A stretch of DNA of 64,000 nucleotides, from NCBI GenBank assembly GCA_963793305.1, contig CAWBZV010000003.1, forward strand, positions 928,001 to 992,000. The letters run 5' to 3'. This DNA is from an uncultured Gemmatimonadales bacterium (GTDB lineage: Bacteria > Gemmatimonadota > Gemmatimonadetes > Gemmatimonadales > Gemmatimonadaceae). Positions within the stretch are counted from its first letter, which is position 1, and every line of letters starts with the position of its first letter. Positions 1-64,000 of this stretch are shown piece after piece. Made by a program: the position numbers and the translations under genes. Under the pieces are notes generated by a model. It was not told where the DNA came from and did no database searches. It saw only the letters and a list, made by a program, of their open reading frames with translations.

Positions 1-2
1 GC

Positions 3-536
3 CTGGCCGTCTTTCTTCGCGGACAACTCGATCCCCGCGCCATCCCCGCCCAAGTTCGCCAGCAGATTCAGTCCGTCGACCCGGAACTGCCCGTTTTCGG
101 TGCAGAGACCATGGGTGACGTCGTCTCCGCCTCGCTCTCGGTCAGGCGATTCTCGATGGAAATGGTGGCCTTCTTTGCGGCCACGGCCTTACTGCTCGCC
201 GGACTTGGCATCTACGGAACCATCTCGTTTGTGGTGAACGAACAACGGCGTGAGTTCGCCATTCGCCTCGCGCTGGGGGTTCAACGACGCGATATCCTCG
301 CGATGGTCCTGCGCCGCGGACTCGGTCTGGCCGCCGCTGGCGCAGCGATCGGTTTGGTCGGTGCGCTCATCGTCTCGCACCTCATGGCCAGACTCCTCTA
401 CGGTGTGTCGCCTACCGATCTCCCCACCTTCGCTGGCGTCACCCTCGTCCTGACCGCGGTCGCGCTGGCCGCCAGTTATATCCCGGCGCTGCGCGCCATG
501 CGCGTCGATCCAATCGCGATACTCCACTCGGAATGA
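3..536 (+). CDS. ABC transporter permease (MacB/FtsX, ADOP type), 3' part only
   Basis: Open frame from the window edge. FtsX motif GIYGTISFVV..RRREFAIRLALG and C-terminal ASYIPALRAMRVDP. Near-identical to 25083-25618. Confidence 0.9.
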   Translation: MAVFLRGQLDPRAIPAQVRQQIQSVDPELPVFGAETMGDVVSASLSVRRFSMEMVAFFAATALLLAGLGIYGTISFVVNEQRREFAIRLALGVQRRDILAMVLRRGLGLAAAGAAIGLVGALIVSHLMARLLYGVSPTDLPTFAGVTLVLTAVALAASYIPALRAMRVDPIAILHSE

Positions 537-568
537 CTGCTTGACCTGATCGAGACCTTACAGGAGGA

Positions 569-1147
569 ATGATGCGAGTGTTCTCCGTTGCAGTGCTGAT
601 TGGGCTGACGGCGTCTCCCCTGTCGGCGCAGCAAGCGACATCTTCTGGTGCGCCAGTGGCCGACGCGGTCCGCACCATCATGCAGCGGCTATCGGTGAAT
701 CTGGTCGCGGCTGGTGACGACATGCCGGTCGCCAAACTGGGATACCGGCCCACGCCTGCGCAGCTCAGCTTCGGCGGCGTGTTGGTGCATTCGGCGGAGT
801 TCAACGAAACCGTCTGCTCATGGGTCTCCGGGACCAAGCCGCCCATGGAACCCAAACCCGGGCCCAACGACACCACCGAGGCGGGATGGGTGACCTACGG
901 ACCCAAGGCGTCAGCTCACCTCAAGCGCTCATTCGAGTATTGCGCCACCGTGCTCGCCAACCTGGACGATTCGAAGCTGGATGAACAGGTGCCCTGGTTC
1001 GGTGGGCCGACTGCAAAAGCCTCCCGGGCCCGCGCCCTGATTGTGCTCCCCATGGATTGGCAAGACCACTATGCCCAGCTTGCGATGTATCTCCGGATGA
1101 ACGGAATTCTTCCGCCGACCGCGAGGCCGAGACCGAAAACGGCATAG
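569..1147 (+). CDS. Exported DinB-like protein
   Basis: Signal peptide; MP..KLGYRPT..QLSFG..LVH and C-terminal DHYAQLAMYLRMNGILPP typical of DinB_2; AGGAGG RBS upstream. Confidence 0.8.
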   Translation: MMRVFSVAVLIGLTASPLSAQQATSSGAPVADAVRTIMQRLSVNLVAAGDDMPVAKLGYRPTPAQLSFGGVLVHSAEFNETVCSWVSGTKPPMEPKPGPNDTTEAGWVTYGPKASAHLKRSFEYCATVLANLDDSKLDEQVPWFGGPTAKASRARALIVLPMDWQDHYAQLAMYLRMNGILPPTARPRPKTA

Positions 1148-1220
1148 AGGAGAAGGAGTTGCTGTGTCTTGCTAGAGGGGCCCGATCGATCAGACCAGGC
1201 CCCTCTCAAAGGACAGTAAT

Positions 1221-1781
1221 TCATTGCGGCGCCGCGCGTGTGAGATCAACGGTGAAGTTGACTTCCCATGTCTTGCCACCGTCCACCGACCACGACTGCT
1301 CGAAGCGCGCCAACGTCGGCGAGACACTCAGCCACACATAGCGGACATAGATCGCTCGGCCCTTGTACGTGTCCTGATCATAGAACTCGCCGCGGTTGCC
1401 GTCGAACTGGCCGACCACATGCGGGGCGTCCAGCTCGCCCTTGTCGAGATCGAGCAGGTAGATCGACCACTGGTGCGTGTCGGGATTATAGAGGCGTAGC
1501 GTCTGCCCCTTGTTGCGTTTTTTGAGCTCGTCGGAGTACGAATCGAACTCCTCGAAGTTCGCGTTGGTATCGAGCAGCTTCTTGTGGTTCGAGATCCCGT
1601 CGTACGTCACCCACTTGTTCGACCCGTTGAGCCGATCCGGCAGCGCGCGCACGTGCGCCTTCCAGTTACCGATCAGAAAGTCGAAATCGTGGGAGCCGTC
1701 GCGTGGCGGCCCGGGCGCCGCGCTTTGCGCACTGAGCGCCACCGGTAGGGCGAGCAGCATCGCCTTGAGAACAGTTTGCAT
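1221..1781 (-). CDS. Exported beta-barrel protein (DUF1579-like, HDFDF motif)
   Basis: Signal peptide; DGSHDFDFLIGNW...EQSWSVDGGKTWEVNF; paralogous to 54434-54967. Confidence 0.7.
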   Translation of the reverse strand: MQTVLKAMLLALPVALSAQSAAPGPPRDGSHDFDFLIGNWKAHVRALPDRLNGSNKWVTYDGISNHKKLLDTNANFEEFDSYSDELKKRNKGQTLRLYNPDTHQWSIYLLDLDKGELDAPHVVGQFDGNRGEFYDQDTYKGRAIYVRYVWLSVSPTLARFEQSWSVDGGKTWEVNFTVDLTRAAPQ

Positions 1782-1802
1782 ACGTGCCAAAATGGTCGCC
1801 TG

Positions 1803-1848
1803 CTGGCTCTAGGCAAGAGCCAGATTCGTGCAGTATCATAGAGCCAGA
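1803..1848. promoter_or_regulatory. Putative MocR operator (one inverted + two direct repeats)
   Basis: CTGGCTCT (1803-1810) and AGAGCCAGA at 1816 and 1840 (24-bp period), between divergent genes. Confidence 0.65.
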
Positions 1849-1852
1849 GCTC

Positions 1853-3268
1853 ATGCCGAAATCCCTCGCGTCGATCGTCCTCTCGCCCTCGGGGCGTGCG
1901 TCCCTCCAATCTCAATTGGCCGCGAGGCTTCGCGTGCTGATTCAGCACGGCCACTTGGGCGCCGGCGAGTCGGTGCCACCCAGCCGGCAGCTGGCGGCCG
2001 ATCTCGGCGTCGCCCGGAATACGGTCACGCTCGCGTACGAGCGCTTGATCGACGAGGGATATCTCGAGAGCCGCCCGCGCTCCGGGCTCTTCGTCTGCGA
2101 GTCGCTCGGGTCAATGCCGGCGCCCAAGACGGCGCGTGACGGCGCGGCCCGCCGGTCGCAACTGGAACGCGTCGCACCCGCGCGTCCGTTCCGCGAATCC
2201 CGGCCGGATGTGCGCCTCTTTCCCCTCGCGCTCTGGAATCGCGTCCGAGCTCACGCGCTCAAGACGCACGGGAGCGCGCTCCTGCAGTATCAGTCCGAGC
2301 TGCCCCTGGGCCTCCCGGTCTTGCGGCGCGCCATCGCCTCATACGTGCGCGACCGTCGAGGCGTGAGCTGCGACTGGCGGCAAATCGCCATCACCAGCGG
2401 TTCACAGCATGCCCTCTACATGCTGGCACACCTCCTCCTTCGGCCGGGCGCAACGGCATTGATGGAGGATCCGGGCTATCGCGGTGCGCGGCGCGCGTTG
2501 ATGAGCGTCGGTGCCGCCATCCAACCAGTCGCAGTCGATGCGCAGGGTCTCGTTCCGCCGACCAACCTCGCAAAGAAGGCGGCGCTCATCTACACAACTC
2601 CGTCGCGCCAATATCCCACTGGGGCCTGTTTGCCGGTCACGCGGCGCACGGAGTTCATTCGCTGGGCCGCGCGATCAGCCGCGTGGATCATCGAGGACGA
2701 TTACGATTCCGAGTTCCGGTATCGCCTTCCTCCGGTGCCGAGTCTCCATAGCCTCGATCCGGGCGGTCGCGTGATCTACGTCGGGACCATGAGCAAAACA
2801 CTCTTCCCCTCGCTCCGTTTGGGCTATGTTGTCCTTCCGTGGAGCTTGCTCGGTCCATTCGGCGAGCTGCGGTCGACGATGGACGATCACGGGAATTTGA
2901 TGGACCAGGCGACGACAGCCGAATTCCTCGAGACCGGTGCCTACCATTCGCACATCCGGCGCTGTCGCCGGGAGTACGGCGCGCGTCTCGACACGTTTCT
3001 CACGGCCGTGAGCGAGACCGGCCTCCCGTTGGACTTCCCGCATGCCGACGGTGGCATCAACATCTCGGGCTTCCTGCCGGAATCCTCGGACGACACCGCA
3101 TGGGTCACGGCCCTGGCCGACGTGGACGTCGACACGCGCGCCCACTCGGCGCTCGCGCTCCGTCGAGTCAGGCCAGGGTTGATCTTCGGCTTCACCGCGT
3201 TCGACCACACCGAGATCCGCTCCGCCGTCCGCCTCATGGGCCGCGTCCGTCAAGGAGATATCCAATGA
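1853..3268 (+). CDS. MocR/GabR family PLP-dependent transcriptional regulator
   Basis: GntR wHTH (VPPSRQLAADLGVARNTV) fused to an aminotransferase-like domain (IIEDDYDSEFRY, GTMSKTLFPSLRLGY). Confidence 0.95.
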   Translation: MPKSLASIVLSPSGRASLQSQLAARLRVLIQHGHLGAGESVPPSRQLAADLGVARNTVTLAYERLIDEGYLESRPRSGLFVCESLGSMPAPKTARDGAARRSQLERVAPARPFRESRPDVRLFPLALWNRVRAHALKTHGSALLQYQSELPLGLPVLRRAIASYVRDRRGVSCDWRQIAITSGSQHALYMLAHLLLRPGATALMEDPGYRGARRALMSVGAAIQPVAVDAQGLVPPTNLAKKAALIYTTPSRQYPTGACLPVTRRTEFIRWAARSAAWIIEDDYDSEFRYRLPPVPSLHSLDPGGRVIYVGTMSKTLFPSLRLGYVVLPWSLLGPFGELRSTMDDHGNLMDQATTAEFLETGAYHSHIRRCRREYGARLDTFLTAVSETGLPLDFPHADGGINISGFLPESSDDTAWVTALADVDVDTRAHSALALRRVRPGLIFGFTAFDHTEIRSAVRLMGRVRQGDIQ

Positions 3269-3648
3269 AGCAGAACGTTCCGTTAACCATCGCCTCTCTC
3301 CTCTCGACCCTCTTGTTCACGCTTCACCTGACGGACGACATCGTCCGGGGCATGGAGCCAGGGACGCTTTCAAGCCTGATTGCGCTGCCCATTCTTGCCG
3401 TCCAGCTGTACGGAACGCTGGCGCTGGCCGGAAAGCGATCTGGGTACGTCATCATCCTCCTCGCGTCGCTCCTTGAATTGGTCGTCCCCGTCGTCCACAT
3501 GAAGGGGGCGGGAGTCGGCGGAGCGATCGCCAACTCCAACGGAGCCTTCTTCTTTATCTGGACGCTCCTCGCGCTCGGCGTGACCGCTCTCTTCTCCGTC
3601 ATCCTCTCGGCGCGCGGGCTGTGGGAGCATGTGCCACGGCGGTCGTGA
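3265..3648 (+). CDS. Small 4-TM membrane protein
   Basis: ATGA overlap with the MocR stop; MKQNVPLTIASLLSTLL..., four hydrophobic segments. Confidence 0.75.
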   Translation: MKQNVPLTIASLLSTLLFTLHLTDDIVRGMEPGTLSSLIALPILAVQLYGTLALAGKRSGYVIILLASLLELVVPVVHMKGAGVGGAIANSNGAFFFIWTLLALGVTALFSVILSARGLWEHVPRRS

Positions 3649-3726
3649 GCCATATGTCAGGATTCGGCCCCAAACTGTCAGACATGTGCCCTGGCGACCC
3701 GTCGAGATACGCAGAGTTTCTATAGT

Positions 3727-6099
3727 GTGCGCCCGAGCAAAGCGGACCTCTCGATTGCATCGATCGCCCACGGGATGGCGCCCGGTTGGCTCTTCCCCAC
3801 CGAGTGGCTCATCTGGCCGCCGGACACGTTCGCGCTGACCTCCACGATCCTGCGACAGACCGGCTGTTACCGGCATGTCGTCACGAGTGACCGGGGCCAC
3901 CGCGACGGATGGCAAGATCACGTCGAGTCCTGCGCGAAAACCTGGCTGAGTCGACTCAATGCGGTGCTCGCCGATCCCGCGGAGGCCGCGCACGATGCGC
4001 CCAACCGGGCGAGTCTCGCCCAGGTGCCCGGCATCCGGGCGCGCATCAAAGAACTGCGCCAACTGGCGCCAACCGTGCCGATCGAGGACCTCTGCACGCT
4101 CGAGAGTGAGAACGCTCGGCGGCTGGCCGAGATCCTGCTGGAAATTCACGCGGTTGCCGACACCGCGTGCGCCGGGTTCGGCCTGCCGTCATCGCCTCAA
4201 GAGAACGTGGCGCTCGTGCACTGTCTCGCCAATCTCTTGTTGACGGCCCGCGGGTCCCTCTCCCGCATCGCCAAACACTTTGGCGTCGTCCTGCCCAAGC
4301 TCCGCACCCCGCAAAGCGGTCTCACGCTGCGGTCGCTCGCGCACCATGTCACGCTGCACACATCCGAAGTCGAAGTCATGTGGCGGGCCGTGCCTTGGCC
4401 GAACGTCGAGGAGAATACCATCAACATCCTCATTGTGCCGTGGCCCCTGACACTCCACGAGGCGAGTTTTTGTGCGAAGCCGGAGACCTTCGAGTCCGTG
4501 CGGTACTTCGCCTACACGCCCGCGGAAGCACACGAGAGCGCGTGCATCGAGCGCACGTGTGAGCTCGTGAAGCGATTGCACGAACAGGTCGGCCGCGTCC
4601 ACATGGTGGCCTTTCCCGAATTGGCGTTTTCGGAGAATGGCTACATCGAGTTGCTGCACCGCTTGCAACACGCGCGCGACCCGCAGGGTCCCGACAGCCT
4701 GCGACAAGTGCCAATGATCCTCACCGGCATCGCGAACGGTCGTCAGGAGGCCGCCGACGGAACGACCACGCCATCGCAGAATGAGGTCCGACTGGCGACG
4801 TACTTTGCTGGACGCTGGTACGAGTGCGCACAACAGAAACACCATCGCTGGAAGATGGACCGCAACCAGGTGCGTCAGTATCAACTCGAAGGCCGACTGT
4901 CCACCGCTCGCGATTGGGTGGAACGGATCGATCTCGCGCAACGGCGCTTGACGTTCCTCGCGCCCACCGGTTGGCTGGCCCTCACGCCGTTGATCTGTGA
5001 AGACCTCGCCCAACTGGAACCCGTCTCCGATCTCATTCGCGGCGTCGGCCCGACGCTCCTCGTCGCGCTCTTGTTGGACGGTCCGCAGCTCAAGGAGCGA
5101 TGGTCCGCGCGATACGCCGGCGTGTTTGCCGACGATCCCGGCACCGCCGTGTTGACGGTCACCGCGCTCGGCATGGCCGAGCGATCACGAAAGCACGGCA
5201 CGGACGGTGGACACGGCAACCGAACGGCCGCGCTGTGGAAGGACCAGCTGACGGGGTGGCAAACCTTCGACATTCCCCCGGATGCCGGCGCATTACTGCT
5301 CACGATCTCGGCATCGTGGCGGGAGGAGTTCACGGCGGACGGACGGTCCGACTACAAGAACGCGTCGGTGTTTTCGTTCGAGGGGGTGAGATTTCAGCCG
5401 TTCTCGACGGAGGATCGCGCCGGCGCGTCGGCCGGTACGACGGAGCGTCCGATCCGTTCGCTGGACCCGGATCAACGACAACGCCTCCTGGCGAGTTGGG
5501 CCGACATCCGCGAGTTGACCGCCGCGACATTCGCGCTCGACGCACTGATTGAGCTCCGCGGACGCCACCGCAACCGGATTCGCGCGTGGCTCCTGGGGCG
5601 GTCGCAGCCACAGTGGGAGGCGTCGGCGCCGGAACCGATCAGAGAAATCGTGCGCCTGTTGCGCACCGCGCAGGTCGACCCGGCCAGAGCCGGCGTCAAA
5701 GCGCGCCAGGACGTGTGGCCTACGCCGGCGCTCGAGACCGGTGCGGATTACATCGCCCAATTATTCGATGAGATCGGAAGTCGCAAGCTGCCCGAGTCAT
5801 CGCATCAATACTGGCGCGTCCTGTTCAACGTCACGCTCCAGGCGCTCGAGAAGCAGCGGCAAGAAGGCGATGATCGCGGCGTCGACGACCACAAGGAATG
5901 GGAACGCCGGCGCGCGATCCGGGCGGTGCTCGTCATGACGCTCGTCGCGCTCCACTCCCGGGTCGACGCGGTACGCCGCCGGCCACTGGCGACGCATGCG
6001 CTGCGGGGGCGGCGTGGATCAGCGGATCAGTTCCTCACCCGGGACATCGCGCGGTTGCTGCGAGATCTCGAACGAGAGATCGAGAAGTACGCGTACTGA
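3727..6099 (+). CDS. Large protein with central carbon-nitrogen hydrolase (nitrilase-like) domain
   Basis: 790-aa ORF; VAFPELAF (Glu), QQKHHRW (Lys) and LICEDLA (Cys) in nitrilase order. Flanking regions not recognised; start uncertain. Confidence 0.75.
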   Translation: MRPSKADLSIASIAHGMAPGWLFPTEWLIWPPDTFALTSTILRQTGCYRHVVTSDRGHRDGWQDHVESCAKTWLSRLNAVLADPAEAAHDAPNRASLAQVPGIRARIKELRQLAPTVPIEDLCTLESENARRLAEILLEIHAVADTACAGFGLPSSPQENVALVHCLANLLLTARGSLSRIAKHFGVVLPKLRTPQSGLTLRSLAHHVTLHTSEVEVMWRAVPWPNVEENTINILIVPWPLTLHEASFCAKPETFESVRYFAYTPAEAHESACIERTCELVKRLHEQVGRVHMVAFPELAFSENGYIELLHRLQHARDPQGPDSLRQVPMILTGIANGRQEAADGTTTPSQNEVRLATYFAGRWYECAQQKHHRWKMDRNQVRQYQLEGRLSTARDWVERIDLAQRRLTFLAPTGWLALTPLICEDLAQLEPVSDLIRGVGPTLLVALLLDGPQLKERWSARYAGVFADDPGTAVLTVTALGMAERSRKHGTDGGHGNRTAALWKDQLTGWQTFDIPPDAGALLLTISASWREEFTADGRSDYKNASVFSFEGVRFQPFSTEDRAGASAGTTERPIRSLDPDQRQRLLASWADIRELTAATFALDALIELRGRHRNRIRAWLLGRSQPQWEASAPEPIREIVRLLRTAQVDPARAGVKARQDVWPTPALETGADYIAQLFDEIGSRKLPESSHQYWRVLFNVTLQALEKQRQEGDDRGVDDHKEWERRRAIRAVLVMTLVALHSRVDAVRRRPLATHALRGRRGSADQFLTRDIARLLRDLEREIEKYAY

Positions 6100-6105
6100 T
6101 GATGG

Positions 6106-6860
6106 CTAGCCTGGCGACGGCGTCGGACAGTCGGTCGCTCCCGCCCAGAAAAAATTGCCATCGTTGTCGCGATACCAGTGGGCGTTGCCATGCACGCTCT
6201 GACCGTTGCTGGTCCAACCGCCGAACGCCAGGTCGGTCCCTGAGTCGGCGGTCCGCACAATGGTCGCCGCGGTGGTCGGCGCGGCGCGACGGACGTTGAG
6301 CGCCGAGGAATGGTGTGCACGGCGCCCGGCTTCGCAACGAATGCGTAGCTGGCAATGGACTGCACCCCTTGTTGGGCGAGCATGATCACGTGATCGAGGT
6401 CGACGCCATCGCCTGGGCAAAATGGCTTGAGCGAGTAGATCTCGTGGTGACCAATGATGTGCTGACGATCGAGCGCGATGCCCCATCGATTGGCGGCGGC
6501 CGCCACGAGGCTGGCGCTCGCGGCATACATGTCGTCCGTCCATGCGACACCGCTCTGCCCTTCGTGCTCGATCCCGATCGTATACCAGTTCGGGTTCACG
6601 CCGGGTCGGAGCAACGGCCAGGTGGGTGCGTTGACCCGCCCCGCGTGCCAGGCGGTGTCGCCTTCGCCGACGTACTGATGGACACTGCCATCTTTGCCGA
6701 CGCCGTAGTGAGCGGACACCTGGGACTTGACCGCGTCAAACCACGAGTCGGTGTCTGCCAGGGTTCCCTGCATGATGTGGATGACGATGGCCAGGGGCTG
6801 ATATCCCTGTCGCCCTTTCGCAAAATTCGGACTCCCGATCCACTGGATGCTTCCCGGCAT
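6106..6860 (-). CDS. N-acetylmuramoyl-L-alanine amidase (Amidase_2) with C-terminal SH3b-like domain; frameshift near 6310
   Basis: IVIHIMQG, VSAHYGV, AWHAG, TIGIEHEG, IIGHHEI..CPG motifs; the C-terminal LNVR..PTTAATIV...GNAHWY continues in another frame. Confidence 0.85.
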
Positions 6861-6866
6861 CACAGG

Positions 6867-7682
6867 TTACCCCTGAGCGCCGGAGAGGGATCTCGAGCCG
6901 TTGACGACGCCGTCGTCGCCTCGCTCACCGCTATCGGGGCTTGCGTCTCCGGCGCCATTGTTCGCGGTCGCCGGTGGGACCACCGGTGTTGGCGTCACCG
7001 ATGTCGGTGCGACGGCGTGCTGCGGCGCGGCATCATTGCCCGGTTCCGCTTTGGTAAACAGTGTCTCGGCGACTTGTTGCAGCTTGAGCGTCGCGGGCGT
7101 GCTGAACATGCCCACCAGCACGGCGACGGCGGCGATGCCGAACGCGCTCGTGTCGCTCACCGCCGCCGACGGCGAAATCAGGCCGCCGCGGAGGACCACG
7201 TAGAACGCCAGGGCGAGGATGCTCCCGATCAGTGGCAACATGACGTAATACGGCAGCCAACTGCGCTTGAGGGCGCGATTCCCAATGTACCACCCCAATG
7301 AGCGCAGGCCATGCAGTAAACCGCCCAGCGCGCCGCAAATGACGACGATCGCGAGCAGCCGGTGTTCGGCCCACAGTACGAATGACGTCCCGAACAGCGT
7401 GACGCAGGTTGGATCCAGCGTGGAATCAGGCAAAACGCGCGGCGTGATTGTCGTATCGCACCGGAGCGGTGCCCCGCTGGTGAGCGACGCGGCCGCTCCG
7501 GGCGGTTTGTGCGGCCAAACGGCGACGCAGACGTAGAGCATGAGACCGCCGAGCACCGCAAGGACGATCGCGGATACCACCGTTCCGAGCGGGCCAACGG
7601 ATCGGTGAGCGGGATCGACTGGCGGCGCCGGGGGGACGGCCGGTGTCGGGGAGTTCGGAATTGAATTAGCAGGAGTCGTCAT
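6867..7682 (-). CDS. Multi-TM membrane protein of unknown function
   Basis: About 4 hydrophobic helices; GALGGLLHGLRSL..YIGNR..SW..YY..P motif; ends 6 bp before the amidase start. Confidence 0.75.
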   Translation of the reverse strand: MTTPANSIPNSPTPAVPPAPPVDPAHRSVGPLGTVVSAIVLAVLGGLMLYVCVAVWPHKPPGAAASLTSGAPLRCDTTITPRVLPDSTLDPTCVTLFGTSFVLWAEHRLLAIVVICGALGGLLHGLRSLGWYIGNRALKRSWLPYYVMLPLIGSILALAFYVVLRGGLISPSAAVSDTSAFGIAAVAVLVGMFSTPATLKLQQVAETLFTKAEPGNDAAPQHAVAPTSVTPTPVVPPATANNGAGDASPDSGERGDDGVVNGSRSLSGAQG

Positions 7683-7933
7683 GGTGGCCTTGGGTCGGAC
7701 TCAATAGCTATGGCGCTTCTTGGCGCCGGCAAGGTCACCTCTGTGACATCAACATGCACAATTCTGCCAGCGACACGGCAATCGTTCGCGACCGCCATCG
7801 CTATCGTACGTCATAGTCGTGTGGTCTCTGAATCGCACGCACGCCGTCGGCGCGATGCGTCGCCTGATTGGCTCGAGCCTTGACTTTGCGGCGACAGTGC
7901 TGAAATATCAGCATACTCGGCTCAAGGAGAAAT

Positions 7934-9376
7934 GTGCTCAAGAACCTGTTCGCAATTGCCACCGTGTTCAGCCTGTCTCTCGCGGCTCAAAAGCCTGCTG
8001 ACCCCGGCATCGCGCAGCTCCGCCACGACCTTCCGGATTGGATGCAGCAGGGTGACGTCCCCGGAGTATCCATCGCTGTCCTGCGCCACGGGAAGACGGC
8101 ATGGATTGGTAGTTACGGCATTGCCAATAAGGCCACTCAGCAGCCTGTCACAGATAGAACGCTCTTCAACGCCGCTTCCCTGAGCAAAACCGTCTTTGCG
8201 TACACCGTCCTTCGTCTCGTCGACCAGGGGAAGATCGGCCTCGATACCCCACTGACTCGATACGTTCGTGACCGTCCGAGCCATGACCCACGTCTCGACC
8301 AGATCACCGCGCGCATCGTTCTCAGTCACCGCACCGGCTTTCCCAATTGGCGCAACGATGCCAAGGACGAGTTGCAAATCTATTTTGATCCCGGTTCCCG
8401 CTTCAGCTATTCCGGTGAAGGCATGGTGTATCTGCAACACGCAGTCGAGGCCATTACCGGCCAGCCGCTCAATCAGATCATTACCGAGCAGGTCTTCCAG
8501 CCACTCGGCATGACCGAAAGCAGTTACACCGCGCGTCCCGATCTCGCTGCCAACTTCGCCACGGGCTACGCACCCGATGGCCACGGCGTCGCGCTCTTTC
8601 AGAACACTGCAGCGAACGCCGCTGCCAGCCTCAATACCACCGCGCATGACTATGCCCTTTTTCTCGAAGCCGTCCTCAGTGGTCGCGGCCTCGAGCCCGC
8701 GACGCTCCGCGAGATGGAGACGTCAGAAATTGCGGTGGATCCAACCTGCACGAACTGCCTCGATGCCGCGCCCAAAACGCTCTCCGGTGATCTCTTTTGG
8801 GGCCTTGGCTGGGGTATCGAAAAGAACGCATCAGGCACCTACCTCTGGCATTGGGGCGACAATGGCATTTTCAAGGCATACGTCGTTGCCGATATCCAGC
8901 GCCGTTCCGCCGTCGTCCTTTTCGACAACAGCAGCAGCGGTCTCTCCATTGCGAAAGCGGCCACGGAGACCGCGCTGGGCGGGGATCATCCTTCCTTCGC
9001 CTGGCTCAACTACGACACCTATGACTCTCCCAGCGCGCGCTTTGCGCAAGACCTCAAGGCTCACGGCGTGCAGCAGGCCCTGCAGGATTTTGCTGCCGAT
9101 ATCGCATCCGGCAAGGTCTCCGAACGCGCCGTTAATGATGCGGGCTACCAGTTGCTCGGTGAAAAGCAATACGCGCATGCCATCACGATTTTTCAGCGAA
9201 ACGTGGACGCCCACCCAGCGTCGTCCAATACGTACGACAGTCTTGGCGAAGCGTACATGGATGATGGCCAGACCGAACTGGCTATCAAAAACTACGAAAA
9301 AGTACTCGCGCTAAACCCGAACAGTCGCAATGCCAAAGCCATGCTCGACAAACTGCGCGCATCGGGAAAGCCTTGA
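7934..9376 (+). CDS. Serine hydrolase (class C beta-lactamase/PBP family) with C-terminal TPRs
   Basis: Signal peptide; AASLSK (SxxK), FSYSGEG, HWGDNG; TPR repeat NTYDSLGEAY. Confidence 0.92.
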   Translation: MLKNLFAIATVFSLSLAAQKPADPGIAQLRHDLPDWMQQGDVPGVSIAVLRHGKTAWIGSYGIANKATQQPVTDRTLFNAASLSKTVFAYTVLRLVDQGKIGLDTPLTRYVRDRPSHDPRLDQITARIVLSHRTGFPNWRNDAKDELQIYFDPGSRFSYSGEGMVYLQHAVEAITGQPLNQIITEQVFQPLGMTESSYTARPDLAANFATGYAPDGHGVALFQNTAANAAASLNTTAHDYALFLEAVLSGRGLEPATLREMETSEIAVDPTCTNCLDAAPKTLSGDLFWGLGWGIEKNASGTYLWHWGDNGIFKAYVVADIQRRSAVVLFDNSSSGLSIAKAATETALGGDHPSFAWLNYDTYDSPSARFAQDLKAHGVQQALQDFAADIASGKVSERAVNDAGYQLLGEKQYAHAITIFQRNVDAHPASSNTYDSLGEAYMDDGQTELAIKNYEKVLALNPNSRNAKAMLDKLRASGKP

Positions 9377-9439
9377 GGCTCGACCTGGGGATGGGTCGTC
9401 CCTGTGAGAACAAACGACCCCCTGTACCGTCGCCTCCAT

Positions 9440-10342
9440 ATGAACCGAATGATACTGATTGTCGTCGCGCTCTGCGCCACATCACTCGGCGCGCAGGGGA
9501 CGCTCGACGAGTACGTGTACACCGCACCAACCGGGTGGACGACACAACGCTATCCCGATGGCATCGTGCTCTCGGCCACGGGGAACAACAACGAGCGATG
9601 CCTCTTGCAGATATGGCCGACGCGTCCGGCCGGTCCGAACCTGCAGAGCGACGCACAGGCGGTCTACCAGGAAGTGTTCAAGACCTATCAGATCGTCAAC
9701 GTGTCCGACAACGGCAACACGCTCGGTCCGACCGTCATTCGTGGGACATCGGGACACGGCTGGGATTATCTCATCCTCAAGGATGGCATCCGGAAACCAC
9801 CCATTGGGGGCCAGCGGTTCATGACCCTCTACAGCTTCGTCTTCGTCGCGCAGCTGCAAGGTCGCCTCGGCGTCATCTCGGGCATGTCGAAAGAGCCGCT
9901 CGTCAGCGCGTGCTTCGGGGAGTCTCTCCGCAATGTGTGGCCGGAGTTTTTCTACAACTTGAATTTCAAGAGTTGGACGGCTACGCCGGATCCGGCACTG
10001 TTGGCCAAGCCGCTGGTCGGCGTGTGGACCACCGCGACCGCGACCGTCGCCGATCAATGGGTGTTCACAGACAACGGTCGGTACGGCGGGGCGTCCGCCG
10101 TGCAGAACTACAGTGGACTCTCCAATGGCACGGTCCTCGAAACGACGCGCGCATACTTCGGCGATGGGGCGTACACGTTGAACGGGAACGTCATGCACTT
10201 GACTCCCGATGACAAAGGGAAGAATCCTCAGGTCGCCCTGGTCCGCGTTGAAGCGGAGAACGGCGCGCCGATTCTCTACATCATGAGAAAGAGCTCGGTC
10301 GATGGGAGTATCTATGAAGTGCGATACAAGCGGCAGCACTAG
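9440..10342 (+). CDS. Exported hypothetical protein
   Basis: Signal peptide MNRMILIVVALCATSLGA; coding-like 300-aa ORF. Confidence 0.7.
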   Translation: MNRMILIVVALCATSLGAQGTLDEYVYTAPTGWTTQRYPDGIVLSATGNNNERCLLQIWPTRPAGPNLQSDAQAVYQEVFKTYQIVNVSDNGNTLGPTVIRGTSGHGWDYLILKDGIRKPPIGGQRFMTLYSFVFVAQLQGRLGVISGMSKEPLVSACFGESLRNVWPEFFYNLNFKSWTATPDPALLAKPLVGVWTTATATVADQWVFTDNGRYGGASAVQNYSGLSNGTVLETTRAYFGDGAYTLNGNVMHLTPDDKGKNPQVALVRVEAENGAPILYIMRKSSVDGSIYEVRYKRQH

Positions 10343-10462
10343 GGGTGCTGGTCGTTGACGACGTGTTCCGGCACTCGACGGCGCTCGAGGCTAATCTTCG
10401 CGAATGTCTGCGCAGTTGTGCGATGCCGTACCTCTGAGGCCGTAGTTGTTGTACAATACACC

Positions 10463-10915
10463 ATGGGCTTACTCGATCAGTTGGGCGGCATCCTGCAGCA
10501 GTACCAAAGCGGCAATCCCGCCTCCAACCCGGCCTTGGCGGCACATTTCGATCAAGTGGCGTCCGCGGTCCCGACCAACAGTCTCGCAAGCAGCATCGCG
10601 CATGCAATGCAGTCCAATTCGACGCCCGCCTTCAGTCAGATCGTCGGGACACTCTTCAGTCAGGCCAACCCATCACAGCGGTCGGGCATTCTCGGCCAGC
10701 TCCTGACCGCTGCCGGGTCGTCGGCGACGCCCATCCCTGCACAGCAGATGTCGCCGGAGGCCGTGGTCCAGTTGGCCGAGCAGGCGCACGCGGCGAATCC
10801 TGCGGTGATCAACGAGATGAGCGCGCTCTTGGCGCAACATCCGCAGTTGGTCAAAGGCCTCGGCGCCGAGGTCCTCGGCGTCGTGATGACGCACCTGTCG
10901 GCCCAGCATCGATAA
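10463..10915 (+). CDS. YidB/DUF937-like small helical protein
   Basis: MGLLDQLGGILQQY start; Gln/Ala-rich helical sequence. Confidence 0.6.
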   Translation: MGLLDQLGGILQQYQSGNPASNPALAAHFDQVASAVPTNSLASSIAHAMQSNSTPAFSQIVGTLFSQANPSQRSGILGQLLTAAGSSATPIPAQQMSPEAVVQLAEQAHAANPAVINEMSALLAQHPQLVKGLGAEVLGVVMTHLSAQHR

Positions 10916-11001
10916 AGCCGACGGTGGCTGGCACGTGATCTGCGACGGCTGAAGGCATCACATCGCCGGGGACGGCGAACTTCGGCAGCGACCAGACCAT
11001 G

Positions 11002-11058
11002 TTATCCATCGCCGGCATCTGATGCATCGGCGCGTGCGGCAATGCGGAGGTCCCGCAT
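11002..11058 (-). pseudogene. Stub of a further ADOP permease gene (MRDLRIAAR...)
   Basis: ATG overlaps the TAA of the preceding permease; first 9 codons match the ADOP N-terminal pattern, then unrelated sequence and a stop. Confidence 0.45.
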
Positions 11059-13423
11059 TATTCCCACTGGAGCACCCGCGCCGGATCGACGCAACTCGCC
11101 TGATACGCCGGGACGTACGCCGCGATCGCTGCGACGCCGAGCAACACGGCGCAGGCGCCGAGAAGCGCAATGGGGTCGGTTGGACTCACCTCGAACAGCA
11201 TCGATCGCAGCAATCGCGAGGCGGCGAGCGCCCCCGCGGTCCCCACCGCGGCGCCGCCGAGCGCGACGCGCATGGCGCCGCGTAGAGACGTCGACGCGCA
11301 CCCGGGCCGGGGTCGCGCCCAACGCCATCCGCACGCCGATGTCGCGGATTTGCTCGCGGACGGCCGACGCCATAATGCCGTAGAGGCCGATCGCGGCGAG
11401 CAATAACGCGACGAGGCCGAACGCGGAGAGCAATGCCGTGCTCAGCCGCGGCTGGGCTAACGGTCCGGCGAGATGGTCGTTCATCGTGCGCACGCGCCAC
11501 AGCGTGACCTGTGGATCGGTGCGCTTCAGGAGATCACGAATCTCCGGCGCCAAAGTGTTGGCGTCGGTTGCCGTGCGCACGGCGATCGTACCGGTCCACC
11601 AGAACTGGCGCCATGGGAAGAAGATGGTCGGGCTCCCCTCGCGCATGGCGCGGAAGTGCAGGTCGTGCGCGACGCCGACCACGGTGCGCCACACCGAGTC
11701 GCCCTCGAACCGAATGCGCTTGCCGAGCGGATCGACGCCGGGCCAGAAGTAGCGCGAGGCGGCTTGGCTCACGACGACGACCGGAGAACCATCCTCGCGG
11801 TCGCTCGGCAGGAAGCCGCGACCGCGCTCCAGCGTGACACCCAGCGTCCGGAAATAATCCGGACCGCCTACCTCGAGTGGCGTCAGCGGATTGTGGCGGA
11901 CTTCCTCGGGCGACTGACCCTCGGCCTGCATGATGCCCGCCATCACGTTCGTGCCGATAAACGGCGGCAGGATCACCGGTGTCATGGAGGTGACGCCTGG
12001 CAACGCCGCGATCGCCGGCGCCACCTCATCGTAGACCCCGAACGATTTGGTGGGCTCGCTGAAACGCAGTCGCGTACTGGGAAGCGTCAGCTCGACCAGC
12101 GTCAGGTGGTCAGCCCGGTATCCCAGGTCGAGATGCTCGAGCCGTTGAAGGCTACGGACGAGGAGCGCCGCACCCGTGAGCATCATGAGCGCAAGCGCGA
12201 CCTGAGACGCGACGAGCAGTTGCCGTGTGCGGCGGCGTTCGCGGGTGAGGCTCTTGCCCGTGCGCAGATCGAGCTGCACGACCTTCATCGACGGCGCGAC
12301 GCCACAGACGAGCGTCACGACCGCGGTCAGCGCCAGCCCGGCGAGAAACGGCGCCACGCCGAGGCCAACGGCGTCGATGCGGGGGAGCTCGGGCGGTGCG
12401 AGAGAGCGCAACCCCCTGAGCGCGGCTTCGGCACAGGCGAGACCGAGCGCGCCACCCATGGCCGCCAGCACCGCGCTCTCCACCATCAAGTGCCGCAGGA
12501 TGTCGCGCGAGGTCGCGCCGATCGCTCGCCGTGTGGCCAACTCGCGCGATCGGGCCGCTGCGCGGAGGAGCAGAAGGTTGCCGACGTTCACACACGCGAT
12601 AGCCAAGAGCAGCATGACCGCGCCCGTGAGCACGACGATCACCGGACGCGCGTCGCCCACGATGGCCGTCCGAAGCGTGCGCACGTCGACGCGCGCGACG
12701 TTGAGCCCTGCTCCCGCGCGGCGCGCATCGATCGCTTTCGCGAGCGTGGAGAAGTCGGCGCGCGCAACCGCCGGCGTCGTGCCCGGTCTCAAGCGGGCAA
12801 TGAGATCGAGGTCCCTCTGGCCCGCGTTCAACGGGACCCAGCAATCGGCGCCCACGGGATAGTCCAAGCCCGGCGGCGCGACACCGACGATCGCGTACGA
12901 CCAGTTCGTGCGCGTGAAGCGCAGCCGGTGGCCGATCACGCCCGGGTCACCGGCGAACTGTCGCTGCCACGCGCGGTAGCTCAACACCATCACGTGAGCG
13001 GTGCTGTCGTCCGACGGTTGCAGCAGGCGGCCGATCACGGGACGGACGCCGAGGAGACTGAAGAAGTCGGCGGTCACCGCTGCTTGGTGCAGCACGACGG
13101 CCTGGTCACCGTCGGCGAGCGGAAACGTGTACGAGCCGTAGTGGGCGAACCCGGCAACCTGCCGCATCGTGCGCGAGTCCCGCTCGAGATCCTGGATCTC
13201 CGCCGGCGTGAACGGAAGGTCGACGCCGGCCGCGTCCAGCGTGCGGGGGACGACGACCTCGTCCTGCGCGAGGATCGGGAGTGGTCGGAGGAGCACGGCG
13301 CTGAAGACGCCCCACATCGCCACCGCCATGCCGATGCCGATCCCAAGGATCAACACCGCCGTCACCGAGAACGTCGGGTTGCGCAGGAGACCCGCGCAAC
13401 GCCATCCGAACGTCGTGCATCAT
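11058..13423 (-). CDS. ADOP-type ABC permease (duplicated MacB-PCD/FtsX); frameshifts near 13392 and 11287
   Basis: MMHDVRMALRG/LLRNPTFSVTAVLILGIGIG, LAIACVNVGNLLL, AIGLYGIMA..VREQIRDIGVRMALGA and AAYVPAYQASCVDP, spread over three ORF segments. Confidence 0.9.
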
Positions 13424-14127
13424 TTCGCGGGAGGTGGCGTGAACCGCTGCGCGTCCACCGGCGCGTTCGGGCGCACATCGCTGTACTCCTCGCGCTGCAC
13501 GATCTTGCCGTCGCTATACGTCTCGACGGTCTCGGAGACCCAGCCCGGCTGCGTCTCGACATAGTTGTCGAACCGGTAATCCAGCCCCTTCGTGCTGTCA
13601 CGAGGATTCGGCTGAACGGCGCGCACGAACAACAGGCGCTCCTTGTCGACCCAGAGCTGGTGAGCGCCGCTCCCGATCACGTAGGCTTTTCGCCCCTCCC
13701 ACATGTCCTCGCGGACCGGCGTCATCGGATAGTGCTCCTTCGCCAGCATGGCCAGCGTGCGCTCGGCCGGCTGCGTGTACACGTCGAATCCCATGATCAA
13801 CAGGATATTGCGCGACTCCGTCCGCAGGAACACGCTGTCGCCGCGCCAGACGTACTCCGAGTCACCCAGGTACATGGCCGTGATCGCGCCGGTCGGGCGC
13901 TCGATCTCCACGCGCAGCCGCCCCGGGAACATCGCCTCCTCGTTCCACGTCTGCACGACCATCGTGTCGGCCGGCGTCCGGAGCGTCGTGCGCTGGCTGA
14001 ACGTGAGCGTATGGTACCACGTCTGCGCGTACCGGTCGTGCATCGCACGAATCACGGCGTCGCCACTCGCTGGGGCGTTCTGGAAGCCGAGCAGGATGCC
14101 GGCCACAAGGGTGAGGCGAACGAGCAT
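13420..14127 (-). CDS. Exported LolA-like / outer-membrane lipoprotein-sorting protein
   Basis: Signal peptide; LWVDKERLLFVR and C-terminal NAPVDAQRFTPP; ATGA-coupled to the permease. Confidence 0.7.
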   Translation of the reverse strand: MLVRLTLVAGILLGFQNAPASGDAVIRAMHDRYAQTWYHTLTFSQRTTLRTPADTMVVQTWNEEAMFPGRLRVEIERPTGAITAMYLGDSEYVWRGDSVFLRTESRNILLIMGFDVYTQPAERTLAMLAKEHYPMTPVREDMWEGRKAYVIGSGAHQLWVDKERLLFVRAVQPNPRDSTKGLDYRFDNYVETQPGWVSETVETYSDGKIVQREEYSDVRPNAPVDAQRFTPPPAK

Positions 14128-14161
14128 GGAAGCTCCTGGGGTGAGATGACCACTACCTCGG

Positions 14162-14175
14162 GATAGTATACTATC
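14162..14175. promoter_or_regulatory. Perfect 14-bp palindrome, putative operator
   Basis: GATAGTATACTATC, about 35 bp upstream of the LolA-like/ADOP operon. Confidence 0.5.
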
Positions 14176-14184
14176 AGCGCACTA

Positions 14185-15291
14185 TCATCGATCAACCGGG
14201 AGCACGAGCGCCACGCGAAATCCGCCGCCCGGCGCGTTCCCGGCGTCGAACGTGTGCCGCTCGCCGTACTGCGCCCGCAGACGTTCCCGCACGCTCACGA
14301 GGCCGTGTCCGGCCACCTGGCCGTCCTGATGTGGTGGGGCGCCGCGTCCGTCGTCGACAATGTCGATGTGCAGTGTTTGCGCCACCAGGCGCGCCGCGAT
14401 CTCGATCCGACCACCTTGCTCGAGCGGCTCGATGCCGTGCTGAATCGCGTTCTCCACACATGGCTGCAAGATCATGCTCGGCACGAGGGCTGACCGGGCC
14501 GCGTCCTCGATGGCCCACTCGACCGTCAATCGGTCGCCGAAGCGAGCGGTCTGGATCGCGACATACCGCCTCAGAAACTCGATCTCCTGCTCGAGCGGGA
14601 TCGCGTGCTCGTCCATCCGATCCAGGGCCATACGCAGCAGATCCCCGAGCTCGGCCAACACTCGGCGCGCGGACACCACGTCTTCGGCCATCAGCGCCGA
14701 TACGGTGTGCAGCGCATTGAATAGGAAGTGGGGTTGCAACTGCCGCTGGAGCACATGGAATCGAAAACGGGCCAGCTCGGCTTCCAACGCCGCCTCCCGC
14801 CGGCCCCGATCGCGATAGGCGCCGTAGTAGATGAGCGCATGATAGAGCAGTACGGCGATCGCAAAGACAAGCACTGTGGCAGGGAAGGTCTGCGTGAAGG
14901 CGTTCCACACGTCGCTCACAAAGGCGTGCGAGCCGGCCGGCCCCGCGAGCATGAGCGGCACGCTGAACAGTCGACTGAGCGCGGTCATGAAGGCCGCGCT
15001 CACCACACCCGCCAGCGCCGCGGCCGCGATCCAGACCGGTGAGCGACGCAGCAGGTGACCGCTCTCCAAGCGCCAGTGCCGACCGAGCAGCGCAATGGCG
15101 GGAGCCAGCAGCACCCAGGACGACCAGAAAATGAGCCCACCTGTGACCACTCGGATCAGCGGAACGTGCGACCATGCAGCAGACGAGACCGCGCTTTGGG
15201 TGGTCTGCAGCAACGTGAGCAGCACGACGCCCACAATCCCCGCGCCAATCGCAATGAGCACATCTGAGCCGACGCGAGAACGAATTGCCAT
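14185..15291 (-). CDS. LytS/YpdA-type sensor histidine kinase
   Basis: Four N-terminal TMs; LQRQLQPHFLFNALHTVS, LQPCVENAIQHG, DDGRG, GHGL..VRERL. Confidence 0.92.
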   Translation of the reverse strand: MAIRSRVGSDVLIAIGAGIVGVVLLTLLQTTQSAVSSAAWSHVPLIRVVTGGLIFWSSWVLLAPAIALLGRHWRLESGHLLRRSPVWIAAAALAGVVSAAFMTALSRLFSVPLMLAGPAGSHAFVSDVWNAFTQTFPATVLVFAIAVLLYHALIYYGAYRDRGRREAALEAELARFRFHVLQRQLQPHFLFNALHTVSALMAEDVVSARRVLAELGDLLRMALDRMDEHAIPLEQEIEFLRRYVAIQTARFGDRLTVEWAIEDAARSALVPSMILQPCVENAIQHGIEPLEQGGRIEIAARLVAQTLHIDIVDDGRGAPPHQDGQVAGHGLVSVRERLRAQYGERHTFDAGNAPGGGFRVALVLPVDR

Positions 15292-15454
15292 ATGCCATTC
15301 GAACTTAATGACGGCAGGCGCCGCGCCCGAGAGGCGTTTCGACCGAGTGGCATTTCTTGCGGGTCGGCGGCCGAATCCTGCGTCTCGCGCCAGATCCGTT
15401 GCCATGCGCACGTGGTCGGCCACAGTGTGCGCTCGCCCTTACCGGAGTACCTAC

Positions 15455-16180
15455 GTGTTGCGCTGCTTGTCCGTGCTGTGCCTGCTCACCGTTGTCCGAG
15501 CCGACCCCTTCGTCGGCAAATGGAGGCTCAACCCGTCCAAAAGCAGACTGCCCGACGAAATGACGGTCGTGGTCGCGGGCCCAAACCGATACGCCCTCAC
15601 TTTTGCTCCCGGCGCAGTCGATACCATCGTCGCCGATGGGCGTGACCACCCGGCCCTGCAGGGGTCCACGTTCTCCATCACCGTGGAGGGACCCAACAAC
15701 TGGAAGATGATCCGCAAGCAAGGGGATCACCTGTTGGTCTCGGCGGAGTGGACGCTTTCCGGAGACGGCCAAACGCTCACCGATGCCTTTACCGGCTATC
15801 GGCCCGACGGTTCGACATTGAGCGTGCACTACGTATACGAGCGGACGGCGGGGAGCTCAGGTTTCCCGGGCACATGGGATAGCGTGAAGGAGGAGGTGGG
15901 CACGGTCATCGAGCTCACGATCCAGTCCTACCAGGGTGACGGGCTTGCATTTGATAGTCACGAACTGACACTGGCGAAGAAGATCACGTTCAATGGGAGG
16001 GACTCTCTATCGTCAGGCCGCCGCGTGAACGAACGCAGTCTGGAAATAACAAACAAGTCTCAAGGCCAGGTTACGGGTACCCAGCAGGTCGAGCTTTCTC
16101 CAGATCTCAACACCTTGACGATGACCGCGCGCCAGGGAGATCACAGCAAGCCCACCATCCTGGTGTTTGAACGGGAATGA
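15455..16180 (+). CDS. Exported hypothetical beta-rich protein (two internal repeats)
   Basis: Signal-like start; DPFVGKWRLNPSKS; LS.DG.TLT motif occurs twice. Confidence 0.7.
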   Translation: MLRCLSVLCLLTVVRADPFVGKWRLNPSKSRLPDEMTVVVAGPNRYALTFAPGAVDTIVADGRDHPALQGSTFSITVEGPNNWKMIRKQGDHLLVSAEWTLSGDGQTLTDAFTGYRPDGSTLSVHYVYERTAGSSGFPGTWDSVKEEVGTVIELTIQSYQGDGLAFDSHELTLAKKITFNGRDSLSSGRRVNERSLEITNKSQGQVTGTQQVELSPDLNTLTMTARQGDHSKPTILVFERE

Positions 16181-17218
16181 ACAGGCTCACGCTGATCGCC
16201 GTCATACTCGCCGCGCCGGTCCTCCGCGCACAAGCGCCGACAGAGGTCGCGCCTGGCATCTTCGCGTTCACGCCGAACAATACGACCGACGGTCTCCCCG
16301 ACGGGAACGCGACCGTGATCATCGGGTCGAAGGCCGTCCTGGTCGTCGACGCCCCGAGCGTGCGCTTGTCGCGCGAGCACCTGCGTTGGATCCGGAGCAA
16401 GACCTCGCTGCCAGTCCGGTATGTCGTCAACACGCACTGGCACCTCGACCACGTGTCGGGGAATCAGGTGTACGCGGAGCAATTCCCCGGCGTCGAGATC
16501 ATTGCGAGCGGCGAGACTCGCGACCTTTCGATATGGCGCAATCCGTCCACGCTCGCACAACAACAAGCGCTCAACCCGGATAACGTGGCCGCCGCCCGCA
16601 AGCAGACCCTCCAGTCACACGCCACGCCGTACGAGGCCGCGCACGTGCTGGATGCGTTGGACAAGGCGACTCGGGAATGGCCCGTCTGGCGCGAGACACG
16701 CCTCGTGCAGCCCACGCTCACGTTCGAGGGCGGAGATGGATCTCGATCTCGGCGACCGACACGTCCAGCTCCGCAAGTACGTGGGACACACCACAGGCGA
16801 TGTCGTCGCGTTCATCCCCGAACAGGGCGTGCTCGTCACTGGCGACCTCGTGATCGCCCCGGTCCCGTACGGGTTCACCTCGCACTTTCGGGAGTGGAGC
16901 GAGTCGCTCGCGCGGCTCATGGCGATAGACGGCGTCAAGACGATCGTACCGGGCCACGGAACCGTCCTCTCATCCTGGGACTACGTCCGCTCCGAAAAAG
17001 CCCTGATCGATACCCTGCGCTCGCAGGTGCGCGCGGCCATGCACGCCGGGTTTACCGAAGCCAATCAGGTCGACTCCGTGAAGCAGCACGTCGACCTTTC
17101 ACGGTTCGCGGCCGAGCTGGCGGGGAACGATCCCGCCCGGCAATGGGCGTTCAAGAACTACTTCCTGATACCCGGCATCCCTCAGGCGTTCGACGAGCTG
17201 CGGGTCGAGTCGTTCTAG
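16177..17218 (+). CDS. MBL-fold metallo-hydrolase; frameshift near 16732
   Basis: NTHWHLDH, then GHTTGD, TGDLV and VPGHG in the second frame. Confidence 0.88.
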
Positions 17219-20200
17219 GTGTGACCTGAGGTTCGTTCGCACGATGCCGGCTGTGCTGGCGCCGCAAGAGGCGCCAGCCCAGCAGGCACCCTCAGCGTAT
17301 TCAGGTCCCGCCACCGTGCCAGGGTGTTGCCGAGGTCGCGACAGGCGTCCATGAAGGCGCGGCGCATTGCCGCGGTCGGTGCCAGGTCCCCGTACTCTTG
17401 GGCTGAGAACTGCTGCTCGAAACGATCGTGGAGAGCCACGAAGTCGCTGCGGACACGCATGGGGCCGAAGGCGAATGCAGCCGCGGTGGGCGCGACGCCC
17501 GCCACGCTGTCCAGTCGCGCGCGAAACGTGGCGATCGCTTTCGCCGAAACGGAAGAGGAGTCTCGCGGCCGAAGTGAATCAAGCCGTGCGCGCATCCCAG
17601 CCGCCTGCTGGTACAGGGTGTAGGTCGTTCGCATGGCACCGGCGAGTGCGCGCTGCAGCGCGACCTGCGCGCGCACATCGGCCGTGCTGGCGGCCGAACG
17701 TGGGTCGTTGGTCACGGCCACCTTGGCGGTGTGGGTACGGCCATCGACCGTGAGCTTCAAGGTGTAGGTGCCGGGCGCCACCAGCGCACCCATCGGAGAG
17801 GCCGGTGTCAGTCCGGGATTGGCGTTGATCTCGAACGTGTGGACGAACGCGGGCGGCGGATCATACCGGAGGTCCCAGTGCGTCCGGTTCGCGCCGACGT
17901 TCGCCGGCAGCTGAAACGGCGGGGCCAACCAGAAGTTGGATTCCGGCGGCTGGGCGGCCTCCGGCACACTCGGACCCGGCACGCTCGATAAGTGGCGAAC
18001 CGGCGCGCCCGCCGAGTCGAACACGTCGAGGGTGATCTCGCCCCCTGGCACGCTGGCGAGCCAGTAGTCGATCGCTACTCCCTCTGGTGCATTGAGCGCG
18101 TGCGGGACCTCGAGCGGAAACGGCGTGTCGTAGCCGACGTTGCGCCGCACGCGGATGGCCGGCGCAGGGGTGAAGAGGTGCGCCGCCTCGTGGGCAATCG
18201 CATTCGTCATCTGCCTCAGCACCGTGTAATCGTCCAGCACCCAGATCCCGCGCCCGAACGTACCCACGAGCAGGTCGTTGCCAGCAAAGACGATGTCGCG
18301 GCACGGGGTCCGCGGCAGGTTGAGCTGGAGCGACTGCCACTCGTCGCCATCATTGAACGACACGAACATCCCACTCTCGGTCCCGGCGAACAGCAACCCC
18401 GCGCGTTTCGGGTCCGCCCGCACGACGTGGACGAAACTCCCCGAGGGCTGGTCCGTGGGCAGCCCGTTGGTGATGGGCTCCCAGTGCGCACCAAAGTCGC
18501 GCGTGCGGTAGAGGTGAGGGGCGTAGTCGCCCGCCGCGATGAGGTCCACCACCGCGTACGCCGTCGTCGAGTCGAAGGGCGATGCGTCGATCGTCTCGAC
18601 GATGGCGCGCGTCGGGTATGCGGTATTGGGCATCGAGACATCGGTCCAAGTGCGACCGTGGTCTCTCGTCAACTTGATCAGCCCATTCGTCGTTCCAACC
18701 CATATGGTGCCAGCGGCCACGGGTGACGGCGCAATCGAGGCGATCGTAGGAGGACGCGGCTGGCCCCTGCGCGGCGTGGCCGTGTCGGGGGACGCTCGCA
18801 CGCCGCGCGGCAGGGTGAGATCGGGGCTCAACTGCCGCCAGTCGGCGCCGCCATTGGTCGTCGTCATCAGATACTGATAGCCGGCCAGCAACTCGTGTTG
18901 ATTGCGAGGAGCAAAGACGATCGGCGCCGACAAGGACAGCCGGAGATGCAGGGCGGGATCCACATTCGGGCTCACCGAAACCCACTGACCGGTCGGCATA
19001 TTGATCCGGTTCAACCCGATGCCACTCGCGTACACCGTCTTGTGATCGAGCGGATCAGGCACGATCGTCCCCCACTCCCACCCATCGACGGGGCTCCAGT
19101 CGAGGGGCGTGATCTCGCCGAGATCGCCCCGTGCCCGAGTACGGATCGCGCCGGCATCCTGCTGTGTCGCGTACACCCAATAGGGGAAGCTGTTGTCGGC
19201 CGAGATGTGGTACACCTGCTCGGTGTTCTGGTTATACCACAAGCTCCACGTCGCGCCGCCGTCGAGCGTGACGATCGCACCCTGGTCGTAGCCAAGGACG
19301 ATTCGGTGGCCGTTCGTGGGATCGATCCATGCTGTTTGCGGGTCATCGCCCCCGGGCGCGCCTCTAAACCCGGTGAAGGTGGCGCCGCCGTCGGTGGACT
19401 TGTACGCCGAGGTGTTCAAGGTGTAGACGACGTCGGGATTCGCGGGATCGACGTAGACGCCGCAGTTGTACCCGCCCTGCCCGTTGCGAATGCGCTCGTC
19501 GTCGGCATCCATCTGGCGCCAGGTGGTGCCCCCGTCGTCGGATCGGAACAAGCCATCGTTGGTGATGACGTAGACGCGTTGGCCGTTGGTATTCATGGCG
19601 ACAGCGATGGAGGTCCGCCCGTTCACGCCTGGGACAGTCGGGCCGGTGAGCGCTCGCCACGTGAGGCCCCCGTCGTCGGATCGGTAGATCCCTCCGCCGG
19701 TGGGAGCGTGTGGCTGTGGAGGCGTCGACGTGTCGACACCGCTGGGCAAAAGCGGCGGCACGTAGAAGACGGTCGTCGTCGCAAACACGACCTGCGGTCG
19801 GTCGGCGGCCATGGCCAGACTCGCAACGCCCGCCGTGTCACCAACGTCCAGCGTCCGAGTCCACGTCGCGCCGCCGTCGGTGCTGCGGAAGACGCCTCGC
19901 GTCGCGCTTCTGCGGAACTGCGGTCCGAGCGCAGCCACCAGGACGGTGTTCGCATCGCGCGGATCGACGAGGATCGACGGCACGCGCTTGGAATCCTCGA
20001 GCCCGAGGTGGTGCCAGGTCTTGCCCGCGTCGACCGAGCGATAGATGCCGTCACCCTCGGTGAGCTGCCACTGCCCCATGACGGGTTGGCCGCCCGTCCC
20101 GACGTACACGACGTCGGCGTTCGATGGTGCGACAGCAATGGCGCCGACGGCCGAGATCGAGGTGACGGCGTCGAAGATCGGAAACCAGGTCTCGCCGGCG

Positions 20201-20430
20201 CTCGTGGTCTTCCAGACACCACCGGCGGCCGCTCCGAAGTAGAACGTGCCAGGTTCGCCGATCACACCGGCGACGGCCGACACACGGCCACCGCGGAACG
20301 GTCCGATGTTGCGCCAAGCGAGTCCGTGGAGCAGCGTGTCGTCAACGAGCCCCGGGCCTGGTCCGAGGAGCAGTGCCGTCGCTAGGGCTATTGGCGTTGC
20401 CAGAAGAAAAGCACCATGAACACGCAGCAT
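17215..20430 (-). CDS. VPS10/BNR-repeat glycosyl hydrolase-like protein
   Basis: WRNIGPFRGGRV; many Asp-box repeats (RSTDGGATW, RSDDGGLTW); probable start MLRVHGAF. Confidence 0.9.
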   Translation of the reverse strand: MLRVHGAFLLATPIALATALLLGPGPGLVDDTLLHGLAWRNIGPFRGGRVSAVAGVIGEPGTFYFGAAAGGVWKTTSAGETWFPIFDAVTSISAVGAIAVAPSNADVVYVGTGGQPVMGQWQLTEGDGIYRSVDAGKTWHHLGLEDSKRVPSILVDPRDANTVLVAALGPQFRRSATRGVFRSTDGGATWTRTLDVGDTAGVASLAMAADRPQVVFATTTVFYVPPLLPSGVDTSTPPQPHAPTGGGIYRSDDGGLTWRALTGPTVPGVNGRTSIAVAMNTNGQRVYVITNDGLFRSDDGGTTWRQMDADDERIRNGQGGYNCGVYVDPANPDVVYTLNTSAYKSTDGGATFTGFRGAPGGDDPQTAWIDPTNGHRIVLGYDQGAIVTLDGGATWSLWYNQNTEQVYHISADNSFPYWVYATQQDAGAIRTRARGDLGEITPLDWSPVDGWEWGTIVPDPLDHKTVYASGIGLNRINMPTGQWVSVSPNVDPALHLRLSLSAPIVFAPRNQHELLAGYQYLMTTTNGGADWRQLSPDLTLPRGVRASPDTATPRRGQPRPPTIASIAPSPVAAGTIWVGTTNGLIKLTRDHGRTWTDVSMPNTAYPTRAIVETIDASPFDSTTAYAVVDLIAAGDYAPHLYRTRDFGAHWEPITNGLPTDQPSGSFVHVVRADPKRAGLLFAGTESGMFVSFNDGDEWQSLQLNLPRTPCRDIVFAGNDLLVGTFGRGIWVLDDYTVLRQMTNAIAHEAAHLFTPAPAIRVRRNVGYDTPFPLEVPHALNAPEGVAIDYWLASVPGGEITLDVFDSAGAPVRHLSSVPGPSVPEAAQPPESNFWLAPPFQLPANVGANRTHWDLRYDPPPAFVHTFEINANPGLTPASPMGALVAPGTYTLKLTVDGRTHTAKVAVTNDPRSAASTADVRAQVALQRALAGAMRTTYTLYQQAAGMRARLDSLRPRDSSSVSAKAIATFRARLDSVAGVAPTAAAFAFGPMRVRSDFVALHDRFEQQFSAQEYGDLAPTAAMRRAFMDACRDLGNTLARWRDLNTLRVPAGLAPLAAPAQPASCERTSGHT

Positions 20431-20467
20431 GCGGGAAGACCTCGATAGGAGTCGGACAGCCTCCAGT

Positions 20468-21886
20468 TTATCGAAGTGCCGCGCCTGCCGCAGGGAGCCA
20501 GAGGGTGAACACGCTTCCGTCTCCGAGCGTGCTCTCGACCGTGATCCGGCCTTCCTGGAGCTCGGCGAGCAGTCTGGCGATGGCGAGACCGAGTCCGGTG
20601 CCGCCCAGCTCACGGCTGCGGGACTGGTCGACCCGGAAAAATCGGTCGAAGACCGGCTCGAGATGCTCAGGCGCGATCCCTGGCCCGGTGTCTTGAACGG
20701 ACACGCCGACCATGCTGCCGTCCCTCCGAAGACCGAAACGAATCTCACCCTGAAGCGTGTAGCGCACCGCGTTGGTGGCAAGATTCAGCAGGATGTGTCG
20801 TGTGCGGTCGGCATCGCCCAACGCCCACGCCGGCTCCGCCGGCTCGGCGCGCACCGCCAGCCTTTTGTCGATCGCCATGGCCTCCGTGATCTCCTTGACC
20901 TCGTCGACGACGGGTCGGAGGTCGAACGGAACGCGCGCGAGTGGCAGTTGTCGATTCTCGCCCCGGGCGATGAGCAAGAGTTCCTCTACCATTTTGGTGG
21001 TCCGCTCAACCTCCCACTCGATGGCCATCAGCGCGTCACGCACTTCCGCCTCTTCCCGCTGGTGGGCAAGCGCCCACTGCGCCTGAGCGCGCACGAGCGT
21101 GAGCGGCGTGCGGAGCTCGTGGCTGGCGTCGGCCGTGAACGCTTTGAGCGCCCGATGGGCGCGGTCGACGCGGTCCAGCATCCGGTTCATGCTGTCAGCC
21201 AGTGCCGTCACCTCGGCCTGGCCAGTGGGACTTGCGATCCTGGTCCCAAGCTCCGCTGGGTTTATGGCCTGCGTGTCCGCCGTGATGCGCTCGAGGGGGC
21301 CAAGCGTCGCGGCCACCGCCTGGCGCGCGGCGCGGCCGGCGCCGAGCGCCGCGAGCGGAAGCAGCACGGCAACCGCACCGACCAGCGCCGCGAGTCCAAT
21401 GAGATAGGGAGCACGGCTGGCGACGATGTAGATGTCGAAGGGACCCCGTGCTTCCTGAACCAAATCGAACTGCCACCGTGAGCGCCGCGTGATGGCGGCC
21501 AGCAGAATCTGCCGCACCTGCTCGGGCGACGCGCTTGCGGGGAGGCCTTCCAGGCGTTCCTGGGGCATCCCCGGGCTCACGTAGTAGACCCGTGACATGC
21601 CGCCCGAGTCGGTGATCGTTCGAGTAATGAGGACCTGTCCCCCCATGCTCAGAAGATCCTTCGCCAGAGTCGCGGGCATCACGCCACCCGGTCCGCGCGT
21701 GGAGTCCGTGTAGACTCCGAGAAGCGCACCAATAACCGCGGCGGAGTGCTGCATGGTGCGGCGCAACGCCACTTCACCCGCGGCAGCGAAGACCGCGACC
21801 ATCAGGAGCGCGAAGCCCGTGAGTGCGGTCCACGCGACGCGTTGGGTACGCTTCGTGAGAACGGTGGCGAGACGCGGCTCGGTCAC
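20468..21886 (-). CDS. HAMP-domain sensor histidine kinase
   Basis: FTADASHELRTPL, NLATNAVRY, DTGPGI, GTGLGLAI. Confidence 0.95.
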   Translation of the reverse strand: MTEPRLATVLTKRTQRVAWTALTGFALLMVAVFAAAGEVALRRTMQHSAAVIGALLGVYTDSTRGPGGVMPATLAKDLLSMGGQVLITRTITDSGGMSRVYYVSPGMPQERLEGLPASASPEQVRQILLAAITRRSRWQFDLVQEARGPFDIYIVASRAPYLIGLAALVGAVAVLLPLAALGAGRAARQAVAATLGPLERITADTQAINPAELGTRIASPTGQAEVTALADSMNRMLDRVDRAHRALKAFTADASHELRTPLTLVRAQAQWALAHQREEAEVRDALMAIEWEVERTTKMVEELLLIARGENRQLPLARVPFDLRPVVDEVKEITEAMAIDKRLAVRAEPAEPAWALGDADRTRHILLNLATNAVRYTLQGEIRFGLRRDGSMVGVSVQDTGPGIAPEHLEPVFDRFFRVDQSRSRELGGTGLGLAIARLLAELQEGRITVESTLGDGSVFTLWLPAAGAALR

Positions 21887-22557
21887 GGCGGATCGAGCCG
21901 GTAGCCAGTGCCCCGCACCGTCTGGATCATGGAGGTCCGTTTTTCGAAGGAGAGTTTCTTGCGGAGATAATTCACATACACGTCTACGACGTTGGTTTCA
22001 GGGTCGAACTGGTAGTTCCAGACTGCCTCGGCGATGCGAGACCGAGAGACCGTCCGGCCCACGTTCCGCATGAGGAACTCTAATAAGGCGAACTCTCGCG
22101 CACTCAGATCCACCCGGCGCCCGCCGTGCGTGACCTGCCGGGTCAGTGGATCCAGCGTCAGGCTCCCGACGCTCAAGGTCGCATCCTGGTAGCGGAACTC
22201 CGCGCGACGAATCAAGGCGTGCACCCGCGCGAGTAGCTCCGCCAAGTCGAATGGTTTGGTCAGGTAGTCGTCCGCCCCGGCCTCCAGGCCTCGCACGCGT
22301 GACTCCAACTCGTACTTCGCGGTCAGCATGAGCACCGGTGTGAACACGCCTCGAGACCGCAGCTCTGTCACGACGTCGAATCCGTCGCGACCCGGTAGCA
22401 TGACGTCGAGAATGATGCAGCTATACCGAGCGTCGAGCGCACGATCCAACGCGTCATCGCCCGACTCGGCCTCGACCGCGCCATAGCCCTCCTCTCGGAG
22501 CGCTTTGATCAAAAACCGCCGCAAGTTGCGGTCATCTTCTACCACCAGAACCTGCAT
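21883..22557 (-). CDS. OmpR-family response regulator (CusR-like)
   Basis: LVVEDD, ILDVMLPG, GADDYLTKPF, TNVVDVYVNYLRKK. Confidence 0.96.
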   Translation of the reverse strand: MQVLVVEDDRNLRRFLIKALREEGYGAVEAESGDDALDRALDARYSCIILDVMLPGRDGFDVVTELRSRGVFTPVLMLTAKYELESRVRGLEAGADDYLTKPFDLAELLARVHALIRRAEFRYQDATLSVGSLTLDPLTRQVTHGGRRVDLSAREFALLEFLMRNVGRTVSRSRIAEAVWNYQFDPETNVVDVYVNYLRKKLSFEKRTSMIQTVRGTGYRLDPP

Positions 22558-22650
22558 GCTCGAACCCTGCGATTATGAGAGAGAGATGACAATCCTCTAA
22601 TGTGATCCGTTCGCTCTTTCTCCATGCCGGTCGAATTCTACATTGGCCAT

Positions 22651-23100
22651 ATGAGATCCAAGCATCTCCCTCTTGTGGCCATCGCACTGATAGGTCCCCT
22701 GACCGCTTCAGCGCAAGATAGAAAACAAATTCCGCTCCCGGCGGCGCAGGGTACCATTCCAGATGTGTCGGGGGCAGTATGGGCCGGGAATATACTGTTC
22801 GTGAGTGGGTGGCTCGACCCGGACCTCGAGACACACACCGATCTCAAGTCACAAACCGTGGGTGTTTTCAAAAGCCTGAAAGAGTTCCTCGAAGCGCAGA
22901 AACTGACGCTGGCCAATGTGGTGATGATCCATGCCTACATCGGGAGCGTAGCCGGATATGACGGATATCGAGCCGGATATGCCCAATTCTTCGGCGACCA
23001 ACCGAACAAGCCCGCACACACCACACTGCAGGTCGTTCTGCCCGCTGCCAGGCGCGGCGCGTTGCTGGAAATCGACCTCATCGCCGTGCGTTCAAAGTAG
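22651..23100 (+). CDS. RidA/YjgF family protein with signal peptide
   Basis: LFVSG, NVVM, KPAHTTLQV, LLEIDLIA; paralog of 44379-44843. Confidence 0.85.
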   Translation: MRSKHLPLVAIALIGPLTASAQDRKQIPLPAAQGTIPDVSGAVWAGNILFVSGWLDPDLETHTDLKSQTVGVFKSLKEFLEAQKLTLANVVMIHAYIGSVAGYDGYRAGYAQFFGDQPNKPAHTTLQVVLPAARRGALLEIDLIAVRSK

Positions 23101-23109
23101 CGGCCAATC

Positions 23110-25618
23110 ATGACTGAGCATCTGCTCTTCGACCTGCGGTACGCGCTTCGCGTGCTGCTGAAGTCGCCGGGATTCTCGTTCATTGCCATCGCCACCATGG
23201 CGCTCGGCATCGGTGCCACCACGGCGATCTATAGCGTCATCGACGCCACGCTGCTGCATCCGTTGCCGTACCCGAATCCCACCGAGCTGATTCACATCGA
23301 GGACGACCTGCCCGGCGCCGGTGCGCGGGATGTCGGCCCCTCCATCCCGGAGTGGAGAGACCTCGAGAGCTCCGGGATATTCCAGTCCGTAGCGATTGCC
23401 GGCCACGGCGCAAACGTGAACCTCACCGGCGGTGCGCACCCCCTGCGTCTCAGCTTCAAGGCCGTGACCCCGAATTATTTCGCGGTCCTCGGTGTTGCCG
23501 CCCAGTTGGGTCACACATTCGATCCGCGCGATGTCACGCCCGGCTACAACCTGGAAGCCGTGATCAGCGATGGGCTGTGGCGGAGGGAGTTCGGAGCCGA
23601 CCCGCACATCGTCGGCAAAGTGCTACGCCTGGACAACGACCCGTATCAGGTCGTCGGCGTCATGCCGCGCGGTTTTCGCGATCAGGGCTCAACTGGCGAC
23701 GAACAAAGTGTGGAGCTGTGGCTGGGAGCGGGCTACGTCGGCCTCCCGTTTCCACCTCCGGAGCGCGGTGTCCGTCTGCGTCGAGCGGTCATCGCGCGCC
23801 TACACGCGGGGTCTCTCGGTTGCGGCGGCGCAGGGGCGCCTCGATGCGCTGGTGGCATCGCTCAAAAAGCAATATCCGGCGGACTATCCGACACGAGCCG
23901 CATGGACCGTGCGCCTGATTCCACTCAGCGAAAGCGTGGTCGCCGGCGTTCGCCAATCGCTCGTTCTCTTGTTCTGCGCGGTCGGATTGGTTCTCCTCAT
24001 CAGTTGCGTCAACGTCGCCAATCTCCTGCTCACCAGGGCCAGCGCGCGAGGTCGTGAGGTCACGGTTCGCCTGGCGCTGGGAGCGCAGAGAACGCGCCTC
24101 ATGGGCCAGCTGCTGACCGAGATTCTGCTGCTGTTCCTGCTCGGTGGAATCGCTGGCTTTGCCGTTCTCTTCTGCGCCCAGCGTTTCCTGCTGCGACTTG
24201 TTCCGGAGAGCCTCCCTCACCTCAACGATATCGGAGTGGGATGGGGCGTGCTGGGATTTGCGATGGTCGTCTCCGTCGCGGCCGGAACGATCTGCGGGCT
24301 CGCTCCCGCATGGCTCATGAGCCGCGCTGATTTGATCGGTACGCTTCGGCAGGAAAGTCGCGGCTCCAGGGGTTCCAAGGAACGCTCGCGCGCCCGCCAC
24401 ATTCTCGTCATCAGTGAATTGGCGCTCTCCCTCGTACTCCTGGTCGCCGCGAGCCTTCTGCTGCGGAGTTTTTGGGACTTGTTCCAAGTGCAGCCCGGTT
24501 TCAATCCTGCCCGCGTGATGGCGATTCAGACCTGGCTGCCTGGGCCCAACGACCCCGCGGCGGATATCTATCGAACCGCTACGCAGGAATCGGTCTTGCT
24601 ACGCGAGATTCTTCGCCGCAGCCAAAATCTGCCGGGCGTAGAAGGAGCGGCCCTCGGCGACGCGGCCGCTCTTCCGCTGGACCACGACCAGGGCGATGTC
24701 AAGCCACTGCTCTTGATTCACGAAGGCCTCGAGACGAAGGCCAATGAGGCTCCCGTGATCGGCGGATCCCTCGTTTCGCCCGAGTACTTCCATGTGCTGG
24801 GCATGCCGCTATTGCGCGGACGCGCGTTCACCGATCAGGACATCGAGGCGACGCCCCAGGTTGCGGTGATCAACCAAGCCGCGGCCCGCACCTACTGGCT
24901 GGGCCAAGATGCGCTCGGCAAACGCGTCCGCCTCGCCTCGGCGAGTGATGGGAATTCGAGGGGGCGCGTCAACAATGCCTGGACCACGATCATCGGCGTA
25001 GTTGGGGATGCGCGCACGGAATCCTTGGGCGACGCGGTCACGCCGCAGATCTATGGCAGCGTCTACCAGCATCCCTTCAAGGGCGTGGCCATCTTTCTTC
25101 GCGGACGCCTCGATCCCCGTGCCATCCCCGAACAAGTTCGCGAACAGGTGCAGTCCGTCGACCCGGAGCTTCCCGTCTTCGGCGCTGAGACCATGGATGA
25201 CGTCCTCGCTGGCTCGCTCTCGATCAGGCGATTTTCGATGGAGATGGTGGCGTTCTTTGCGGCCACGGCCCTGCTGCTGGCCGGACTTGGCATCTACGGA
25301 ACCATCTCTTTCGTGGTCAACGAGCAACGGCGTGAGATCGCCATTCGCCTCGCGCTGGGAATTCAACGAGGCGATATCCTCACGATGGTCATGCGGCGCG
25401 GACTCGGCCTGGCCGCCGCTGGCGCCGCGATAGGGTTGGTCGGTGCGCTCATCGTCTCGCACCTCATGGCCGGACTACTCTACGGCGTCTCGCCCACCGA
25501 CCTCCCCACTTTCGCTGGCGTCACCCTCGTACTGACCGCTGTCGCGCTGGCCGCCAGTTATGTCCCGGCACTACGCGCCATGCACCTCGATCCAATCACG
25601 ATTCTCCAGTCCGAATAG
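23110..25618 (+). CDS. ADOP-type ABC permease; frameshift near 23808
   Basis: DLRYALRVLLKSPGFS start, LLISCVNVANLLL, two FtsX domains; extra G in a GGGG run. Confidence 0.92.
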
Positions 25619-25718
25619 CGCGACGCAGATCCCGGCCGGCGGCGCAGTTTCTTGGCGCAGTTTCTCGAGCGTAACAGCGGTCAGTTAGTGAGGGTTCGCT
25701 ACTTCGATTTCCGCGACG

Positions 25719-25990
25719 TCACCGGCGTTGAAGACCCACGTAACGCCTTGGTGCAAGGTCCACCGGCGACGGAGCTGGTGTGGTCCGATCGTCACGGTGT
25801 GAAATGTCGCGGACGATCCCGATGCCCAAAATAATGAAGACAGCTCCCAGGATCCCAACGGCGATTTGACGTCGGCGTGAAAGGTTTGCAGAGAACTCGA
25901 CGCCAAACCCCTTCACCCCGCCGCCAGCGACGCTCGCGAGGATACAAATTACCCCAAGCACGATGAACAACTGCCCGAGCATCGCGGTCA
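25719..25990 (-). CDS. Small 2-TM hypothetical protein (possibly truncated)
   Basis: MTAMLGQLFIVLGVICILASV...AVGILGAVFIILGIG; the 3' end is uncertain. Confidence 0.45.
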
Positions 25991-26199
25991 TGTGGAGTCC
26001 AATATTGATGACCAAGCTAACGCCGGGCAACACAGCTGGGCGTACAGAACCGGGCTGTTCGCGCCAGAATGCTGCTCTTTTTGCGGCACGAACGGGCCGA
26101 TAAGTCCAGTAGGGAATCGCCAAGTGGCGATACGCTGGACGGCGGCGCCGTGCGGCGATATGGTGAGCCTGCGGTCACCATTCACTTCGGAGCGCTCCA

Positions 26200-26661
26200 G
26201 TGCCAACCATTCGTTCGCTCGTGCTGCTCAGCGTGATGCTCGCGTGCAGCAAGTACGACGCAACTCCAGCCGACCAACGCGCGCGCGACGAGGCCACGAT
26301 TCGCGGGCTGGATTCCGCGTGGGGCAAGGCCATGGCCGCGAAGAATGTGGAGCAGACCGTCTCATATTACGCCGACAATGCGTCGATCTTCTCGCCTGGT
26401 GAGCCGATCGCGACTGGCAAGTCGGCGATCACAGCGTCGTGGGCGGGCCTCCTGACGCAACCGGGCTCCTCGATCACCTTCGGACCGACCACGGTCGATG
26501 TCTCAGGTGATCGCGCGTACGAGATCGGTGACTATGCGCTCACCGTGATCGACAAAGCGGGCAAGCCACAGACGACGAAAGCGAAGTACGTCGTGGTGCG
26601 CGGCAAGCAATCGGATGGCGCGTGGAAAGTGCTCGTCGACGTGTCCACCACGACCCAATAA
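26200..26661 (+). CDS. YybH/DUF4440 (SnoaL/NTF2-like) lipoprotein
   Basis: Lipobox MLAC; SGDRAYEIGDY...KYVVV..KQSDGAWKV. Confidence 0.85.
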   Translation: MPTIRSLVLLSVMLACSKYDATPADQRARDEATIRGLDSAWGKAMAAKNVEQTVSYYADNASIFSPGEPIATGKSAITASWAGLLTQPGSSITFGPTTVDVSGDRAYEIGDYALTVIDKAGKPQTTKAKYVVVRGKQSDGAWKVLVDVSTTTQ

Positions 26662-26781
26662 CGGTCCGCTTCACGGATATCCAATGCCGCAGATATCGTG
26701 ATTGGATGTCTGACGGACTCACCGTGCCGTTCGCGCTTGCCGCTGGGCTATCCGGCGATGCCGAGGTTCAAGGGCTTCCCT

Positions 26782-27330
26782 TCAGGATCGAAGCGAACGG
26801 AGTTGCGTCATCTCAATGAGATATTCTTCGACACCTCGTAGGTGTTTCGATTTGGCGTTCATGATTCTCTCAAACCATACGCCATCTGCCGCAAGTCTTA
26901 CGACCCGAAGCTCGATTCTCGAATCCGTTGTTGAATGTCTCTTGAGGCGTTCGCTCAGCCAGTTATCCCACACCCGCCCGACCTGATCTTGAGAGGCCAT
27001 CAGGCTCAAGAGCGCGCCCCAGACGTTACGTTCAGCCGCACCTTCGGAGAATGCCGCCCTAATGTAGGCACGAGTAAAGCATCCGTCGGCATTCTCGTCC
27101 TCCGCCATCAGTCGGTCAAACTGCTTGTCCAATCGCGTCAACAGCATCTGCATCAGCTCTGTCACCAACGTCTCTTTGTTTTCGAAGTGATGAAAGAAAG
27201 CCCCTTTGGTCACGTTCGCTAATTCGCTCACTTTGTTGGCTGTGACATCAGCCATGCCCTTGGTCGCAGCGAGTTCGAAGGCGGCATTTAAGAGGGATTC
27301 TCTCACGAAGAGAGGGTCCTTCTTTTTCAT
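26782..27330 (-). CDS. TetR family transcriptional regulator
   Basis: HTH VSELANVTKGAFFHHFENKETL; C-terminal VRLAADGVW. An alternative start exists at 27360. Confidence 0.92.
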   Translation of the reverse strand: MKKKDPLFVRESLLNAAFELAATKGMADVTANKVSELANVTKGAFFHHFENKETLVTELMQMLLTRLDKQFDRLMAEDENADGCFTRAYIRAAFSEGAAERNVWGALLSLMASQDQVGRVWDNWLSERLKRHSTTDSRIELRVVRLAADGVWFERIMNAKSKHLRGVEEYLIEMTQLRSLRS

Positions 27331-27409
27331 GTATGCGTTTTGTGCTTTCGTCGCCTTCATTTTCGAAAATCTCCTCAACCAAGTGGCACACATACAATGC
27401 TTGCGTTCA

Positions 27410-27429
27410 AAGATACCAGTTGGTATCTT
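27410..27429. promoter_or_regulatory. Putative TetR operator
   Basis: Perfect inverted repeat AAGATACCA-GT-TGGTATCTT between divergent tetR and VOC genes. Confidence 0.75.
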
Positions 27430-27456
27430 CAGTCAGACGACCAACGTGTGAGGTGA

Positions 27457-27912
27457 ATGATGAGCGGTTCAGGATTGAGCGAGATGCAGACTGTCGTGGA
27501 CTCAGAATTGGCAGTGGCGCACCTCGTGTTTAAGGTGGCTGACCTCAAGCGCAGTTGCCAATTCTACTCAAATCTCGGCATTCCTCCATTTGCTGTAATT
27601 GACGACGAAAAGGTCGCAATCATTGAACTACGTGGAGGCACGCATCTTCTCTTGTTAGAAGGTGATCAACTGGCGGCAGAAGGCGTAGCGGAAAGTGTGA
27701 CGGGGCAATTCCATAAAAGATTTGCTGAGCAATTCGACCTCATGATCAAAGGCAAAGGCCTCAGTGAATTGAGACGATATCGGTCGGAGCTCATCGGTCG
27801 GGGAATCGCAGCAGGAGAGATTCCCAATGAACCTGTGTATGGACATCATCTGTTCTGCATAAAGGATCCCGATGGGAACGGGATCACGATTTATACTAGC
27901 CACGCGATTTAG
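27457..27912 (+). CDS. VOC/glyoxalase family protein
   Basis: AHLVFKVADLKRSCQFY...IKDPDGNGI. Confidence 0.88.
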   Translation: MMSGSGLSEMQTVVDSELAVAHLVFKVADLKRSCQFYSNLGIPPFAVIDDEKVAIIELRGGTHLLLLEGDQLAAEGVAESVTGQFHKRFAEQFDLMIKGKGLSELRRYRSELIGRGIAAGEIPNEPVYGHHLFCIKDPDGNGITIYTSHAI

Positions 27913-28031
27913 TAATCAGAAAGCTCTGCCTTCAACAGGTCGGCAACGCGTGAGGTCGTCACGACACGATCAGCGAGTCGGAGTGGCGCGGCCGCTGTGG
28001 TTGCCGGGCCAGGGGATCCGGTCCAGATTCA

Positions 28032-28496
28032 GTGGTAGTGACGGCCGAGCCTCTGTACTTCGACGATCTGCACGTCGGCCAGCGCATCACGAGCAGCACC
28101 ATCACCGTTGATGAGAAGGCGATCATCGCCTTCGGCTCGACTTTCGATCCGCAGCCGTTCCACACGGATACGACGGCGGCACGCGGGAGCGTGTTCGGTG
28201 GTCTCGTTGCGAGCGGGTGGCACACGGCCGCGCTCTCGATGCGACTCCTGGTCACGAGTGCGCCACCGATCGCGGGCGGGCTGGTCGGCGCCGGCGGCGA
28301 AATCGCCTGGCCGGCACCGACGCGTGCCGGCGACATCCTCCACATCGATGCCGAGGTCATCGCGGTCACCCCATCGCGGTCACGCCCCGATCGCGGCATC
28401 GTGACGCTCAGAAGCGAAACGCGCAATCAGCGCAACGAAGTCGTGCAGATCTTCACGGCAAAGTTGGTCGTCCCTCGTCGTCCATCCGGCCGATGA
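28032..28496 (+). CDS. MaoC family dehydratase
   Basis: LYFDDLHVGQ, FDPQPFHTD, GLVASGWHTAA. Confidence 0.93.
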   Translation: MVVTAEPLYFDDLHVGQRITSSTITVDEKAIIAFGSTFDPQPFHTDTTAARGSVFGGLVASGWHTAALSMRLLVTSAPPIAGGLVGAGGEIAWPAPTRAGDILHIDAEVIAVTPSRSRPDRGIVTLRSETRNQRNEVVQIFTAKLVVPRRPSGR

Positions 28497-28552
28497 TGGT
28501 GCGGAACTTCCGACTCGAGCCGGTCGCCAAGTCATAGATCGCCCGCGCGCGG

Positions 28553-30382
28553 TTACCTCGATGCCGCCGCCAGTTGCTTGATCGCGCCTGACATCATGCG
28601 CACGCGCGCCGCGTCGCTGGCCCCGCTCACGTCGCCGTCCACCTTCGTCGCCAGCGCGGTGAGTGCCGCGGCACGCGCCGCACCGTGCGTCTCCTCCGCC
28701 GCGTCGAGCGCGGCCGAGACTGCGGTGGCGCGATCGGGGGCGAGGCCATTGTTGCGCTCGAGCTGGTCGAGGTACGAGCGCACCACGGCGAATGCCGGTG
28801 GCCAGACGAGCTTCGGCTGGCTCTGCGGGTTGTACTCCTTGAGCATCACCAGCTTTGCCGCGGCGATCTCGTTGGCCGAGAGCTGCGGACTCGGCAAGAG
28901 CTCCAACACGTCGAACCCGCGGTCGAGCTCCGACGAGTAGATCATGCCGTTCCAGTAATACGCGCCCCATGATCCGCCGATCGTGTAGCGCGAGCGCTCG
29001 CTGGCCTTCGACGTATCGCTTGGCGGGTCGATAGGGCCGCGATCGAAGTACGCGATCTCGGTTGGATGATCCGCGTCCGTGAAGTCCATGATGTCGATGC
29101 CACCTTGGTACCAGCCCTGCACGTAGAGGTCGCGCCCCGGTACCGGGATGAGGCCTCCGTTATGCGAGACGCAGTTCTCCTGCGCGGTTTGCGCGGCGGG
29201 GAGCTTGAAATAGGCGTGCTGGGTCAGCTTCTTGTTGTCCGCGCTCAACGTAATGATCGTGTTGCCGCCCAGCTCCATGATGCTGTTGGCCTGGCACATC
29301 GGGCCGGTGCCGCCGCCCCACTCGTCGGTCCAGAGGGTCTTCTTGCCATCGTTGCTGAACCCGGCGGTGTGCCGGCTCTGGAAATTGTTGGTATCGGTGA
29401 TGGAGGTCAGCCGCACCGGCCTCTCCGGGTTCGAGACATCGACCAGGATGGCATGACTCGAGCATGCGGCGGCGAGCAGGTGGAACGCCGGGTACGCGGT
29501 CACGTCGTGGCAGTTGTGCGGGCCCGTGTGCAGCAGCGTCGCGTACGTCGCCGAGTCCGCTGCGGAAGCACCGCGGATGCGAGGCGGCCCGTGGCCATCC
29601 GCCGGAGCGCAGAACGTGGCGCAATCCGGCGACGCGTTGAGGCCGGTGAAGATCCGCGCGCCGGGGATCACCGCGGCCCGCTCGGGGTGATCGAGCGGCA
29701 CCTTGATGATGTCGAGCTGATAGAGCGAGTTCGTTGGGTCGGCGGGGTCCGTGCCGTTCTTGCAACCCGCCAGTTCCGTGGCCGGCCGCGCAGTCTGCTG
29801 CCCCGACACGTAGATGTAGATGATGTTGGGATCCGTCGGGCTCGGGATGACGGTGTGCGTGTGTGAGCCTTTGCAGGTCTGCACGTTCTTGATCAGCTTG
29901 GGCGCGTGGGCGTCGGAGACGTCGTAGATGCGCACGCCCGCCATATGATCCTTGGGGTCCTGCACACCGCCCTTGGCGCAGTCATTCCGATTGCCCGCGC
30001 CCTCGGCGGAGATGAACAGCAGGTGGCCGATGATCGACGGGTCGGCTTGCGCCGAGATGCACTCCACGACCGACGCGACGACCGGCTTATTCGGGTTGCT
30101 GACGTCCCAAATCGTGAAACCCGCGAAGTTGCCCTGGTACGCGTAGTGGGTGGCGAACGCCAGGTCGGAGTTGATGAACATCAGGCCGCGGGTCGTGTCG
30201 AACGCCGCCGGTTTGTGCGAGAACGACACGAGACGCATGTTGCTCGCCGCTTCTCCGGCGTCAAACCGGCCCGGCTTGAGGTTGCTCCGCGGGTCGGTGG
30301 CGCTCGGGTAGCTCTGCGCCGATACGAGCGCCGGCGCGGCGAGGGTCGCGATCAGGCCTATCAGTGTACACGCACTACGCAT
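28553..30382 (-). CDS. LVIVD-repeat beta-propeller protein
   Basis: NSDLAF, CKGSHTHT, CHDVT, DEWGGG, ENCVSHNG, QGWYQGG; paired with DUF305. Confidence 0.88.
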   Translation of the reverse strand: MRSACTLIGLIATLAAPALVSAQSYPSATDPRSNLKPGRFDAGEAASNMRLVSFSHKPAAFDTTRGLMFINSDLAFATHYAYQGNFAGFTIWDVSNPNKPVVASVVECISAQADPSIIGHLLFISAEGAGNRNDCAKGGVQDPKDHMAGVRIYDVSDAHAPKLIKNVQTCKGSHTHTVIPSPTDPNIIYIYVSGQQTARPATELAGCKNGTDPADPTNSLYQLDIIKVPLDHPERAAVIPGARIFTGLNASPDCATFCAPADGHGPPRIRGASAADSATYATLLHTGPHNCHDVTAYPAFHLLAAACSSHAILVDVSNPERPVRLTSITDTNNFQSRHTAGFSNDGKKTLWTDEWGGGTGPMCQANSIMELGGNTIITLSADNKKLTQHAYFKLPAAQTAQENCVSHNGGLIPVPGRDLYVQGWYQGGIDIMDFTDADHPTEIAYFDRGPIDPPSDTSKASERSRYTIGGSWGAYYWNGMIYSSELDRGFDVLELLPSPQLSANEIAAAKLVMLKEYNPQSQPKLVWPPAFAVVRSYLDQLERNNGLAPDRATAVSAALDAAEETHGAARAAALTALATKVDGDVSGASDAARVRMMSGAIKQLAAASR

Positions 30383-30428
30383 CAGGACGGGCTCCGGTGG
30401 CTGGTGTGGTACGGGCGACTGCGACGGT

Positions 30429-31049
30429 TCACTTCCCCGGCAGTTGGTTGTACAACCTCTGCATGATGCCGATCTCGGTAGTTTGCACCGTGGAGACATT
30501 GTTGGCGAACACGTTGACGTCGATTTCCTGTCCGGCCTGCGGGGTGTTGAAGAGATCGTCCACCATCTTCAGCGCGCCGGCATGGTGTTGGATCATCAGG
30601 CGGAGATATGCGCGGTCGAAGTCGACGCCCCTGGCCGCATCGAGCTCGCCGAGTTGTGCGGGCGTCAGCATGCCGGACATCATCACGTGATGCCACGACG
30701 ACGTGTCGGGCGCGAACTGGTTGTTGCGCTGGAGCCAGGCCTGCATGATGCGAATCTCCGGCACCTGCGACTGATCGATCTTGTTCGAGAGTTTCAGCAC
30801 TTGCGGATCGGCGCCGTGCGACTCCGCCATCCGGGACATGACGATCGCCTGCGCGTGGTGCGCGATCATGCCCTGCATGAACTCGACGTCGGCCTTGGTG
30901 TACAGGGCGCCTTTGGGGATCACCACCTCATGACCCATGTCCATGTCGCTCATGCCCTTCATGCCGCTATCCTGGCAGAGCGCGAGCGATGGGCCGCCGA
31001 GCAACATGGTGGAGAGTGCGAGCGCGCCAGCAACGCGTGTGGTCGTCAT
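30429..31049 (-). CDS. DUF305 domain protein
   Basis: FMQGMIAHHAQAIVMS and LMIQHHAGALKM repeats. Confidence 0.92.
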   Translation of the reverse strand: MTTTRVAGALALSTMLLGGPSLALCQDSGMKGMSDMDMGHEVVIPKGALYTKADVEFMQGMIAHHAQAIVMSRMAESHGADPQVLKLSNKIDQSQVPEIRIMQAWLQRNNQFAPDTSSWHHVMMSGMLTPAQLGELDAARGVDFDRAYLRLMIQHHAGALKMVDDLFNTPQAGQEIDVNVFANNVSTVQTTEIGIMQRLYNQLPGK

Positions 31050-31206
31050 GATGACCTCCTTCGGTATCGGGTCCGACTATCGTCTTAGTAACGCCGACGT
31101 CAACAGGATCGTTGAGAGCAAGCTCCCATGCCCGACGAACATTTGTCGCCGTATGTCGAGAAATCCTCGTCTGCTCCGACGTATCATCAAACCAGGAGGA
31201 TCGACG

Positions 31207-31608
31207 ATGAAGTACATGCTGATGATGAACGCCCCGCGGGGCACCGGCGACTACCAGATAAACGAGTGGCCTCGCGCGGACATCCAGGCGCACATCGATT
31301 TCATGAAGCGTCTCAACAAGGACCTTCATGCCGCTGGCGAGTTCGTGGCGGGCGAGGGATTGACGCCGCCGGGCCAGGCAAAGCTGGTTCGCGCGGGGAA
31401 GAACGGCGCTCCGGTCGTCACCGATGGTCCGTTCGCTGAGGCGAAAGAGTTCCTGGCGGGATATTGGATCGTGGACGTGGACACGCCGCAGCGGGCCTAC
31501 GCCATCGCGGCGCGTGCCTCTACGGCGCCCGGACCCGGTGGTGTCCCGCTCAACCTCGTGCTCGAGGTGCGTGAGGTCATGAGCGTGCCGCCGCCGTTCG
31601 ACGGATGA
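31207..31608 (+). CDS. YciI/DGPF family protein
   Basis: MKYMLMM...VTDGPFAEAKEFLAGYWIVDV. Confidence 0.92.
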   Translation: MKYMLMMNAPRGTGDYQINEWPRADIQAHIDFMKRLNKDLHAAGEFVAGEGLTPPGQAKLVRAGKNGAPVVTDGPFAEAKEFLAGYWIVDVDTPQRAYAIAARASTAPGPGGVPLNLVLEVREVMSVPPPFDG

Positions 31609-32819
31609 CGGCCTCGGAGGACCTGCTGCGCGTACTCGCGCCGCAGGTCCTCGGCGCGGTCGTCCGGCGATTCGGGGATTTTGCCGCGGCCGAGGATGCG
31701 GTCCAGGAGGCGCTGTTCGCGGCGACCGTGCGATGGCCGGAGCTCGGCGTGCCCGACGATCCGCGCGCGTGGTTGATCCAGGTGGCGGCCCGGCGTCTGA
31801 CTGACCAGCTGCGCGCCGACCTGGCGCGGCGGCGGCGCGAGGCGATCGTCGTGGCCGAGCAACTGGACGTGGCGCCCGCGGTAAGCGAGCACGATGACAC
31901 GCTCGTCCTTCTCTTCATGTGCTGTCATCCGGCGCTCACTCCATCGTCCGCCATCGCCCTGACGCTGCGCGCCGTCGGAGGTCTCACGACCGCCGAGATC
32001 GCCAATGCGTTCCTGGTGCCGGAGGCGACCATGGCCCAGCGGGTCAGCCGCGCCAAGGAGCGCATCCGATCGTCCGGTGTCGCGTTTCGTCTGCCGGCGC
32101 CGGACGAACGGCGAGCGCGATTGAGTGCCGTCTTGCACGTGCTCTATCTCATCTTCAGCGAAGGGTACGTCGCGAGCGTCGGCGAAGACTTGCAGCGTCG
32201 CGACCTGGCGAACGAGGCCATCCGCCTCACCCGCGCGCTCCACCACGCGCTGCCGCAGGATGGCGAGGTCGCGGGGTTGCTGGCGCTCATGCTCCTCACC
32301 GACGCGCGGCGCATGGCACGCACGGGCCCTCATGGCGAGCTCGTTCCACTCGCCGAGCAGGATCGCACGCTGTGGGATCGGCGCGCGATCGCCGAGGGCG
32401 TCGCGCTGATCACCGAGACGCTGTCTATGGGCTCGATCGGCGCGTATCAGTTGCAAGCCGCGATCGCGGCGGTGCATGATGAGGCAGCGTGCGCCGAGGA
32501 CACGGACTGGCAAGACATCCTGGCGCTCTATGGCGTGCTCCGGCGCCTGTCGGACAACCCGATGGTCGAGCTCAATCACGCGATCGCCGCGGCGATGGTC
32601 CACGGCCCTGGCGTCGGCCTCGATCTGCTGAACGCCATCGAGGGCCTGGCGGGCCACCATCGCCTCGACGCGGTTCGTGCGCATCTCTTCGAGATGGCCG
32701 GCGAGCGCGAGTCGGCCGTCGAGCACTATTTACGCGCCGCGAGCAAGACGACGAGCATCCCTGAGCGCATTTACCTCACGACCAAAGCCGCCGAACTTCG
32801 GGATCGCACGCGCCCGTGA
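31605..32819 (+). CDS. ECF sigma factor with C-terminal TPR extension (ECF42-like)
   Basis: AEDAVQEA, LLFMCCHPAL, YQLQAAIAAVH; coupled to yciI. Confidence 0.92.
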   Translation: MTASEDLLRVLAPQVLGAVVRRFGDFAAAEDAVQEALFAATVRWPELGVPDDPRAWLIQVAARRLTDQLRADLARRRREAIVVAEQLDVAPAVSEHDDTLVLLFMCCHPALTPSSAIALTLRAVGGLTTAEIANAFLVPEATMAQRVSRAKERIRSSGVAFRLPAPDERRARLSAVLHVLYLIFSEGYVASVGEDLQRRDLANEAIRLTRALHHALPQDGEVAGLLALMLLTDARRMARTGPHGELVPLAEQDRTLWDRRAIAEGVALITETLSMGSIGAYQLQAAIAAVHDEAACAEDTDWQDILALYGVLRRLSDNPMVELNHAIAAAMVHGPGVGLDLLNAIEGLAGHHRLDAVRAHLFEMAGERESAVEHYLRAASKTTSIPERIYLTTKAAELRDRTRP

Positions 32820-32910
32820 TTCCATCAGGCTCTACAATAGTTGAGTTGCGATTCGACGCTGGCGAGTTCATCGTGTGCGGGATTCCTCGACCGCAAACGG
32901 AGCTACAGCG

Positions 32911-33474
32911 ATGAACAGAAGAAGCATGCTGGTCAGCGTGACCACTACGGTAGCGCTCGCCGTCCTAGCTTGCCAGGCTGCGAGCCCCTCGCAAGATCCC
33001 AAGTACGCCCTCACAATCCCGAATGGGCTCGCGTTCTCCGAGTTCGAGGGATACGAAAGCTGGCAGACCATTGCTGTCAGTCACAACGGAGATAAGCTCG
33101 CCGTCATCCTCGGGAATCCCACGATGATCGAGGCGTACAAAGCCGGTATTCCCGGTAACGGCAAGCCATTCCCCGACGGCGCCAAGATGGTGAAGGTCCA
33201 TTGGAACATAGCGAAGGCCGACTCCGAGCCTGGTCAACCGCTGGTGCCGGTTAGCCAACATGACGTTGATCTGATGGTGAAGGACAGCAAGCGATTCGCC
33301 GACGGCGGCGGATGGGGATACGGTACGTTTGACTATGACCCCACGTCCAATACGTTCAAGCCCGGCACGACTGCGGATATCCCGCCGCAGGGGAACGACG
33401 CCAAGTGCGGGTTCACGTGCCACACGCTCGTCAAGGCGAAGGACTACGTGTTCACGAAGTATCAGACACGGTGA
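32911..33474 (+). CDS. Cytochrome P460 / c'-beta family protein
   Basis: Signal; GKPFPDGAKMVK, MVKDSKRF..GGWGY, C-terminal CGFTCH..KDYVF. Confidence 0.85.
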   Translation: MNRRSMLVSVTTTVALAVLACQAASPSQDPKYALTIPNGLAFSEFEGYESWQTIAVSHNGDKLAVILGNPTMIEAYKAGIPGNGKPFPDGAKMVKVHWNIAKADSEPGQPLVPVSQHDVDLMVKDSKRFADGGGWGYGTFDYDPTSNTFKPGTTADIPPQGNDAKCGFTCHTLVKAKDYVFTKYQTR

Positions 33475-33479
33475 CGTCA

Positions 33480-33929
33480 ATGGACCCCGTACAAGTCGAA
33501 CAGAAAAGCTATGAGATGCCCCCGCACGAGGGGTTCTCCGTCGCCTATTTTCTCACCGTCGCCGACATTGAGCGATCGGCTCGCTTCTATGAAACGGTCT
33601 TCGGCGGTCGCATTCTGAGCAAGGGCGACAAGAGCGGCGCGCCCGGGTACATCCAGATCGCCAACATGTGGCTCCTGGTGAACGTCGGTGGCGGGCCGAC
33701 CCCCGACAAGCCGACGGTGACGCTCAGCGTCACCGACCCGAATAAGATCAGCAGCTTTATGAATATCCGCGTCGCGGACATTCACGCGTGCTATAAACTC
33801 TGGAAAAGTCGGGGAGCCGAGTTCATCACGGAGCCTATCCCGAAGTACGGCGAGATCCGCTGCTACATCCGCGATCCTGATGGCTATATCATCGAGGTCG
33901 GACAGAGCACCGATCTCACGTACGGGTAA
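33480..33929 (+). CDS. VOC/glyoxalase family protein (copy 1)
   Basis: LTVADIERSARFYETVFGG...YIRDPDGYIIEV. Confidence 0.9.
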   Translation: MDPVQVEQKSYEMPPHEGFSVAYFLTVADIERSARFYETVFGGRILSKGDKSGAPGYIQIANMWLLVNVGGGPTPDKPTVTLSVTDPNKISSFMNIRVADIHACYKLWKSRGAEFITEPIPKYGEIRCYIRDPDGYIIEVGQSTDLTYG

Positions 33930-33932
33930 CGC

Positions 33933-34355
33933 GTGGCGCTGCACTATGAGATGCCCCCGCACGCCGGGTTCACCGTCACATATTTTATCACCGTCGCTGA
34001 CATTGATCGATCGGCCGATTTCTATGCAAGGGTCTTCGGTGGCCGCATTCTGAGCAGAGGCGATAGCAAGGGTGCGTCTGGGCACATTCAGATCGCGAAT
34101 ACGTGGCTCATCGTGAACGTCGGGGGCGGGCCGACGCCCGACAAGCCGACGGTAACGCTAAGCGTCACCGACCCGAATAAGATCAGCAGCTTTATGAATA
34201 TCCGCGTCGCGGACATTCATGCGTGCTACAAACTCTGGAAAAGTCGGGGAGCCGAGTTCATCACCGAGCCTATCCCCAAGTACGGCGAGATTCGCTGCTA
34301 CATCCGCGATCCTGATGGCTATATAATCGAGGTCGGACAAAGCACCTCCGGATAA
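33933..34355 (+). CDS. VOC/glyoxalase family protein (tandem copy 2)
   Basis: Near-identical 3' half to copy 1 (offset 435 bp). Confidence 0.88.
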   Translation: MALHYEMPPHAGFTVTYFITVADIDRSADFYARVFGGRILSRGDSKGASGHIQIANTWLIVNVGGGPTPDKPTVTLSVTDPNKISSFMNIRVADIHACYKLWKSRGAEFITEPIPKYGEIRCYIRDPDGYIIEVGQSTSG

Positions 34356-35169
34356 GCCCCTGGTGTAGCACGCCCGATCTCTCGAGCATCGCCAATTGGT
34401 CACCGTCGTGACTCACGACGACCGCCACACCGGCCTGCTCGGCGGCGTGGAGCCACTTGAGCTCTCCAGCGATCGGGCCGCGATCCTCGCGAATGGAGTC
34501 GGGCTTCTGGGTTTCCGTCTCGATGCCGAAGCGATGCCAGGCCACGTCGCCCGCGAGAATGACTTCTCTCCCGGACGCGAGCTGGACGTAAATCACTTGG
34601 GATCCCGGCGTATGCCCCGGCGCCTTGATCAGCACGACGCCGGGGGCGATCGGCAGTACGTGGTCGTAGTCGACGACGATGTAGCGGTCCACCTTCGTCG
34701 AGTCGAGCGTGGTGATGAGCCGCGCGTGGGTCAGCATGTCGACTTGCTGGCGCGTGAGCATCGTGTGCGGCGCGAGTTCGTCCGACACTGCCGATCGCAC
34801 GACCGTGGCGGCGTGGTCGTAGTGCTCGTGCGTGATGACGATCAGGCTCGCGGCGCGAAGTGCCGCCACCGCGCTCGCGTACGCCTCATCGAGAAACACG
34901 CCCTTGTCACCGGCGCGGCGCGCCGTCTCGCGATCCATACCGGCATCCACCATGATCCAGCCATGCGGAAAACACACCTGGAATACCGGAGTTGGATTCG
35001 CGACCTTCGTCTTGGCGGCGTTCGCGCCCAAATCCGATAGGGGCGCCGAGTCGGCTTCCAGAATGCGATAGCCGATCCAGGTCGGAAGATCGCCCGGAAT
35101 CGCGTGCGCCACCGCACGCGCGGCCGCGAGTTGAAGGAGCAGGGAAAGTATGTGCGACACGTTGGCCAC
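34270..35169 (-). CDS. MBL-fold metallo-hydrolase
   Basis: MVDAG, ITHEHYDH, APGHTPGS, LAGD, VSHD; the 3' end runs into VOC copy 2; start approximate. Confidence 0.8.
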   Translation of the reverse strand: MANVSHILSLLLQLAAARAVAHAIPGDLPTWIGYRILEADSAPLSDLGANAAKTKVANPTPVFQVCFPHGWIMVDAGMDRETARRAGDKGVFLDEAYASAVAALRAASLIVITHEHYDHAATVVRSAVSDELAPHTMLTRQQVDMLTHARLITTLDSTKVDRYIVVDYDHVLPIAPGVVLIKAPGHTPGSQVIYVQLASGREVILAGDVAWHRFGIETETQKPDSIREDRGPIAGELKWLHAAEQAGVAVVVSHDGDQLAMLERSGVLHQGLIRRCFVRPRLYSHQDRGCSSESRRTWG

Positions 35170-35174
35170 GTTTC

Positions 35175-36004
35175 TCAAGGTAGTAGAACGTCGACAACCG
35201 AGCGCCGCGGACCGGCTGGCGCCGGCGCGAGCGGATAGCCCATCCGGAACATGAACGTCGGCTCCCACGTCGCGTCGCCCGTCAGCTCGGCCAGCCGCGC
35301 CTCGGCCCGCGGCGGGCGACGAAGGCGTTGCTCGCGGTCGATGAGCTCGATGGCTTCGTTGATTGGACGCGCGGCGACGCCGTGCACCGTCGCCGTGAGG
35401 TGGAGTTGTTGCCACGCCCTCCCGGCGCGCAGCGTTTGTGCGCGGTCGTGCCGGTCGCGGACGGCGATCACTCCGAAGATCGTGGTGGCCTCCAGGCAGT
35501 GTCGTACGGGGTTCGGTTCGTGTGCCGGTGCGGAATGGCGGTATAGAGCGGGCTTACGTCACGCGGCCCCGGCGACAGGGTCACGCGGACAACGAGGTCG
35601 GGCGTGGGATCCAATGGAATGAGTCCCAGCGTTCCCTCGGAGAGCCAGACCGACGGCGCAAAGCCTTCTGCGCGCGCGGCCAACACGACATTTTCGAGCG
35701 CGCAGCCGAGGCCGAGATGAGCCTCGCGCAGGTACGGATCGAGTGCGCCAGTGTTGCGTTTCGTGTCGAGGTACAGCTCGATCCAGGTGTCGGCCACACG
35801 GAAGAGCCACGGCTGCGAGTTGTGAGGACTCGGCGCCAGAATGGCCGCGCCGATGATCGGCTCCTGACGCCACGTGTGCCACGGTTCGTAGGCGGGGCCT
35901 TGGCCGGTGCTGAAGACACCTTGATCGAGAGCGCGCCAGACACCGCCGCCCGCGACGAGCACGGTGGCAACGCCCGCCTGCGTGAAAAATGCTCGACGGT
36001 CCAT
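35175..36004 (-). pseudogene. Acg-family FMN-binding nitroreductase with Tat signal, internally deleted
   Basis: MDRRAFF; LAPSPHNSQPW; LGCALEN; RHTNR is joined out of frame almost directly to the C-terminal IFGVIAVRD..AGRAWQQLHL..FRMGY..PRR. Confidence 0.75.
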
Positions 36005-36114
36005 GCCGCCAGAGTACCGAACGCATGGACCGTCGGGGGAGCCCGAAGGGACGAGCCGGCCGCACAGGGGGGCGACCGTGACCCCGCGCCAGGCTCGGTG
36101 GTCACGACGTAGAT

Positions 36115-36654
36115 ATGATGAGTGGTCGGCTTGGCGTGATCAGGTACGGATGCGCGCTTGCCCTTGCGGCGAGCGGGCTCCAGCCGCTCGCCGCCCAGTC
36201 AGCCGCGGATTCGGTGCAGGCCGCCACGTTGGAGAAACTCAAGGCGGTGATCGCCACCTACGAGCCGGCGCGAGAGATCCGCTGGTATCGAGCGAGCAGT
36301 CCGTTCGACCTGGACGGCTTCTCCGACAAGTCACTCCATTGGTCGTCGCGCTTGGAGATCTACATCACCGTCACGCGTCAGGCGACGATCTGGTTGCGCG
36401 TGTACCCGCAGTACTACGGACACCACATCAACCTGAACCGGGTCCACGACCCCAATGGGTTGATGCAGCAGATGCTGCGGTTCTCGTATCACAACTTCTT
36501 CTTCTGGGGACTGGACGACAATCGGGATGCGTTCGCGGGTTACCAGTTCACACTGGAATCGGGCTTTCCCGAAGCGGCGGTGAAAGAAGTGATCAAGAGC
36601 ATCCCGTTGATCGATGGATCAGTCGGTGATCTCACGCCGTTCATCCTGCGGTAG
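36115..36654 (+). CDS. Exported hypothetical protein, possibly YbjN-like fold
   Basis: Signal peptide; C-terminal FFWGLDDNRDAFAGYQFTLESG pattern resembling YbjN. Confidence 0.55.
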   Translation: MMSGRLGVIRYGCALALAASGLQPLAAQSAADSVQAATLEKLKAVIATYEPAREIRWYRASSPFDLDGFSDKSLHWSSRLEIYITVTRQATIWLRVYPQYYGHHINLNRVHDPNGLMQQMLRFSYHNFFFWGLDDNRDAFAGYQFTLESGFPEAAVKEVIKSIPLIDGSVGDLTPFILR

Positions 36655-37563
36655 GTGGCGGAAGCGCTCGATCGCCAGCTGGAGCTCGGCGAATGTCTCC
36701 GTCTCGCGGATGCGATCGAGATAGAGATTGCGTTCGACGACACCGTTCAGGCGAAACGCCCAGTAGAGCGCCATGAGCGGAGTGATCGCGAGCGTGCTGC
36801 CGCTGGTACGCGCGGTCGCATGATAGTCGCCGAACTCTCCGCGGATCGCCGAGATCACCGAGGTATTCACGATACTCGTCGAGAACCGATCGCGGAGCGC
36901 GAATGCCACGGCACTCTCGTAGTCCTCGACGTCCGTCGTCCCCGCAACGAGCGACCACGCGCCGAGGAAGTCCCCGCGCTTCGCGAGCGCGGCGATCGCC
37001 GCGAGCACGGAGGTGTCGGTGATGCCGTGGAACGTCTCGACGCCGAGTCCGACGGAGACGAGTATCTTGACCGCCACCGGGAGGTTCGCCGCCGCCGCGA
37101 GGCTCGCGGCATCTTCCTCCGGAGTACCAAGCCGCGGCTCGTCACCGCGCAACAGGCAGTCCGTGCCACCGTCGACCAGCACGACCGCGTCGAGACGAAG
37201 GAGTTCGGCGAGCGCCGCGTAGGCCTCCCGAAGAGGCTTGGCGCCCGTGCGGTCGAAGCAGTAGATCGGCACATCCTGCTCGCGCTTGGCGAACCAGCGA
37301 GCGAGTTGCAGCTCGGGGAAATTCGACCCCTGAGCCGCCGTACCGGCGGTCACACGCACCAACGCAGGTCCTAGTACCCTAGCCGTTGACCCGAACGGCG
37401 TGGATGACAAACTCGCCAGATGCACGGCCTTGCCCGCGCGGCGCAATGCTCCATACAGCGGCAGCGCCGCGAAGACATCGGCGCCACCTCCGGCGCCGGC
37501 GAGCAGCACGCTCTGCGTCGGTGCAAGCGCGGTGATGATCGGAAGTTGGAAGTCGAGCGTCAT
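36619..37563 (-). CDS. DUF1152 family protein
   Basis: LAGAGGGADVF, LVDGGTDCLLRGDE..LGTPEED, SIVN..V..AIRGEFGD. Confidence 0.85.
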   Translation of the reverse strand: MTLDFQLPIITALAPTQSVLLAGAGGGADVFAALPLYGALRRAGKAVHLASLSSTPFGSTARVLGPALVRVTAGTAAQGSNFPELQLARWFAKREQDVPIYCFDRTGAKPLREAYAALAELLRLDAVVLVDGGTDCLLRGDEPRLGTPEEDAASLAAAANLPVAVKILVSVGLGVETFHGITDTSVLAAIAALAKRGDFLGAWSLVAGTTDVEDYESAVAFALRDRFSTSIVNTSVISAIRGEFGDYHATARTSGSTLAITPLMALYWAFRLNGVVERNLYLDRIRETETFAELQLAIERFRHLPQDERREITD

Positions 37564-37574
37564 GGTGTCGTGTC

Positions 37575-37610
37575 TGTTAGTCTACACCCATGCGATTGGG
37601 GAGCGCAGCG
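37575..37610 (+). repeat. 36-bp direct repeat, copy 1 (extended -10 + ATG + 7 codons)
   Basis: TGTTAGTCTACACCCATGCGATTGGGGAGCGCAGCG; 35/36 identical to 39667-39702. Confidence 0.92.
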
Positions 37611-37612
37611 TG

Positions 37613-38131
37613 ATGGCAGACAGCCCTTGGCGATGCGAGGTATGCGGTGTCGTTCACAGCGACTCCGTCGCGGCACTCGGTGCTGATGCTCCGCAATACT
37701 GGTATGACCTTCCGCCCACGGAGCGGTCGCGGCGCGCTGAGCTGTCGTCGGATCAGTGCCTTATCGATGATCAACACTTCTTTGTGCTCGGGCGATTGTT
37801 GCTGCCCGTCATCAACGAAGAGGAGGCTTTCGAGCTATTAGTGTGGGTTTCACTGAGTCCTCAGAACTTTCGTAGAATGAGCGAGCTCTGGACCACACCG
37901 GGTCGCGAGGGGGAACCGGCGTACTTTGGATGGTTCAGCAGCCGCCTCCCGGGATTGCCGGAGACCATGAATTTGAAATGCCACGTGCACACGATGCCGG
38001 TGGGCGAACGGCCAAGTGTCGAATTGGAGCCGTCGGCGCATCCGCTCGCGCTCGCTCAGCGAGATGGGCTTACGCGGCCGCAATTGCAATCGCTGATTGC
38101 CCTCCTCATGCATCCACAAACCGAGGTGTGA
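37613..38131 (+). CDS. DUF2199 family protein
   Basis: CEVCGVVH, LSSDQCLID..HFFV, VWVSLS..NF, YFGWF, GERP. Confidence 0.88.
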   Translation: MADSPWRCEVCGVVHSDSVAALGADAPQYWYDLPPTERSRRAELSSDQCLIDDQHFFVLGRLLLPVINEEEAFELLVWVSLSPQNFRRMSELWTTPGREGEPAYFGWFSSRLPGLPETMNLKCHVHTMPVGERPSVELEPSAHPLALAQRDGLTRPQLQSLIALLMHPQTEV

Positions 38132-38141
38132 GAGCGAGATC

Positions 38142-38352
38142 ATGCGATCGGTATTCGTACTCCATCATCTGCACGATGTACAGCTCGGTCGAATCTGCGC
38201 ACACGGCTGTAGAACGGCTACGCGTTCAGCCCGGGTTCTCCGATCATCCACGGATTGTGGATCCGCTGAAAGATGACGACGTGCAAGGCTTTGAGATCGA
38301 CGAGTATCCACTCGATAAGGATCGCTGGTCAGAGGGCTATCTGACTACGTGA
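38142..38352 (+). pseudogene. Small conserved protein (YSS..A..A..RL..QPGF..GF.IDEY.LD..W.EG family) with 5' frameshifting deletion
   Basis: MRSVFVLHHLHD is in one frame and YSSVESAHTAVERLRVQPGF...GFEIDEYPLDKDRWSEGY in another; the linker segment appears to be missing. Confidence 0.55.
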
Positions 38353-38361
38353 TCGCTCGCG

Positions 38362-39459
38362 CTACCGTCTCCGCTTTTTATTCGGCGGTGGCTTGGATTC
38401 GTCGTCGCTGTCTTCGCCGCCGCCGTCCCGCTCGTAGCTGCTGTCACTATCCTCGCCGTCACTCTCGGCGCTATCGTCCCGCGGGCGTTTTGGGTTCCGG
38501 ACCGGCGGCGGTTGCCAGCGTACGGGGCGATCCTGGGGGAGTGGCATGAAGTCATTGAGAATCTGCCAAATGACGTCGCCACCCTCGCGTTCGCCGTGCG
38601 CGTAGTCGAACAGCCGCGCGTAGAGATCGATCGCGGCGCGGTTTTGCTCGCGAAATCCTGCCTCGGCGTTCAGATCGAGCGCAAGACTATCGGCAACGGA
38701 CGAGAGAAGCTCCGCCACCCGGGTGACGTCATCCATGCGAGGACCGTAGTGTGAGTCGGACCCCGGCAAGGTTTCCTCGGCTAGTCCCAGTGATCGGACC
38801 GCTCGTTGCGCCAACGGTCCGGTCGACTGCACCATTTCGATGATGTCCAGAAGCTTCTCTGTCCGCACCTCCGCGTGCATCCCTCTCCGCAGCGCCCAGA
38901 GACGTTCCACCGCCTTCCGAATCGTTTTGTACGGCGACTCGCCCTGCTCGACCAGCATCAACCGCTTGACATTCAAAACGTCTCTGCGCAGAAACCCAAT
39001 CACCGTATTCTCCGGACCCGGACCGGGCCACAGGTTCACGCCGTTGCTGAAAATGAGCCGGGCGACGACCTCGAGCAGCCGGCACATGTGCTCGATGTTG
39101 TCCGGGTCGCGGATGTTGGCGACTGCCACACCGTACCGGGTCGCGAACCCCCTCAACCGGGTATGCAGGATGTGTAACTGGCGGGTCTCGGCGTAAAAGT
39201 TGGCTGCGCGGCAGAGCGTAGCCAGCAGCAGATGCGAGGGGAGAATGTGGCGCCGATGGTTGCCGGCGCCGGGATACAACCCGTTGGCCGTCGGCGTGAA
39301 CGCCGGGCGCCCCTCGTAGTCGAACTCGTCGAATTCGTCGTTCCAATCGAAGCCGAAGTTCGCCGCGGGCCTGAAGGCCGAACCATCACCGGCGGGTGGG
39401 CGTCTCCCAGCACCGGAGATGTCGGGCGCGCGGCGGGTGGGATCCGGGGATTCCGACAT
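38362..39459 (-). CDS. Hypothetical protein; putative HNH-like domain and C-terminal acidic/basic NLS-like tail
   Basis: 365-aa ORF with GC-ending codons; HRRHILP...SNGVNLWPGPGPEN; tail NPKRPR-(D/E/S-rich)-PPPNKKRRR. Confidence 0.7.
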   Translation of the reverse strand: MSESPDPTRRAPDISGAGRRPPAGDGSAFRPAANFGFDWNDEFDEFDYEGRPAFTPTANGLYPGAGNHRRHILPSHLLLATLCRAANFYAETRQLHILHTRLRGFATRYGVAVANIRDPDNIEHMCRLLEVVARLIFSNGVNLWPGPGPENTVIGFLRRDVLNVKRLMLVEQGESPYKTIRKAVERLWALRRGMHAEVRTEKLLDIIEMVQSTGPLAQRAVRSLGLAEETLPGSDSHYGPRMDDVTRVAELLSSVADSLALDLNAEAGFREQNRAAIDLYARLFDYAHGEREGGDVIWQILNDFMPLPQDRPVRWQPPPVRNPKRPRDDSAESDGEDSDSSYERDGGGEDSDDESKPPPNKKRRR

Positions 39460-39666
39460 GGTGCGACGTTATGGAGACCCGAACACGTACGCAAGGAGTC
39501 TGAATGCCGTGTTGGCCGAGACCGGTCGGCTATCCTCCACGCGCTCGCGGCCCCAGGTCACGATGCGCAGTCGCATGATGTTGCGAATGGCATCGTCGTC
39601 ACCGGACCTTTCGAATAGCTGTCGAACGGTCAAAATGTTGAGTTGAACGGCAGAATTCGCCGAGCG

Positions 39667-39702
39667 TGTTACTCTACACCCATGCGATTGGGGAGCGCAG
39701 CG
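39667..39702 (+). repeat. 36-bp direct repeat, copy 2
   Basis: TGTTACTCTACACCCATGCGATTGGGGAGCGCAGCG; contains the start of the 39682 gene. Confidence 0.92.
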
Positions 39703-40086
39703 GAGTATGTCGAACTGGATATCTCGCCGCGTAGGTCCAAAGTGCCGCCGGATGACGACGTGCTGGTCAACGTCGGCGTGCATTGCGACGGCTTTGCCGG
39801 CAACGCCTCACAGTGGGTGCTGGCCCGGGCCTGGGACGCGTTTGTCACCGAGCTCAGCGAGCTTGAGCGGACGCGTCGGGGTCAGGCGGTCCTGCAGAGC
39901 GATTTCGGCCATGCCTTTCTGCTGCGCCTCTTCTCGACCGATCAGGCTGGCCACATGGCCGCGACCGGGATGATCCGGTACATCAGAAGTCGGGAAGACG
40001 CCGGTGCGCTCGAGTTGTCATTCGGCCGCATCGAAATCGATCCGACGAGGTTGCCGGACCTGCTTCGCTTGGTCGAGCAGGCGTAG
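39682..40086 (+). CDS. WapI-like immunity family protein
   Basis: F..EL..L.....G.A.L....L.L...D.AGH....G......L.F..EIDPT.L pattern, recalled from WapI-family proteins. Confidence 0.55.
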   Translation: MRLGSAAEYVELDISPRRSKVPPDDDVLVNVGVHCDGFAGNASQWVLARAWDAFVTELSELERTRRGQAVLQSDFGHAFLLRLFSTDQAGHMAATGMIRYIRSREDAGALELSFGRIEIDPTRLPDLLRLVEQA

Positions 40087-40104
40087 CTCACTCATCATGA
40101 CTGA

Positions 40105-41298
40105 TTACGGCCGCGACGCCGAGTCGAGCACGGCGCCGGTCGCGAGGTTGAGGCGAATCGTGACGTTGGTCGTCTGCCCGGTCGCAATGGTGAAACGCCG
40201 CGCCGACTTCCTTGGCACGTGCCACATTGGGTCGCCGTTCGGGAAATCCCTAAGCAGAACGGTGTAACCGCCGGGCGGCAGTTCTATCGTATCACCCCAC
40301 CCGTCGGCCGTGGCGTGCGTATGGTATGCCGACTTCTCCGACGAATCAGGAAGCTCCAATGCGTGGGTCGCCACGATGTAGCGGTGCGACGATGCTTCCC
40401 ACACGCGCACCCGGGCTTTCCCCCAGGTGCTCCGATCCTGGGGCGGCGGCGGTGGAGGCGGTAGTGGCTCATGCAACTCGGGCGTGGTGCGGCTCGTGCG
40501 GTGCATGCTGAGACGACCGGAGGCCGCCGGGCCGTACGCTTGCTCATACCACCAACCGGTGATCGAGTCGCCCGCGATCTTCCCGTGCACGACGATGCTC
40601 CCATGCGAGATGTTCGGAATCAGCTTCAACTCGATGGTGTCACCCGGGAATGCGGTGCCCACGACGTTGCGGAGGAACGAGGCTTCGCCGTTCGGCGTAA
40701 CCGTCGTCGAGACCAGCTCCGGAACCTCCGTGCCGAGGAACGGCGTCAAGTCGATGTCGAACCGGCCGGACTCCATCTGTACGGTGTCGTCGGGAGGATT
40801 GACGAAAAACGGCAACGGGTTCGCGATCGTCGTGCCAAAGAGCATCGTCCCGCTGACAATGTAGGCAGTCGGTTTTACGCCAGGCTGCTGGTGCACGAGC
40901 GTGAGCCTCACGGTCCATTGCCCGGCAAGTCGGCAACACGGCGCGGGCGACCGGTGGAGCGTGAAGTCAACTACTGTGGTCTTGTGGTCGTGGAGCTCGA
41001 CCTGGTGCTTCGCGACATCGTAGTCGTTGCGCGACGCGGAAAGCGAGAGGATGCCAGCGTGCGCGAACATCGCGAACGCGCCCGTCGAGTCAGTATGCGC
41101 AAAATCCCTGTACTCGTCAGTCTCTCGGATTTCTGCGAGGACGACTGGGCGATGGGTGGTGGCGTCGATGACGTGGCCGATGACGCACGGCGGGGTCGTG
41201 TCATCCCAGTCGTGCCGCGCACACGGCACGCCCTGGCCCATCGCTCGAGCGGCGACAAGAGCCAGCGCGGCGATCGGCAAGATACGACAGGCCGTCAT
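40105..41298 (-). CDS. Exported protein with carboxypeptidase-regulatory-like domain
   Basis: Signal; IGHVIDATTHRPV..AEI..HTDSTGAF..VDFTL; ATGA-coupled to the AraC gene. Confidence 0.7.
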   Translation of the reverse strand: MTACRILPIAALALVAARAMGQGVPCARHDWDDTTPPCVIGHVIDATTHRPVVLAEIRETDEYRDFAHTDSTGAFAMFAHAGILSLSASRNDYDVAKHQVELHDHKTTVVDFTLHRSPAPCCRLAGQWTVRLTLVHQQPGVKPTAYIVSGTMLFGTTIANPLPFFVNPPDDTVQMESGRFDIDLTPFLGTEVPELVSTTVTPNGEASFLRNVVGTAFPGDTIELKLIPNISHGSIVVHGKIAGDSITGWWYEQAYGPAASGRLSMHRTSRTTPELHEPLPPPPPPPQDRSTWGKARVRVWEASSHRYIVATHALELPDSSEKSAYHTHATADGWGDTIELPPGGYTVLLRDFPNGDPMWHVPRKSARRFTIATGQTTNVTIRLNLATGAVLDSASRP

Positions 41299-42253
41299 GC
41301 CCCCAGGTGGCGGCGAGGCGTCGAGCCCAAAGTGCGGGCGAATGCGCGCCGCATGAGATCGGCGCTCGAGAAGCCGCATGCCGCGGCGACCTGATCGAGC
41401 CCCTTGCCACTGCGCTCGATCATCCGCTGCGCCGCCTCGACGCGCACCTGCCGCACGTATCGAGCGGGCGACATGCCGACCTCTCGCGCGAACACGCGCT
41501 CGAAATTCCGCACGCTCATCGCGACGCGCTCGGCCAGACGCTGCACCGAAAGCTCCCGGTGGAGATTCTCGGCGATCCAAACTCGCAACTCCTGCATCGA
41601 CTGCATCTCATCGGCCTGCGCGGCGAGTGAGACGCTGAGCTGCGCTTGGCTCGCGGGCCGGCGGAGAAAGAGGACCAGCTCGCGGGCCACTTCGGTGGCG
41701 ATCGCGTTGCCGCAGTCCTCCTCGACCCACGCGAGCGCCAGGTCGATGCCCGCCGACAAGCCTGCCGACGTGTAGAGATTGCCGTCTTTCACCCACACCG
41801 GCGCGGACACGACGTTCACTTTCGGATACCGCTTGTTCAATTCCTGGCTGAATTTCCAATGCGACGTCGCGCGTCGCCCGTCGAGCAGGCCCGCCTCGGC
41901 CAAGAGAAACGAGCCGACGCACACCGATCCCAAGCGGCGCACGATCGGCGCCACACGCCGGAGCCACGCGAAGAGTCCTGGGTCACGAACGTCGCGCGTG
42001 CCAAGGCACCGCACACGAGCAACACCGTATCGAAGCTCCCCGTCAGCGCGTCGTAGCGGCCCTGGGCCAGAAACGAGAGCAGACCTCCCTCGCCAGCGAC
42101 CGTGAGGTCTGACCCATTCGTGGCAATCTCGACGTTGTACACCGGCTGGCTCGCGAGCCGATTGGCGGCGGCGAAAACTTGAATTGGCCCGACCAGGTCG
42201 AGCTCCTCGACCGGAGGGACAACGAGGACGATCACGCGCCGCTTCGCCGCCAT
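41295..42253 (-). CDS. GlxA-family (DJ-1 + AraC) transcriptional regulator; frameshift near 42005
   Basis: LDLVGPIQVF, SVCVGSFLLAEAGLLDGRRATSHW, TSAG, C-terminal double HTH. Confidence 0.92.
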
Positions 42254-42339
42254 CGGAGTAACTATGCTGCAAGAAGACTTGGCGGGGAAGGTCTGGACCT
42301 TGGCGGAAAAAGTCGGCGCGCGAGAACTATGCTCAGCGC

Positions 42340-43047
42340 ATGAAGATGATCCGTACGGCGATGCTGCTCGCCGCGGCGTTCCCGGCCCTGTTGGCCGCGC
42401 AAACCGACCAGGCGTCCGGCCCGTACGCGCGCATCGCGACCATGCGTGCGCTGGACGGCCACGGGTGGGAATTGGAGCAGGGATATCTCCGGCACCTCGA
42501 TTGGCACCGGGGGGCCAAGGACACGTATGGCTGGTATAGCTACTCGTTCTGGGCATCCAACGACCGGCAGCGTTGGATCATGTACGCGACGTTCGGCCAC
42601 ACCGCGGCCAGCCTGAGCAACCCGGTCTCACCGGCCGAAGACGAGCAGAACAACGTGCTCAACGTGCTGCCCCACGCCCAGTTCATGAACAACGGGGTCT
42701 ACGAGTTCCTGCCGGCGCTCTCGCGCGGCAATGGTGTGCCGACTCCGACGCCTCGCGCCGAGTACACGACGGTCGTGCTCGTCTATGGCGCGGGCAAGCC
42801 GTTCGAGGCCGCGCTCGCGCTGGAGCAGCCCAAGCTGCGCGGAGAGACGCTGTGGTATCGCATGGTCCTGGGCGGCGATACCCCGAGCTACGTCCGCATT
42901 CGTCCGCGCGAGAACCTGGGCGCCATTCTCGACGAGCGCGCTGATCAGGCGCTCCCCGACAAGGTGACCGGCTTGGTCATGAAGATGACCGTCGAGACGC
43001 TCAATCTGCGGCCGAACATGTTGGTCAACGTCACGCCCGAGCGTTAG
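42340..43047 (+). CDS. Exported uncharacterised protein, paralog 1 (H-x-x-W-H)
   Basis: Signal peptide; RHLDWHR, YATFGHTAASL, YEFLPALSRG, ETLWYRMV. Confidence 0.8.
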   Translation: MKMIRTAMLLAAAFPALLAAQTDQASGPYARIATMRALDGHGWELEQGYLRHLDWHRGAKDTYGWYSYSFWASNDRQRWIMYATFGHTAASLSNPVSPAEDEQNNVLNVLPHAQFMNNGVYEFLPALSRGNGVPTPTPRAEYTTVVLVYGAGKPFEAALALEQPKLRGETLWYRMVLGGDTPSYVRIRPRENLGAILDERADQALPDKVTGLVMKMTVETLNLRPNMLVNVTPER

Positions 43048-43693
43048 ATGCCGTACGGCCCCTACGCCCGTATCTCGATCCTCCGTCCCCATGACGGCGA
43101 CACGGTCGACTTCGAAGCCGGTTCCGTCCGGCACATCGAGTGGCATCGGCAAGCCAAGGACACGTGGCCTTGGTATGTGTACTCGGTCTGGGCATCAACC
43201 GAGCGGCAACGCTGGGTCATGTACGCGACGTTCGGACATACGGCCGCCAGCTTGAACAACCCGGTGTCGCCGGTCGAGGACGAAAAGGACAACATCTTGA
43301 ACATCCAGCGGCACGCCCAATTCCAGGGCAACTGGGTGTATGAGTTTCTGCCGGCGGCCTCGCGCGGGAATGGCGTGCCGACGCCGACGCTTCGCGCCGA
43401 GTACACCACGGTGGTGCTCAACTCGGGCGCGGGCGATGCATTCGAGGCGGCACTCGCGCTGCAGCAGCTCACGCAGCAGAAAGAGACGCTCTGGTATCGC
43501 ATGGTCGTGGGCGGGAATGTCCCGTGCTATGTGCGCCTGCGCCCGCGCGCGAGCCTGGCGGCGATTCTCGATGAGCGCGAGGATCAGGCCCTTCCGGGCA
43601 CCAGCAGGGGCTTGGTCGCGAAAGTGACCGTCGAGACGCTCAACCTGCGGCCCAACATGTTGGTCAAACGTCACGCCCGAGGGACAGCCATGA
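43048..43693 (+). CDS. Uncharacterised protein, paralog 2 (no signal peptide); +1 A near 43667 hides its stop
   Basis: RHIEWHR, YATFGHTAASL; alignment to paralog 1 (GTC AAC GTC ACG CCC GAG) shows an extra A. Confidence 0.75.
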
Positions 43694-44382
43694 AGCGTGT
43701 GTTGCTCGTGATCCTCGCTGCCATTGTCCCCTCGGTGGCTTCTGCCCAAACGGGCAAGGGCCCGTTCACGCTCATCGGTGTGCTGCGCCGGCTGGAGGGA
43801 CGCGACTTCGAATTTGATGCGGCGATCGCGCGCCACTGGCAATGGCATCGGGATCACCACGACCCGTACGTGTGGTACACCTGGGACATTCGCTTCAGTG
43901 ATGAGAGAATCGGCGGCCTGATGTTCGCGAGCTTCAATCACTCGGCCGGCAGCCTGGACAGCGCAGTGGCACCCGCGGAGGACTGGGCCGACTGGCGCGT
44001 GACTGGTGCACCGGTCAGCGAGTTCACGAACCTCGAGACCTATCGGTACCTGCCGGAGCTCTCGCGTGGTACGGGCGATCCTGGCCCGGCCGTCTTGTTG
44101 GAGTTCATGACGGTGGACGTGCCACCGGCGGCAGCGAGCGCCTTCGAGGCCAAGCTCAAAGCGGGACAGCCTTCGTTGAAAGGGGAGACCCTCTGGTACC
44201 GGTTGGTGACCGGTGGCTCTATGACTCGGTATCTCTGCCTGCGTCCTCAGTCGAGACTATCAACGGTGATCGAGGGTGGCTCCGACGACCAAGCGCTCGC
44301 ACAGGCGACAGCATTGGCCACTCGCATCACCATGGAGCTCTTGATATCGGAGCCAAGTTTAACGATCGACGCCGGTCGCTAA
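43690..44382 (+). CDS. Exported uncharacterised protein, paralog 3
   Basis: Own signal peptide MKRVLLVILAAIVPSVASA; RHWQWHR, ASFNHSAGSL, YLPELSRG, ETLWYRLV. Confidence 0.78.
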   Translation: MKRVLLVILAAIVPSVASAQTGKGPFTLIGVLRRLEGRDFEFDAAIARHWQWHRDHHDPYVWYTWDIRFSDERIGGLMFASFNHSAGSLDSAVAPAEDWADWRVTGAPVSEFTNLETYRYLPELSRGTGDPGPAVLLEFMTVDVPPAAASAFEAKLKAGQPSLKGETLWYRLVTGGSMTRYLCLRPQSRLSTVIEGGSDDQALAQATALATRITMELLISEPSLTIDAGR

Positions 44383-44843
44383 TTAGGGCGTACGGCGATC
44401 ATGTCGATTTCTACCAGAGCGCCGCGAGATGCGGCGGGCAGAACCACCTGCAACGTCGTACGGGCGGGCTTGTTCGGTTGGTCCTTGGTACCGAAGAACT
44501 GAGTATATCCGGCCGTCAATCCGGCAAAGTCCGGCTTGCCGAGGTACACACGCATCATCGCCACATTGCCCATCGTCAGTTTCTGCGATTCGAGGAGCTT
44601 TTGCATGTCCTTGAGGATGCCCACGGTTTGTGACTTGGTATCCGTGTCTGCCTTCATGTCCGGGTCGAGCCATCCACTCACATACAGCGTGTTGCCGGCC
44701 CATGTGGCGCCCGAAACTGGAAGGTCAGCACCCGTGGGGTTTTGACTCGGCGGCAGTGGAATTTGTTTGATCGCCTGCGCTGACGCGCTGACACTGAAGC
44801 AAATGGTCATCGCGAGCGCGGCGAGAGGCCGTCCAAACGTCAT
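44379..44843 (-). CDS. RidA/YjgF family protein with signal peptide
   Basis: LYVSG, KPARTTLQV, LVEIDMIA. Confidence 0.88.
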   Translation of the reverse strand: MTFGRPLAALAMTICFSVSASAQAIKQIPLPPSQNPTGADLPVSGATWAGNTLYVSGWLDPDMKADTDTKSQTVGILKDMQKLLESQKLTMGNVAMMRVYLGKPDFAGLTAGYTQFFGTKDQPNKPARTTLQVVLPAASRGALVEIDMIAVRPN

Positions 44844-45475
44844 TGCTGTTCTCCGTGGATTGTGAGGCGAAGGTGTTCAATAAGAGCTCGTCCGGCCTCG
44901 CGCACATGCGACCCGAGCAGCTTGCGGGCGCTCTTCCGGTCGCCGCGCTCGATCGCGTCGAGAATTAAGCGATGCTCGTTGTCCGAGCGCGGCTGCCAGT
45001 CGAGATGCTTCCAGGTCGCGAACAGAAAGCGCGCCGTGCTCTGATGCAGGTCGCCAATTGCCGCCGTGAGCCGCGGCATGCCGCACGGAGAAGTGATCGC
45101 GAGATGGAATCTCCGGTTGGCGGCTTCCCACACGGCGATCTGGTCGCTGGCTTCGCCCTCCACGAGGGCCTGGTGTGCGAGATCGAGATCCGCGCGACCA
45201 AGACGGGGCAGGGCATGATGCAACGCGAGCCCCTCCAGCGCCGCGCGCATTTCCGTCACCTCGAGGACCAGGCCGGGATCGAGCGGTGAGACCCGCACGC
45301 CGCAGCGCGGCTTGCTGATGATGAGCCCCTGGGATTCGAGCTTCCGGAATGCCTCGCGGACCGGGATATGGCTGGTTTGAAACTCCTCGGCGACGTGGTC
45401 CTGCATCAGCCGCGTTCCGGGGGCGAGCTCGCCGCTGACAATCCGCTCGGCCAGTGCCGCCGCCAGATCGATCAT
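44840..45475 (-). CDS. GntR (FadR/FCD) transcriptional regulator
   Basis: GELAPGTRL..HVAEEFQTSHIPVREAF; ANRRFHLAI; EH..I. Confidence 0.93.
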   Translation of the reverse strand: MIDLAAALAERIVSGELAPGTRLMQDHVAEEFQTSHIPVREAFRKLESQGLIISKPRCGVRVSPLDPGLVLEVTEMRAALEGLALHHALPRLGRADLDLAHQALVEGEASDQIAVWEAANRRFHLAITSPCGMPRLTAAIGDLHQSTARFLFATWKHLDWQPRSDNEHRLILDAIERGDRKSARKLLGSHVREAGRALIEHLRLTIHGEQQ

Positions 45476-45490
45476 ATATTATATATTATG
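45473..45490. promoter_or_regulatory. Bidirectional leaderless promoter / GntR site
   Basis: CAT-ATATTATATATT-ATG; a TANNNT hexamer lies 7 nt before each ATG on both strands. Confidence 0.6.
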
Positions 45491-46651
45491 CGCAACCGGC
45501 CCGATCGCGTCAAGCAGCTCGGTGGGATTGGCGTCGATCGAATGGGATCGATCGCCGACGCCTCCGGGGCGGACTTCCTCCGGCTCGAGAATCTGGACGT
45601 CGATATTCCGCCGGACGCCGAGGCCGTCCTACGCACGCAGCGCGCGGCCAGCATCGACGCCGACAACAGCTATCTGCCGTTCATAGGGCAGCGCCGGCTT
45701 CGGGACGTAGCGGCCCGTCACGTCTCGCGGACGTCAGGCGTCGCCTACTCCGGAGAGCGCAACTGCGTAATCTCGGCCGGCGGCACCTCGGGCATTCTCA
45801 ACGTCCTGCTGGCGACGATCGAGGTCGGCGACGAAGTGATCGTCACTGATCCGACCTACGCTGGCCTCATCAATAGAATACGGCTGGCGGGCGCCATTCC
45901 GCGGTTCGCTTCATTTCAGTTCACGGCCGGAGGCCGGTGGACGCTCGATCGTGATGCGATGCGTCGCGCGGTGGGGAAGAAGACGCGCGCCATGCTGCTC
46001 ATGTCGCCATCAATGCCGTCAGGCGCATGCCTCGACGACGAGGACTGGGCGCTCATCGCCGAGCAGTGCGTCGCCAATGACCTGCTGCTCATCCTCGACG
46101 CCGCGATGGAGCGTCTCGTGTTCGACGCCCGTCCAGTCATCCACCCGGCGGCTCTTGCCGGCATGGCCTCGCGAACGATCACCGTCGGTTCGTCGGCCAA
46201 GGAGCTGCGCATGATCGGATGGCGCGTGGGCTGGATCGTCGGGCCCGAAGCGCTCATGCCCGACATTGCCGCCGTGTCGCTCGCCAATGTGGTCGTGCCG
46301 GTCGGCATCGCGCAGGATGCGGTCGCGACGGCGTTGGAAAATTCCTACGCCTCGATCGGCGGATATATCACCGAGCTCCAGTCGCGGCGCGACACCGTCA
46401 TGAACCAGCTCGAGGGCCTTCCGTTCGGTGCGCCCGATGGCGGCTGGTCGCTGCTCCTGCGCGCGTCCGATTTCCGTCTCGATGGCGAGACGATGTCGCG
46501 CCGACTGCTTGGATTTGGCGTGTGCGCGACCGCGATGACGGGCTGGGGCGAGACGCACGGCGCGCAATACATCCGCTTCGTCTTCGCCAACGAGCCCGTT
46601 CATCGTCTGGCGTTGCTTGGTGAGCGCGTGCGCAAGGCGCTTTCCATTTAA
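45488..46651 (+). CDS. PLP-dependent aminotransferase class I/II
   Basis: DPTYAG, SPSMPSG, LILDAAME, GSSAKELRMIGWRVGW, YIRF. Confidence 0.92.
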   Translation: MRNRPDRVKQLGGIGVDRMGSIADASGADFLRLENLDVDIPPDAEAVLRTQRAASIDADNSYLPFIGQRRLRDVAARHVSRTSGVAYSGERNCVISAGGTSGILNVLLATIEVGDEVIVTDPTYAGLINRIRLAGAIPRFASFQFTAGGRWTLDRDAMRRAVGKKTRAMLLMSPSMPSGACLDDEDWALIAEQCVANDLLLILDAAMERLVFDARPVIHPAALAGMASRTITVGSSAKELRMIGWRVGWIVGPEALMPDIAAVSLANVVVPVGIAQDAVATALENSYASIGGYITELQSRRDTVMNQLEGLPFGAPDGGWSLLLRASDFRLDGETMSRRLLGFGVCATAMTGWGETHGAQYIRFVFANEPVHRLALLGERVRKALSI

Positions 46652-47532
46652 GGCACGTGCAGGATAGAATGAATCTTCTGCTTCGCCTTATCGACCGCGG
46701 CGCTGGCCGCGTCGCTGGCCACGCCGGCGAGGGGCGATCCGTTCGAGCCCGTGGTCGGGGTCGCGCCCGACTGCTTGAGGCTGTCGTTGAGCGCTGACGC
46801 GAGCTTCGAGAGCGTATCTGTCGGCATAACGATCTTTTGGTAGCCCGCGGGAATCTCGAACACGCTCGCGGCGATGCTGGCGCGCTTGATGTCACTGATG
46901 CGCCCGGTCATTGTCATCTCCTGCTTATCGCTGGTGACATGCATGACCATGAGCAGCGGCACCCCGTTGTACATCTGCGCATAGGCCGCCTCGAGCTTCG
47001 CCGTATAGTCGGCGGCCGAAGGGGACGAGCTCGACTGGCGGCCCATGCTCTTCATGAACGGATTCAAGTCGTCTTTGAAGGCCGGAGCGAAGTAGAAATC
47101 CTCGACCGCGTGCGACTTGGTCGTGTTATGGACGATCATCATACTCATGGTCTGGGTATGGTCGTCCGTTAGCCGCCAATGCTGAGTCGCATACCCGTCG
47201 ATCGTGCTATCGGGTGAGACGCGCTGGACGTTGATCGCGACGCCGGAATAGTCTATCTGCGCGATACCGCTCAGGCTCTTCTGCAGCGACCCGTAATCCA
47301 TTTGATAGTACGTTCGCTTGGCCGTATCGACCACGGTCACGGATGTCACGCCGCGCGTGATCAGGTAGTACATCCCAGGATAGTCCATCCGCGCGTGGTC
47401 TCCCGCGATCTGGGCCTTGGCGACCAACGCCTGCGTCGGACCACCCGACCAGGTCATGGTATACGTCATCCCAATGGCGGCGCCGAGCTGGAGCAGGAAC
47501 ATGACGGTCCTCGTGGAAAGGGGCACGCGCAC
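46648..47532 (-). CDS. Exported DUF4412-like protein
   Basis: DHARMD..VVDTAKRTYYQM, TIDGYATQHW, SVFEIPAGYQK; the start may be 47502. Confidence 0.65.
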   Translation of the reverse strand: MRVPLSTRTVMFLLQLGAAIGMTYTMTWSGGPTQALVAKAQIAGDHARMDYPGMYYLITRGVTSVTVVDTAKRTYYQMDYGSLQKSLSGIAQIDYSGVAINVQRVSPDSTIDGYATQHWRLTDDHTQTMSMMIVHNTTKSHAVEDFYFAPAFKDDLNPFMKSMGRQSSSSPSAADYTAKLEAAYAQMYNGVPLLMVMHVTSDKQEMTMTGRISDIKRASIAASVFEIPAGYQKIVMPTDTLSKLASALNDSLKQSGATPTTGSNGSPLAGVASDAASAAVDKAKQKIHSILHVP

Positions 47533-47587
47533 CCTAGCCCGAGGCCGTCGCCTGTCCGTCTGCTAATCGTCTGTTAGAGGTCTGCCG

Positions 47588-48469
47588 TCAGAGTTTCTTG
47601 AGATGGATGTCACCGTCGCTGGAATCAATGTCCAGCCGCGCGACACCGTTCGTCCCGAGGGTGGCGCGGATGTGCCGGGGATCCACACGCCCGGAGATGG
47701 GCAGCGACACCTCGCTATCGATCTTGCCGTCGCTCGTGCGCGCATCAAGATCGCCGGCAAAGGTCGCCGGCAGATAAACGGTCACGGCGCCGTTGCCCGT
47801 ATGCACCTTGGTCCGCTGTGCCGTGTCGACGGCGGCCAGCCGTACCTCGACATCGCCGTCGGCCGTCGAGGCCTCGATCGACCCCGTGGCATTCGTCACG
47901 AACACTCGGCCGTCGCCCGAGCGCGCGTACACGGAACCGAGAATGGTGTCGATCCGGATCTTCCCGTCGCTCGTGTGCGCATGTATCGCGCCGCTGGATT
48001 CCGCGATGCGAATGTCCCCATCGCCACTCTCGGCGGTGACACCCGCTCCGGCGCCACGGATCTCGATGGCGCCATCGCTCGTGTGGGTAAACAACATTGC
48101 TCCCGGCGGAAGCGCTACCGTAAGATCGGCCGATGACTGGTGCACGCCCGGCACGGGAATATAGAAGTGCCCATGCACGCCATCGATGGCGCATCGGCTG
48201 CCACGCCGGAAGACGCAGATCGTGACATCGGCACCCTCGGTCACGGCCTGGAATACCTGTCCGCCGTGGCGACGTTCACCGTGTACGGTCAGTTGGTGAT
48301 CGGCTGACGCCGTGACGCGAACGTCGCCATCCCCGACATCGAGCCGGACCGTCGCGCCGGGTGCCACCGTACCGTTCCAGTCGAACGTGGGCGCATCGAC
48401 CGGCTCCTGGGCGCCGCCGATCGAGGCAGCTAGCGCCATCGCCGCGGTAACGGTTGCGATTCGTCTCAT
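47588..48469 (-). CDS. DUF4097 beta-strand repeat (putative adhesin) protein
   Basis: Signal; repeated T/S-x-D-G-x-I units. Confidence 0.85.
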   Translation of the reverse strand: MRRIATVTAAMALAASIGGAQEPVDAPTFDWNGTVAPGATVRLDVGDGDVRVTASADHQLTVHGERRHGGQVFQAVTEGADVTICVFRRGSRCAIDGVHGHFYIPVPGVHQSSADLTVALPPGAMLFTHTSDGAIEIRGAGAGVTAESGDGDIRIAESSGAIHAHTSDGKIRIDTILGSVYARSGDGRVFVTNATGSIEASTADGDVEVRLAAVDTAQRTKVHTGNGAVTVYLPATFAGDLDARTSDGKIDSEVSLPISGRVDPRHIRATLGTNGVARLDIDSSDGDIHLKKL

Positions 48470-48476
48470 AAGATTG

Positions 48477-51400
48477 CTACTGTGATGAGACCGTGACGCG
48501 GTCGATCGGCGCCGGACGCGGGACCCGATGCACGGGATGCTCGTTCAAGAGCCTCAGCGCTTCCGCCACCGCACGCTCCAACTGGGGGTCGTGACCTTTG
48601 ATCACCTCGGCCGGCGTGTTCTCGACCTCGATGTCCGGCGTGATACCCTCGTTCTCGATCCCCCATTTCCCATCGGGATTGTAGAACGCCAGGTTAGGCG
48701 CGGTGATGCCACCGTTATCGATCACCGGCGGCACGAGGAGCGTCCCCACCAATCCACCCCACGTCCGCGTGCCCACGAGGGGCCCAAGCTTCATCGCGCG
48801 GAAGTAGTAGGGCAGCGCGTCGCCACCAGAGCCCGCCGACTCGTTGACAACCATGACCTTGGGACCCGGCGCCGTCATCATCGGCATCGAGATCGGCTTT
48901 CCCGCCCGCTCCGCGAAGTAGCCGACGACCGGCCGATTCAGCGCGTCGACGATGTAGTCGGCGATGTCGCCGCCTTGATTGTAGCGCTCATCGATGATCA
49001 TGCCGTCCTTGTCGATCTGCGGGAAATACATCCGCTTGAACGACGTGTAGCCGCCATCCGCCGTGTTCGGCAGCCACACATACCCCACCCGGCCCCCCGA
49101 CAGCTTGTCGACGAGCAGTCGATTGCTTTCGATCCACGCCGCGGTCCGCAGTTGTTCGTCGTCCTCGATCGGCACGACGGTCACGAGCCACGAGCCTTGA
49201 AGACCCGGCGCGCTGTTCACGCGCAGCGTCGTCTGATGGTTCGCCGTGCCTTCGAAGTAGCGGTACAGGTTGGCCGGCGCCGCAACGGCGCGGCCGTTCA
49301 CCGACAGGATGTAGTCGCCCTCGGTGACCTTGAGCCCCGGGACGGCGAGCGGCGCTTGCAGCGACGGGTTCCACTGGCCTGTGCTGTAGATCTTCTGAAT
49401 ACGATAGTATCCGTGGTCGACGGCGTAGTCGGCGCCGAGCACGCCGACCGGCACGTGCGCGGTGTCGGGCACATCGCCAGGGCCTTCCAGGTATGAGTGG
49501 CCCACCGTCAGCTCCCCGCCGACCATCGCAAGAAGATACCCGAGATCGGCGCGGTGCTCGATGTACGGCACGAAGACTTTGTACTTGTCGTAGATCGCCT
49601 GCCAGTTGTTGCCGTGCATCTTGGCATCGTAAAAGAACTCGCGCTGCGTCCGCCATGCGTCGCGGAACTCTTCCGCCCACTCGGCCTTGGGGTCCACGAC
49701 CATCTGGAGTTGGTCGACATCGAGCGCGCCATCACCGACCTTCGCCGGTTGGTCGGCGGGGACGATGCCCCAATGGCTGTCGGCGTGGTACAGCAACTTC
49801 TTCTTGTCGGCGGAGACGAAGTAATCGTTGATGCCCTCGATCAGCGACGTCGGCTTTTCGTCGGCCAGGCGATAGAGCGACAGATGCTGACTCTCGGCGC
49901 CCGTCCGTACAGAAGAACGTTCCGGCCGCGCCCGCGATGAGGCTGGGTGTACTCTGCCGGCGGCAGCGGCACCGCCACGATCCGTTGCTGACTGCCGTCG
50001 AGATCCACGCGGGCCGCGCTGGGTTTCGTCGTGTCGTTTGTCGTCGGTTCGTCGGCCGACACCGGCAGGAACGGCGATGCGTCACTAGTGCTGAGCACGA
50101 GCAGATAGACGCTCCGTTTGACCTTCTGCTCCAAGGCGCTCATATCCAGCCATCCGGCCGCGAGTGCCAAGTTCGTGCTCGCCAGGAAGTAGAGATACTT
50201 CCCGCTCGCGTCGAACGCGGGCGAGATGGCGTCGGCCATGCGGTCCGTCACCTGCGTCGCCTTGTCAGTCGCCACCGAGTACACGAAGATCGCCCGCATG
50301 TGACTGTCGAGTGACTTCGAGTAGGCGATCCAGCGAGAGTCCGGAGACCACGTCGCGTCGAGCCCGCGCCCGGGATCGTCATACGTGTCCGCATCGATGC
50401 GCGTGAAATGCCCGCTGGCCATGTCGACGTTCCACAGCGTCCTCGTGTTGTCCACGAGCAGCAGATGCTTCGAGTCCGGCGACCACACGGGAGAGGAGAA
50501 GAAGGCCGTCGACGGCAACGGGATCGCGCGCGGCGCCGACGCGCCGATCTGATCGCCGATCATGAGCTGGTACTCGTCGCCGGCGTCGGAGAGCCACGCG
50601 ATGTGTGCGCCGTCGGGCGACCACGCCGGGCTCCGATCATGCACGCCCGAGCTCTGCGTGAGATTGCGATACTGCCCATTGGCGGTCAGCGTGAAGATGT
50701 CGCCGCGCGCCTCGAACGCCGCGCGGACGCCGGTCGGGGACAGCGTAGCATTGTCGTAGATCAGGTTGCTCACCTTGCGCAACTGCGGCTCGGCCCACGG
50801 GAAGTCGCCGTGCACGCGAATGTCGAGGTCGCGCGATTGGCCGGACTTGAGATCCACGAGATGGATCGTTCCGGCTTGCTCGTAGACGATGGCGTCGGAC
50901 GTTGCCGCCGCGGCCTTGATATCGAAGTCGTGATGGTGCGTGAGCGGCGTGAGCTGCTTCGTGTCCAGGTTGTACGACACGAGATTGACCGTGTTATCGC
51001 GGTCGGACAGAAAGTACACGGTATTGCCGACCCACATCGGATCAGTGTTGTTGCTCCCGGCGCCCGGCACCTGGTCTTCGGAAAAGTCGCCAAGGTTCAT
51101 GATACGGATCTGCTGCGTGCGGCCGCCCCGGTAGCGCCGCCACTGACTGCTCTGATTCTCGGCCCACATGGCCGCGAACATTTGGACGGGGTGATCCTGG
51201 TATGCCATGCGCTTGCCGTCCGGCGAGAGGCCGCCGGCGTACGCGCGCGGCATGGGGAGCGGCTGGGGCATGTCGCCATCGACGCCCACGGTCCAGAGGC
51301 GGAAGAACGAGTTGGTGCCGGGCGTGGGAACAGTCCCGCGACTCGAGGCGAAGACCACCCGCTTGCCATCGGGCGTCCACCCGCGCGCGACATTGACGCC

Positions 51401-51727
51401 CGGGTGATAGGTAAGCCGCTTCGGTTCGCCACCAGTCACCGGAATCACGTAGACGTTGGTGTTGCCGGCGACCGTCGCGGTGTACGCGATCTGTGAGCCG
51501 TCGGGCGAGAAATAGGGATCCGTCTCCAGCGACGGCGTCGCGGTGAGACGGCGTGCATCACCGCCCGTGCGCGGGACAACCCACAGGTCGCCGCCATACT
51601 CGAACGCCACCATGTCGTGGCTGACGGTGGGATGACGGAGCAGGCGCGTGCCTTGGGCCATGGCAGAGGCTGCGCTCGACGCCATCACGAGGACGCCGCA
51701 TACGAGAGATCGGGTAGGCATGGTCAT
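48477..51727 (-). CDS. Tricorn protease (S41B); frameshifts near 49945 and 49900
   Basis: TRLLRHP, PD40 propellers (WSPDG), HSY, PDZ, IIDERYNQGG, NESAGSGGD, RTWGGLVG. Confidence 0.92.
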
Positions 51728-51780
51728 GTGTATACAGCCTGTATACGAAAACAGCAAGATCCGGGTTTCAGGCCGTCGCG

Positions 51781-52839
51781 CTACCCGAAGAAGTGGCGAG
51801 GATTGTCGACGGTGATCGTCCGGATCGCTTGATCCGTGACCCCGATCTGCTTCAGGTACGGAATCGTCTTCCGCGTGTTGAACAGCAGGCCGTCGGGGTT
51901 CTCCTTTTCCTTGGCCTCCATGGTCCCGGTGCGGGCGATGGAGATGCCGAAGTACCAGTCATTCGACAAGAAGATCTTGTTGGCATACCCCGCGTCGACG
52001 AGCCGCTTGAGGCAATCCGCGCGTTGTTGCCACGACAAGATGGGCGGACCGGAGCCTTGGGTCTTTTCCACGCCCCACGGGAGGTGGTCCATGCCAATGG
52101 TGTATCCCCGCTTCACGAGGCCCGTGAGATACTGCATATCGTCCGTATCGTCGCAATGCCCCAAGCACACCTTGGCAGGGTCCAATCCCTCGGCCTCGAA
52201 AATGTCCGCCTGCTTTTCGCCGATGCGATCGGCCGCATAGGTATGCGTGGTCACCGGCACGCCGGTCGCTTTGCTGGCCCGCGCCGCGGCTCGCAATGCG
52301 CGCTCGATGAACGGCGTGACGCCTTCGTGATCCGTCGCGACCTTGATGACGCCCGGCTTGATGTTCGTGCCTGATATGCCGCGCTCGATCTCCAGCACGA
52401 AGAAGTCCGTGAGCTCTTCCGTCGTGCGCGCCGCCATGGACAACGATGGGTAGAGCCAGTGGCCGGTGCAGGCGATGATATGCACGCCGGACTTTCGCGA
52501 CACCTCTTCCAGGAGACGAATGTCGCGACCAATGTCGGCGGGCGTGACGTTGACAATGGTGTCCACGCCCTCGGCCTTCGCCGCCTGGAGTTTCGCGACC
52601 ACCTTGCTCACGAACGTGGAACGGTCCCCGAAGAACTCCGGCCATATTTCCCAGAACCCCGCTGAGCTGGCGCACATGTGTTCGTGCGGCAAGGTGAAGC
52701 CGAGTACATCGGCATCGATCGGTCCTCGGACCGTCTGAACGACACGAGACCGTCGTCCGGTGTCCCTGAGAGACAGCTGCGCCGCCGCCGCAACGCTTGC
52801 ACCAGCGACCTGCGCGAGAAACTCGCGACGACTCCCCAT
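51781..52839 (-). CDS. Phosphotriesterase (organophosphate hydrolase-like) with Tat signal
   Basis: SRREFL; TLPHEH, IKVAT, VTTHT, GHCDDTDD, MDH, SNDW; recalled OPH-type loop SSAGF..WPEFFG. Confidence 0.9.
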   Translation of the reverse strand: MGSRREFLAQVAGASVAAAAQLSLRDTGRRSRVVQTVRGPIDADVLGFTLPHEHMCASSAGFWEIWPEFFGDRSTFVSKVVAKLQAAKAEGVDTIVNVTPADIGRDIRLLEEVSRKSGVHIIACTGHWLYPSLSMAARTTEELTDFFVLEIERGISGTNIKPGVIKVATDHEGVTPFIERALRAAARASKATGVPVTTHTYAADRIGEKQADIFEAEGLDPAKVCLGHCDDTDDMQYLTGLVKRGYTIGMDHLPWGVEKTQGSGPPILSWQQRADCLKRLVDAGYANKIFLSNDWYFGISIARTGTMEAKEKENPDGLLFNTRKTIPYLKQIGVTDQAIRTITVDNPRHFFG

Positions 52840-52863
52840 CGATATTCCCCCCGATTGACGACC

Positions 52864-54339
52864 CTATCGCGCCAGCACTCCGCGTAGCGCGGCGAGACCG
52901 CGCTCGATCTCGCTCAGGTCAACCACCCCATACCCGAACACCAGTCCGGGCCGCGGCAACGGCGTTAAATGATAGCGCTCGAGCGTATGAATCTTCACCG
53001 AGCGACCCGCAAGGGCTTGAACGGCAGCGTCCAGATCGATTCCGTCCCGAGCCCAGGCGGCGACGTGCATCCCGTAGAGCGAGGGGATCGGCTCCAGCCA
53101 GTCAGAAAAGTCTCGCCGCAGTAACGCAAACAATAGTTGGCGCCGCCTACTATAGATCTGGCGCATCCGGCGGATGTGGCGCGCCAGATGCCCTTCGCGG
53201 ATGAACGCGGACACGCCGGTCTGCAGTGGCGTCGAGCAATGCCAGTCGAGACAGTTCTTCGCCGCAACCAACGTGCGCCGCGCCCAGTCCGGGACAACGA
53301 CGAAGCCGAGACGGAGGGACGGCAGCATGCACTTCGAGAAGGTGCCAACGTAGAACACGACATCCGCCGCATCGCTGGCGCGCAGCGATTGCAGCGGGTG
53401 GTCGCCAAACCGGAACTCGCCGTCGTAGTCATCCTCGACGATGACCGCTCCGTGCCGCCGGGCAAAATCCACCAATGCGCCGCGACGGCGCTTGGACATC
53501 GTGACGCCCAGCGGAAACTGATGCGATGGAGAGACGCAGATGATTCCGACGCTTGCCGGCAAGTCGTCGACGATCAGTCCCTCTTCATCCACTCCCACCG
53601 GCACGATCCGGGCGCCGGCGGCGGCAAACGCGACGCGCATCGGCGGATAACCGGGATCCTCGACGGCCACGACCGTCTCGCCCGGCGTCACCAGGATGCG
53701 CGCCAAGAGATCGAAGGCCTGCTGTGCACCCGCGGTTATCACGACGTCGTCGGAGCGACAGACCACGGCGCGCGTCAGGGCGATATGGCTGGTGATGGCC
53801 TCGCGTAGATGAAAATTGCCTTGATTGCCCTGCGGACTCTTGGACGCCGGTGGTTTTTTCTCGAGACCGCGCAACTGCTTGGCGCTGACGCGACGATAGA
53901 CGTCAAACGGGAACAAGCGCGAGTCGATCAAGGCGGGACGAAAGTCCATCGCCGATCCGGCGCGCGGAACGACTGACACATCGTCGCGCCAGAACCCCAT
54001 GGCCGACGTCACGTCCTCTTGGAGCCAGAAGGTATTGAGCCGGTACGTGCTGGCCGGCGAAGGCAAAGACGCGGGCTCGGGTGGCAGATCGGCGACGTAG
54101 GTGCCCGATCCGTGGCGGGCGATGACGAGGCCCTCGCTCGACAATCGGTCATAGACCTCGGCCACCGTATTGCGCGAGAGGCCGAAGAATGCCGCCGACT
54201 TGCGGCTCGCTGGCAGCTGGGTGCCAGCAGCGAGGCGGCCGTCTTGGATGGCGTCCTTCAGTTGACGATAGAGAAACCGGCCGCCGTCCCGCGATCTCGG
54301 GCTCGGGCGTTCCAGCTCGATCTCGAACAACGGATCCAT
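52864..54339 (-). CDS. MocR/GabR family regulator
   Basis: LPASR..A..GLSRNTV; IVEDDYDGEFRF; GTFSKCMLPSLRLG. Confidence 0.95.
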   Translation of the reverse strand: MDPLFEIELERPSPRSRDGGRFLYRQLKDAIQDGRLAAGTQLPASRKSAAFFGLSRNTVAEVYDRLSSEGLVIARHGSGTYVADLPPEPASLPSPASTYRLNTFWLQEDVTSAMGFWRDDVSVVPRAGSAMDFRPALIDSRLFPFDVYRRVSAKQLRGLEKKPPASKSPQGNQGNFHLREAITSHIALTRAVVCRSDDVVITAGAQQAFDLLARILVTPGETVVAVEDPGYPPMRVAFAAAGARIVPVGVDEEGLIVDDLPASVGIICVSPSHQFPLGVTMSKRRRGALVDFARRHGAVIVEDDYDGEFRFGDHPLQSLRASDAADVVFYVGTFSKCMLPSLRLGFVVVPDWARRTLVAAKNCLDWHCSTPLQTGVSAFIREGHLARHIRRMRQIYSRRRQLLFALLRRDFSDWLEPIPSLYGMHVAAWARDGIDLDAAVQALAGRSVKIHTLERYHLTPLPRPGLVFGYGVVDLSEIERGLAALRGVLAR

Positions 54340-54390
54340 AAAGTGGCCCACCAGTATTCTGGCAAAGTGGCCCTTAAACGGGGGCCACTT
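54340..54390. promoter_or_regulatory. Putative MocR operator
   Basis: AAAGTGGCCC at 54340 and 54364 (24-bp period) plus inverted GGGCCACTT at 54382-54390. Confidence 0.75.
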
Positions 54391-54433
54391 AGAGAATACG
54401 TTGGGCAGGCACGCCTGACCATAGGAGCAGAAC

Positions 54434-54967
54434 GTGAATTACGTGATCGCGGCAATCGTTTGCCTCTCGTATCCCTGCGTTGGCCTTTCGCAGGTGCACG
54501 ACGGGCAGCACGACTTTGATTTCAACGTTGGCGTATGGCACACCCACATCACGCGAATTCTCGATCCATTCGCGAGCAGCTCGCCGTCCGTTGAGCTGAA
54601 TGGAACGGTGACCGTGCGCAAAGTGTGGGATGGCAAGGCAGAGCTGGAGGAGATCGAAGCCGACGGGCCGAAAGGCCACTGGGAAGGCCTCACGCTCTTC
54701 CTGTACAACCCGAGCGCGCACCAGTGGACCCAGTCATTCGCCAACAGCAAGGTCGGGATACTGACGTCGAATGTCGGTCAGTTCCAGGATGGCCGTGTCG
54801 TATTAGTTGGTCAGGACAACGGCGTGACTGACAAGACCATCCTGGTGAGAGCCGTGTGGTCCGACATCAAGCCGGAATCGCACACGTACGAGGAGTCGTA
54901 TTCGAATGATGGTGGGATGACATGGGTGCGGTCGTTTACCGCCAACCTGACGAGAGTGAAGCCGTGA
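54434..54967 (+). CDS. Exported beta-barrel protein (DUF1579-like, HDFDF motif)
   Basis: DGQHDFDFNVGVW...LYNP..HQW...SNDGG.TW; paralog of 1221-1781. Confidence 0.72.
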   Translation: MNYVIAAIVCLSYPCVGLSQVHDGQHDFDFNVGVWHTHITRILDPFASSSPSVELNGTVTVRKVWDGKAELEEIEADGPKGHWEGLTLFLYNPSAHQWTQSFANSKVGILTSNVGQFQDGRVVLVGQDNGVTDKTILVRAVWSDIKPESHTYEESYSNDGGMTWVRSFTANLTRVKP

Positions 54968-54971
54968 GCAC

Positions 54972-55721
54972 TCAATACGGCTTGGTCCCTCCGCAGTGCA
55001 TCGGAACTTCCCAAGGTGGCGACTCTCGAATGACGTTGTAGTCGAAGCAATCAGAATTTGTGGGATCTTGATACGGAGCGAGACCCGTGGGAAGCGGCTG
55101 CTGCGGTGGCAGAGCCGTATATGGCGCGAGCATTTTCTTGAACATGTCGGGTGTCACCCGATAACTGGCCGCGATCTGTTCGACGATCGGACGGTCTTGT
55201 GCCGCGCGGCTCGATGGCACCTGCAAGAGGAACACGATGTTCTTGTAGAGACCGAGCCAATCGGGCCGCAGCGAGCAGATCACGCCTTCGAACTTCCTGG
55301 TATCCGATCCGGCGGTCGTGCTCCCGAATAACCGCGAGCACATCGGGAGCTTGGTTGGGACCTCCGAGGCGAACGTGATCTCCGGCTTGGGCAATCCTTG
55401 CTTTGCCGCGCCGGCTTGAAGAATCGTCGTGAACTTCTCTTTCAGTGTCGCGCCGAATGGCAACGCGAACGCGACCTCACCGGTGGTGGCCGAGCCGGCG
55501 GGCCCATTCTTGGCGACGACGATGACTCCAAGATTGACACGCTCGTCGTTCGGGCCGGTGACATACACAAATCCGTTCGACCCTTTGGCGAGCTTCCACC
55601 CATTGGGGATGCCCACCGACGCGGTCTTGTCGTCCGTCGTCGCGGTCGTGAGCTGAGCCGAGGCTCGCGAGGTCGCCGCAATCAGCACCAGACAGACGAG
55701 ACTACGATGCACGATGTTCAT
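54972..55721 (-). CDS. Exported hypothetical protein
   Basis: Signal MNIVHRSLVCLVLIAATSRASA; lies directly downstream of the PKD lipoprotein gene. Confidence 0.7.
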   Translation of the reverse strand: MNIVHRSLVCLVLIAATSRASAQLTTATTDDKTASVGIPNGWKLAKGSNGFVYVTGPNDERVNLGVIVVAKNGPAGSATTGEVAFALPFGATLKEKFTTILQAGAAKQGLPKPEITFASEVPTKLPMCSRLFGSTTAGSDTRKFEGVICSLRPDWLGLYKNIVFLLQVPSSRAAQDRPIVEQIAASYRVTPDMFKKMLAPYTALPPQQPLPTGLAPYQDPTNSDCFDYNVIRESPPWEVPMHCGGTKPY

Positions 55722-55723
55722 AT

Positions 55724-58138
55724 CTACGAGTGCACTCGCACGGCGACGACGCTGTCGACCACGACGACCGTCGTCAGTACTTTTTTGATCGTGGCAGTGC
55801 CCTGGAGCATGATGTATCCGCTCAACATCGTGCCTTTCTTTGTGAGGTTCACGGTGAAGCCGGAATTCGTCACCACACCCGTGTGCGCTTCCATCGATTG
55901 ACCCGTAATCGTCCCCGACGTCGCCGTACCGGTATTGGTGTACCCGAAGATGTCGATCGGGGGGTAGGCAGCCGAGATCGCCAACGGAGTGGGTTGGACC
56001 TGCGCCCACTGTTGCGCGCTATCCGGCGGTGACGCGAAGCCGAAGCCGGCCACGGGATAGAGACCGCTCGTCGGAAACGGTGGTCCGTTCAAAGCAATAA
56101 GCGTGGGGACCGTATTCGGTTGAATGGTGATCGCCAGGCTGTCTTTCACCACCCCCGAGTCCGCCGCCTGTTGGCGCACACCATTGACGAGCGTGTACAG
56201 ATAGGTGAACGACTGGATCTGCCACAGCTCCACATTGGCGGGGTTGATCGTGGTGTCCATCCGGGCAATGACCTGGTTATTGCGATTGTCGATGACCTTG
56301 ACCGTGGTGGCGAGCGTTCCGCCCTTCGCGTACGAGTGCTGGACGGCCGGGTTGTTCTGCACCGTGACCGTGGGCGTGCTGTCGCCGAAGCTCCACTGGT
56401 ACGCGACGTTCGCCGGGAGCAAGTTCGGTTGGAAGGAGACCTGAAGCGTGTCCGGGTCGTTCACCAGGATGCCGCCGGTTGGCAGCGCGACCGTCCCCTG
56501 CAGATTCGTGACCGTGAACTGTTGCCAGTCGAGCCAGCGCCCGACGGCGCCCGCCGATGCAGTGCCCGCGGCGTTGGCCGAGGCGAGTGGCACCCCGAAC
56601 GTCGCTTGCGTGCCTGGGGTGAAGGAGGCATTCGACAGCAGCAGACCGTTCGACCCGAGAGAGCCATTCGAGTCCGTGACTAATCCACCCGAGATCCTGT
56701 AGATGTTGTAGCTCGACTCCACATTCCCCGACGGGGCGGGGGACAATGTCGACGTGAATCCGTACTGGCACGTCGCGCACTGCGCCCAGAAGCGCAGCGT
56801 GTCGACGACGTACATCGTGTCATAGAGCTGGCCAGACCACGAGTAGAAGCCCAACGTCGGGAAGAGGCTGGCGCCGGCTGTTCCCGCAACCGCGTCGGCG
56901 TACGAGGAGGCGAGCGGCGTCAGCGGAATCGCCAAGCCGAGCGAGGTCGCGATCGGTGCGTTGAAAGAGACGCCTTGCTTGTACACAGGATTCTGGTACG
57001 GCGTCATGCCGCTGCTCACCAACTGCAGAAATCGGGTGCTGTCACCGGGCGTCACCGGATCAGCCACATAGATCCGATTGCCGGTCGCCCGATACGCGAT
57101 CAGATAGTAGTAGCCCTGGACAAGGGGACTCTGGAGATCGACGAACACTGGGAGCGGCACGCCGCCGTTCAACGAGGGGAGCGCGAAGCTCGCCCGAATC
57201 TGATCGAACTGCAGCGAGTCTCTGTTTGCGTGGCCGTTGGTAACGGCCATGTAGGCTTGGCTGAGGTAGCTATTGACCTGGTTATCCACCAGGTAGTCGA
57301 TCAAGCTCGTCCAATGGAATCCGATCGTATCGCTGAGCGGCGCGTTCCTGACGGCCGGGAACCGTCCATTCAGCGGAGTCGACGAGGCTCTCGTATTGAA
57401 GTACCAGAGCTCGGTCGCGGCCACGCCGAGCAGCGTGCTCCCCGGCGCCGCCTCCGTCGCAGTGGCCGGCATCTCCCAATCGTTGATGCCCGGCCGAAAA
57501 TGGGTATCCCAATCCTGGTTCAGCACCGCCGCCGGGATCGCGTAGACCCCGTAGGCGACATTCAAGCTGTCAGGACCGCCAGCCGCGGTGCCACCCGAAA
57601 TCGGCCGCGATCGTCCAGCGACCCGCGCCGCCGTCGGCGACAGGACGCCGGGTTGGCTGAGATGCCCCGTGATCGCCGTCACGCTGCCGGCGTCGTAGGC
57701 GATCGTCGTCATGGGCTCGATCGACTTCGACGCCGAGTCGTACAGGACGACGACCGGGAAGGTGTTGGTCGCGACGGTCACCGGAATCTTGAAGGTGATC
57801 GCGCCCTTCGCGTAGCCGCCGGCGCTCGTCACGACATGCACGACCGGCGAGATCGGCACGATCCCGTTCGCGGTTGGCAAGTTCTTGTTCGACGACGAGC
57901 CGATGGTGACGTTGAGCGCGCCAGAGAACGCGCCCGACGGGACGGTCAGGGTAAGGCCGTTGAGCGGGTCCCCGGGCTTGCTGACCGTGATCGTCCCACC
58001 CGTGGACGGGATCGAGCCTTTGGACAACGTATCGAACGACGCCGTGGTCGGCGGCGGCTTGGTACCAGTTGGCGTCGTGTTGGAGTCACCGCACGCGGCG
58101 ACAGCGAGAACGACGGCGGCGAGAACGAACAGACGCAA
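55724..58138 (-). CDS. Large lipoprotein with ZU5-like and PKD domains
   Basis: Lipobox AVAAC; GGTITV..GLTLTVPSGAF; PKD motif YQWSFGD...QHSY..GG. Confidence 0.8.
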   Translation of the reverse strand: MRLFVLAAVVLAVAACGDSNTTPTGTKPPPTTASFDTLSKGSIPSTGGTITVSKPGDPLNGLTLTVPSGAFSGALNVTIGSSSNKNLPTANGIVPISPVVHVVTSAGGYAKGAITFKIPVTVATNTFPVVVLYDSASKSIEPMTTIAYDAGSVTAITGHLSQPGVLSPTAARVAGRSRPISGGTAAGGPDSLNVAYGVYAIPAAVLNQDWDTHFRPGINDWEMPATATEAAPGSTLLGVAATELWYFNTRASSTPLNGRFPAVRNAPLSDTIGFHWTSLIDYLVDNQVNSYLSQAYMAVTNGHANRDSLQFDQIRASFALPSLNGGVPLPVFVDLQSPLVQGYYYLIAYRATGNRIYVADPVTPGDSTRFLQLVSSGMTPYQNPVYKQGVSFNAPIATSLGLAIPLTPLASSYADAVAGTAGASLFPTLGFYSWSGQLYDTMYVVDTLRFWAQCATCQYGFTSTLSPAPSGNVESSYNIYRISGGLVTDSNGSLGSNGLLLSNASFTPGTQATFGVPLASANAAGTASAGAVGRWLDWQQFTVTNLQGTVALPTGGILVNDPDTLQVSFQPNLLPANVAYQWSFGDSTPTVTVQNNPAVQHSYAKGGTLATTVKVIDNRNNQVIARMDTTINPANVELWQIQSFTYLYTLVNGVRQQAADSGVVKDSLAITIQPNTVPTLIALNGPPFPTSGLYPVAGFGFASPPDSAQQWAQVQPTPLAISAAYPPIDIFGYTNTGTATSGTITGQSMEAHTGVVTNSGFTVNLTKKGTMLSGYIMLQGTATIKKVLTTVVVVDSVVAVRVHS

Positions 58139-58195
58139 TTCGAGGCTCCGGAGATGTGGGTCATCTGGAAGAGCGGATTTTCCGAGGATGCGGGC

Positions 58196-58546
58196 TCACC
58201 ACGATGGCCCGAACCCGACCTCGAACCCGATTTCGATCTGCGGCCCCCGGTCGCCGAGCTGCACGATGTCGCCAGGGCACAGGTCGGCGACACCAGCGAC
58301 GCGCTCGCCGTTGACGAACGTTCCGTTCCGGCTCCCGAGGTCCACGATCACGAACCCCACGCGGCCGTCATCCCGCGGCACGATGCGCGCGTGATGCCGC
58401 CCGACCGCGATGTCCTGCTCCGCGTCGAAACGGATGGCCGCCGACGGCGCGCGGCCGAGGATCAGCTCACGGTGCGCGCCGAGCGGGACGATGTCGACTT
58501 CGGTGGCTCGCGCGCCACTTAGGTGTCGAACGATGAGGCGGACCAC
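58196..58546 (-). CDS. Stand-alone FHA domain protein
   Basis: ILGR, VGRHHARI, DLGSRNGTFVNG, GDIVQLG. Confidence 0.9.
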   Translation of the reverse strand: MVRLIVRHLSGARATEVDIVPLGAHRELILGRAPSAAIRFDAEQDIAVGRHHARIVPRDDGRVGFVIVDLGSRNGTFVNGERVAGVADLCPGDIVQLGDRGPQIEIGFEVGFGPSW

Positions 58547-58558
58547 ATCGTATGCCGA

Positions 58559-58924
58559 CTATGGCACCCGTGACGGGAGCGTAATCGAGCAGGTGACGAC
58601 GATGTTATGGGTGCTCTTACCGCCATTCTTGGCCCCCGTGTACTGGACGGTCGCCGTCGAGCAGCCCGACGGGACATTCGACACCGTGATGCTGCCGTCT
58701 CCGGCCGGCACCGCGTCCACGGAGAACGCACCGCTCGCCGAGGTCTCGACGGCCGTCAGCGCCGCCCCCGCCGTCGGTGTCACCGTCACGGTCGCGCTCG
58801 AGATCGCGCCGCCTTGCGAGCCCGTCACGGTGCCCGAGAAGGTTGCCCCAGCATGTGCGCCCGTGGGCGTACTGCAGGCACCGAGCAACAATGCAAAACC
58901 CACCACACCTATACGCGTAGTCAC
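58559..58924 (-). CDS. Small lipoprotein with carboxypeptidase-regulatory-like domain
   Basis: Lipobox LLGAC; SGTVTGSQGGAISSATVTV..TSASGAF. Confidence 0.72.
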   Translation of the reverse strand: MTTRIGVVGFALLLGACSTPTGAHAGATFSGTVTGSQGGAISSATVTVTPTAGAALTAVETSASGAFSVDAVPAGDGSITVSNVPSGCSTATVQYTGAKNGGKSTHNIVVTCSITLPSRVP

Positions 58925-58979
58925 ATTTGTCTCCCTGTTGTGTTGTCGCTTAGATAGCGACAAATCGGGGAGACTTAGC

Positions 58980-61358
58980 TCACGCGGGCGGCGCGGTCAG
59001 TTTGGCTTTGAACTCCGCCGCCTTGTCCGGGCGGCCCGACGCCTCGTAGAGCCCCACGAGTCGGCTGACGGCGACCTGCGTCTTGGGATGTTGTGGCCCG
59101 AGCGCCTTCGTCATGATGCCATACGCGTCCAGCGACAGCGTCTCGGCCTTTCCGTACTGCTTGACGAAAATGAAGTGATCGGCGAGAAATCCCTCGCTAC
59201 TGGCGATGAGCCAGCTGTCGGGCGGCAAGACCTTGCGCCGCAGGGCAATGCTCTCCTCGAGCGAGCGCCGCCCGCTCGCGGTGTCGCCGAGCTTGTCCTC
59301 GCATCGCCCGAGTGTTTGCAGGGACGCCGCGATCGACGGGTGCGTGTCGGGGATCGTCTTCCCGCGCAGCGCGAGGATCTGGCGTGAGATGTCCGCTGCC
59401 TCCTGATAGCGGCCTTGAGCGAAGACCAGGAACGAATAGTTGAACAGCGTCCACGTGTACTTGGGGTGCTCCGGTCCGAGCAGCTTGCGCCGCAGCGCCA
59501 ACGTCTCGACGTAGGCGCTCTCGCTCGCGGCAGTTTTGCCCTCGATATCCAGCGCGGTCGCCAGCCCGTCCTTGGCATCGGCGACCAGCGTGTTCGGCTC
59601 GGGATGGTTCGCTTCGAGAATGGCGAGCGCGCTCCGGTGCAACGACTCGGCCTCGACCCAACGATTCTGCTCGCCCAGCGCCACCGCGACGTCGCCCATG
59701 CCCACCGCGACCTTGTCGGAATGGTCGCCGAGCAGGCGCCGGAGGATGTCCAGCGCCTCGCGATGCAGTCGCTCGGCGTCCGCGAACTGCCCTTTGTCAT
59801 GGGCCACGCTGCCGGCGTCGTTGATGAGATCGGCGAGCACCGTGTCCGGTGCGGAGGACAGCGAGCGCCGAATCGCGAGCGCCTGACGAAAGACCGTGTC
59901 GGCACGGTCGAGCTGACCGCTCGCCAGATAGACGCCACCGAGATTGCTGAGCGTCATGACGACCGGGATGCTGCGCGGGCCATCAATACGACGGTCGATC
60001 GCCAGGGCCGATTTGAACTGTCGCTCGGCTTCATCATAGCGCGCGAGCGAGAGATAACTCTGGCCGATGACCGATTCGAGGTCGGAACTGACGTCCGGCT
60101 GGTTCGCCAGCTCCACGTCGATACGGCGCGCGGCGGAATCCAGAACTTCGGACACGGGCAGATCGCGTCCACCGGTCGCGGGACGCACCGACGACAGGAG
60201 CGTCACCAAGAACCCGTTGACTCGCTCGGCCCGAATTTGCGCCGCGCGCGCCCGGCGCGCTTGCACGACCGTCGTCACGGTGCCGGTGACGAGAGCGGCC
60301 AACAATAGCAGCGAGATGGCGACCACACCGCGGTTGCGCAGCACGAATTTCCTGAGGCGATATCCGGCCCAATCGCGTTGCGCCTCCACCGGGAGGCCCC
60401 CGAGATAGCGGCCGAGATCGTCGCTCAAGGCCGCGACCGACGCGTAGCGGCGTTCCGGTTCGGCGCTCAGCGTTTTGAGGACGATGGTGTCGAGATCTCC
60501 GGCCAGCTGCCGCCGCGCTCGGGCGGGTGCCTCGTTCGCGGTTCGATGCGGTCGGCTGCCGACACACAGTTCGAACAACACGACGCCGAGCGAATAGACG
60601 TCGGATGCGGTCGTGAGCGGCGCACCGCGGATTTGCTCAGGGCTGGCGTACTCCGGGGTGAAGGGACGCAGACCGCCGCGCGTGAGGGGCACCACGTCGT
60701 CGCCCGCATCGGTGCCGACGAGTTTCGCGATACCGAAGTCGAGCAGTTTGGCCGTGCCATCGGCGGTGACGAGGATGTTGCCCGGCTTGATGTCACCGTG
60801 GACGATCAGGTTCGTGTGCGAGTGCTGGACGGCGTCGCACACCTGTCGGAAGAGGTCGACGCGCTCGCGGATCGACAGGCGACGCGCATCACACCAGTCC
60901 GTGATCGGCGTGCCCTCGATGTACTCCATGACGAGGAACGGGCGCCCGTCGGGCGCGATCCCGCCATCGAGCAGCGTCGCAATGTGGCGGTGCGCGAGCG
61001 TGGCGAGGATCTGCCGCTCTCGCCGAAAACGGGCGAGCGTGAGCTCGGAGTCGAGTCCGCCCGGCACGAGCTTGATGGCGACGCGCTTCCGAAAGGCGTC
61101 ATCCGCGCGCACCGCCTCGTACACCGCGCCCATGCCCCCCCGGCCGATGAGCCGCACGATCTCGTATGGACCGAGTCGCATGCCGACGAATCGGTCTTCC
61201 GCCGCGCTATCGGCGGCGATGAGCTCACGGACCTCTTCCCGGAGAGCCGTATCGGATTGCGTGACGTGGTCCAGATACGCGTCCCGTTCGGTGGTTGGCT
61301 GATCCATGACGGCGTCGAACAACGCCCGGACGCGCCGCAGGCGCTCTGGCGTACTCAC
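58980..61358 (-). CDS. Membrane Ser/Thr protein kinase with TPR repeats
   Basis: IGRGGMGAVY, VAIK, HGDIKPGN, DFGIAK, TPEYASPE, one TM, TPRs. Confidence 0.95.
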   Translation of the reverse strand: MSTPERLRRVRALFDAVMDQPTTERDAYLDHVTQSDTALREEVRELIAADSAAEDRFVGMRLGPYEIVRLIGRGGMGAVYEAVRADDAFRKRVAIKLVPGGLDSELTLARFRRERQILATLAHRHIATLLDGGIAPDGRPFLVMEYIEGTPITDWCDARRLSIRERVDLFRQVCDAVQHSHTNLIVHGDIKPGNILVTADGTAKLLDFGIAKLVGTDAGDDVVPLTRGGLRPFTPEYASPEQIRGAPLTTASDVYSLGVVLFELCVGSRPHRTANEAPARARRQLAGDLDTIVLKTLSAEPERRYASVAALSDDLGRYLGGLPVEAQRDWAGYRLRKFVLRNRGVVAISLLLLAALVTGTVTTVVQARRARAAQIRAERVNGFLVTLLSSVRPATGGRDLPVSEVLDSAARRIDVELANQPDVSSDLESVIGQSYLSLARYDEAERQFKSALAIDRRIDGPRSIPVVMTLSNLGGVYLASGQLDRADTVFRQALAIRRSLSSAPDTVLADLINDAGSVAHDKGQFADAERLHREALDILRRLLGDHSDKVAVGMGDVAVALGEQNRWVEAESLHRSALAILEANHPEPNTLVADAKDGLATALDIEGKTAASESAYVETLALRRKLLGPEHPKYTWTLFNYSFLVFAQGRYQEAADISRQILALRGKTIPDTHPSIAASLQTLGRCEDKLGDTASGRRSLEESIALRRKVLPPDSWLIASSEGFLADHFIFVKQYGKAETLSLDAYGIMTKALGPQHPKTQVAVSRLVGLYEASGRPDKAAEFKAKLTAPPA

Positions 61359-61906
61359 AATCCGTCCGCCCCGAGCTCGCGCGCGAGCCAAACACGCGCG
61401 AACTGCCAGTCCCGCTTGACGGTCGCGGCCGAGACGCCGAGGGCATGGGCGATGTCCGGCACATCGAGACCCGAGAAGAACTTGAGCTCCACGACCTGCG
61501 CCCATCGGGGCTCCGCCGCGCCGAGCCGCGTCAGCGCATCGTCGAGCGCGAGCATGTCGATGATCGGCGTCTCGTGGCCAGCGATCGCCTCGTCCAGGGT
61601 GACCTGCAGTCCGCCGCCGCGTTTAACGGCCCCGCGCGCTCGCGCGTGATCGACCAGCGCCTGCCGCATGGCGCGCGAGGCGGCGCGGAGAAAATGGACC
61701 CGGTCTACCGCCGACAGTCCGTTGCCGCCGACGAGGCGGAGGTAGGCTTCGTGCACGAGGGCCGTGGGTTGCAGCGTGTGGCCCGGTCGTTCGCGCCGTA
61801 GGTGGCGGCCCGCAATGGTGTGAAGCTCGTCGTACACAACCTGCAACAGCTGCTCCAGTTCCGCGGCGGCATCACCCTGTGGCACGGGCCCCATGGTACG
61901 ATCCAT
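61355..61906 (-). CDS. ECF sigma factor, kinase-associated (TIGR02999-like)
   Basis: VYDELH.IA, HTLQPTALVHEAYLRL, TVKRDW.FAR. Confidence 0.92.
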   Translation of the reverse strand: MDRTMGPVPQGDAAAELEQLLQVVYDELHTIAGRHLRRERPGHTLQPTALVHEAYLRLVGGNGLSAVDRVHFLRAASRAMRQALVDHARARGAVKRGGGLQVTLDEAIAGHETPIIDMLALDDALTRLGAAEPRWAQVVELKFFSGLDVPDIAHALGVSAATVKRDWQFARVWLARELGADGL

Positions 61907-62015
61907 CCCCAGTGGCGTCAATCGCGAAACGGGCGGCGCCGCTGCGTTTGCGCTGCATTCCAACCCTTTGGTAGCCGCACGTTACTCACCGGTAACCACA
62001 ACGGTGAAGGCTTCA

Positions 62016-62654
62016 ATGCGTGCATGGACGATCGCGTCACTTCTTGTTCCCGCCGCCATCGCGGCACAGCAGGATTCACCCCCAACCGCTCCGACGAACG
62101 TGTCGCGCACGGATGAGATCCGGTACGCGAAAAGCGCCGCGCCGGCGGATATTTCGAAGGATGCCAAGGTGTGGGTGTTGGAAAACGGTCACTACGTCGT
62201 CGCGGAGCAGGGCACGTCGGGTATAGCCTGCCAGGTGGGCCGGAGCAGCGCGACAAACTGGGAGCCGCAATGCGGTGATGCCGAGGCCGACGAGACGACG
62301 TTGGCCATCTTCCGCTTCAGTACGGAGCAGCGGATCGCTGGCAAAACCTCGGACGAGATCCACGCGGCGGTCGATAGCGGGTTGGCCTCGGGCCGGTTCC
62401 GGGTGCCGCGGCGACCCGCGCTGGTGTACATGGTGTCGTCGTCGCAAGTGCTCGGCACGAAGACCCGCTCTCATTTCATGCCGCACCTCATGATATTCTA
62501 TCCCGGCATGAGCGCCGGTGCGATGGGCGTCGTCGAGTCGACAAGCATGGACGTCCCGGGTGTCACGTCGGATGGCAAACCGACGTCCGGACTCATCGTC
62601 GTCGTGCGCGATTGGGTGGACCCCAACAAGGTGTTGAGCGCAACGACTCCGTGA
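62016..62654 (+). CDS. Exported hypothetical protein
   Basis: Signal; A.SAAP.DI..DA.V, C..C pair, YM, MPHLMIF. Confidence 0.75.
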   Translation: MRAWTIASLLVPAAIAAQQDSPPTAPTNVSRTDEIRYAKSAAPADISKDAKVWVLENGHYVVAEQGTSGIACQVGRSSATNWEPQCGDAEADETTLAIFRFSTEQRIAGKTSDEIHAAVDSGLASGRFRVPRRPALVYMVSSSQVLGTKTRSHFMPHLMIFYPGMSAGAMGVVESTSMDVPGVTSDGKPTSGLIVVVRDWVDPNKVLSATTP

Positions 62655-63157
62655 CGGACGACCTCGCGCTCGTTGAGCGGTTTCTTCGGACGCGCGGCGA
62701 AGACGCGTTTGACGCGCTGTATGAAGCGCATACGCCGGCGCTCTACGCGTTGGCGATGCGCCTCACGGGCGGCGATCAAAGCGAAGCGGAAGATCTCGTT
62801 CAGGAAAGCTGGGTCCGGGCCGTGCGGGCGTTGTCGTCGTTCCGCGCGCAGTCCCAGCTGCGCTCGTGGTTGTGTGGGTTGTTGGTGAATGTGAGGCGGG
62901 TGCGTATCCGCACCGATTGGCGCATGGTCGATGCGCCGGACATGGAGCCGGTCGCGGAGACCGGTGGCCCCGAAGACGCGCTCGATCTGGAGCGCGCGAT
63001 CGGCGCGCTGCCCGAGGGCGCCCGAGATGTGTTCGTGCTCCACGATGTCTACGGGTATACGCATCGGGAGATCGCCGAGATGCTGGGCATCGTGGAGGGC
63101 ACGTCGAAAAGCCAGCTCACTCGCGCTCGATCCCTGCTCCGGAGCTCGCTGCCATGA
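62651..63157 (+). CDS. ECF RNA polymerase sigma factor
   Basis: AEDLVQESW, FRAQSQLRSWL, HREIAEMLGI..GTSKSQL.RAR. Confidence 0.93.
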   Translation: MTDDLALVERFLRTRGEDAFDALYEAHTPALYALAMRLTGGDQSEAEDLVQESWVRAVRALSSFRAQSQLRSWLCGLLVNVRRVRIRTDWRMVDAPDMEPVAETGGPEDALDLERAIGALPEGARDVFVLHDVYGYTHREIAEMLGIVEGTSKSQLTRARSLLRSSLP

Positions 63158-63615
63158 TGGATCTGCCACGGGAACGACAGCCGGACCCGGCGCTGAAGCA
63201 GCGCGTCGTGTCGGCGCTGGTCGCGGCGGGTCTCGTCCGGCGCCGGCGCGTGTGGCCAATCTGGGTGGCGGCGGCTGCCGCGGTGGTGGTGTTGGGCGTA
63301 GGCCTATCGGTCCTGCGTCCCCGGCACGCGCTGGCGCCGGGCAACACCTATGTGCTGCTGCTCTACCAGGACTCGACCTACCGCATGCCGCCCAAAGGCC
63401 ATAGCGCCGAGCGCGTCGCCGAGATCGTGCGGTGGGCGGACAGTCTCTCCGCGGTCGGGAAACTCGAACGTGGCGGCCACCTCGTCGGCCCGGGCCCGAT
63501 CGGCGGCCTGTTCCTGATACGGGCGCAGAGCGACTCGGATGCGGCGCGGATAGCGGCCACGTGCCCCTTTACGAGATATGGCGGGCGACAGGAGATCAAG
63601 CGATTCGAAGAATGA
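63154..63615 (+). CDS. Putative anti-sigma factor: single TM + YciI-like domain
   Basis: ATGA-coupled to the sigma gene; RRRR-TM; YVLLLY..W...L...GKL..G..L..IGGLFLIRA....A..IA..CP...GG..EI. Confidence 0.7.
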   Translation: MMDLPRERQPDPALKQRVVSALVAAGLVRRRRVWPIWVAAAAAVVVLGVGLSVLRPRHALAPGNTYVLLLYQDSTYRMPPKGHSAERVAEIVRWADSLSAVGKLERGGHLVGPGPIGGLFLIRAQSDSDAARIAATCPFTRYGGRQEIKRFEE

Positions 63616-63659
63616 GAGAGCCGCCGTGACCGCGTTGGGGACCCGCGCGTGTGTTTATC

Positions 63660-64000
63660 ATGACATCCGAGCTAGACGGCCGGCTGAGTAGAATCGAGCG
63701 GCGACTTGGGGCACTCGAAACCCTCATGCGTCAAAGCGGAGGGCCCAGCGCCGAGAGCCCAACTCCCCAACCCGTTCAGCCGCCGCGACCCGCGGCGTTG
63801 CCACCTCGCCCACCTCGGCCTGCGCCGCCGGCGCGAAAGCCCGAAGGCTCGCCCATGGCCACGAATTTCCTCGGCTGGGCGGGAGCCGTAGCGCTGGTAC
63901 TGGCGGCGACCTATCTCATCCGGCTCGCCATCGACACAGGCTGGCTCACGCCGACCATCCAGGTCGGCTGCGCGGGGCTCTTCGGAATTGCCCTGATAGG
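63660..64000 (+). CDS. DUF2339-like membrane protein, 5' part
   Basis: Open frame MTSELDGRLSRIERRL..Pro-rich..NFLGWAGAVALVLAATYLI..GWLTP, running to the window end. Confidence 0.8.
   Translation, partial: MTSELDGRLSRIERRLGALETLMRQSGGPSAESPTPQPVQPPRPAALPPRPPRPAPPARKPEGSPMATNFLGWAGAVALVLAATYLIRLAIDTGWLTPTIQVGCAGLFGIALI

Follow-up and report, generated by a model that had tools for sequence, protein, structure and literature searches.

The window, the whole 64,000-nucleotide stretch of DNA from an uncultured Gemmatimonadales bacterium that was analysed, carries a gene that raises the question of what a protein with a nitrilase domain between two further large domains does for its host. The open reading frame was confirmed as a real gene coding for 790 residues, and the host genome holds a single copy of this long form. 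Its GTG start is backed by a WPPD motif that lies 29-30 residues in, both in the window protein and in six of nine close homologues; one homologue, P0002, is 93% identical and was called from a downstream ATG. No promoter-like site, meaningful repeats or terminators were seen around the gene. The motifs quoted in an earlier note on this DNA were all found in the product, where FPE, QQKHH and LICEDL supply the nitrilase triad (E298, K371 and C424). The absence of a signal peptide claimed there was borne out by a hydropathy scan, which gave a highest 19-residue value of 1.48, a value of 0.81 near the N-terminus and no transmembrane helix. The protein matched no family in Pfam, NCBIfam or PADLOC and no PDB sequence, and an alignment of its family retrieved only designed helical proteins from the PDB sequences. 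An AlphaFold2 model, with 100 homologues in the alignment, reached a pLDDT of 91.5 and a pTM of 0.93.

Table 1. Features of the nitrilase gene, of the cassette around it and of the cargo found in its place in a related genome. Residue counts refer to an alignment of 390 rows, with gapped rows left out and near-duplicates included.
Feature	Position	Strand	Basis or remark
Long-form nitrilase-module gene	3727..6099	+	790-aa fused protein, GTG start
N-terminal, mostly helical domain, aa 1-228	3727..4410	+	common to every architecture
Divergent nitrilase (C-N hydrolase) domain, aa 229-548	4411..5370	+	structure and profile comparison
Catalytic Glu298, FPE motif	4618..4620	+	388/388 aligned rows
Catalytic Lys371, KHHRW motif	4837..4839	+	389/389 aligned rows
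Glu399, probable fourth tetrad residue	4921..4923	+	position and invariance, 390/390 rows
Nucleophile Cys424, CEDL motif	4996..4998	+	390/390 aligned rows
C-terminal all-helical domain, aa 581-790	5467..6096	+	probable fused counterpart of relatives' downstream partner gene
Variable cassette: nitrilase gene, convergent Amidase_2 and membrane-protein genes	3635..7790	.	plastic slot
Amidase_2 gene	6027-6863	-	Pfam E 2.5e-26; C-terminus changes frame
Membrane protein gene	6867-7682	-	no Pfam family
Alternative cargo in G001	L290:2006-6183 (G001:C96)	.	557-aa SduA_C protein, kinase, PIN-like gene pair

In VIA, residues ~229-548 of the model matched yeast Nit2 (4h5u) with the best Z-score, 17.9 (rmsd 4.2, 246 aligned residues, 13% identity), and the top 24 rows all belong to the nitrilase superfamily. 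Foldseek agreed on the nitrilase fold (E 8.5e-6), and the best match in a viral structure library was a phage C-N hydrolase (E 3e-3). The three triad residues are in register with the triad columns of both ordinary and DRT nitrilase profiles. The modelled fold and this register together place the window protein in the nitrilase (C-N hydrolase) superfamily. E399 probably completes a catalytic tetrad with E298, K371 and C424, and the invariance of these residues indicates that the nitrilase domain is catalytically intact. Further invariant residues include K191, R202, H372, H373, R458, R462 and R540.

The N-terminal domain has its own set of invariant residues (W30, F35, Y48, W73, D145, G152, P190, K191, G198 and R202) and, folded alone, gave a pLDDT of 89.7 and a pTM of 0.89. 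No structural match to it was found among 48,161 representative chains in VIA (best Z 3.6), and the Foldseek check proposed in the earlier note returned no match with an E-value under 0.86. As modelled, this domain has no structural match, which is not proof of a new fold.

The C-terminal region is helical, as had been claimed, but was measured at ~210 aa after a flexible linker rather than ~230 aa. Its nature is suggested by relatives of the window protein, which come in two architectures. The long form has ~790 aa; the short form of ~550 aa consists of the N-terminal domain and the nitrilase and ends there, with a helical ORF of 75-100 aa directly downstream. This small gene often overlaps the enzyme stop codon. 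An HMM of this partner, seeded from 23 genome loci, was run on 164 loci in all six frames, without any filter for position, and its first round alone gave 95 matches. The partner was directly downstream of the enzyme or fused to it in 75 of 80 metagenome loci, and in three of the other five the contig ends within 90 bases of the gene. Among genome loci, this main partner was found in 30 of 42 short-form loci and in none of 36 long-form loci. Nine of the remaining 12 short-form loci are myxobacterial and have a different partner of 105-140 aa, which is on the opposite strand in two of them. Gammaproteobacterial members have a third partner type of 88-108 aa that overlaps the enzyme stop codon. 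Fusions of the main partner with the enzyme occur in seven loci, at two separate places on the family tree. No recognisable partner was found at L068, L180 and L189 or beside the Sinorhizobium and Bradyrhizobium plasmid copies. On Agrobacterium plasmids, convergent acidic ORFs of 48-56 aa lie directly after the nitrilase gene (L294:8668-8838 and L299:8666-8812); the two are alike (E 4e-5) and are a possible fourth partner type.

The myxobacterial partner aligned with the long-form C-terminal domain in HHalign (85%, E 5.9e-6, 34 columns), and the global score of this pair, 16.7, was reached by none of 50 shuffles. For the main (Acidobacterial) partner, 8 of 25 and 10 of 25 shuffles attained the global score against the C-terminal domain and the local score was barely above the shuffle maximum; homology is not significant. 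Nor did the gammaproteobacterial partner show significant similarity to this domain or to the other partners. A likeness between the first helices of the partners, seen by eye, was set aside as non-evidence. Sequence comparison indicates that the C-terminal domain of the window protein corresponds to a partner gene which has been joined to the enzyme here and stands on its own in other clades. The description of the gene as stand-alone therefore holds for the long-form clade, but elsewhere the C-terminal domain is a separate gene. Since nine partners scanned with Pfam had no family, they appear to lack a helix-turn-helix (HTH), and an ESM Atlas search with one partner gave no usable match. Mean column identity is 21% in the partners versus 38% in the enzyme. 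Two tightly linked units, with the partner translationally coupled or fused, have the layout of a type II or fused toxin-antitoxin system.

The family is large, unannotated and spread across phyla. It accounted for 1,225 of 8,000 candidate proteins, has 2,468 representatives at 50% identity and occurs in 313 stretches of GTDB genomes, 79 of which were read as loci. Its hosts include Bacteroidota, Acidobacteriota, Myxococcota, Chloroflexota, Gemmatimonadota and Planctomycetota, together with a gammaproteobacterial branch in Vibrio, Aeromonas and enterobacteria, and almost all of its members are named 'hypothetical'. In a quick, midpoint-rooted tree of 104 rows, which left out three quarters of the unfused metagenome rows, the long forms fall into a single clade (SH-aLRT 99), which joins the split forms of the myxobacteria (98), and the phyla are intermixed. 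The distribution is patchy: the gene is in none of 60 relatives, five of the same genus among them, and 17 of 5,426 E. coli genomes have a match. Two family genes stand in tandem at L027:9869-16138, and G341 and G358 each have two copies at separate places. No description of the family was found in the literature searched, the scope of which stopped short of subscription papers and bioRxiv supplements. The accessions of the E. coli W pair (below) were absent from this literature and from the DefensePredictor supplements. The terms searched for do not occur in the accessible main text of PMC13092281, PMC13069673 and PMC13586616, and the accessible parts of 10.1101/2022.07.19.500537, 10.64898/2026.09.30.754977 and 10.1101/2024.10.26.620412 give no account of it.

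The surroundings of the window gene were examined along with those of its homologues. In a genome of the same genus (G001), both flanks of the slot are present at 93-94% identity with other cargo between them. This cargo includes a 557-aa protein whose N-terminal part is long and of unknown kind and whose C-terminus is an SduA_C (Shedu) domain (E 1.6e-16), a 280-aa Ser/Thr kinase and a PIN/ribbon-helix-helix-like gene pair that was judged by eye. The Amidase_2 and membrane-protein genes of the window cassette look like passengers, and such companions are common to none of the 79 homologue loci. In a related strain (run X4), the membrane-protein gene goes along with those for the nitrilase and the amidase in the 3635-7790 cassette. 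Contigs of three runs are without two bases at 6308, in the Amidase_2 gene, so its change of frame in the window may stem from faulty assembly. None of the eight neighbour genes in the window matched PADLOC, and none is a reverse transcriptase (RT).

A homologue in E. coli W is 28% identical, has intact tetrad motifs and is paired with an 88-aa partner (WP_000776118.1 and WP_001291041.1). The pair lies in an integrase island at tRNA-Leu, which comprises a WYL regulator, type I RM, the pair, a 5'-nucleotidase, a phosphorothioate-dependent endonuclease and the integrase; the same island in a second E. coli strain does not count as an independent case. The 5'-nucleotidase gene is directly 3' of the pair on the same strand (L302:14036-15001), and it could either join the pair in depleting nucleotides or serve defence on its own. 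Only four viral contigs carry a family gene, in one case between Q and lysis genes and in another beside a P2-like integrase (phage genes named by eye), and none of the GenBank phages does. Among 12 plasmid records with a family gene, the seven annotated ones were read: four adjoin defence or toxin-antitoxin-type genes (cyclase-E2-TIR, a DGQHR cluster, a P-loop NTPase and VapBC) and three have no defence neighbours. The Methylorubrum plasmid copy is split by an IS21 element (L297:6896-11297), with its 3' part beyond. A pair of S8 peptidase and metallo-beta-lactamase genes adjoins the nitrilase gene both on this plasmid (L297:2893-6033) and in a Saprospiraceae genome (L023:12507-15678); the two pairs are 38% identical, and the metallo-beta-lactamase matches LmuA/Avs1a profiles. 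In two Bacteroidota (L007:12680-16495 and L020:5158-9107), three-gene units of an HD-CE or metallophosphoesterase protein, an ORC-CDC6-like ATPase and a triple-CARF-profile protein lie beside the nitrilase gene. Neighbours at genome loci include CBASS, CARF trios, DpdJ, a Lamassu-like locus (adjoining L053) and, in two of 78 loci, RT genes that belong to UG10-large and UG9 systems (adjoining L019 and L033). Most family loci sit among ordinary genes.

The association with defence genes was assessed by setting the nearest genes, at most five per locus, against groups of five at 60 remote sites in the same host genomes, using a gene caller that misses some atypical genes. PADLOC at E 1e-20 showed no enrichment (20 of 78 loci versus 13 of 60 controls, p 0.69; by gene, 27 of 291 neighbours versus 15 of 265), and neither did near-full-length PADLOC matches (8 of 78 versus 4 of 60, p 0.55). 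Pfam conflict or mobile domains, from a list fixed after the neighbours were seen and before the control, occurred in 9 of 20 matched long-form genomes versus 1 of 20 controls (Fisher and McNemar p 0.008), the matched control being of long forms only. Over all loci the figures were 21 of 69 versus 1 of 24 (p 0.01), in a scan that took in 274 of 301 neighbours. Since the PADLOC result is null, the Pfam list post hoc, the scan partial and the gene caller incomplete, the association is moderate and not settled. The check on defence-island association that the earlier note proposed gave a mixed picture: the Pfam comparison and the E. coli W island speak for it, PADLOC does not. All-versus-all clustering of the neighbours in the 79 loci revealed no conserved third gene, and a metabolic operon was rejected on this ground; conserved metabolic operons, which the earlier note had said would speak against a conflict role, were looked for in these loci and none was found.

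Nitrilases as conflict effectors are already known, and we compared the family with those of known conflict systems. According to the accessible parts of PMC9226505, PMC13275509 and PMC13436386, the nitrilases of the UG/Abi RTs in class 3 comprise those of DRT1 (UG1), UG5/DRT11 and UG6. As far as the available text of PMC13275509 goes, the nitrilase of DRT1 acts as the toxic effector, a C-terminal lid holds it in an autoinhibited state, and its activity is bound up with DNA synthesis and the formation of filaments. The part of the PMC13092281 supplement that we could access lists CN_hydrolase for Lamassu-Fam LmuA_effector_Amidase, and the accessible portion of bioRxiv 10.64898/2026.10.19.760177 presents C-N hydrolase toxins in predicted ParA-linked ternary toxin-antitoxin systems. 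An architecture with a partner split off in some clades and fused in others is undescribed in the literature searched.

The resemblance to DRT nitrilases proved weak. DRT nitrilase HMMs gave weak matches in 4 of 15 relatives (best E 2.8e-6). In HHalign, the family aligned about equally with 13 DRT-type sequences (94%, score 60), a set from which true DRT1 is absent since the Drt1a profile matched none of 251 genomes and no control, and with 34 ordinary nitrilases (93%, score 57); DRT-type and ordinary nitrilases aligned with each other at 97% (score 74). By subgroup, UG5-like sequences reached 93% versus at most 35% for any ordinary subgroup, and the family HMM matched UG5-like sequences at E 4e-6 to 2e-5 versus E >=0.2 for the four ordinary nitrilases that the host genome also encodes. 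The UG29 C-terminus did not align with the family. The lack of an RT in the window was substantiated and extends to the host genome, which is 92% complete and has no PF00078 match, and a search of longer proteins for fusions of the family found none to an RT. LmuB gave only a partial profile match on contig C2 and none beside the window gene. The window protein has no CTD-family Pfam domain. The ABC-3C domain CTD3 occurs in 14% of the members of one ESM Atlas neighbour cluster, and no ParA family was found among the 274 Pfam-scanned neighbours. Since there is no RT in the genome, no RT fusion and no LmuB nearby, the window gene is not a DRT or Lamassu member; nor is it a ParA-ternary member. 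By analogy, its product may nevertheless work like a defence nitrilase.

The window protein is the one-piece form of an enzyme whose small partner is encoded by a gene of its own in other clades, also in an E. coli defence island, and for this reason we favor an RT-free, nitrilase-based anti-phage amidohydrolase toxin whose fused subunit restrains it, in effect a toxin that probably carries its own brake. We give this full reading about an even chance, and consider a defence role of some kind quite probable. A conflict or anti-phage role was the proposal of the earlier note. It is in keeping with the patchy spread, the Shedu-domain swap, the island in E. coli, the presence on prophages and plasmids and the Pfam comparison, but not with PADLOC. 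The module would be of the abortive-infection type. Its nitrilase would be the toxic effector and hydrolyse a C-N bond of an essential amide- or amine-bearing metabolite, probably a phosphorylated or anionic one of the NAD+/nucleotide type, as the invariant lysine, arginine and histidine residues outside the tetrad suggest. The helical unit would bind and restrain the nitrilase, in cis in the long-form clade, like a toxin and antitoxin in one chain. This unit might be displaced, or the N-terminal domain acted on, by a phage protein or by the stress of infection, and the cell would arrest after the release.

Several observations weigh against the restrained-toxin reading. Most loci are among ordinary genes, PADLOC shows no enrichment (none of eight neighbours in the window), and viral carriage is limited to the four contigs. 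The main and gammaproteobacterial partners are not significantly like the C-terminal domain, no partner could be recognised for several members, and a required subunit would account for repeated fusion just as an antitoxin would. The helical unit could then be an active-site lid, an oligomer scaffold or a phage-protein receptor, with the enzyme off when alone. We regard such an anti-phage module with a required subunit or sensor as unlikely, although it shares the defence-context evidence and accounts for near-obligate linkage and repeated fusion. It also has a precedent in DRT1, where residues at the C-terminus block the active site as well as completing it (in the available text of PMC13275509), and the partner diverges fast beside a conserved enzyme, as sensors often do. 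Fast divergence, small size and translational coupling fit antitoxins too, however, and some members have no detectable partner. A mobile, non-defence amidohydrolase of soil bacteria, accessory to catabolism or detoxification and equipped with a small structural subunit, would explain the mostly ordinary neighbours, the PADLOC result, the three plasmid loci without defence genes and a profile about as near to ordinary nitrilases as to DRT ones. We find it rather unlikely, as no metabolic, transport or regulatory neighbour is conserved in 79 loci, the host already has four ordinary nitrilases, and it is at odds with the E. coli W island and with the Shedu-domain swap at the same slot.

It is very improbable that the gene is an orphan part of DRT1/UG5/UG6, of Lamassu (LmuA) or of a ParA-linked toxin with its components elsewhere. 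The weak DRT-nitrilase HMM matches, the UG5-like E-values, CTD3 in the Atlas cluster and the RTs and Lamassu-like locus adjoining three family loci would fit this. Yet the genome has no RT, the family has no RT fusion, the partial LmuB match is on another contig, and the systems adjoining L019, L033 and L053 are complete in themselves and differ from locus to locus. In its boldest form, the restrained-toxin reading makes the family an undescribed cross-phylum anti-phage system with an N-terminal domain of new fold, a nitrilase toxin and interchangeable helical inhibitors fused at least three times, which would act without RT, SMC or NTPase on the same metabolite as DRT1, the window gene being a one-gene sensor-toxin-antitoxin. 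We put this forward tentatively and would sooner doubt than assert it.

If the restrained-toxin reading holds, the family would be an RT-free defence-nitrilase candidate with an invariant active site. Its partner can be separated from it, a one-gene fusion occurs naturally and the laboratory strain E. coli W has a copy, so toxicity, rescue and metabolomics are directly testable. It would offer a simple route to what defence nitrilases destroy; the paper on the structure of DRT1 (PMC13275509) itself states their substrate as an open question. About 2,500 clusters now called 'hypothetical' would also receive a name, and a domain without match among the representative structures would be added.

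With DRT1, UG5 and UG6 the family shares a divergent nitrilase fold, intact catalytic residues, a probable defence context and a putative toxic effector under C-terminal restraint. It differs from them in having no fused or adjacent RT and in its unique N-terminal domain and small helical partner. The Lamassu LmuA amidase likewise combines a C-N hydrolase domain and a further domain at its C-terminus, in a defence role that for the window protein is a proposed one, but the window gene has no LmuB or LmuC alongside and no CTD-family Pfam match. In the ParA-linked ternary systems a C-N hydrolase is also the proposed toxin and is accompanied by a small antitoxin gene, but the window family has no conserved ParA-sensor gene and its partners have no HTH family, a distinction drawn from the accessible part of their description (section 24). 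The metabolic nitrilases (Nit2, AmiF and the glutaminase domain of NAD synthetase) have the same fold, the E-K-C(-E) residues and Z-scores of 14-18, whereas the window protein is 8-16% identical to them, has no PF00795 match, carries ~450 extra residues and belongs to no metabolic operon. CapRel is a fused toxin-antitoxin protein. Its enzyme and partner folds are unrelated to those of the window family, in which inhibition is a prediction, but in both the inhibitory or putatively inhibitory unit is either a separate gene or fused at the C-terminus of the enzyme.

What the first reader, a model, noticed from the sequence alone, without database searches (positions are those of the whole stretch)
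37575..39702. 2.1-kb cassette bounded by a 36-bp direct repeat that duplicates a promoter and gene start and drives the incoming gene
Seen: TGTTA(G/C)TCTACACCCATGCGATTGGGGAGCGCAGCG occurs at 37575 and 39667, 2092 bp apart. The repeat reads as an extended -10 (TG-T-TAnTCT), 6 nt, then ATG, i.e. a leaderless start, and its only mismatch is at a degenerate -10 position. Copy 2 begins the intact WapI-like gene (MRLGSAAEYV...). Copy 1 gives a 7-codon peptide MRLGSAA* whose TGA overlaps the DUF2199 ATG (TGATG). No recombinase is encoded inside. Inference: an att-like or homology-driven cassette insertion that regenerates the target gene and expresses the cargo by translational coupling, i.e. an integrase-less gene-capture site for conflict genes, potentially excisable.
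Basis: partly seen in the sequence, partly recalled or inferred. Interest (0 to 1): 0.8.

Follow-up and report, generated by a model that had tools for sequence, protein, structure and literature searches.

The report
Copied promoter scar in eroding locus
A 36-base copy of one gene's promoter and first seven codons now sits in front of a neighbouring gene in a soil bacterium's decaying accessory region; it looks like an ordinary recombination scar that lent that gene a new promoter, not a gene-capture system.

Summary
The repeat is real: 35/36 identical, 2092 bp apart, with only two copies in the genome. The promoter reading holds. TAnnnT 5-7 nt before ATG is this genome's leaderless motif, and the 36-mer is the native 5' end of a WapI-like gene.

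The 'incoming cassette' reading is poorly supported. A congener (G001, about 90% identical) has neither copy, yet holds a DUF2199/DUF7336 stump, an intact serine-hydrolase/LytS/LytTR operon and its LytTR box between the same flanks. The window keeps scraps of that operon, cut by microhomology deletions. The 2.1 kb is therefore the eroded rest of a resident array. Only a 365-aa orphan looks newly acquired, and it is not bounded by the repeat.

Best reading: copy 1 was grafted onto DUF2199 by short-homology or illegitimate recombination (promoter capture). It supplies a promoter and a Shine-Dalgarno 6 nt before the conserved GTG start, so coupling through TGATG is not needed.

One metagenome contig hints at a collapsed DUF1152-promoter-WapI allele, but its junction letters were not shown. 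No alternative repeat-bounded cargo was seen at DNA level. Low interest.

The parts
36115..36654 (+). Left flank gene (179 aa, no Pfam); followed by different DNA in G000, G001, G003 and G005, so it marks the edge of a variable slot
36619..37563 (-). DUF1152 gene, 314 aa; its last 11 codons run antisense into the left flank gene, whereas relatives of 306-307 aa have their own stop (deletion-fusion inferred)
37575..37610 (+). Repeat copy 1: TG + -10 TAGTCT (37578-37583), 6 nt, ATG 37590, MRLGSAA; contains GGGGAG Shine-Dalgarno (37598-37603); the last G is the first base of the DUF2199 GTG
37590..37613 (+). 7-codon mini-ORF MRLGSAA*; its TGA overlaps both GTG 37610 (GTGA) and ATG 37613 (TGATG); translation not shown
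37610..38131 (+). DUF2199 gene (173 aa from GTG, 172 aa from ATG); a stump of its start with another 12-nt leader is in G001 at this locus
38142..38352 (+). DUF7336 pseudogene: start in one frame, body in another (internal deletion inferred); an internal scrap of it is in G001
38362..39459 (-). 365-aa orphan with its own TAnnnT-6 nt-ATG start, acidic tail and basic C-terminus; it stands where G001 has the esterase/LytTR/LytS/hydrolase genes and is the likely newcomer
39507..39609 (-). Two scraps of the 5' part of a serine hydrolase gene that is intact in G001; 63 nt lost between two copies of an 8-nt microhomology, and a second deletion removed the start codon and -10
39622..39651 (-). Orphaned LytTR-type box: 9-bp direct repeats GCCGTTCAA and ACCGTTCGA, 12 bp apart; upstream of the hydrolase/LytS/LytTR operon in G001
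   Evidence: spacing as in PMC6193735 passages; binding not tested
39667..39702 (+). Repeat copy 2: native leaderless promoter (-10 TACTCT 39670-39675) and first 7 codons of the WapI-like gene
39682..40086 (+). WapI-like / DUF6228-like gene, 134 aa, intact; absent from the syntenic site of G001; present elsewhere in G005 (77% nt)
40105..41241 (-). Right flank gene (CarboxypepD_reg domain), syntenic in G001

Best explanation
The locus is a fast-turnover accessory slot of a Gemmatimonadaceae bacterium. Its older content was DUF1152 (left-facing), DUF2199, DUF7336, a LytTR-regulated hydrolase operon with its box, and the WapI-like gene. Lineages have pruned this array by short-homology deletions, leaving gene scraps (shown for G000 and G001). 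In the G000 lineage one such recombination event placed a copy of the WapI-like gene's first 36 bp in front of DUF2199, in place of DUF2199's own leader: promoter capture (inferred). Three routes give the same sequence and cannot be told apart here: (i) a hybrid between a collapsed allele (DUF1152-promoter-WapI) and a full allele, with an illegitimate join after codon 7, about 40%; (ii) tandem duplication followed by deletion between two similar leaderless promoters, about 30%; (iii) the stump of a once-complete second WapI-like copy, about 30%. The join probably survived because it works: a -10 box starts an mRNA near 37590, and GGGGAG lies 6 nt before the conserved GTG, so DUF2199 can be translated by Shine-Dalgarno initiation, with re-initiation after the 7-codon ORF as an optional extra (inferred, not measured). 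The two copies can recombine and drop the 2092 bp passively; no dedicated enzyme or reuse is implied.
For: G001 is syntenic on both sides at 89-93% identity, lacks both copies, DUF1152 and the WapI-like gene, and holds pieces matching 37619-37638, 38283-38320, 39507-39568, 39561-39609 and 39602-39660 in the same order between the flanks. Its hydrolase, LytS and LytTR genes are intact. The window's hydrolase scraps are joined at an 8-nt microhomology; the X1 haplotype has another 100-bp skip with 8 letters fitting both sides at 35832-35933. G001's DUF2199 stump has a different 12-nt leader before the same GTG. Contig-length matches (inferred co-location): DUF1152+DUF2199+hydrolase+LytS on 44016 and 20104; DUF1152+DUF2199 on 7050 and 3324; DUF1152+hydrolase on 47833; WapI-like+LytS on 45356. 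Over-long gene calls P0013 (83%) and P0014 (74%) read through the LytTR box into the WapI-like gene, so that adjacency is old. The 36-mer is native to the WapI-like gene: MRL/FGSA is kept in 7 of 7 close homologues, residues 2-4 form the first strand of a pLDDT 93.6 model, and G005 has TATTCT-6 nt-ATG. TAnnnT peaks at spacers 5/6/7 (88/151/117 of 2987 ATG genes, against 14-24 at spacers 13-29). Similar gene-end duplicates occur elsewhere in the genome.
Against: No DNA was obtained for any relative with DUF1152 next to DUF2199, so absence of copy 1 there is not shown. The contig-length links are not sequence-verified, and the member lists were cut (15 of 21 DUF1152, 15 of 38 hydrolase, 15 of 20 LytS). 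G001 has itself lost DNA at both ends, so it could have lost both copies. One mismatch in 36 does not exclude a duplication as old as the G000/G001 split (P=0.11 at 10% divergence, 0.27 at 7%). X2 record 11 (10 differences in 787 nt) leaves the window sequence exactly at 37610 with 9 unaligned letters, and record 14 ends 9 letters past copy 2.
Confidence: 0.72

Rival explanations
1. Old integrative island: a block of 6 kb or more (DUF2199 through the LytTR operon, plus a replacement WapI 5' end) once inserted into the start of the WapI-like gene opposite DUF1152, then lost its integrase and decayed to 2.1 kb; G001 later lost both ends.
For: The layout (stump left, regenerated gene right) is that of insertion into a gene's 5' end. 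X2 hints at an empty-like allele. Another 40-bp gene-end duplicate in this genome has an empty site in G005.
Against: G001's DUF2199 stump has another leader. The box-WapI adjacency is kept in a 74%-identical homologue. The copies are only 1/36 apart. No recombinase remnant was found among the proteins scanned.
Confidence: 0.13
2. One reading: a reusable, integrase-less capture site. Circles carrying the 36-mer recombine into the WapI-like start, regenerate it, and express cargo by translational coupling.
For: Promoter and start are duplicated, and the target gene is intact. X2 gives a possible empty allele. P0009 shows DUF2199 followed about 20 nt later by the promoter and WapI-like gene, a shorter interior, and two short contigs (2167, 2087) may be alike.
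Against: The interior is resident and decayed, not cargo. The shorter interior is explained by deletion, and its left end is unseen. The 36-mer has no further copy in the genome. Of 9 metagenome pattern hits, 1 was a WapI-like gene (no second copy, same sequence as G005's) and 8 were unrelated; viral contigs gave 0.
Confidence: 0.12
3. Assembly artefact: a mis-join at a short repeat.
For: The genome is an unfinished assembly of 26 contigs with 5% contamination; X1 may be its source.
Against: X1 contigs, which differ from the window by a 100-bp skip and several substitutions, span both copies; an X4 contig from another study spans copy 2 with 0 differences. The copies differ at one base.
Confidence: 0.03

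Closest known systems
Promoter capture / promoter reuse ('putative mobile promoters'; Nijveen, Matus-Garcia, van Passel 2012, PMC3575422; part 1 of 2 of the text read)
   Same: A near-identical promoter copy stands in front of an unrelated gene in the same genome, as a pair, with no known mobile element.
   Different: 36 bp rather than 50 bp or more; it covers the -10 box and runs into the coding region, which that survey says it filtered out; leaderless promoter; both copies lie in one variable locus.
Homology-facilitated illegitimate recombination (HFIR) in natural transformation (passages of PMC6382021, citing de Vries and Wackernagel 2002)
   Same: A RecA anchor plus a microhomology join; would give a left/right hybrid of two alleles and gene scraps at the joins.
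   Different: Competence of this organism was not tested; the anchor and donor are not identified; a Ku homologue is present, so end-joining repair is another source of the microhomology joins.
Integrative elements that insert into the 5' end of a protein gene and bring a replacement start (dusA-type islands; known here only from earlier-finding notes and recall, paper not read)
   Same: Duplicated gene start on both sides; target gene intact.
   Different: No integrase found; target is a rare accessory gene (5 of 251 family genomes), not a conserved one; interior is shared with a congener lacking the repeats; no family of cassettes.
WapI-like immunity proteins (Pfam PF24716) / DUF6228, for the 134-aa gene only
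   Same: 93 of 101 aligned homologues hit PF24716 at E<=0.01; 4 of 7 close homologues, best E 0.0013; atlas neighbours at 0.94 carry WapI or DUF6228.
   Different: The window protein has no Pfam hit itself; no toxin gene was recognised beside it; no PDB fold match at E<=0.001; immunity function untested.

Membership tests
Site-specific integrative element / genomic islet | Direct repeats duplicating the target | tested here: met
   36 bp, 35/36 identical
Site-specific integrative element / genomic islet | Recombinase encoded in or beside the element | tested here: not met
   No recombinase hit among interior and flanking proteins; the rest of the genome was not searched for a trans-acting enzyme
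Site-specific integrative element / genomic islet | Precise empty site in relatives | tested here: inconclusive
   Not found in 5 congeners; X2 record 11 is a hint without letters
Site-specific integrative element / genomic islet | Interior foreign to the locus | tested here: not met
   Interior pieces lie between the same flanks in G001; GC 0.57-0.66 across the interior, within the range of the surrounding 18 kb
Integron gene cassette | attC-like site or repeated structured site in an array | tested here: not met
   Only 2 copies genome-wide; no Rfam match at gathering score in 36000-41000; the repeat was not folded
Promoter reuse / capture | Near-identical promoter before unrelated coding sequences | tested here: met
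   Same -10/6 nt/ATG before DUF2199 and the WapI-like gene
Promoter reuse / capture | Motif is a promoter type of this organism | tested here: met
   TAnnnT peak at spacer 5-7 among 2987 ATG genes; statistical only
Promoter reuse / capture | Transcription starts at both copies | not testable with these tools
   Needs TSS mapping
Promoter reuse / capture | Recipient gene had another leader before | tested here: inconclusive
   G001's DUF2199 stump has another 12-nt leader, one genome only and itself at a deletion join
WapI-like immunity family PF24716 (134-aa gene) | Profile match | tested here: inconclusive
   Window protein 0 hits; 93 of 101 homologues hit at E<=0.01; gathering scores not shown
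WapI-like immunity family PF24716 (134-aa gene) | Protects against a cognate toxin | not testable with these tools
   No cognate toxin recognised nearby

The most novel reading that the evidence does not exclude
In this Gemmatimonadaceae lineage, 24-52 bp gene-end duplications act as enzyme-free swap points. At this locus the 36-mer would keep full and collapsed alleles interconverting in soil populations, toggling DUF2199 and an orphan gene while always preserving an immunity gene. The compact leaderless promoter plus built-in Shine-Dalgarno would make any gene landing behind codon 7 expressible at once. The X2 contig, the shorter interior in P0009 and three other gene-end duplicates in the genome are compatible with this.
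Probability: 0.12. Interest if true: 0.65.

Novelty: new member of a known kind. Interest (0 to 1): 0.22.

Why it matters
As read here it is a tidy natural example of promoter capture in a leaderless-rich bacterium: 36 bp carry a promoter, a start and, by coincidence of codons 3-5, a Shine-Dalgarno for the next gene. It also warns that a direct repeat around an interval does not make the interval a cassette. It would matter more if strains showed unrelated cargoes behind the same 36-mer or a circle, since that would be recombinase-free gene capture at an accessory gene.

Tried and rejected
Sigma-70 consensus scan found no site at either copy (1 hit in 5 kb, 0.8 expected); the scan needs a -35 box and does not suit leaderless promoters.

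No RNA holder listed among 18 runs. In X2 the WapI-like gene beyond 39711 had no laid contig; a hole proves nothing, but the inferred junction stays unverified. No joint 37610 to 39703 and no circle joint was listed in table 5; contigs drop rare variants.

Searches for extended or alternative-frame ORFs that would read across copy 1 gave nothing useful: 0 hits among shorter proteins; 3 hits, none extended.

DUF1152 scan of species genomes gave 12 loci, best 64%. Only L049 was read, and it has neither DUF2199 nor the repeat upstream. Ten family DUF2199 loci show no similarity to the repeat.

Orphan P0004: no Pfam, NCBIfam or PADLOC hit; atlas best 0.83 (lead only); single-sequence fold pLDDT 37.8, not searched; 1 marginal hit in 300 other phylum genomes.

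Fold search of the WapI-like model found no PDB match at E<=0.001; Whirly/PUR and a CdiI chain are weak rows.

Literature: DUF2199, DUF1152 or DUF7336 in 0 papers; citT/rnk/tandem duplication/promoter capture in 0; one search gave 2 unrelated listings; some searches were seen as listings only; PMC13732712 passages added nothing. No supplements were opened.

Earlier-findings look-ups by place and sequence were empty.

Full report
OBSERVATION. The repeat is as described: 37575-37610 and 39667-39702, 35 of 36 identical, 2092 bp apart. The genome (G000, 5.72 Mb, 26 contigs) has no third copy even at 9 substitutions. Its 30-nt exact core is far beyond chance (maximum 17 in 500 simulations). Copy 1 gives MRLGSAA*, and copy 2 opens a 134-aa ORF. 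X1 contigs span both copies and an X4 contig from another study spans copy 2 without differences; X1 may be the source of the assembly. A homologue's source name places the organism in Gemmatimonadaceae.

WHAT THE 36-MER IS. It is the native 5' end of the 134-aa gene. The start MRL/FGSA is kept in 7 of 7 close homologues, and residues 2-4 form the first strand of a confident model (pLDDT 93.6). With my own simple gene calls (4302 genes, 2987 with ATG), TAnnnT peaks at spacers 5, 6 and 7 (88, 151, 117) against 14-24 at spacers 13-29. A leaderless promoter is therefore the natural reading; transcription itself is not shown. The protein is WapI-like by family: 93 of 101 aligned homologues hit PF24716, the window protein does not. 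It is rare, found in 5 of 251 family genomes including G000.

THE INTERIOR IS RESIDENT AND ERODED. Of 61 genomes searched with 36600-40200, 11 had a match and only G001 was syntenic on both sides (89-93% identity nearby). G001 has neither repeat copy, no DUF1152 and no WapI-like gene. Between the same flanks it holds a stump of the DUF2199 start fused to an internal scrap of DUF7336, then intact esterase, LytTR, LytS and serine-hydrolase genes, then the box matching 39602-39660. The window holds the mirror image: intact DUF2199, a frameshifted DUF7336, two scraps of the hydrolase gene at 39507-39609, and the box. One join uses an 8-nt microhomology with 63 nt lost; the other removed the hydrolase start and -10. 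The box is a pair of 9-bp repeats 12 bp apart, the spacing given for LytTR sites in passages of PMC6193735. Only the 365-aa orphan (38362-39459) is absent from G001. It has its own leaderless-type start, and its ends are not the repeat.

WIDER RELATIVES (indirect). No DNA could be fetched for the 88-96% identical metagenome relatives, so co-location is inferred from equal contig lengths in cluster lists (lists cut at 15 members). DUF1152 shares a length with DUF2199 in 4 of 14 listed non-self members (7050, 44016, 20104, 3324), with the intact hydrolase in 3 (44016, 20104, 47833), and with a WapI-like gene in 0 of 14 (11 WapI-like contig lengths). A 74%-identical WapI-like gene shares 45356 with LytS. 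Over-long calls P0013 and P0014 read through the LytTR box into the WapI-like gene, so that adjacency is old. P0009 reads the alternative frame of DUF2199's 3' half and, about 20 nt after its stop, the promoter and WapI-like start; contigs 2167 and 2087 may be alike. Different lineages thus keep different subsets of one array.

HOW COPY 1 DRIVES DUF2199. The stop overlap that could be conserved is GTGA. Codons 3-5 of copy 1 spell GGGGAG 6 nt before the GTG, pairing at -7.7 kcal/mol with the genome's own 16S tail, against -1.7 for the leaderless ATG 37590. Shine-Dalgarno initiation is enough; re-initiation after the mini-ORF is possible but not needed. G001's stump has a different 12-nt leader before the same GTG, which suggests that copy 1 replaced an older leader.

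EVIDENCE AGAINST MY READING. X2 record 11 (796 nt, 10 differences) aligns over 36824-37610 and leaves the window sequence exactly at the end of copy 1 with 9 unaligned letters, while record 14 ends at 39711, 9 letters past copy 2. The letters were not displayed, so this is a hint. Such an allele fits a deletion between two promoters, a collapse between the repeats, or a true pre-insertion state. One mismatch in 36 also does not exclude an age equal to the G000/G001 split (P=0.11 at 10% divergence), and G001 has lost DNA at both ends.

IS IT A SYSTEM? A genome-wide scan gave 584 direct-repeat segments, 58 of them short and isolated; about 19 look like tRNA ends by eye, and this is the only one seen with a -10 box, ATG and a 7 versus 134 codon outcome. 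I looked at 16 of the 58 and searched 4 in five congeners. A 40-bp 3'-end duplicate (C5:1579508) has an empty site in G005 and other content in G001. A 52-bp one (C5:1529683) brackets 3.2 kb missing in G004, which lacks the repeat too. A 24-bp start duplicate (C2:792389) has an interior shared with G001 and G004. The fourth (C2:22689) was not resolved. These share no sequence with the 36-mer, so they look like background turnover. A pattern scan gave 9 metagenome hits (1 WapI-like gene without a second copy, 8 unrelated) and 0 viral hits.

MECHANISM. Shown: the repeat, its origin in the WapI-like gene, the resident and decayed interior, microhomology joins. Inferred: that copy 1 was grafted on by short-homology recombination; the route (allele hybrid as in HFIR, duplication then deletion, or stump of a full duplicate); promoter activity; selection for DUF2199 expression. 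A Ku homologue is present, so end-joining could contribute. Confidence 0.72. Old decayed island 0.13, reusable capture site 0.12, artefact 0.03.

KNOWN KINDS AND VERDICT. It works like promoter reuse or capture (PMC3575422, part 1 of 2 read) and could arise by HFIR (PMC6382021, passages). It fails membership of integrative islets on two tested features (no recombinase, interior not foreign). The three DUF names were found in 0 papers of the searched library. Earlier scan notes describe similar start duplications in other taxa (unchecked AI notes). Verdict: real, mechanistically ordinary, new member of a known kind; interest 0.22, or 0.65 if a reused enzyme-free swap site were shown (probability 0.12).

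Noticed in passing
window 38362-39459 (-): 365-aa orphan with a leaderless-type start, an acidic tail and a basic C-terminus ending in a run that resembles a eukaryotic nuclear-localisation signal (resemblance recalled, not tested); no family hit, 1 marginal hit in 300 other phylum genomes. It appears to have replaced a four-gene LytTR operon.
   Followed up: partly
G000 C5:1579508-1580913 (L079 1509-2914): 40-bp duplicate of the 3' end of a 583-aa gene brackets one 299-aa gene; G005 has the flanking genes adjacent (empty site) and G001 has 860 bp of other content. A better candidate for integrase-less insertion than this finding.
   Followed up: partly
G000 C5:1529683-1532899 (L081 2184-5400): 52-bp duplicate resembling a gene 3' end brackets 3.2 kb (kinase-like and Fic-like genes by eye) that G004 lacks.
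   Followed up: partly
G000 C2:792389 and C2:799895 (L080): 24-bp duplicate of a gene start on the minus strand, each copy behind a TAnnnT box; the 7.5-kb interior is shared with G001 and G004.
   Followed up: partly
G000 C3:474656 and C3:475847: 33-bp leader duplicated 1191 bp apart, each copy ending in an ATG that opens a long ORF (368 and 430 codons).
   Followed up: no
G000 C4:22471-42013 and C5:1192947-1195585: Stacks of three to five tRNA-end duplicates (by eye), suggesting tandem islets at single tRNA genes.
   Followed up: no
window 35832-36600: The X1 haplotype has a 100-bp skip (35832-35933, 8 letters fit both sides) and 9 of its contig's 11 substitutions left of 36600, at most 2 in 36600-38065: a mosaic, suggesting recombination between close strains.
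   Followed up: no
window 34357-36133: About 1.8 kb (metallo-hydrolase-like gene and nitroreductase fragments) absent from the syntenic site in G001: another variable slot just left of the finding.
   Followed up: no
window 33480-34355 and 42340-44382: Tandem paralogues: two glyoxalase-like genes 435 bp apart (87%) and a three-unit repeat family at 639 and 702 bp spacing; both also present in G001.
   Followed up: no
window 37577-37583: TAGTCTA in copy 1 is a near-palindrome giving TAnnnT on both strands (TAGACT on the minus strand, 15 nt before the DUF1152 ATG), so the site may be a bidirectional -10.
   Followed up: no

Follow-up and report, generated by a model that had tools for sequence, protein, structure and literature searches.

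A window of 64,000 nucleotides from an uncultured Gemmatimonadales bacterium contains, on the reverse strand, an open reading frame of 365 codons (38362..39459) whose product, P0001, joins a histidine- and asparagine-containing core to a basic tail resembling a nuclear localisation signal (NLS). An earlier note had read this product as an HNH-like nuclease toxin directed to the nuclei of protists, fungi or plants. The locus thus raises the question of what a stand-alone bacterial protein with such a tail does, and to which organism. Our reading, which rests on sequence comparison and structure prediction, is that P0001 is probably a DNA-cutting toxin, a toxin tip of the HRRH/His-Me-like type that stands alone.

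The gene, its family and the invariant residues

The reading frame, the motifs and the tail described previously were all recovered in the translation of 38362-39459 of the reverse strand. A contig assembled from run X1 spans 38039-40533 and differs from the window at 6 letters, and pieces from X5, a second study labelled as peat metagenome, cover 38304-38454 and 38878-39115 with zero differences; the window itself may derive from the sample behind one of these two runs. The host genome (5.7 Mb, ~65% GC, 92% complete) has a codon usage to which that of P0001 is similar, on the low side, with a GC3 of 0.77 that corresponds to the 18th percentile. A TAACGT hexamer (39466..39471, reverse strand), 6 nt 5' of the ATG, is a putative leaderless-type -10 element and lies at the commonest spacing of this genome (TAnnnT occurs at this distance in 178/3343 genes versus 10/2960 internal-ATG controls), which supports both the start codon and a leaderless promoter. 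Genome-wide, TAnnnT hexamers 5-8 nt before the ATG are in strong excess, indicating widespread leaderless transcription. Residues 1-35 (39355..39459, reverse strand) form a Pro/Ser/Arg-rich leader that is unaligned in homologs and in which we saw no FIX, PAAR, eCIS_core or xxQR motif.

The family is rare, with about two dozen homologs found. A search of 1.84 billion representatives with P0001 gave 11 matches, of which 10 were kept (P0011 was discarded as a repetitive false match), and profile scans added three Okeania loci, eight metagenome loci and one long protein. A profile scan of 401 genomes of the phylum of Okeania identified 4 further genomes with a homolog; one match to the family profile (G695) covers the C-terminal part only. 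No member was detected in 40 relatives of the host or in 400 other genomes of its phylum, nor in IMG/VR, plasmids or phages. Searches of P0001 against Pfam, NCBIfam, PADLOC and PHROGs gave zero family matches, a Pfam scan of P0001 plus 17 aligned members gave none either (AHH, GH-E, Tox-GHH2 and GmrSD_C included), and nothing relevant came up when PDB sequences were searched with P0001 itself and with three profiles. We found no description of the family in the literature searched, a scope outside which lay subscription papers and most supplements, and a prior name may exist.

Eight residues (Arg69, Arg70, His71, Asn142, Leu143, Asn151, Ile154 and Asp262, P0001 numbering) are invariant in all 19 aligned sequences, and Arg69, His71 and Asn142 are still invariant in a wider set of 13 rows (13/13). 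The conserved domain begins at the nearly invariant GRPAF motif (residues 50-54; 39298..39312, reverse strand), followed by HRRHILP (residues 68-74; 39238..39258, reverse strand), which contains the invariant Arg69 and His71, the latter a candidate general base. Residues 138-151, SNGVNLWPGPGPEN, lie 63 residues past HRRHILP and include the segment from Asn139 to Asn151 (NGVNLWPGPGPEN; 39007..39045, reverse strand), with an Asn142-x8-Asn151 spacing in which Asn151 is the putative metal ligand. A helical C-terminal domain (residues 152-309; 38533..39006, reverse strand) carries the conserved pattern SL.LDLN...QN and the invariant Asp262.

Toxin contexts of the homologs and the His-Me nuclease reading

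The suggestion in the earlier note that homologs might occur as C-terminal toxins of DUF4157 (eCIS_core) proteins was borne out by two fusions, P0018 and P0028, in addition to the PT-HINT protein P0027. In P0018 an eCIS_core domain (E 1.5e-9) is followed by an IIQR motif and then by the P0001-type domain, while P0028 combines eCIS_core (E 2.8e-9) with a P0001-type domain (hhalign 95.5%, E 1.6e-8), its gene being located in an eCIS locus between sheath, Pvc16_N and AAA genes. Two PT-HINT domains precede the P0001-type domain of P0027 (hhalign 98.2%, E 3e-14), and the gene coding for P0029, a weak member (E 3.7e-4), is directly behind VgrG and CIS_tube genes. In the available text of PMC8213781, DUF4157-toxin fusions are the architecture typical of eCIS, and an immunity gene is frequently lacking. 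The C-terminal position behind different trafficking domains (eCIS_core, PT-HINT) is a property of the family and not of P0001 itself. We consider it very likely that this is a family of toxin tips.

In the G518 homolog, the P0001-type domain is joined to a protease domain similar to Herpes_teg_N (E 0.001, below cut-off), a fusion that hints at eukaryotic targets. At the C-terminus of two homologs (L020:3753-4160 and L070:1897-2550) there is a further domain that resembles cysteine proteases (OTU by eye, or Herpes_teg_N at E 0.001), and these domains are possibly deubiquitinases; the OTU-like motif at the end of P0018 was seen by eye, and Pfam and PDB searches gave no support for it. P0029 (L073:3810-5033) contains an RGH motif and ends in a stretch of 70 residues rich in Arg and aromatic residues. 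In all five Okeania-like loci read (L013-L017), the homolog gene is directly behind the gene for a giant protein of up to 2449 amino acids with a conserved unnamed C-terminus. The two giant proteins scanned contain LamG and ricin-type domains, with FG-GAP sometimes present, and the giant protein is possibly a carrier or receptor-binding partner of the homolog. Genes coding for gp19 tube proteins were present in the three Okeania genomes tested (3/3).

The assignment to the His-Me nucleases, made earlier from the spacing of His and Asn residues, stood as far as these residues are concerned, since they are invariant at His-Me spacing; from the structural side it received no confirmation, as four fold searches gave no HNH match. 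According to the accessible portion of PMC5714182, a His-Me site combines a His located on strand 1 with an Asn or His where the helix begins, elaborate loop inserts are allowed, and a second metal ligand (Asp, Glu or His) before the His is often present, although not universal. An AlphaFold model of residues 36-310 (pLDDT 81.7, pTM 0.71) has single beta-bridge residues at His71 and Leu143 (model residues 36 and 108), three helices between them and a further helix from residue 156, an arrangement of bridges and helix that matches the axis of His on strand 1 and Asn near a helix in that portion of PMC5714182. The near-invariant His of the first beta-strand corresponds to His71, invariant and a bridge residue in the model, and the Asn ligand at the helix start corresponds to Asn151, with a placement that is approximate, the modelled helix starting 5 residues later. 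The position of the Asp/Glu/His ligand is held by Arg70 in 19/19 rows.

The families of the His-Me superfamily treated in the same portion of PMC5714182 (DUF1524/GmrSD_C, AHH, GH-E, Tox-GHH2 and the DRGH-type Endonuclea_NS_2) share with P0001 the H-[IV]-[IL]-P strand and the N-L-x7-N spacing. The invariant R-x-H of the P0001 family recalls the DRGH motif of Endonuclea_NS_2 (in P0029 it reads RGH), and DRGH-type members likewise have a non-ligand before the His. P0001 differs from the superfamily in its 70-residue helical insert, in the Arg before the His and in an additional helical domain, which contains an invariant Asp. The Asn142-x8-Asn151 spacing equals that in 10 of 17 GmrSD_C matches, a count made by eye on the correctly framed matches, with 9/26 loci left out. 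In a language-model atlas, residues 45-165 were placed near DUF1524, GmrSD_C, GH-E, AHH and Tox-GHH2 clusters at 0.78-0.83, which we take as leads only; the top named matches fell 10/10 in one family or clan, a result also reached by a third of shuffled proteins. We consider it likely, on these grounds, that the domain is a His-Me nuclease.

The searches may also be read differently, with a toxin tip that is not of the His-Me type and in which HRRH and NLWP..EN form another active site, or a surface for binding nucleic acid or protein, on a new fold. Against both PDB and BFVD, Foldseek with the P0001 model returned 0 matches at E<=0.001, and VIA-align returned helical bundles only (Z<=7.0 when the core was searched, Z<=5.1 with the N-terminal half) and no HNH fold; altogether, four fold searches, four PDB sequence or profile searches and the Pfam scans were without an HNH match, and the model has single-residue bridges instead of long strands. 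With a home-made GmrSD_C profile, hhalign aligned only an 11-column HIIP motif at a probability of 2% (1/100 column shuffles as high), and with a second such profile it gave nothing (28/100 shuffles as high). AHH matched only 1/151 genomes. These searches have to be set against the invariant H...N-x8-N spacing, the HNH families that neighbour P0001 in the atlas and the texts of the fold-search tools themselves, according to which small motifs within helical proteins get missed; the lists obtained here were dominated by helices. The VIA-align search with the N-terminal half is weak, since the motif loops fall below pLDDT 50 when this half is folded alone, and the active-site loops lose model confidence without the helical C-terminal domain (152-309). 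We regard a fold other than His-Me as improbable.

The C-terminal tail, the replacement site and delivery

The tail (residues 310-365; 38365..38532, reverse strand) is composed of KRPR (residues 324-327; 38479-38490), an acidic Ser-rich linker (residues 328-356) and a terminal KKRRR (residues 361-365; 38365-38379). With a home-made gene caller, the K[KR]x[KR] motif was found in the last 8 residues of 37/5144 predicted genes, and only in P0001 is it preceded by an acidic Ser-rich linker (>=40% Asp, Glu or Ser). The class 1 and class 2 NLS patterns describe monopartite basic clusters such as the one that P0001 contains, and they occur in the last 12 residues of 11/3992 proteins of the genome, P0001 included (positions 359-365); P0001 has a second match further inside, at 321-327. 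The same pattern is present in P0001, P0002 and P0004, that is, in 3 of 22 family sequences. Of these 22, one is a duplicate with a variant start and three (P0003, P0022 and P0023) are fragments or are cut by a contig end; P0028, P0029 and the G518 protein lie outside the set. P0002 and P0004 are the nearest complete homologs of P0001, the cores of the three being 38-43% identical, and their tail linkers have diverged to the point of not being alignable letter for letter; that the design persists while the linkers diverged suggests selection on the design. In a tree the three group together with weak support, P0010 falling among them, and the hypothesis that they form one clade was not rejected (p-AU 0.39); since the three are kin, their tails represent one observation and not three. 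The expectation that homologs would carry the tail therefore held for the two nearest and failed for 19/22, some of which are truncated, and to judge from these sequences the Ser/acidic-plus-basic tail is a trait of a sub-group and not of the whole family.

The linker of a bipartite NLS has 10-12 residues. In P0001, KRPR is 33 residues upstream of the terminal cluster, and it is missing in P0002 and P0004, so the conserved feature is one terminal basic cluster and the bipartite, VirD2-like signal proposed earlier has to be abandoned. An enrichment of CK2-type S/T-x-x-D/E sites in the tails was also considered, and the observed counts were reached by 62%, 72% and 100% of shuffles; since the sites are not above shuffles, a likeness to the SV40 T-antigen signal was rejected as evidence. 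The Okeania-like members have Lys/Arg-rich N-termini, yet these proteins are Lys-rich over their whole length. In five members (P0006, P0008, P0024, P0025 and P0026) a TRS-containing basic leader, repeated in P0024, is present at the N-terminus and might, speculatively, be another nuclear or chromatin-binding signal. As for P0001, we lean towards a tail selected for nuclear import.

Alternatively, the same His-Me-like toxin might be antibacterial or of broad range, with the tail acting as a secretion, loading, DNA-binding or self-inhibiting element (in the last case with the acidic linker mimicking DNA) and resembling an NLS only incidentally. PT-HINT fusions are usually antibacterial, and the family contains one (P0027); a positively charged C-terminus can act as a type IV secretion signal, and the genome has a trb-type VirB4 match; most of the family lacks the tail, as counted above, and the available text of PMC8213781 states that bacteria are killed by many eCIS toxins for which there is no immunity gene. 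Against this reading stand the Lys content of the tail, where the genome as a whole has 2.3% Lys, and the lack of a second such tail among the 5144 genes, so that it is not a signal common to other substrates here; moreover, no cognate immunity gene is evident, since the 69-aa ORF converging on P0001 predates it at the site. An antibacterial or broad-range toxin is possible, though on balance unlikely.

P0001 had furthermore been described as cargo of a direct-repeat cassette. The 36-nt direct repeat does exist in two copies, 35/36 identical, on the forward strand: the right copy (39667..39702) is the real start of a 134-aa gene (39682-40086), whose ortholog in G005 has the same 5' end and is 77% identical, and the left copy (37575..37610) is a stranded duplicate of the -10 hexamer and the first 7 codons of this gene. 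A same-genus genome, G001, is syntenic on both flanks (~90% identity) and contains, between them, remnants of the two genes to the left of P0001 followed by four other genes (esterase-like, response-regulator, sensor-like, as assigned by reading, and beta-lactamase-family hydrolase), P0001 being absent. The two genes are a DUF2199 gene (37613..38131, forward strand), which begins just past the left repeat and of which G001 has a 20-nt remnant, and the 69-aa ORF (38143..38352, forward strand; weak DUF7336 match, E 0.0015, below cut-off). The beta-lactamase-family serine hydrolase gene, intact in G001, is reduced in the window to a decayed 5' remnant (39507..39660, reverse strand) that marks the replacement junction. 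P0001 thus replaced other cargo at a gene-swap site shared with G001 and is not carried by the repeat; the neighbours predate it at the site and are therefore unlikely to be its immunity genes, the 69-aa ORF probably not being a cognate one. A contig joint skipping the repeat-bounded block was not found in 4 runs, in contigs that drop rare variants.

Some further features of the region may be recorded. In G005, an Hcp-like fragment (L011:5921-6661, by reading) adjoins the ortholog of the 39682-40086 gene, which may be linked to T6SS or immunity. Tandem or dispersed gene duplications with 73-88% identity are present at 33509-34243, 42413-43351 and 1-300/25083-25382, the pairs at the first two positions being also present in G001. 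A contig from run X1 omits 100 bases (35833-35932), a strain variant or deletion in the 35468-36004 gene.

The site being full of gene remnants, the stand-alone gene with no launcher nearby and its absence in the 40 relatives and 400 other genomes of the phylum would suit a nuclease that acts inside its own cell, for suicide or against phages, or a passenger without a function that persists by drift at a hotspot of gene swapping. PADLOC gave no match for P0001 or the neighbouring genes, the frame is intact, the -10 element is well placed and homologs are found in delivery-system contexts, all of which argues against such a role, and an internal role leaves the tail unexplained; we consider these options quite improbable.

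As to delivery of the toxin, the window contains no secretion system, in agreement with the earlier note, and the scan of the genome for T4SS, T6SS and eCIS revealed the first two, unlinked to P0001, and no eCIS sheath. The T6SS, on contig C5 (740700-764400), looks complete (VipB E 9e-139 and PAAR E 6e-19, the other components by reading), and a trb-type VirB4 cluster is ~185 kb from the P0001 gene. The ClpV-like gene of this T6SS appears as two ORFs. Sheath, Pvc16_N and eCIS_core had no match in the 92%-complete genome, controls being silent in two of these searches, and FHIPEP had no match in the genome. A lone gp19-like tube gene (C3:1298400-1298723) and a 71-aa VgrG OB-fold fragment (C2:768598-768813) are perhaps relics. 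Since P0001 has no recognised secretion or trafficking domain, delivery is the weakest step, and it seems unlikely that the host organism actually delivers P0001.

Proposed action and comparison with known systems

We propose that P0001 is a stand-alone toxin tip from a family of His-Me-finger-like nucleases, the relatives being cargo of contractile injection systems and of polymorphic toxins. His71 would activate water, Asn151 would bind one divalent metal and Arg69 and Arg70 could grip the phosphate backbone, with the 70-residue helical insert filling the loop that would join the two strands and the C-terminal helical domain, with Asp262, presumably packing against the active site. In P0001, P0002 and P0004, a flexible Ser/acidic linker would bear the terminal basic cluster as a monopartite importin-alpha signal, by which the nuclease could enter the nucleus of a eukaryote, such as a fungus or a protist, and cut DNA there. 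The gene is a recently captured passenger at the gene-swap site, where the putative leaderless -10 element preceding it is of the host type, and, if P0001 acts at all, it might do so via the distant T6SS or trb T4SS, or upon release through lysis or ingestion of the cell. The combination of a toxin-tip family, a His-Me nuclease and a tail selected for nuclear import is one that we advance tentatively, as a plausible whole. A more far-reaching scenario, which we hold to be distinctly unlikely, is that the sub-group shed its injection carrier and became a mobile stand-alone gene, with a nuclear address and without immunity or launcher, that moves between unrelated environmental bacteria and poisons the nucleus of a grazer, here a protist, or of a fungus after uptake, lysis or export by T6SS or T4SS.

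Bacterial nucleases known to reach the nuclei of fungi or protists are few, and recent antifungal examples are TseN, TafE and LtdD. P0001 and its homologs form a candidate new family among the toxin tips of eCIS and polymorphic toxins, remarkable for an unusual R-R-H site and a long helical insert, and may thereby assign a function to part of the numerous eCIS_core proteins without an annotated toxin domain. One branch bears a portable NLS-like tail, and the same core with and without the tail offers a clean test of the way in which a toxin tip changes kingdom.

The eCIS toxins built on DUF4157/eCIS_core, as described in the available texts (PMC8213781, PMC11297309), have the architecture of two P0001 homologs, one of them in an eCIS locus. 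P0001 itself, unlike them, is without eCIS_core, and its genome is without a detected eCIS sheath, Pvc16_N or eCIS_core. TafE (Ntox15), Le1893 (AHH) and LtdD (HNH/EndoVII) were described as antifungal DNases, TafE relying on yeast nuclear import (PMC13577199, PMC13600162); in the parts of these sources that were available, they belong to other catalytic families or have other carriers (HxxD motif, RHS/PAAR, XVIPCD), none of which is found in P0001 by Pfam. A close parallel is TseN from Acidovorax citrulli, a protein of 333 amino acids with an essential His and a basic terminal signal that leads to nuclear import in yeast, as the accessible text of PMC12574953 describes. TseN and P0001 are of near-equal size and, as far as that text goes, neither matches known nuclease families, whereas TseN, unlike P0001, has its signal at the N-terminus and a FIX motif, and is delivered by a T6SS and paired with an immunity protein (PMC12574953). 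The motifs of the P0001 family are absent from the TseN supplements and there was no PDB sequence match, so that TseN may be a functional analogue of P0001 that belongs to another family as far as compared (motifs and PDB search). With no tested family feature in common, P0001 may still be likened in its putative action to TseN, TafE and LtdD.
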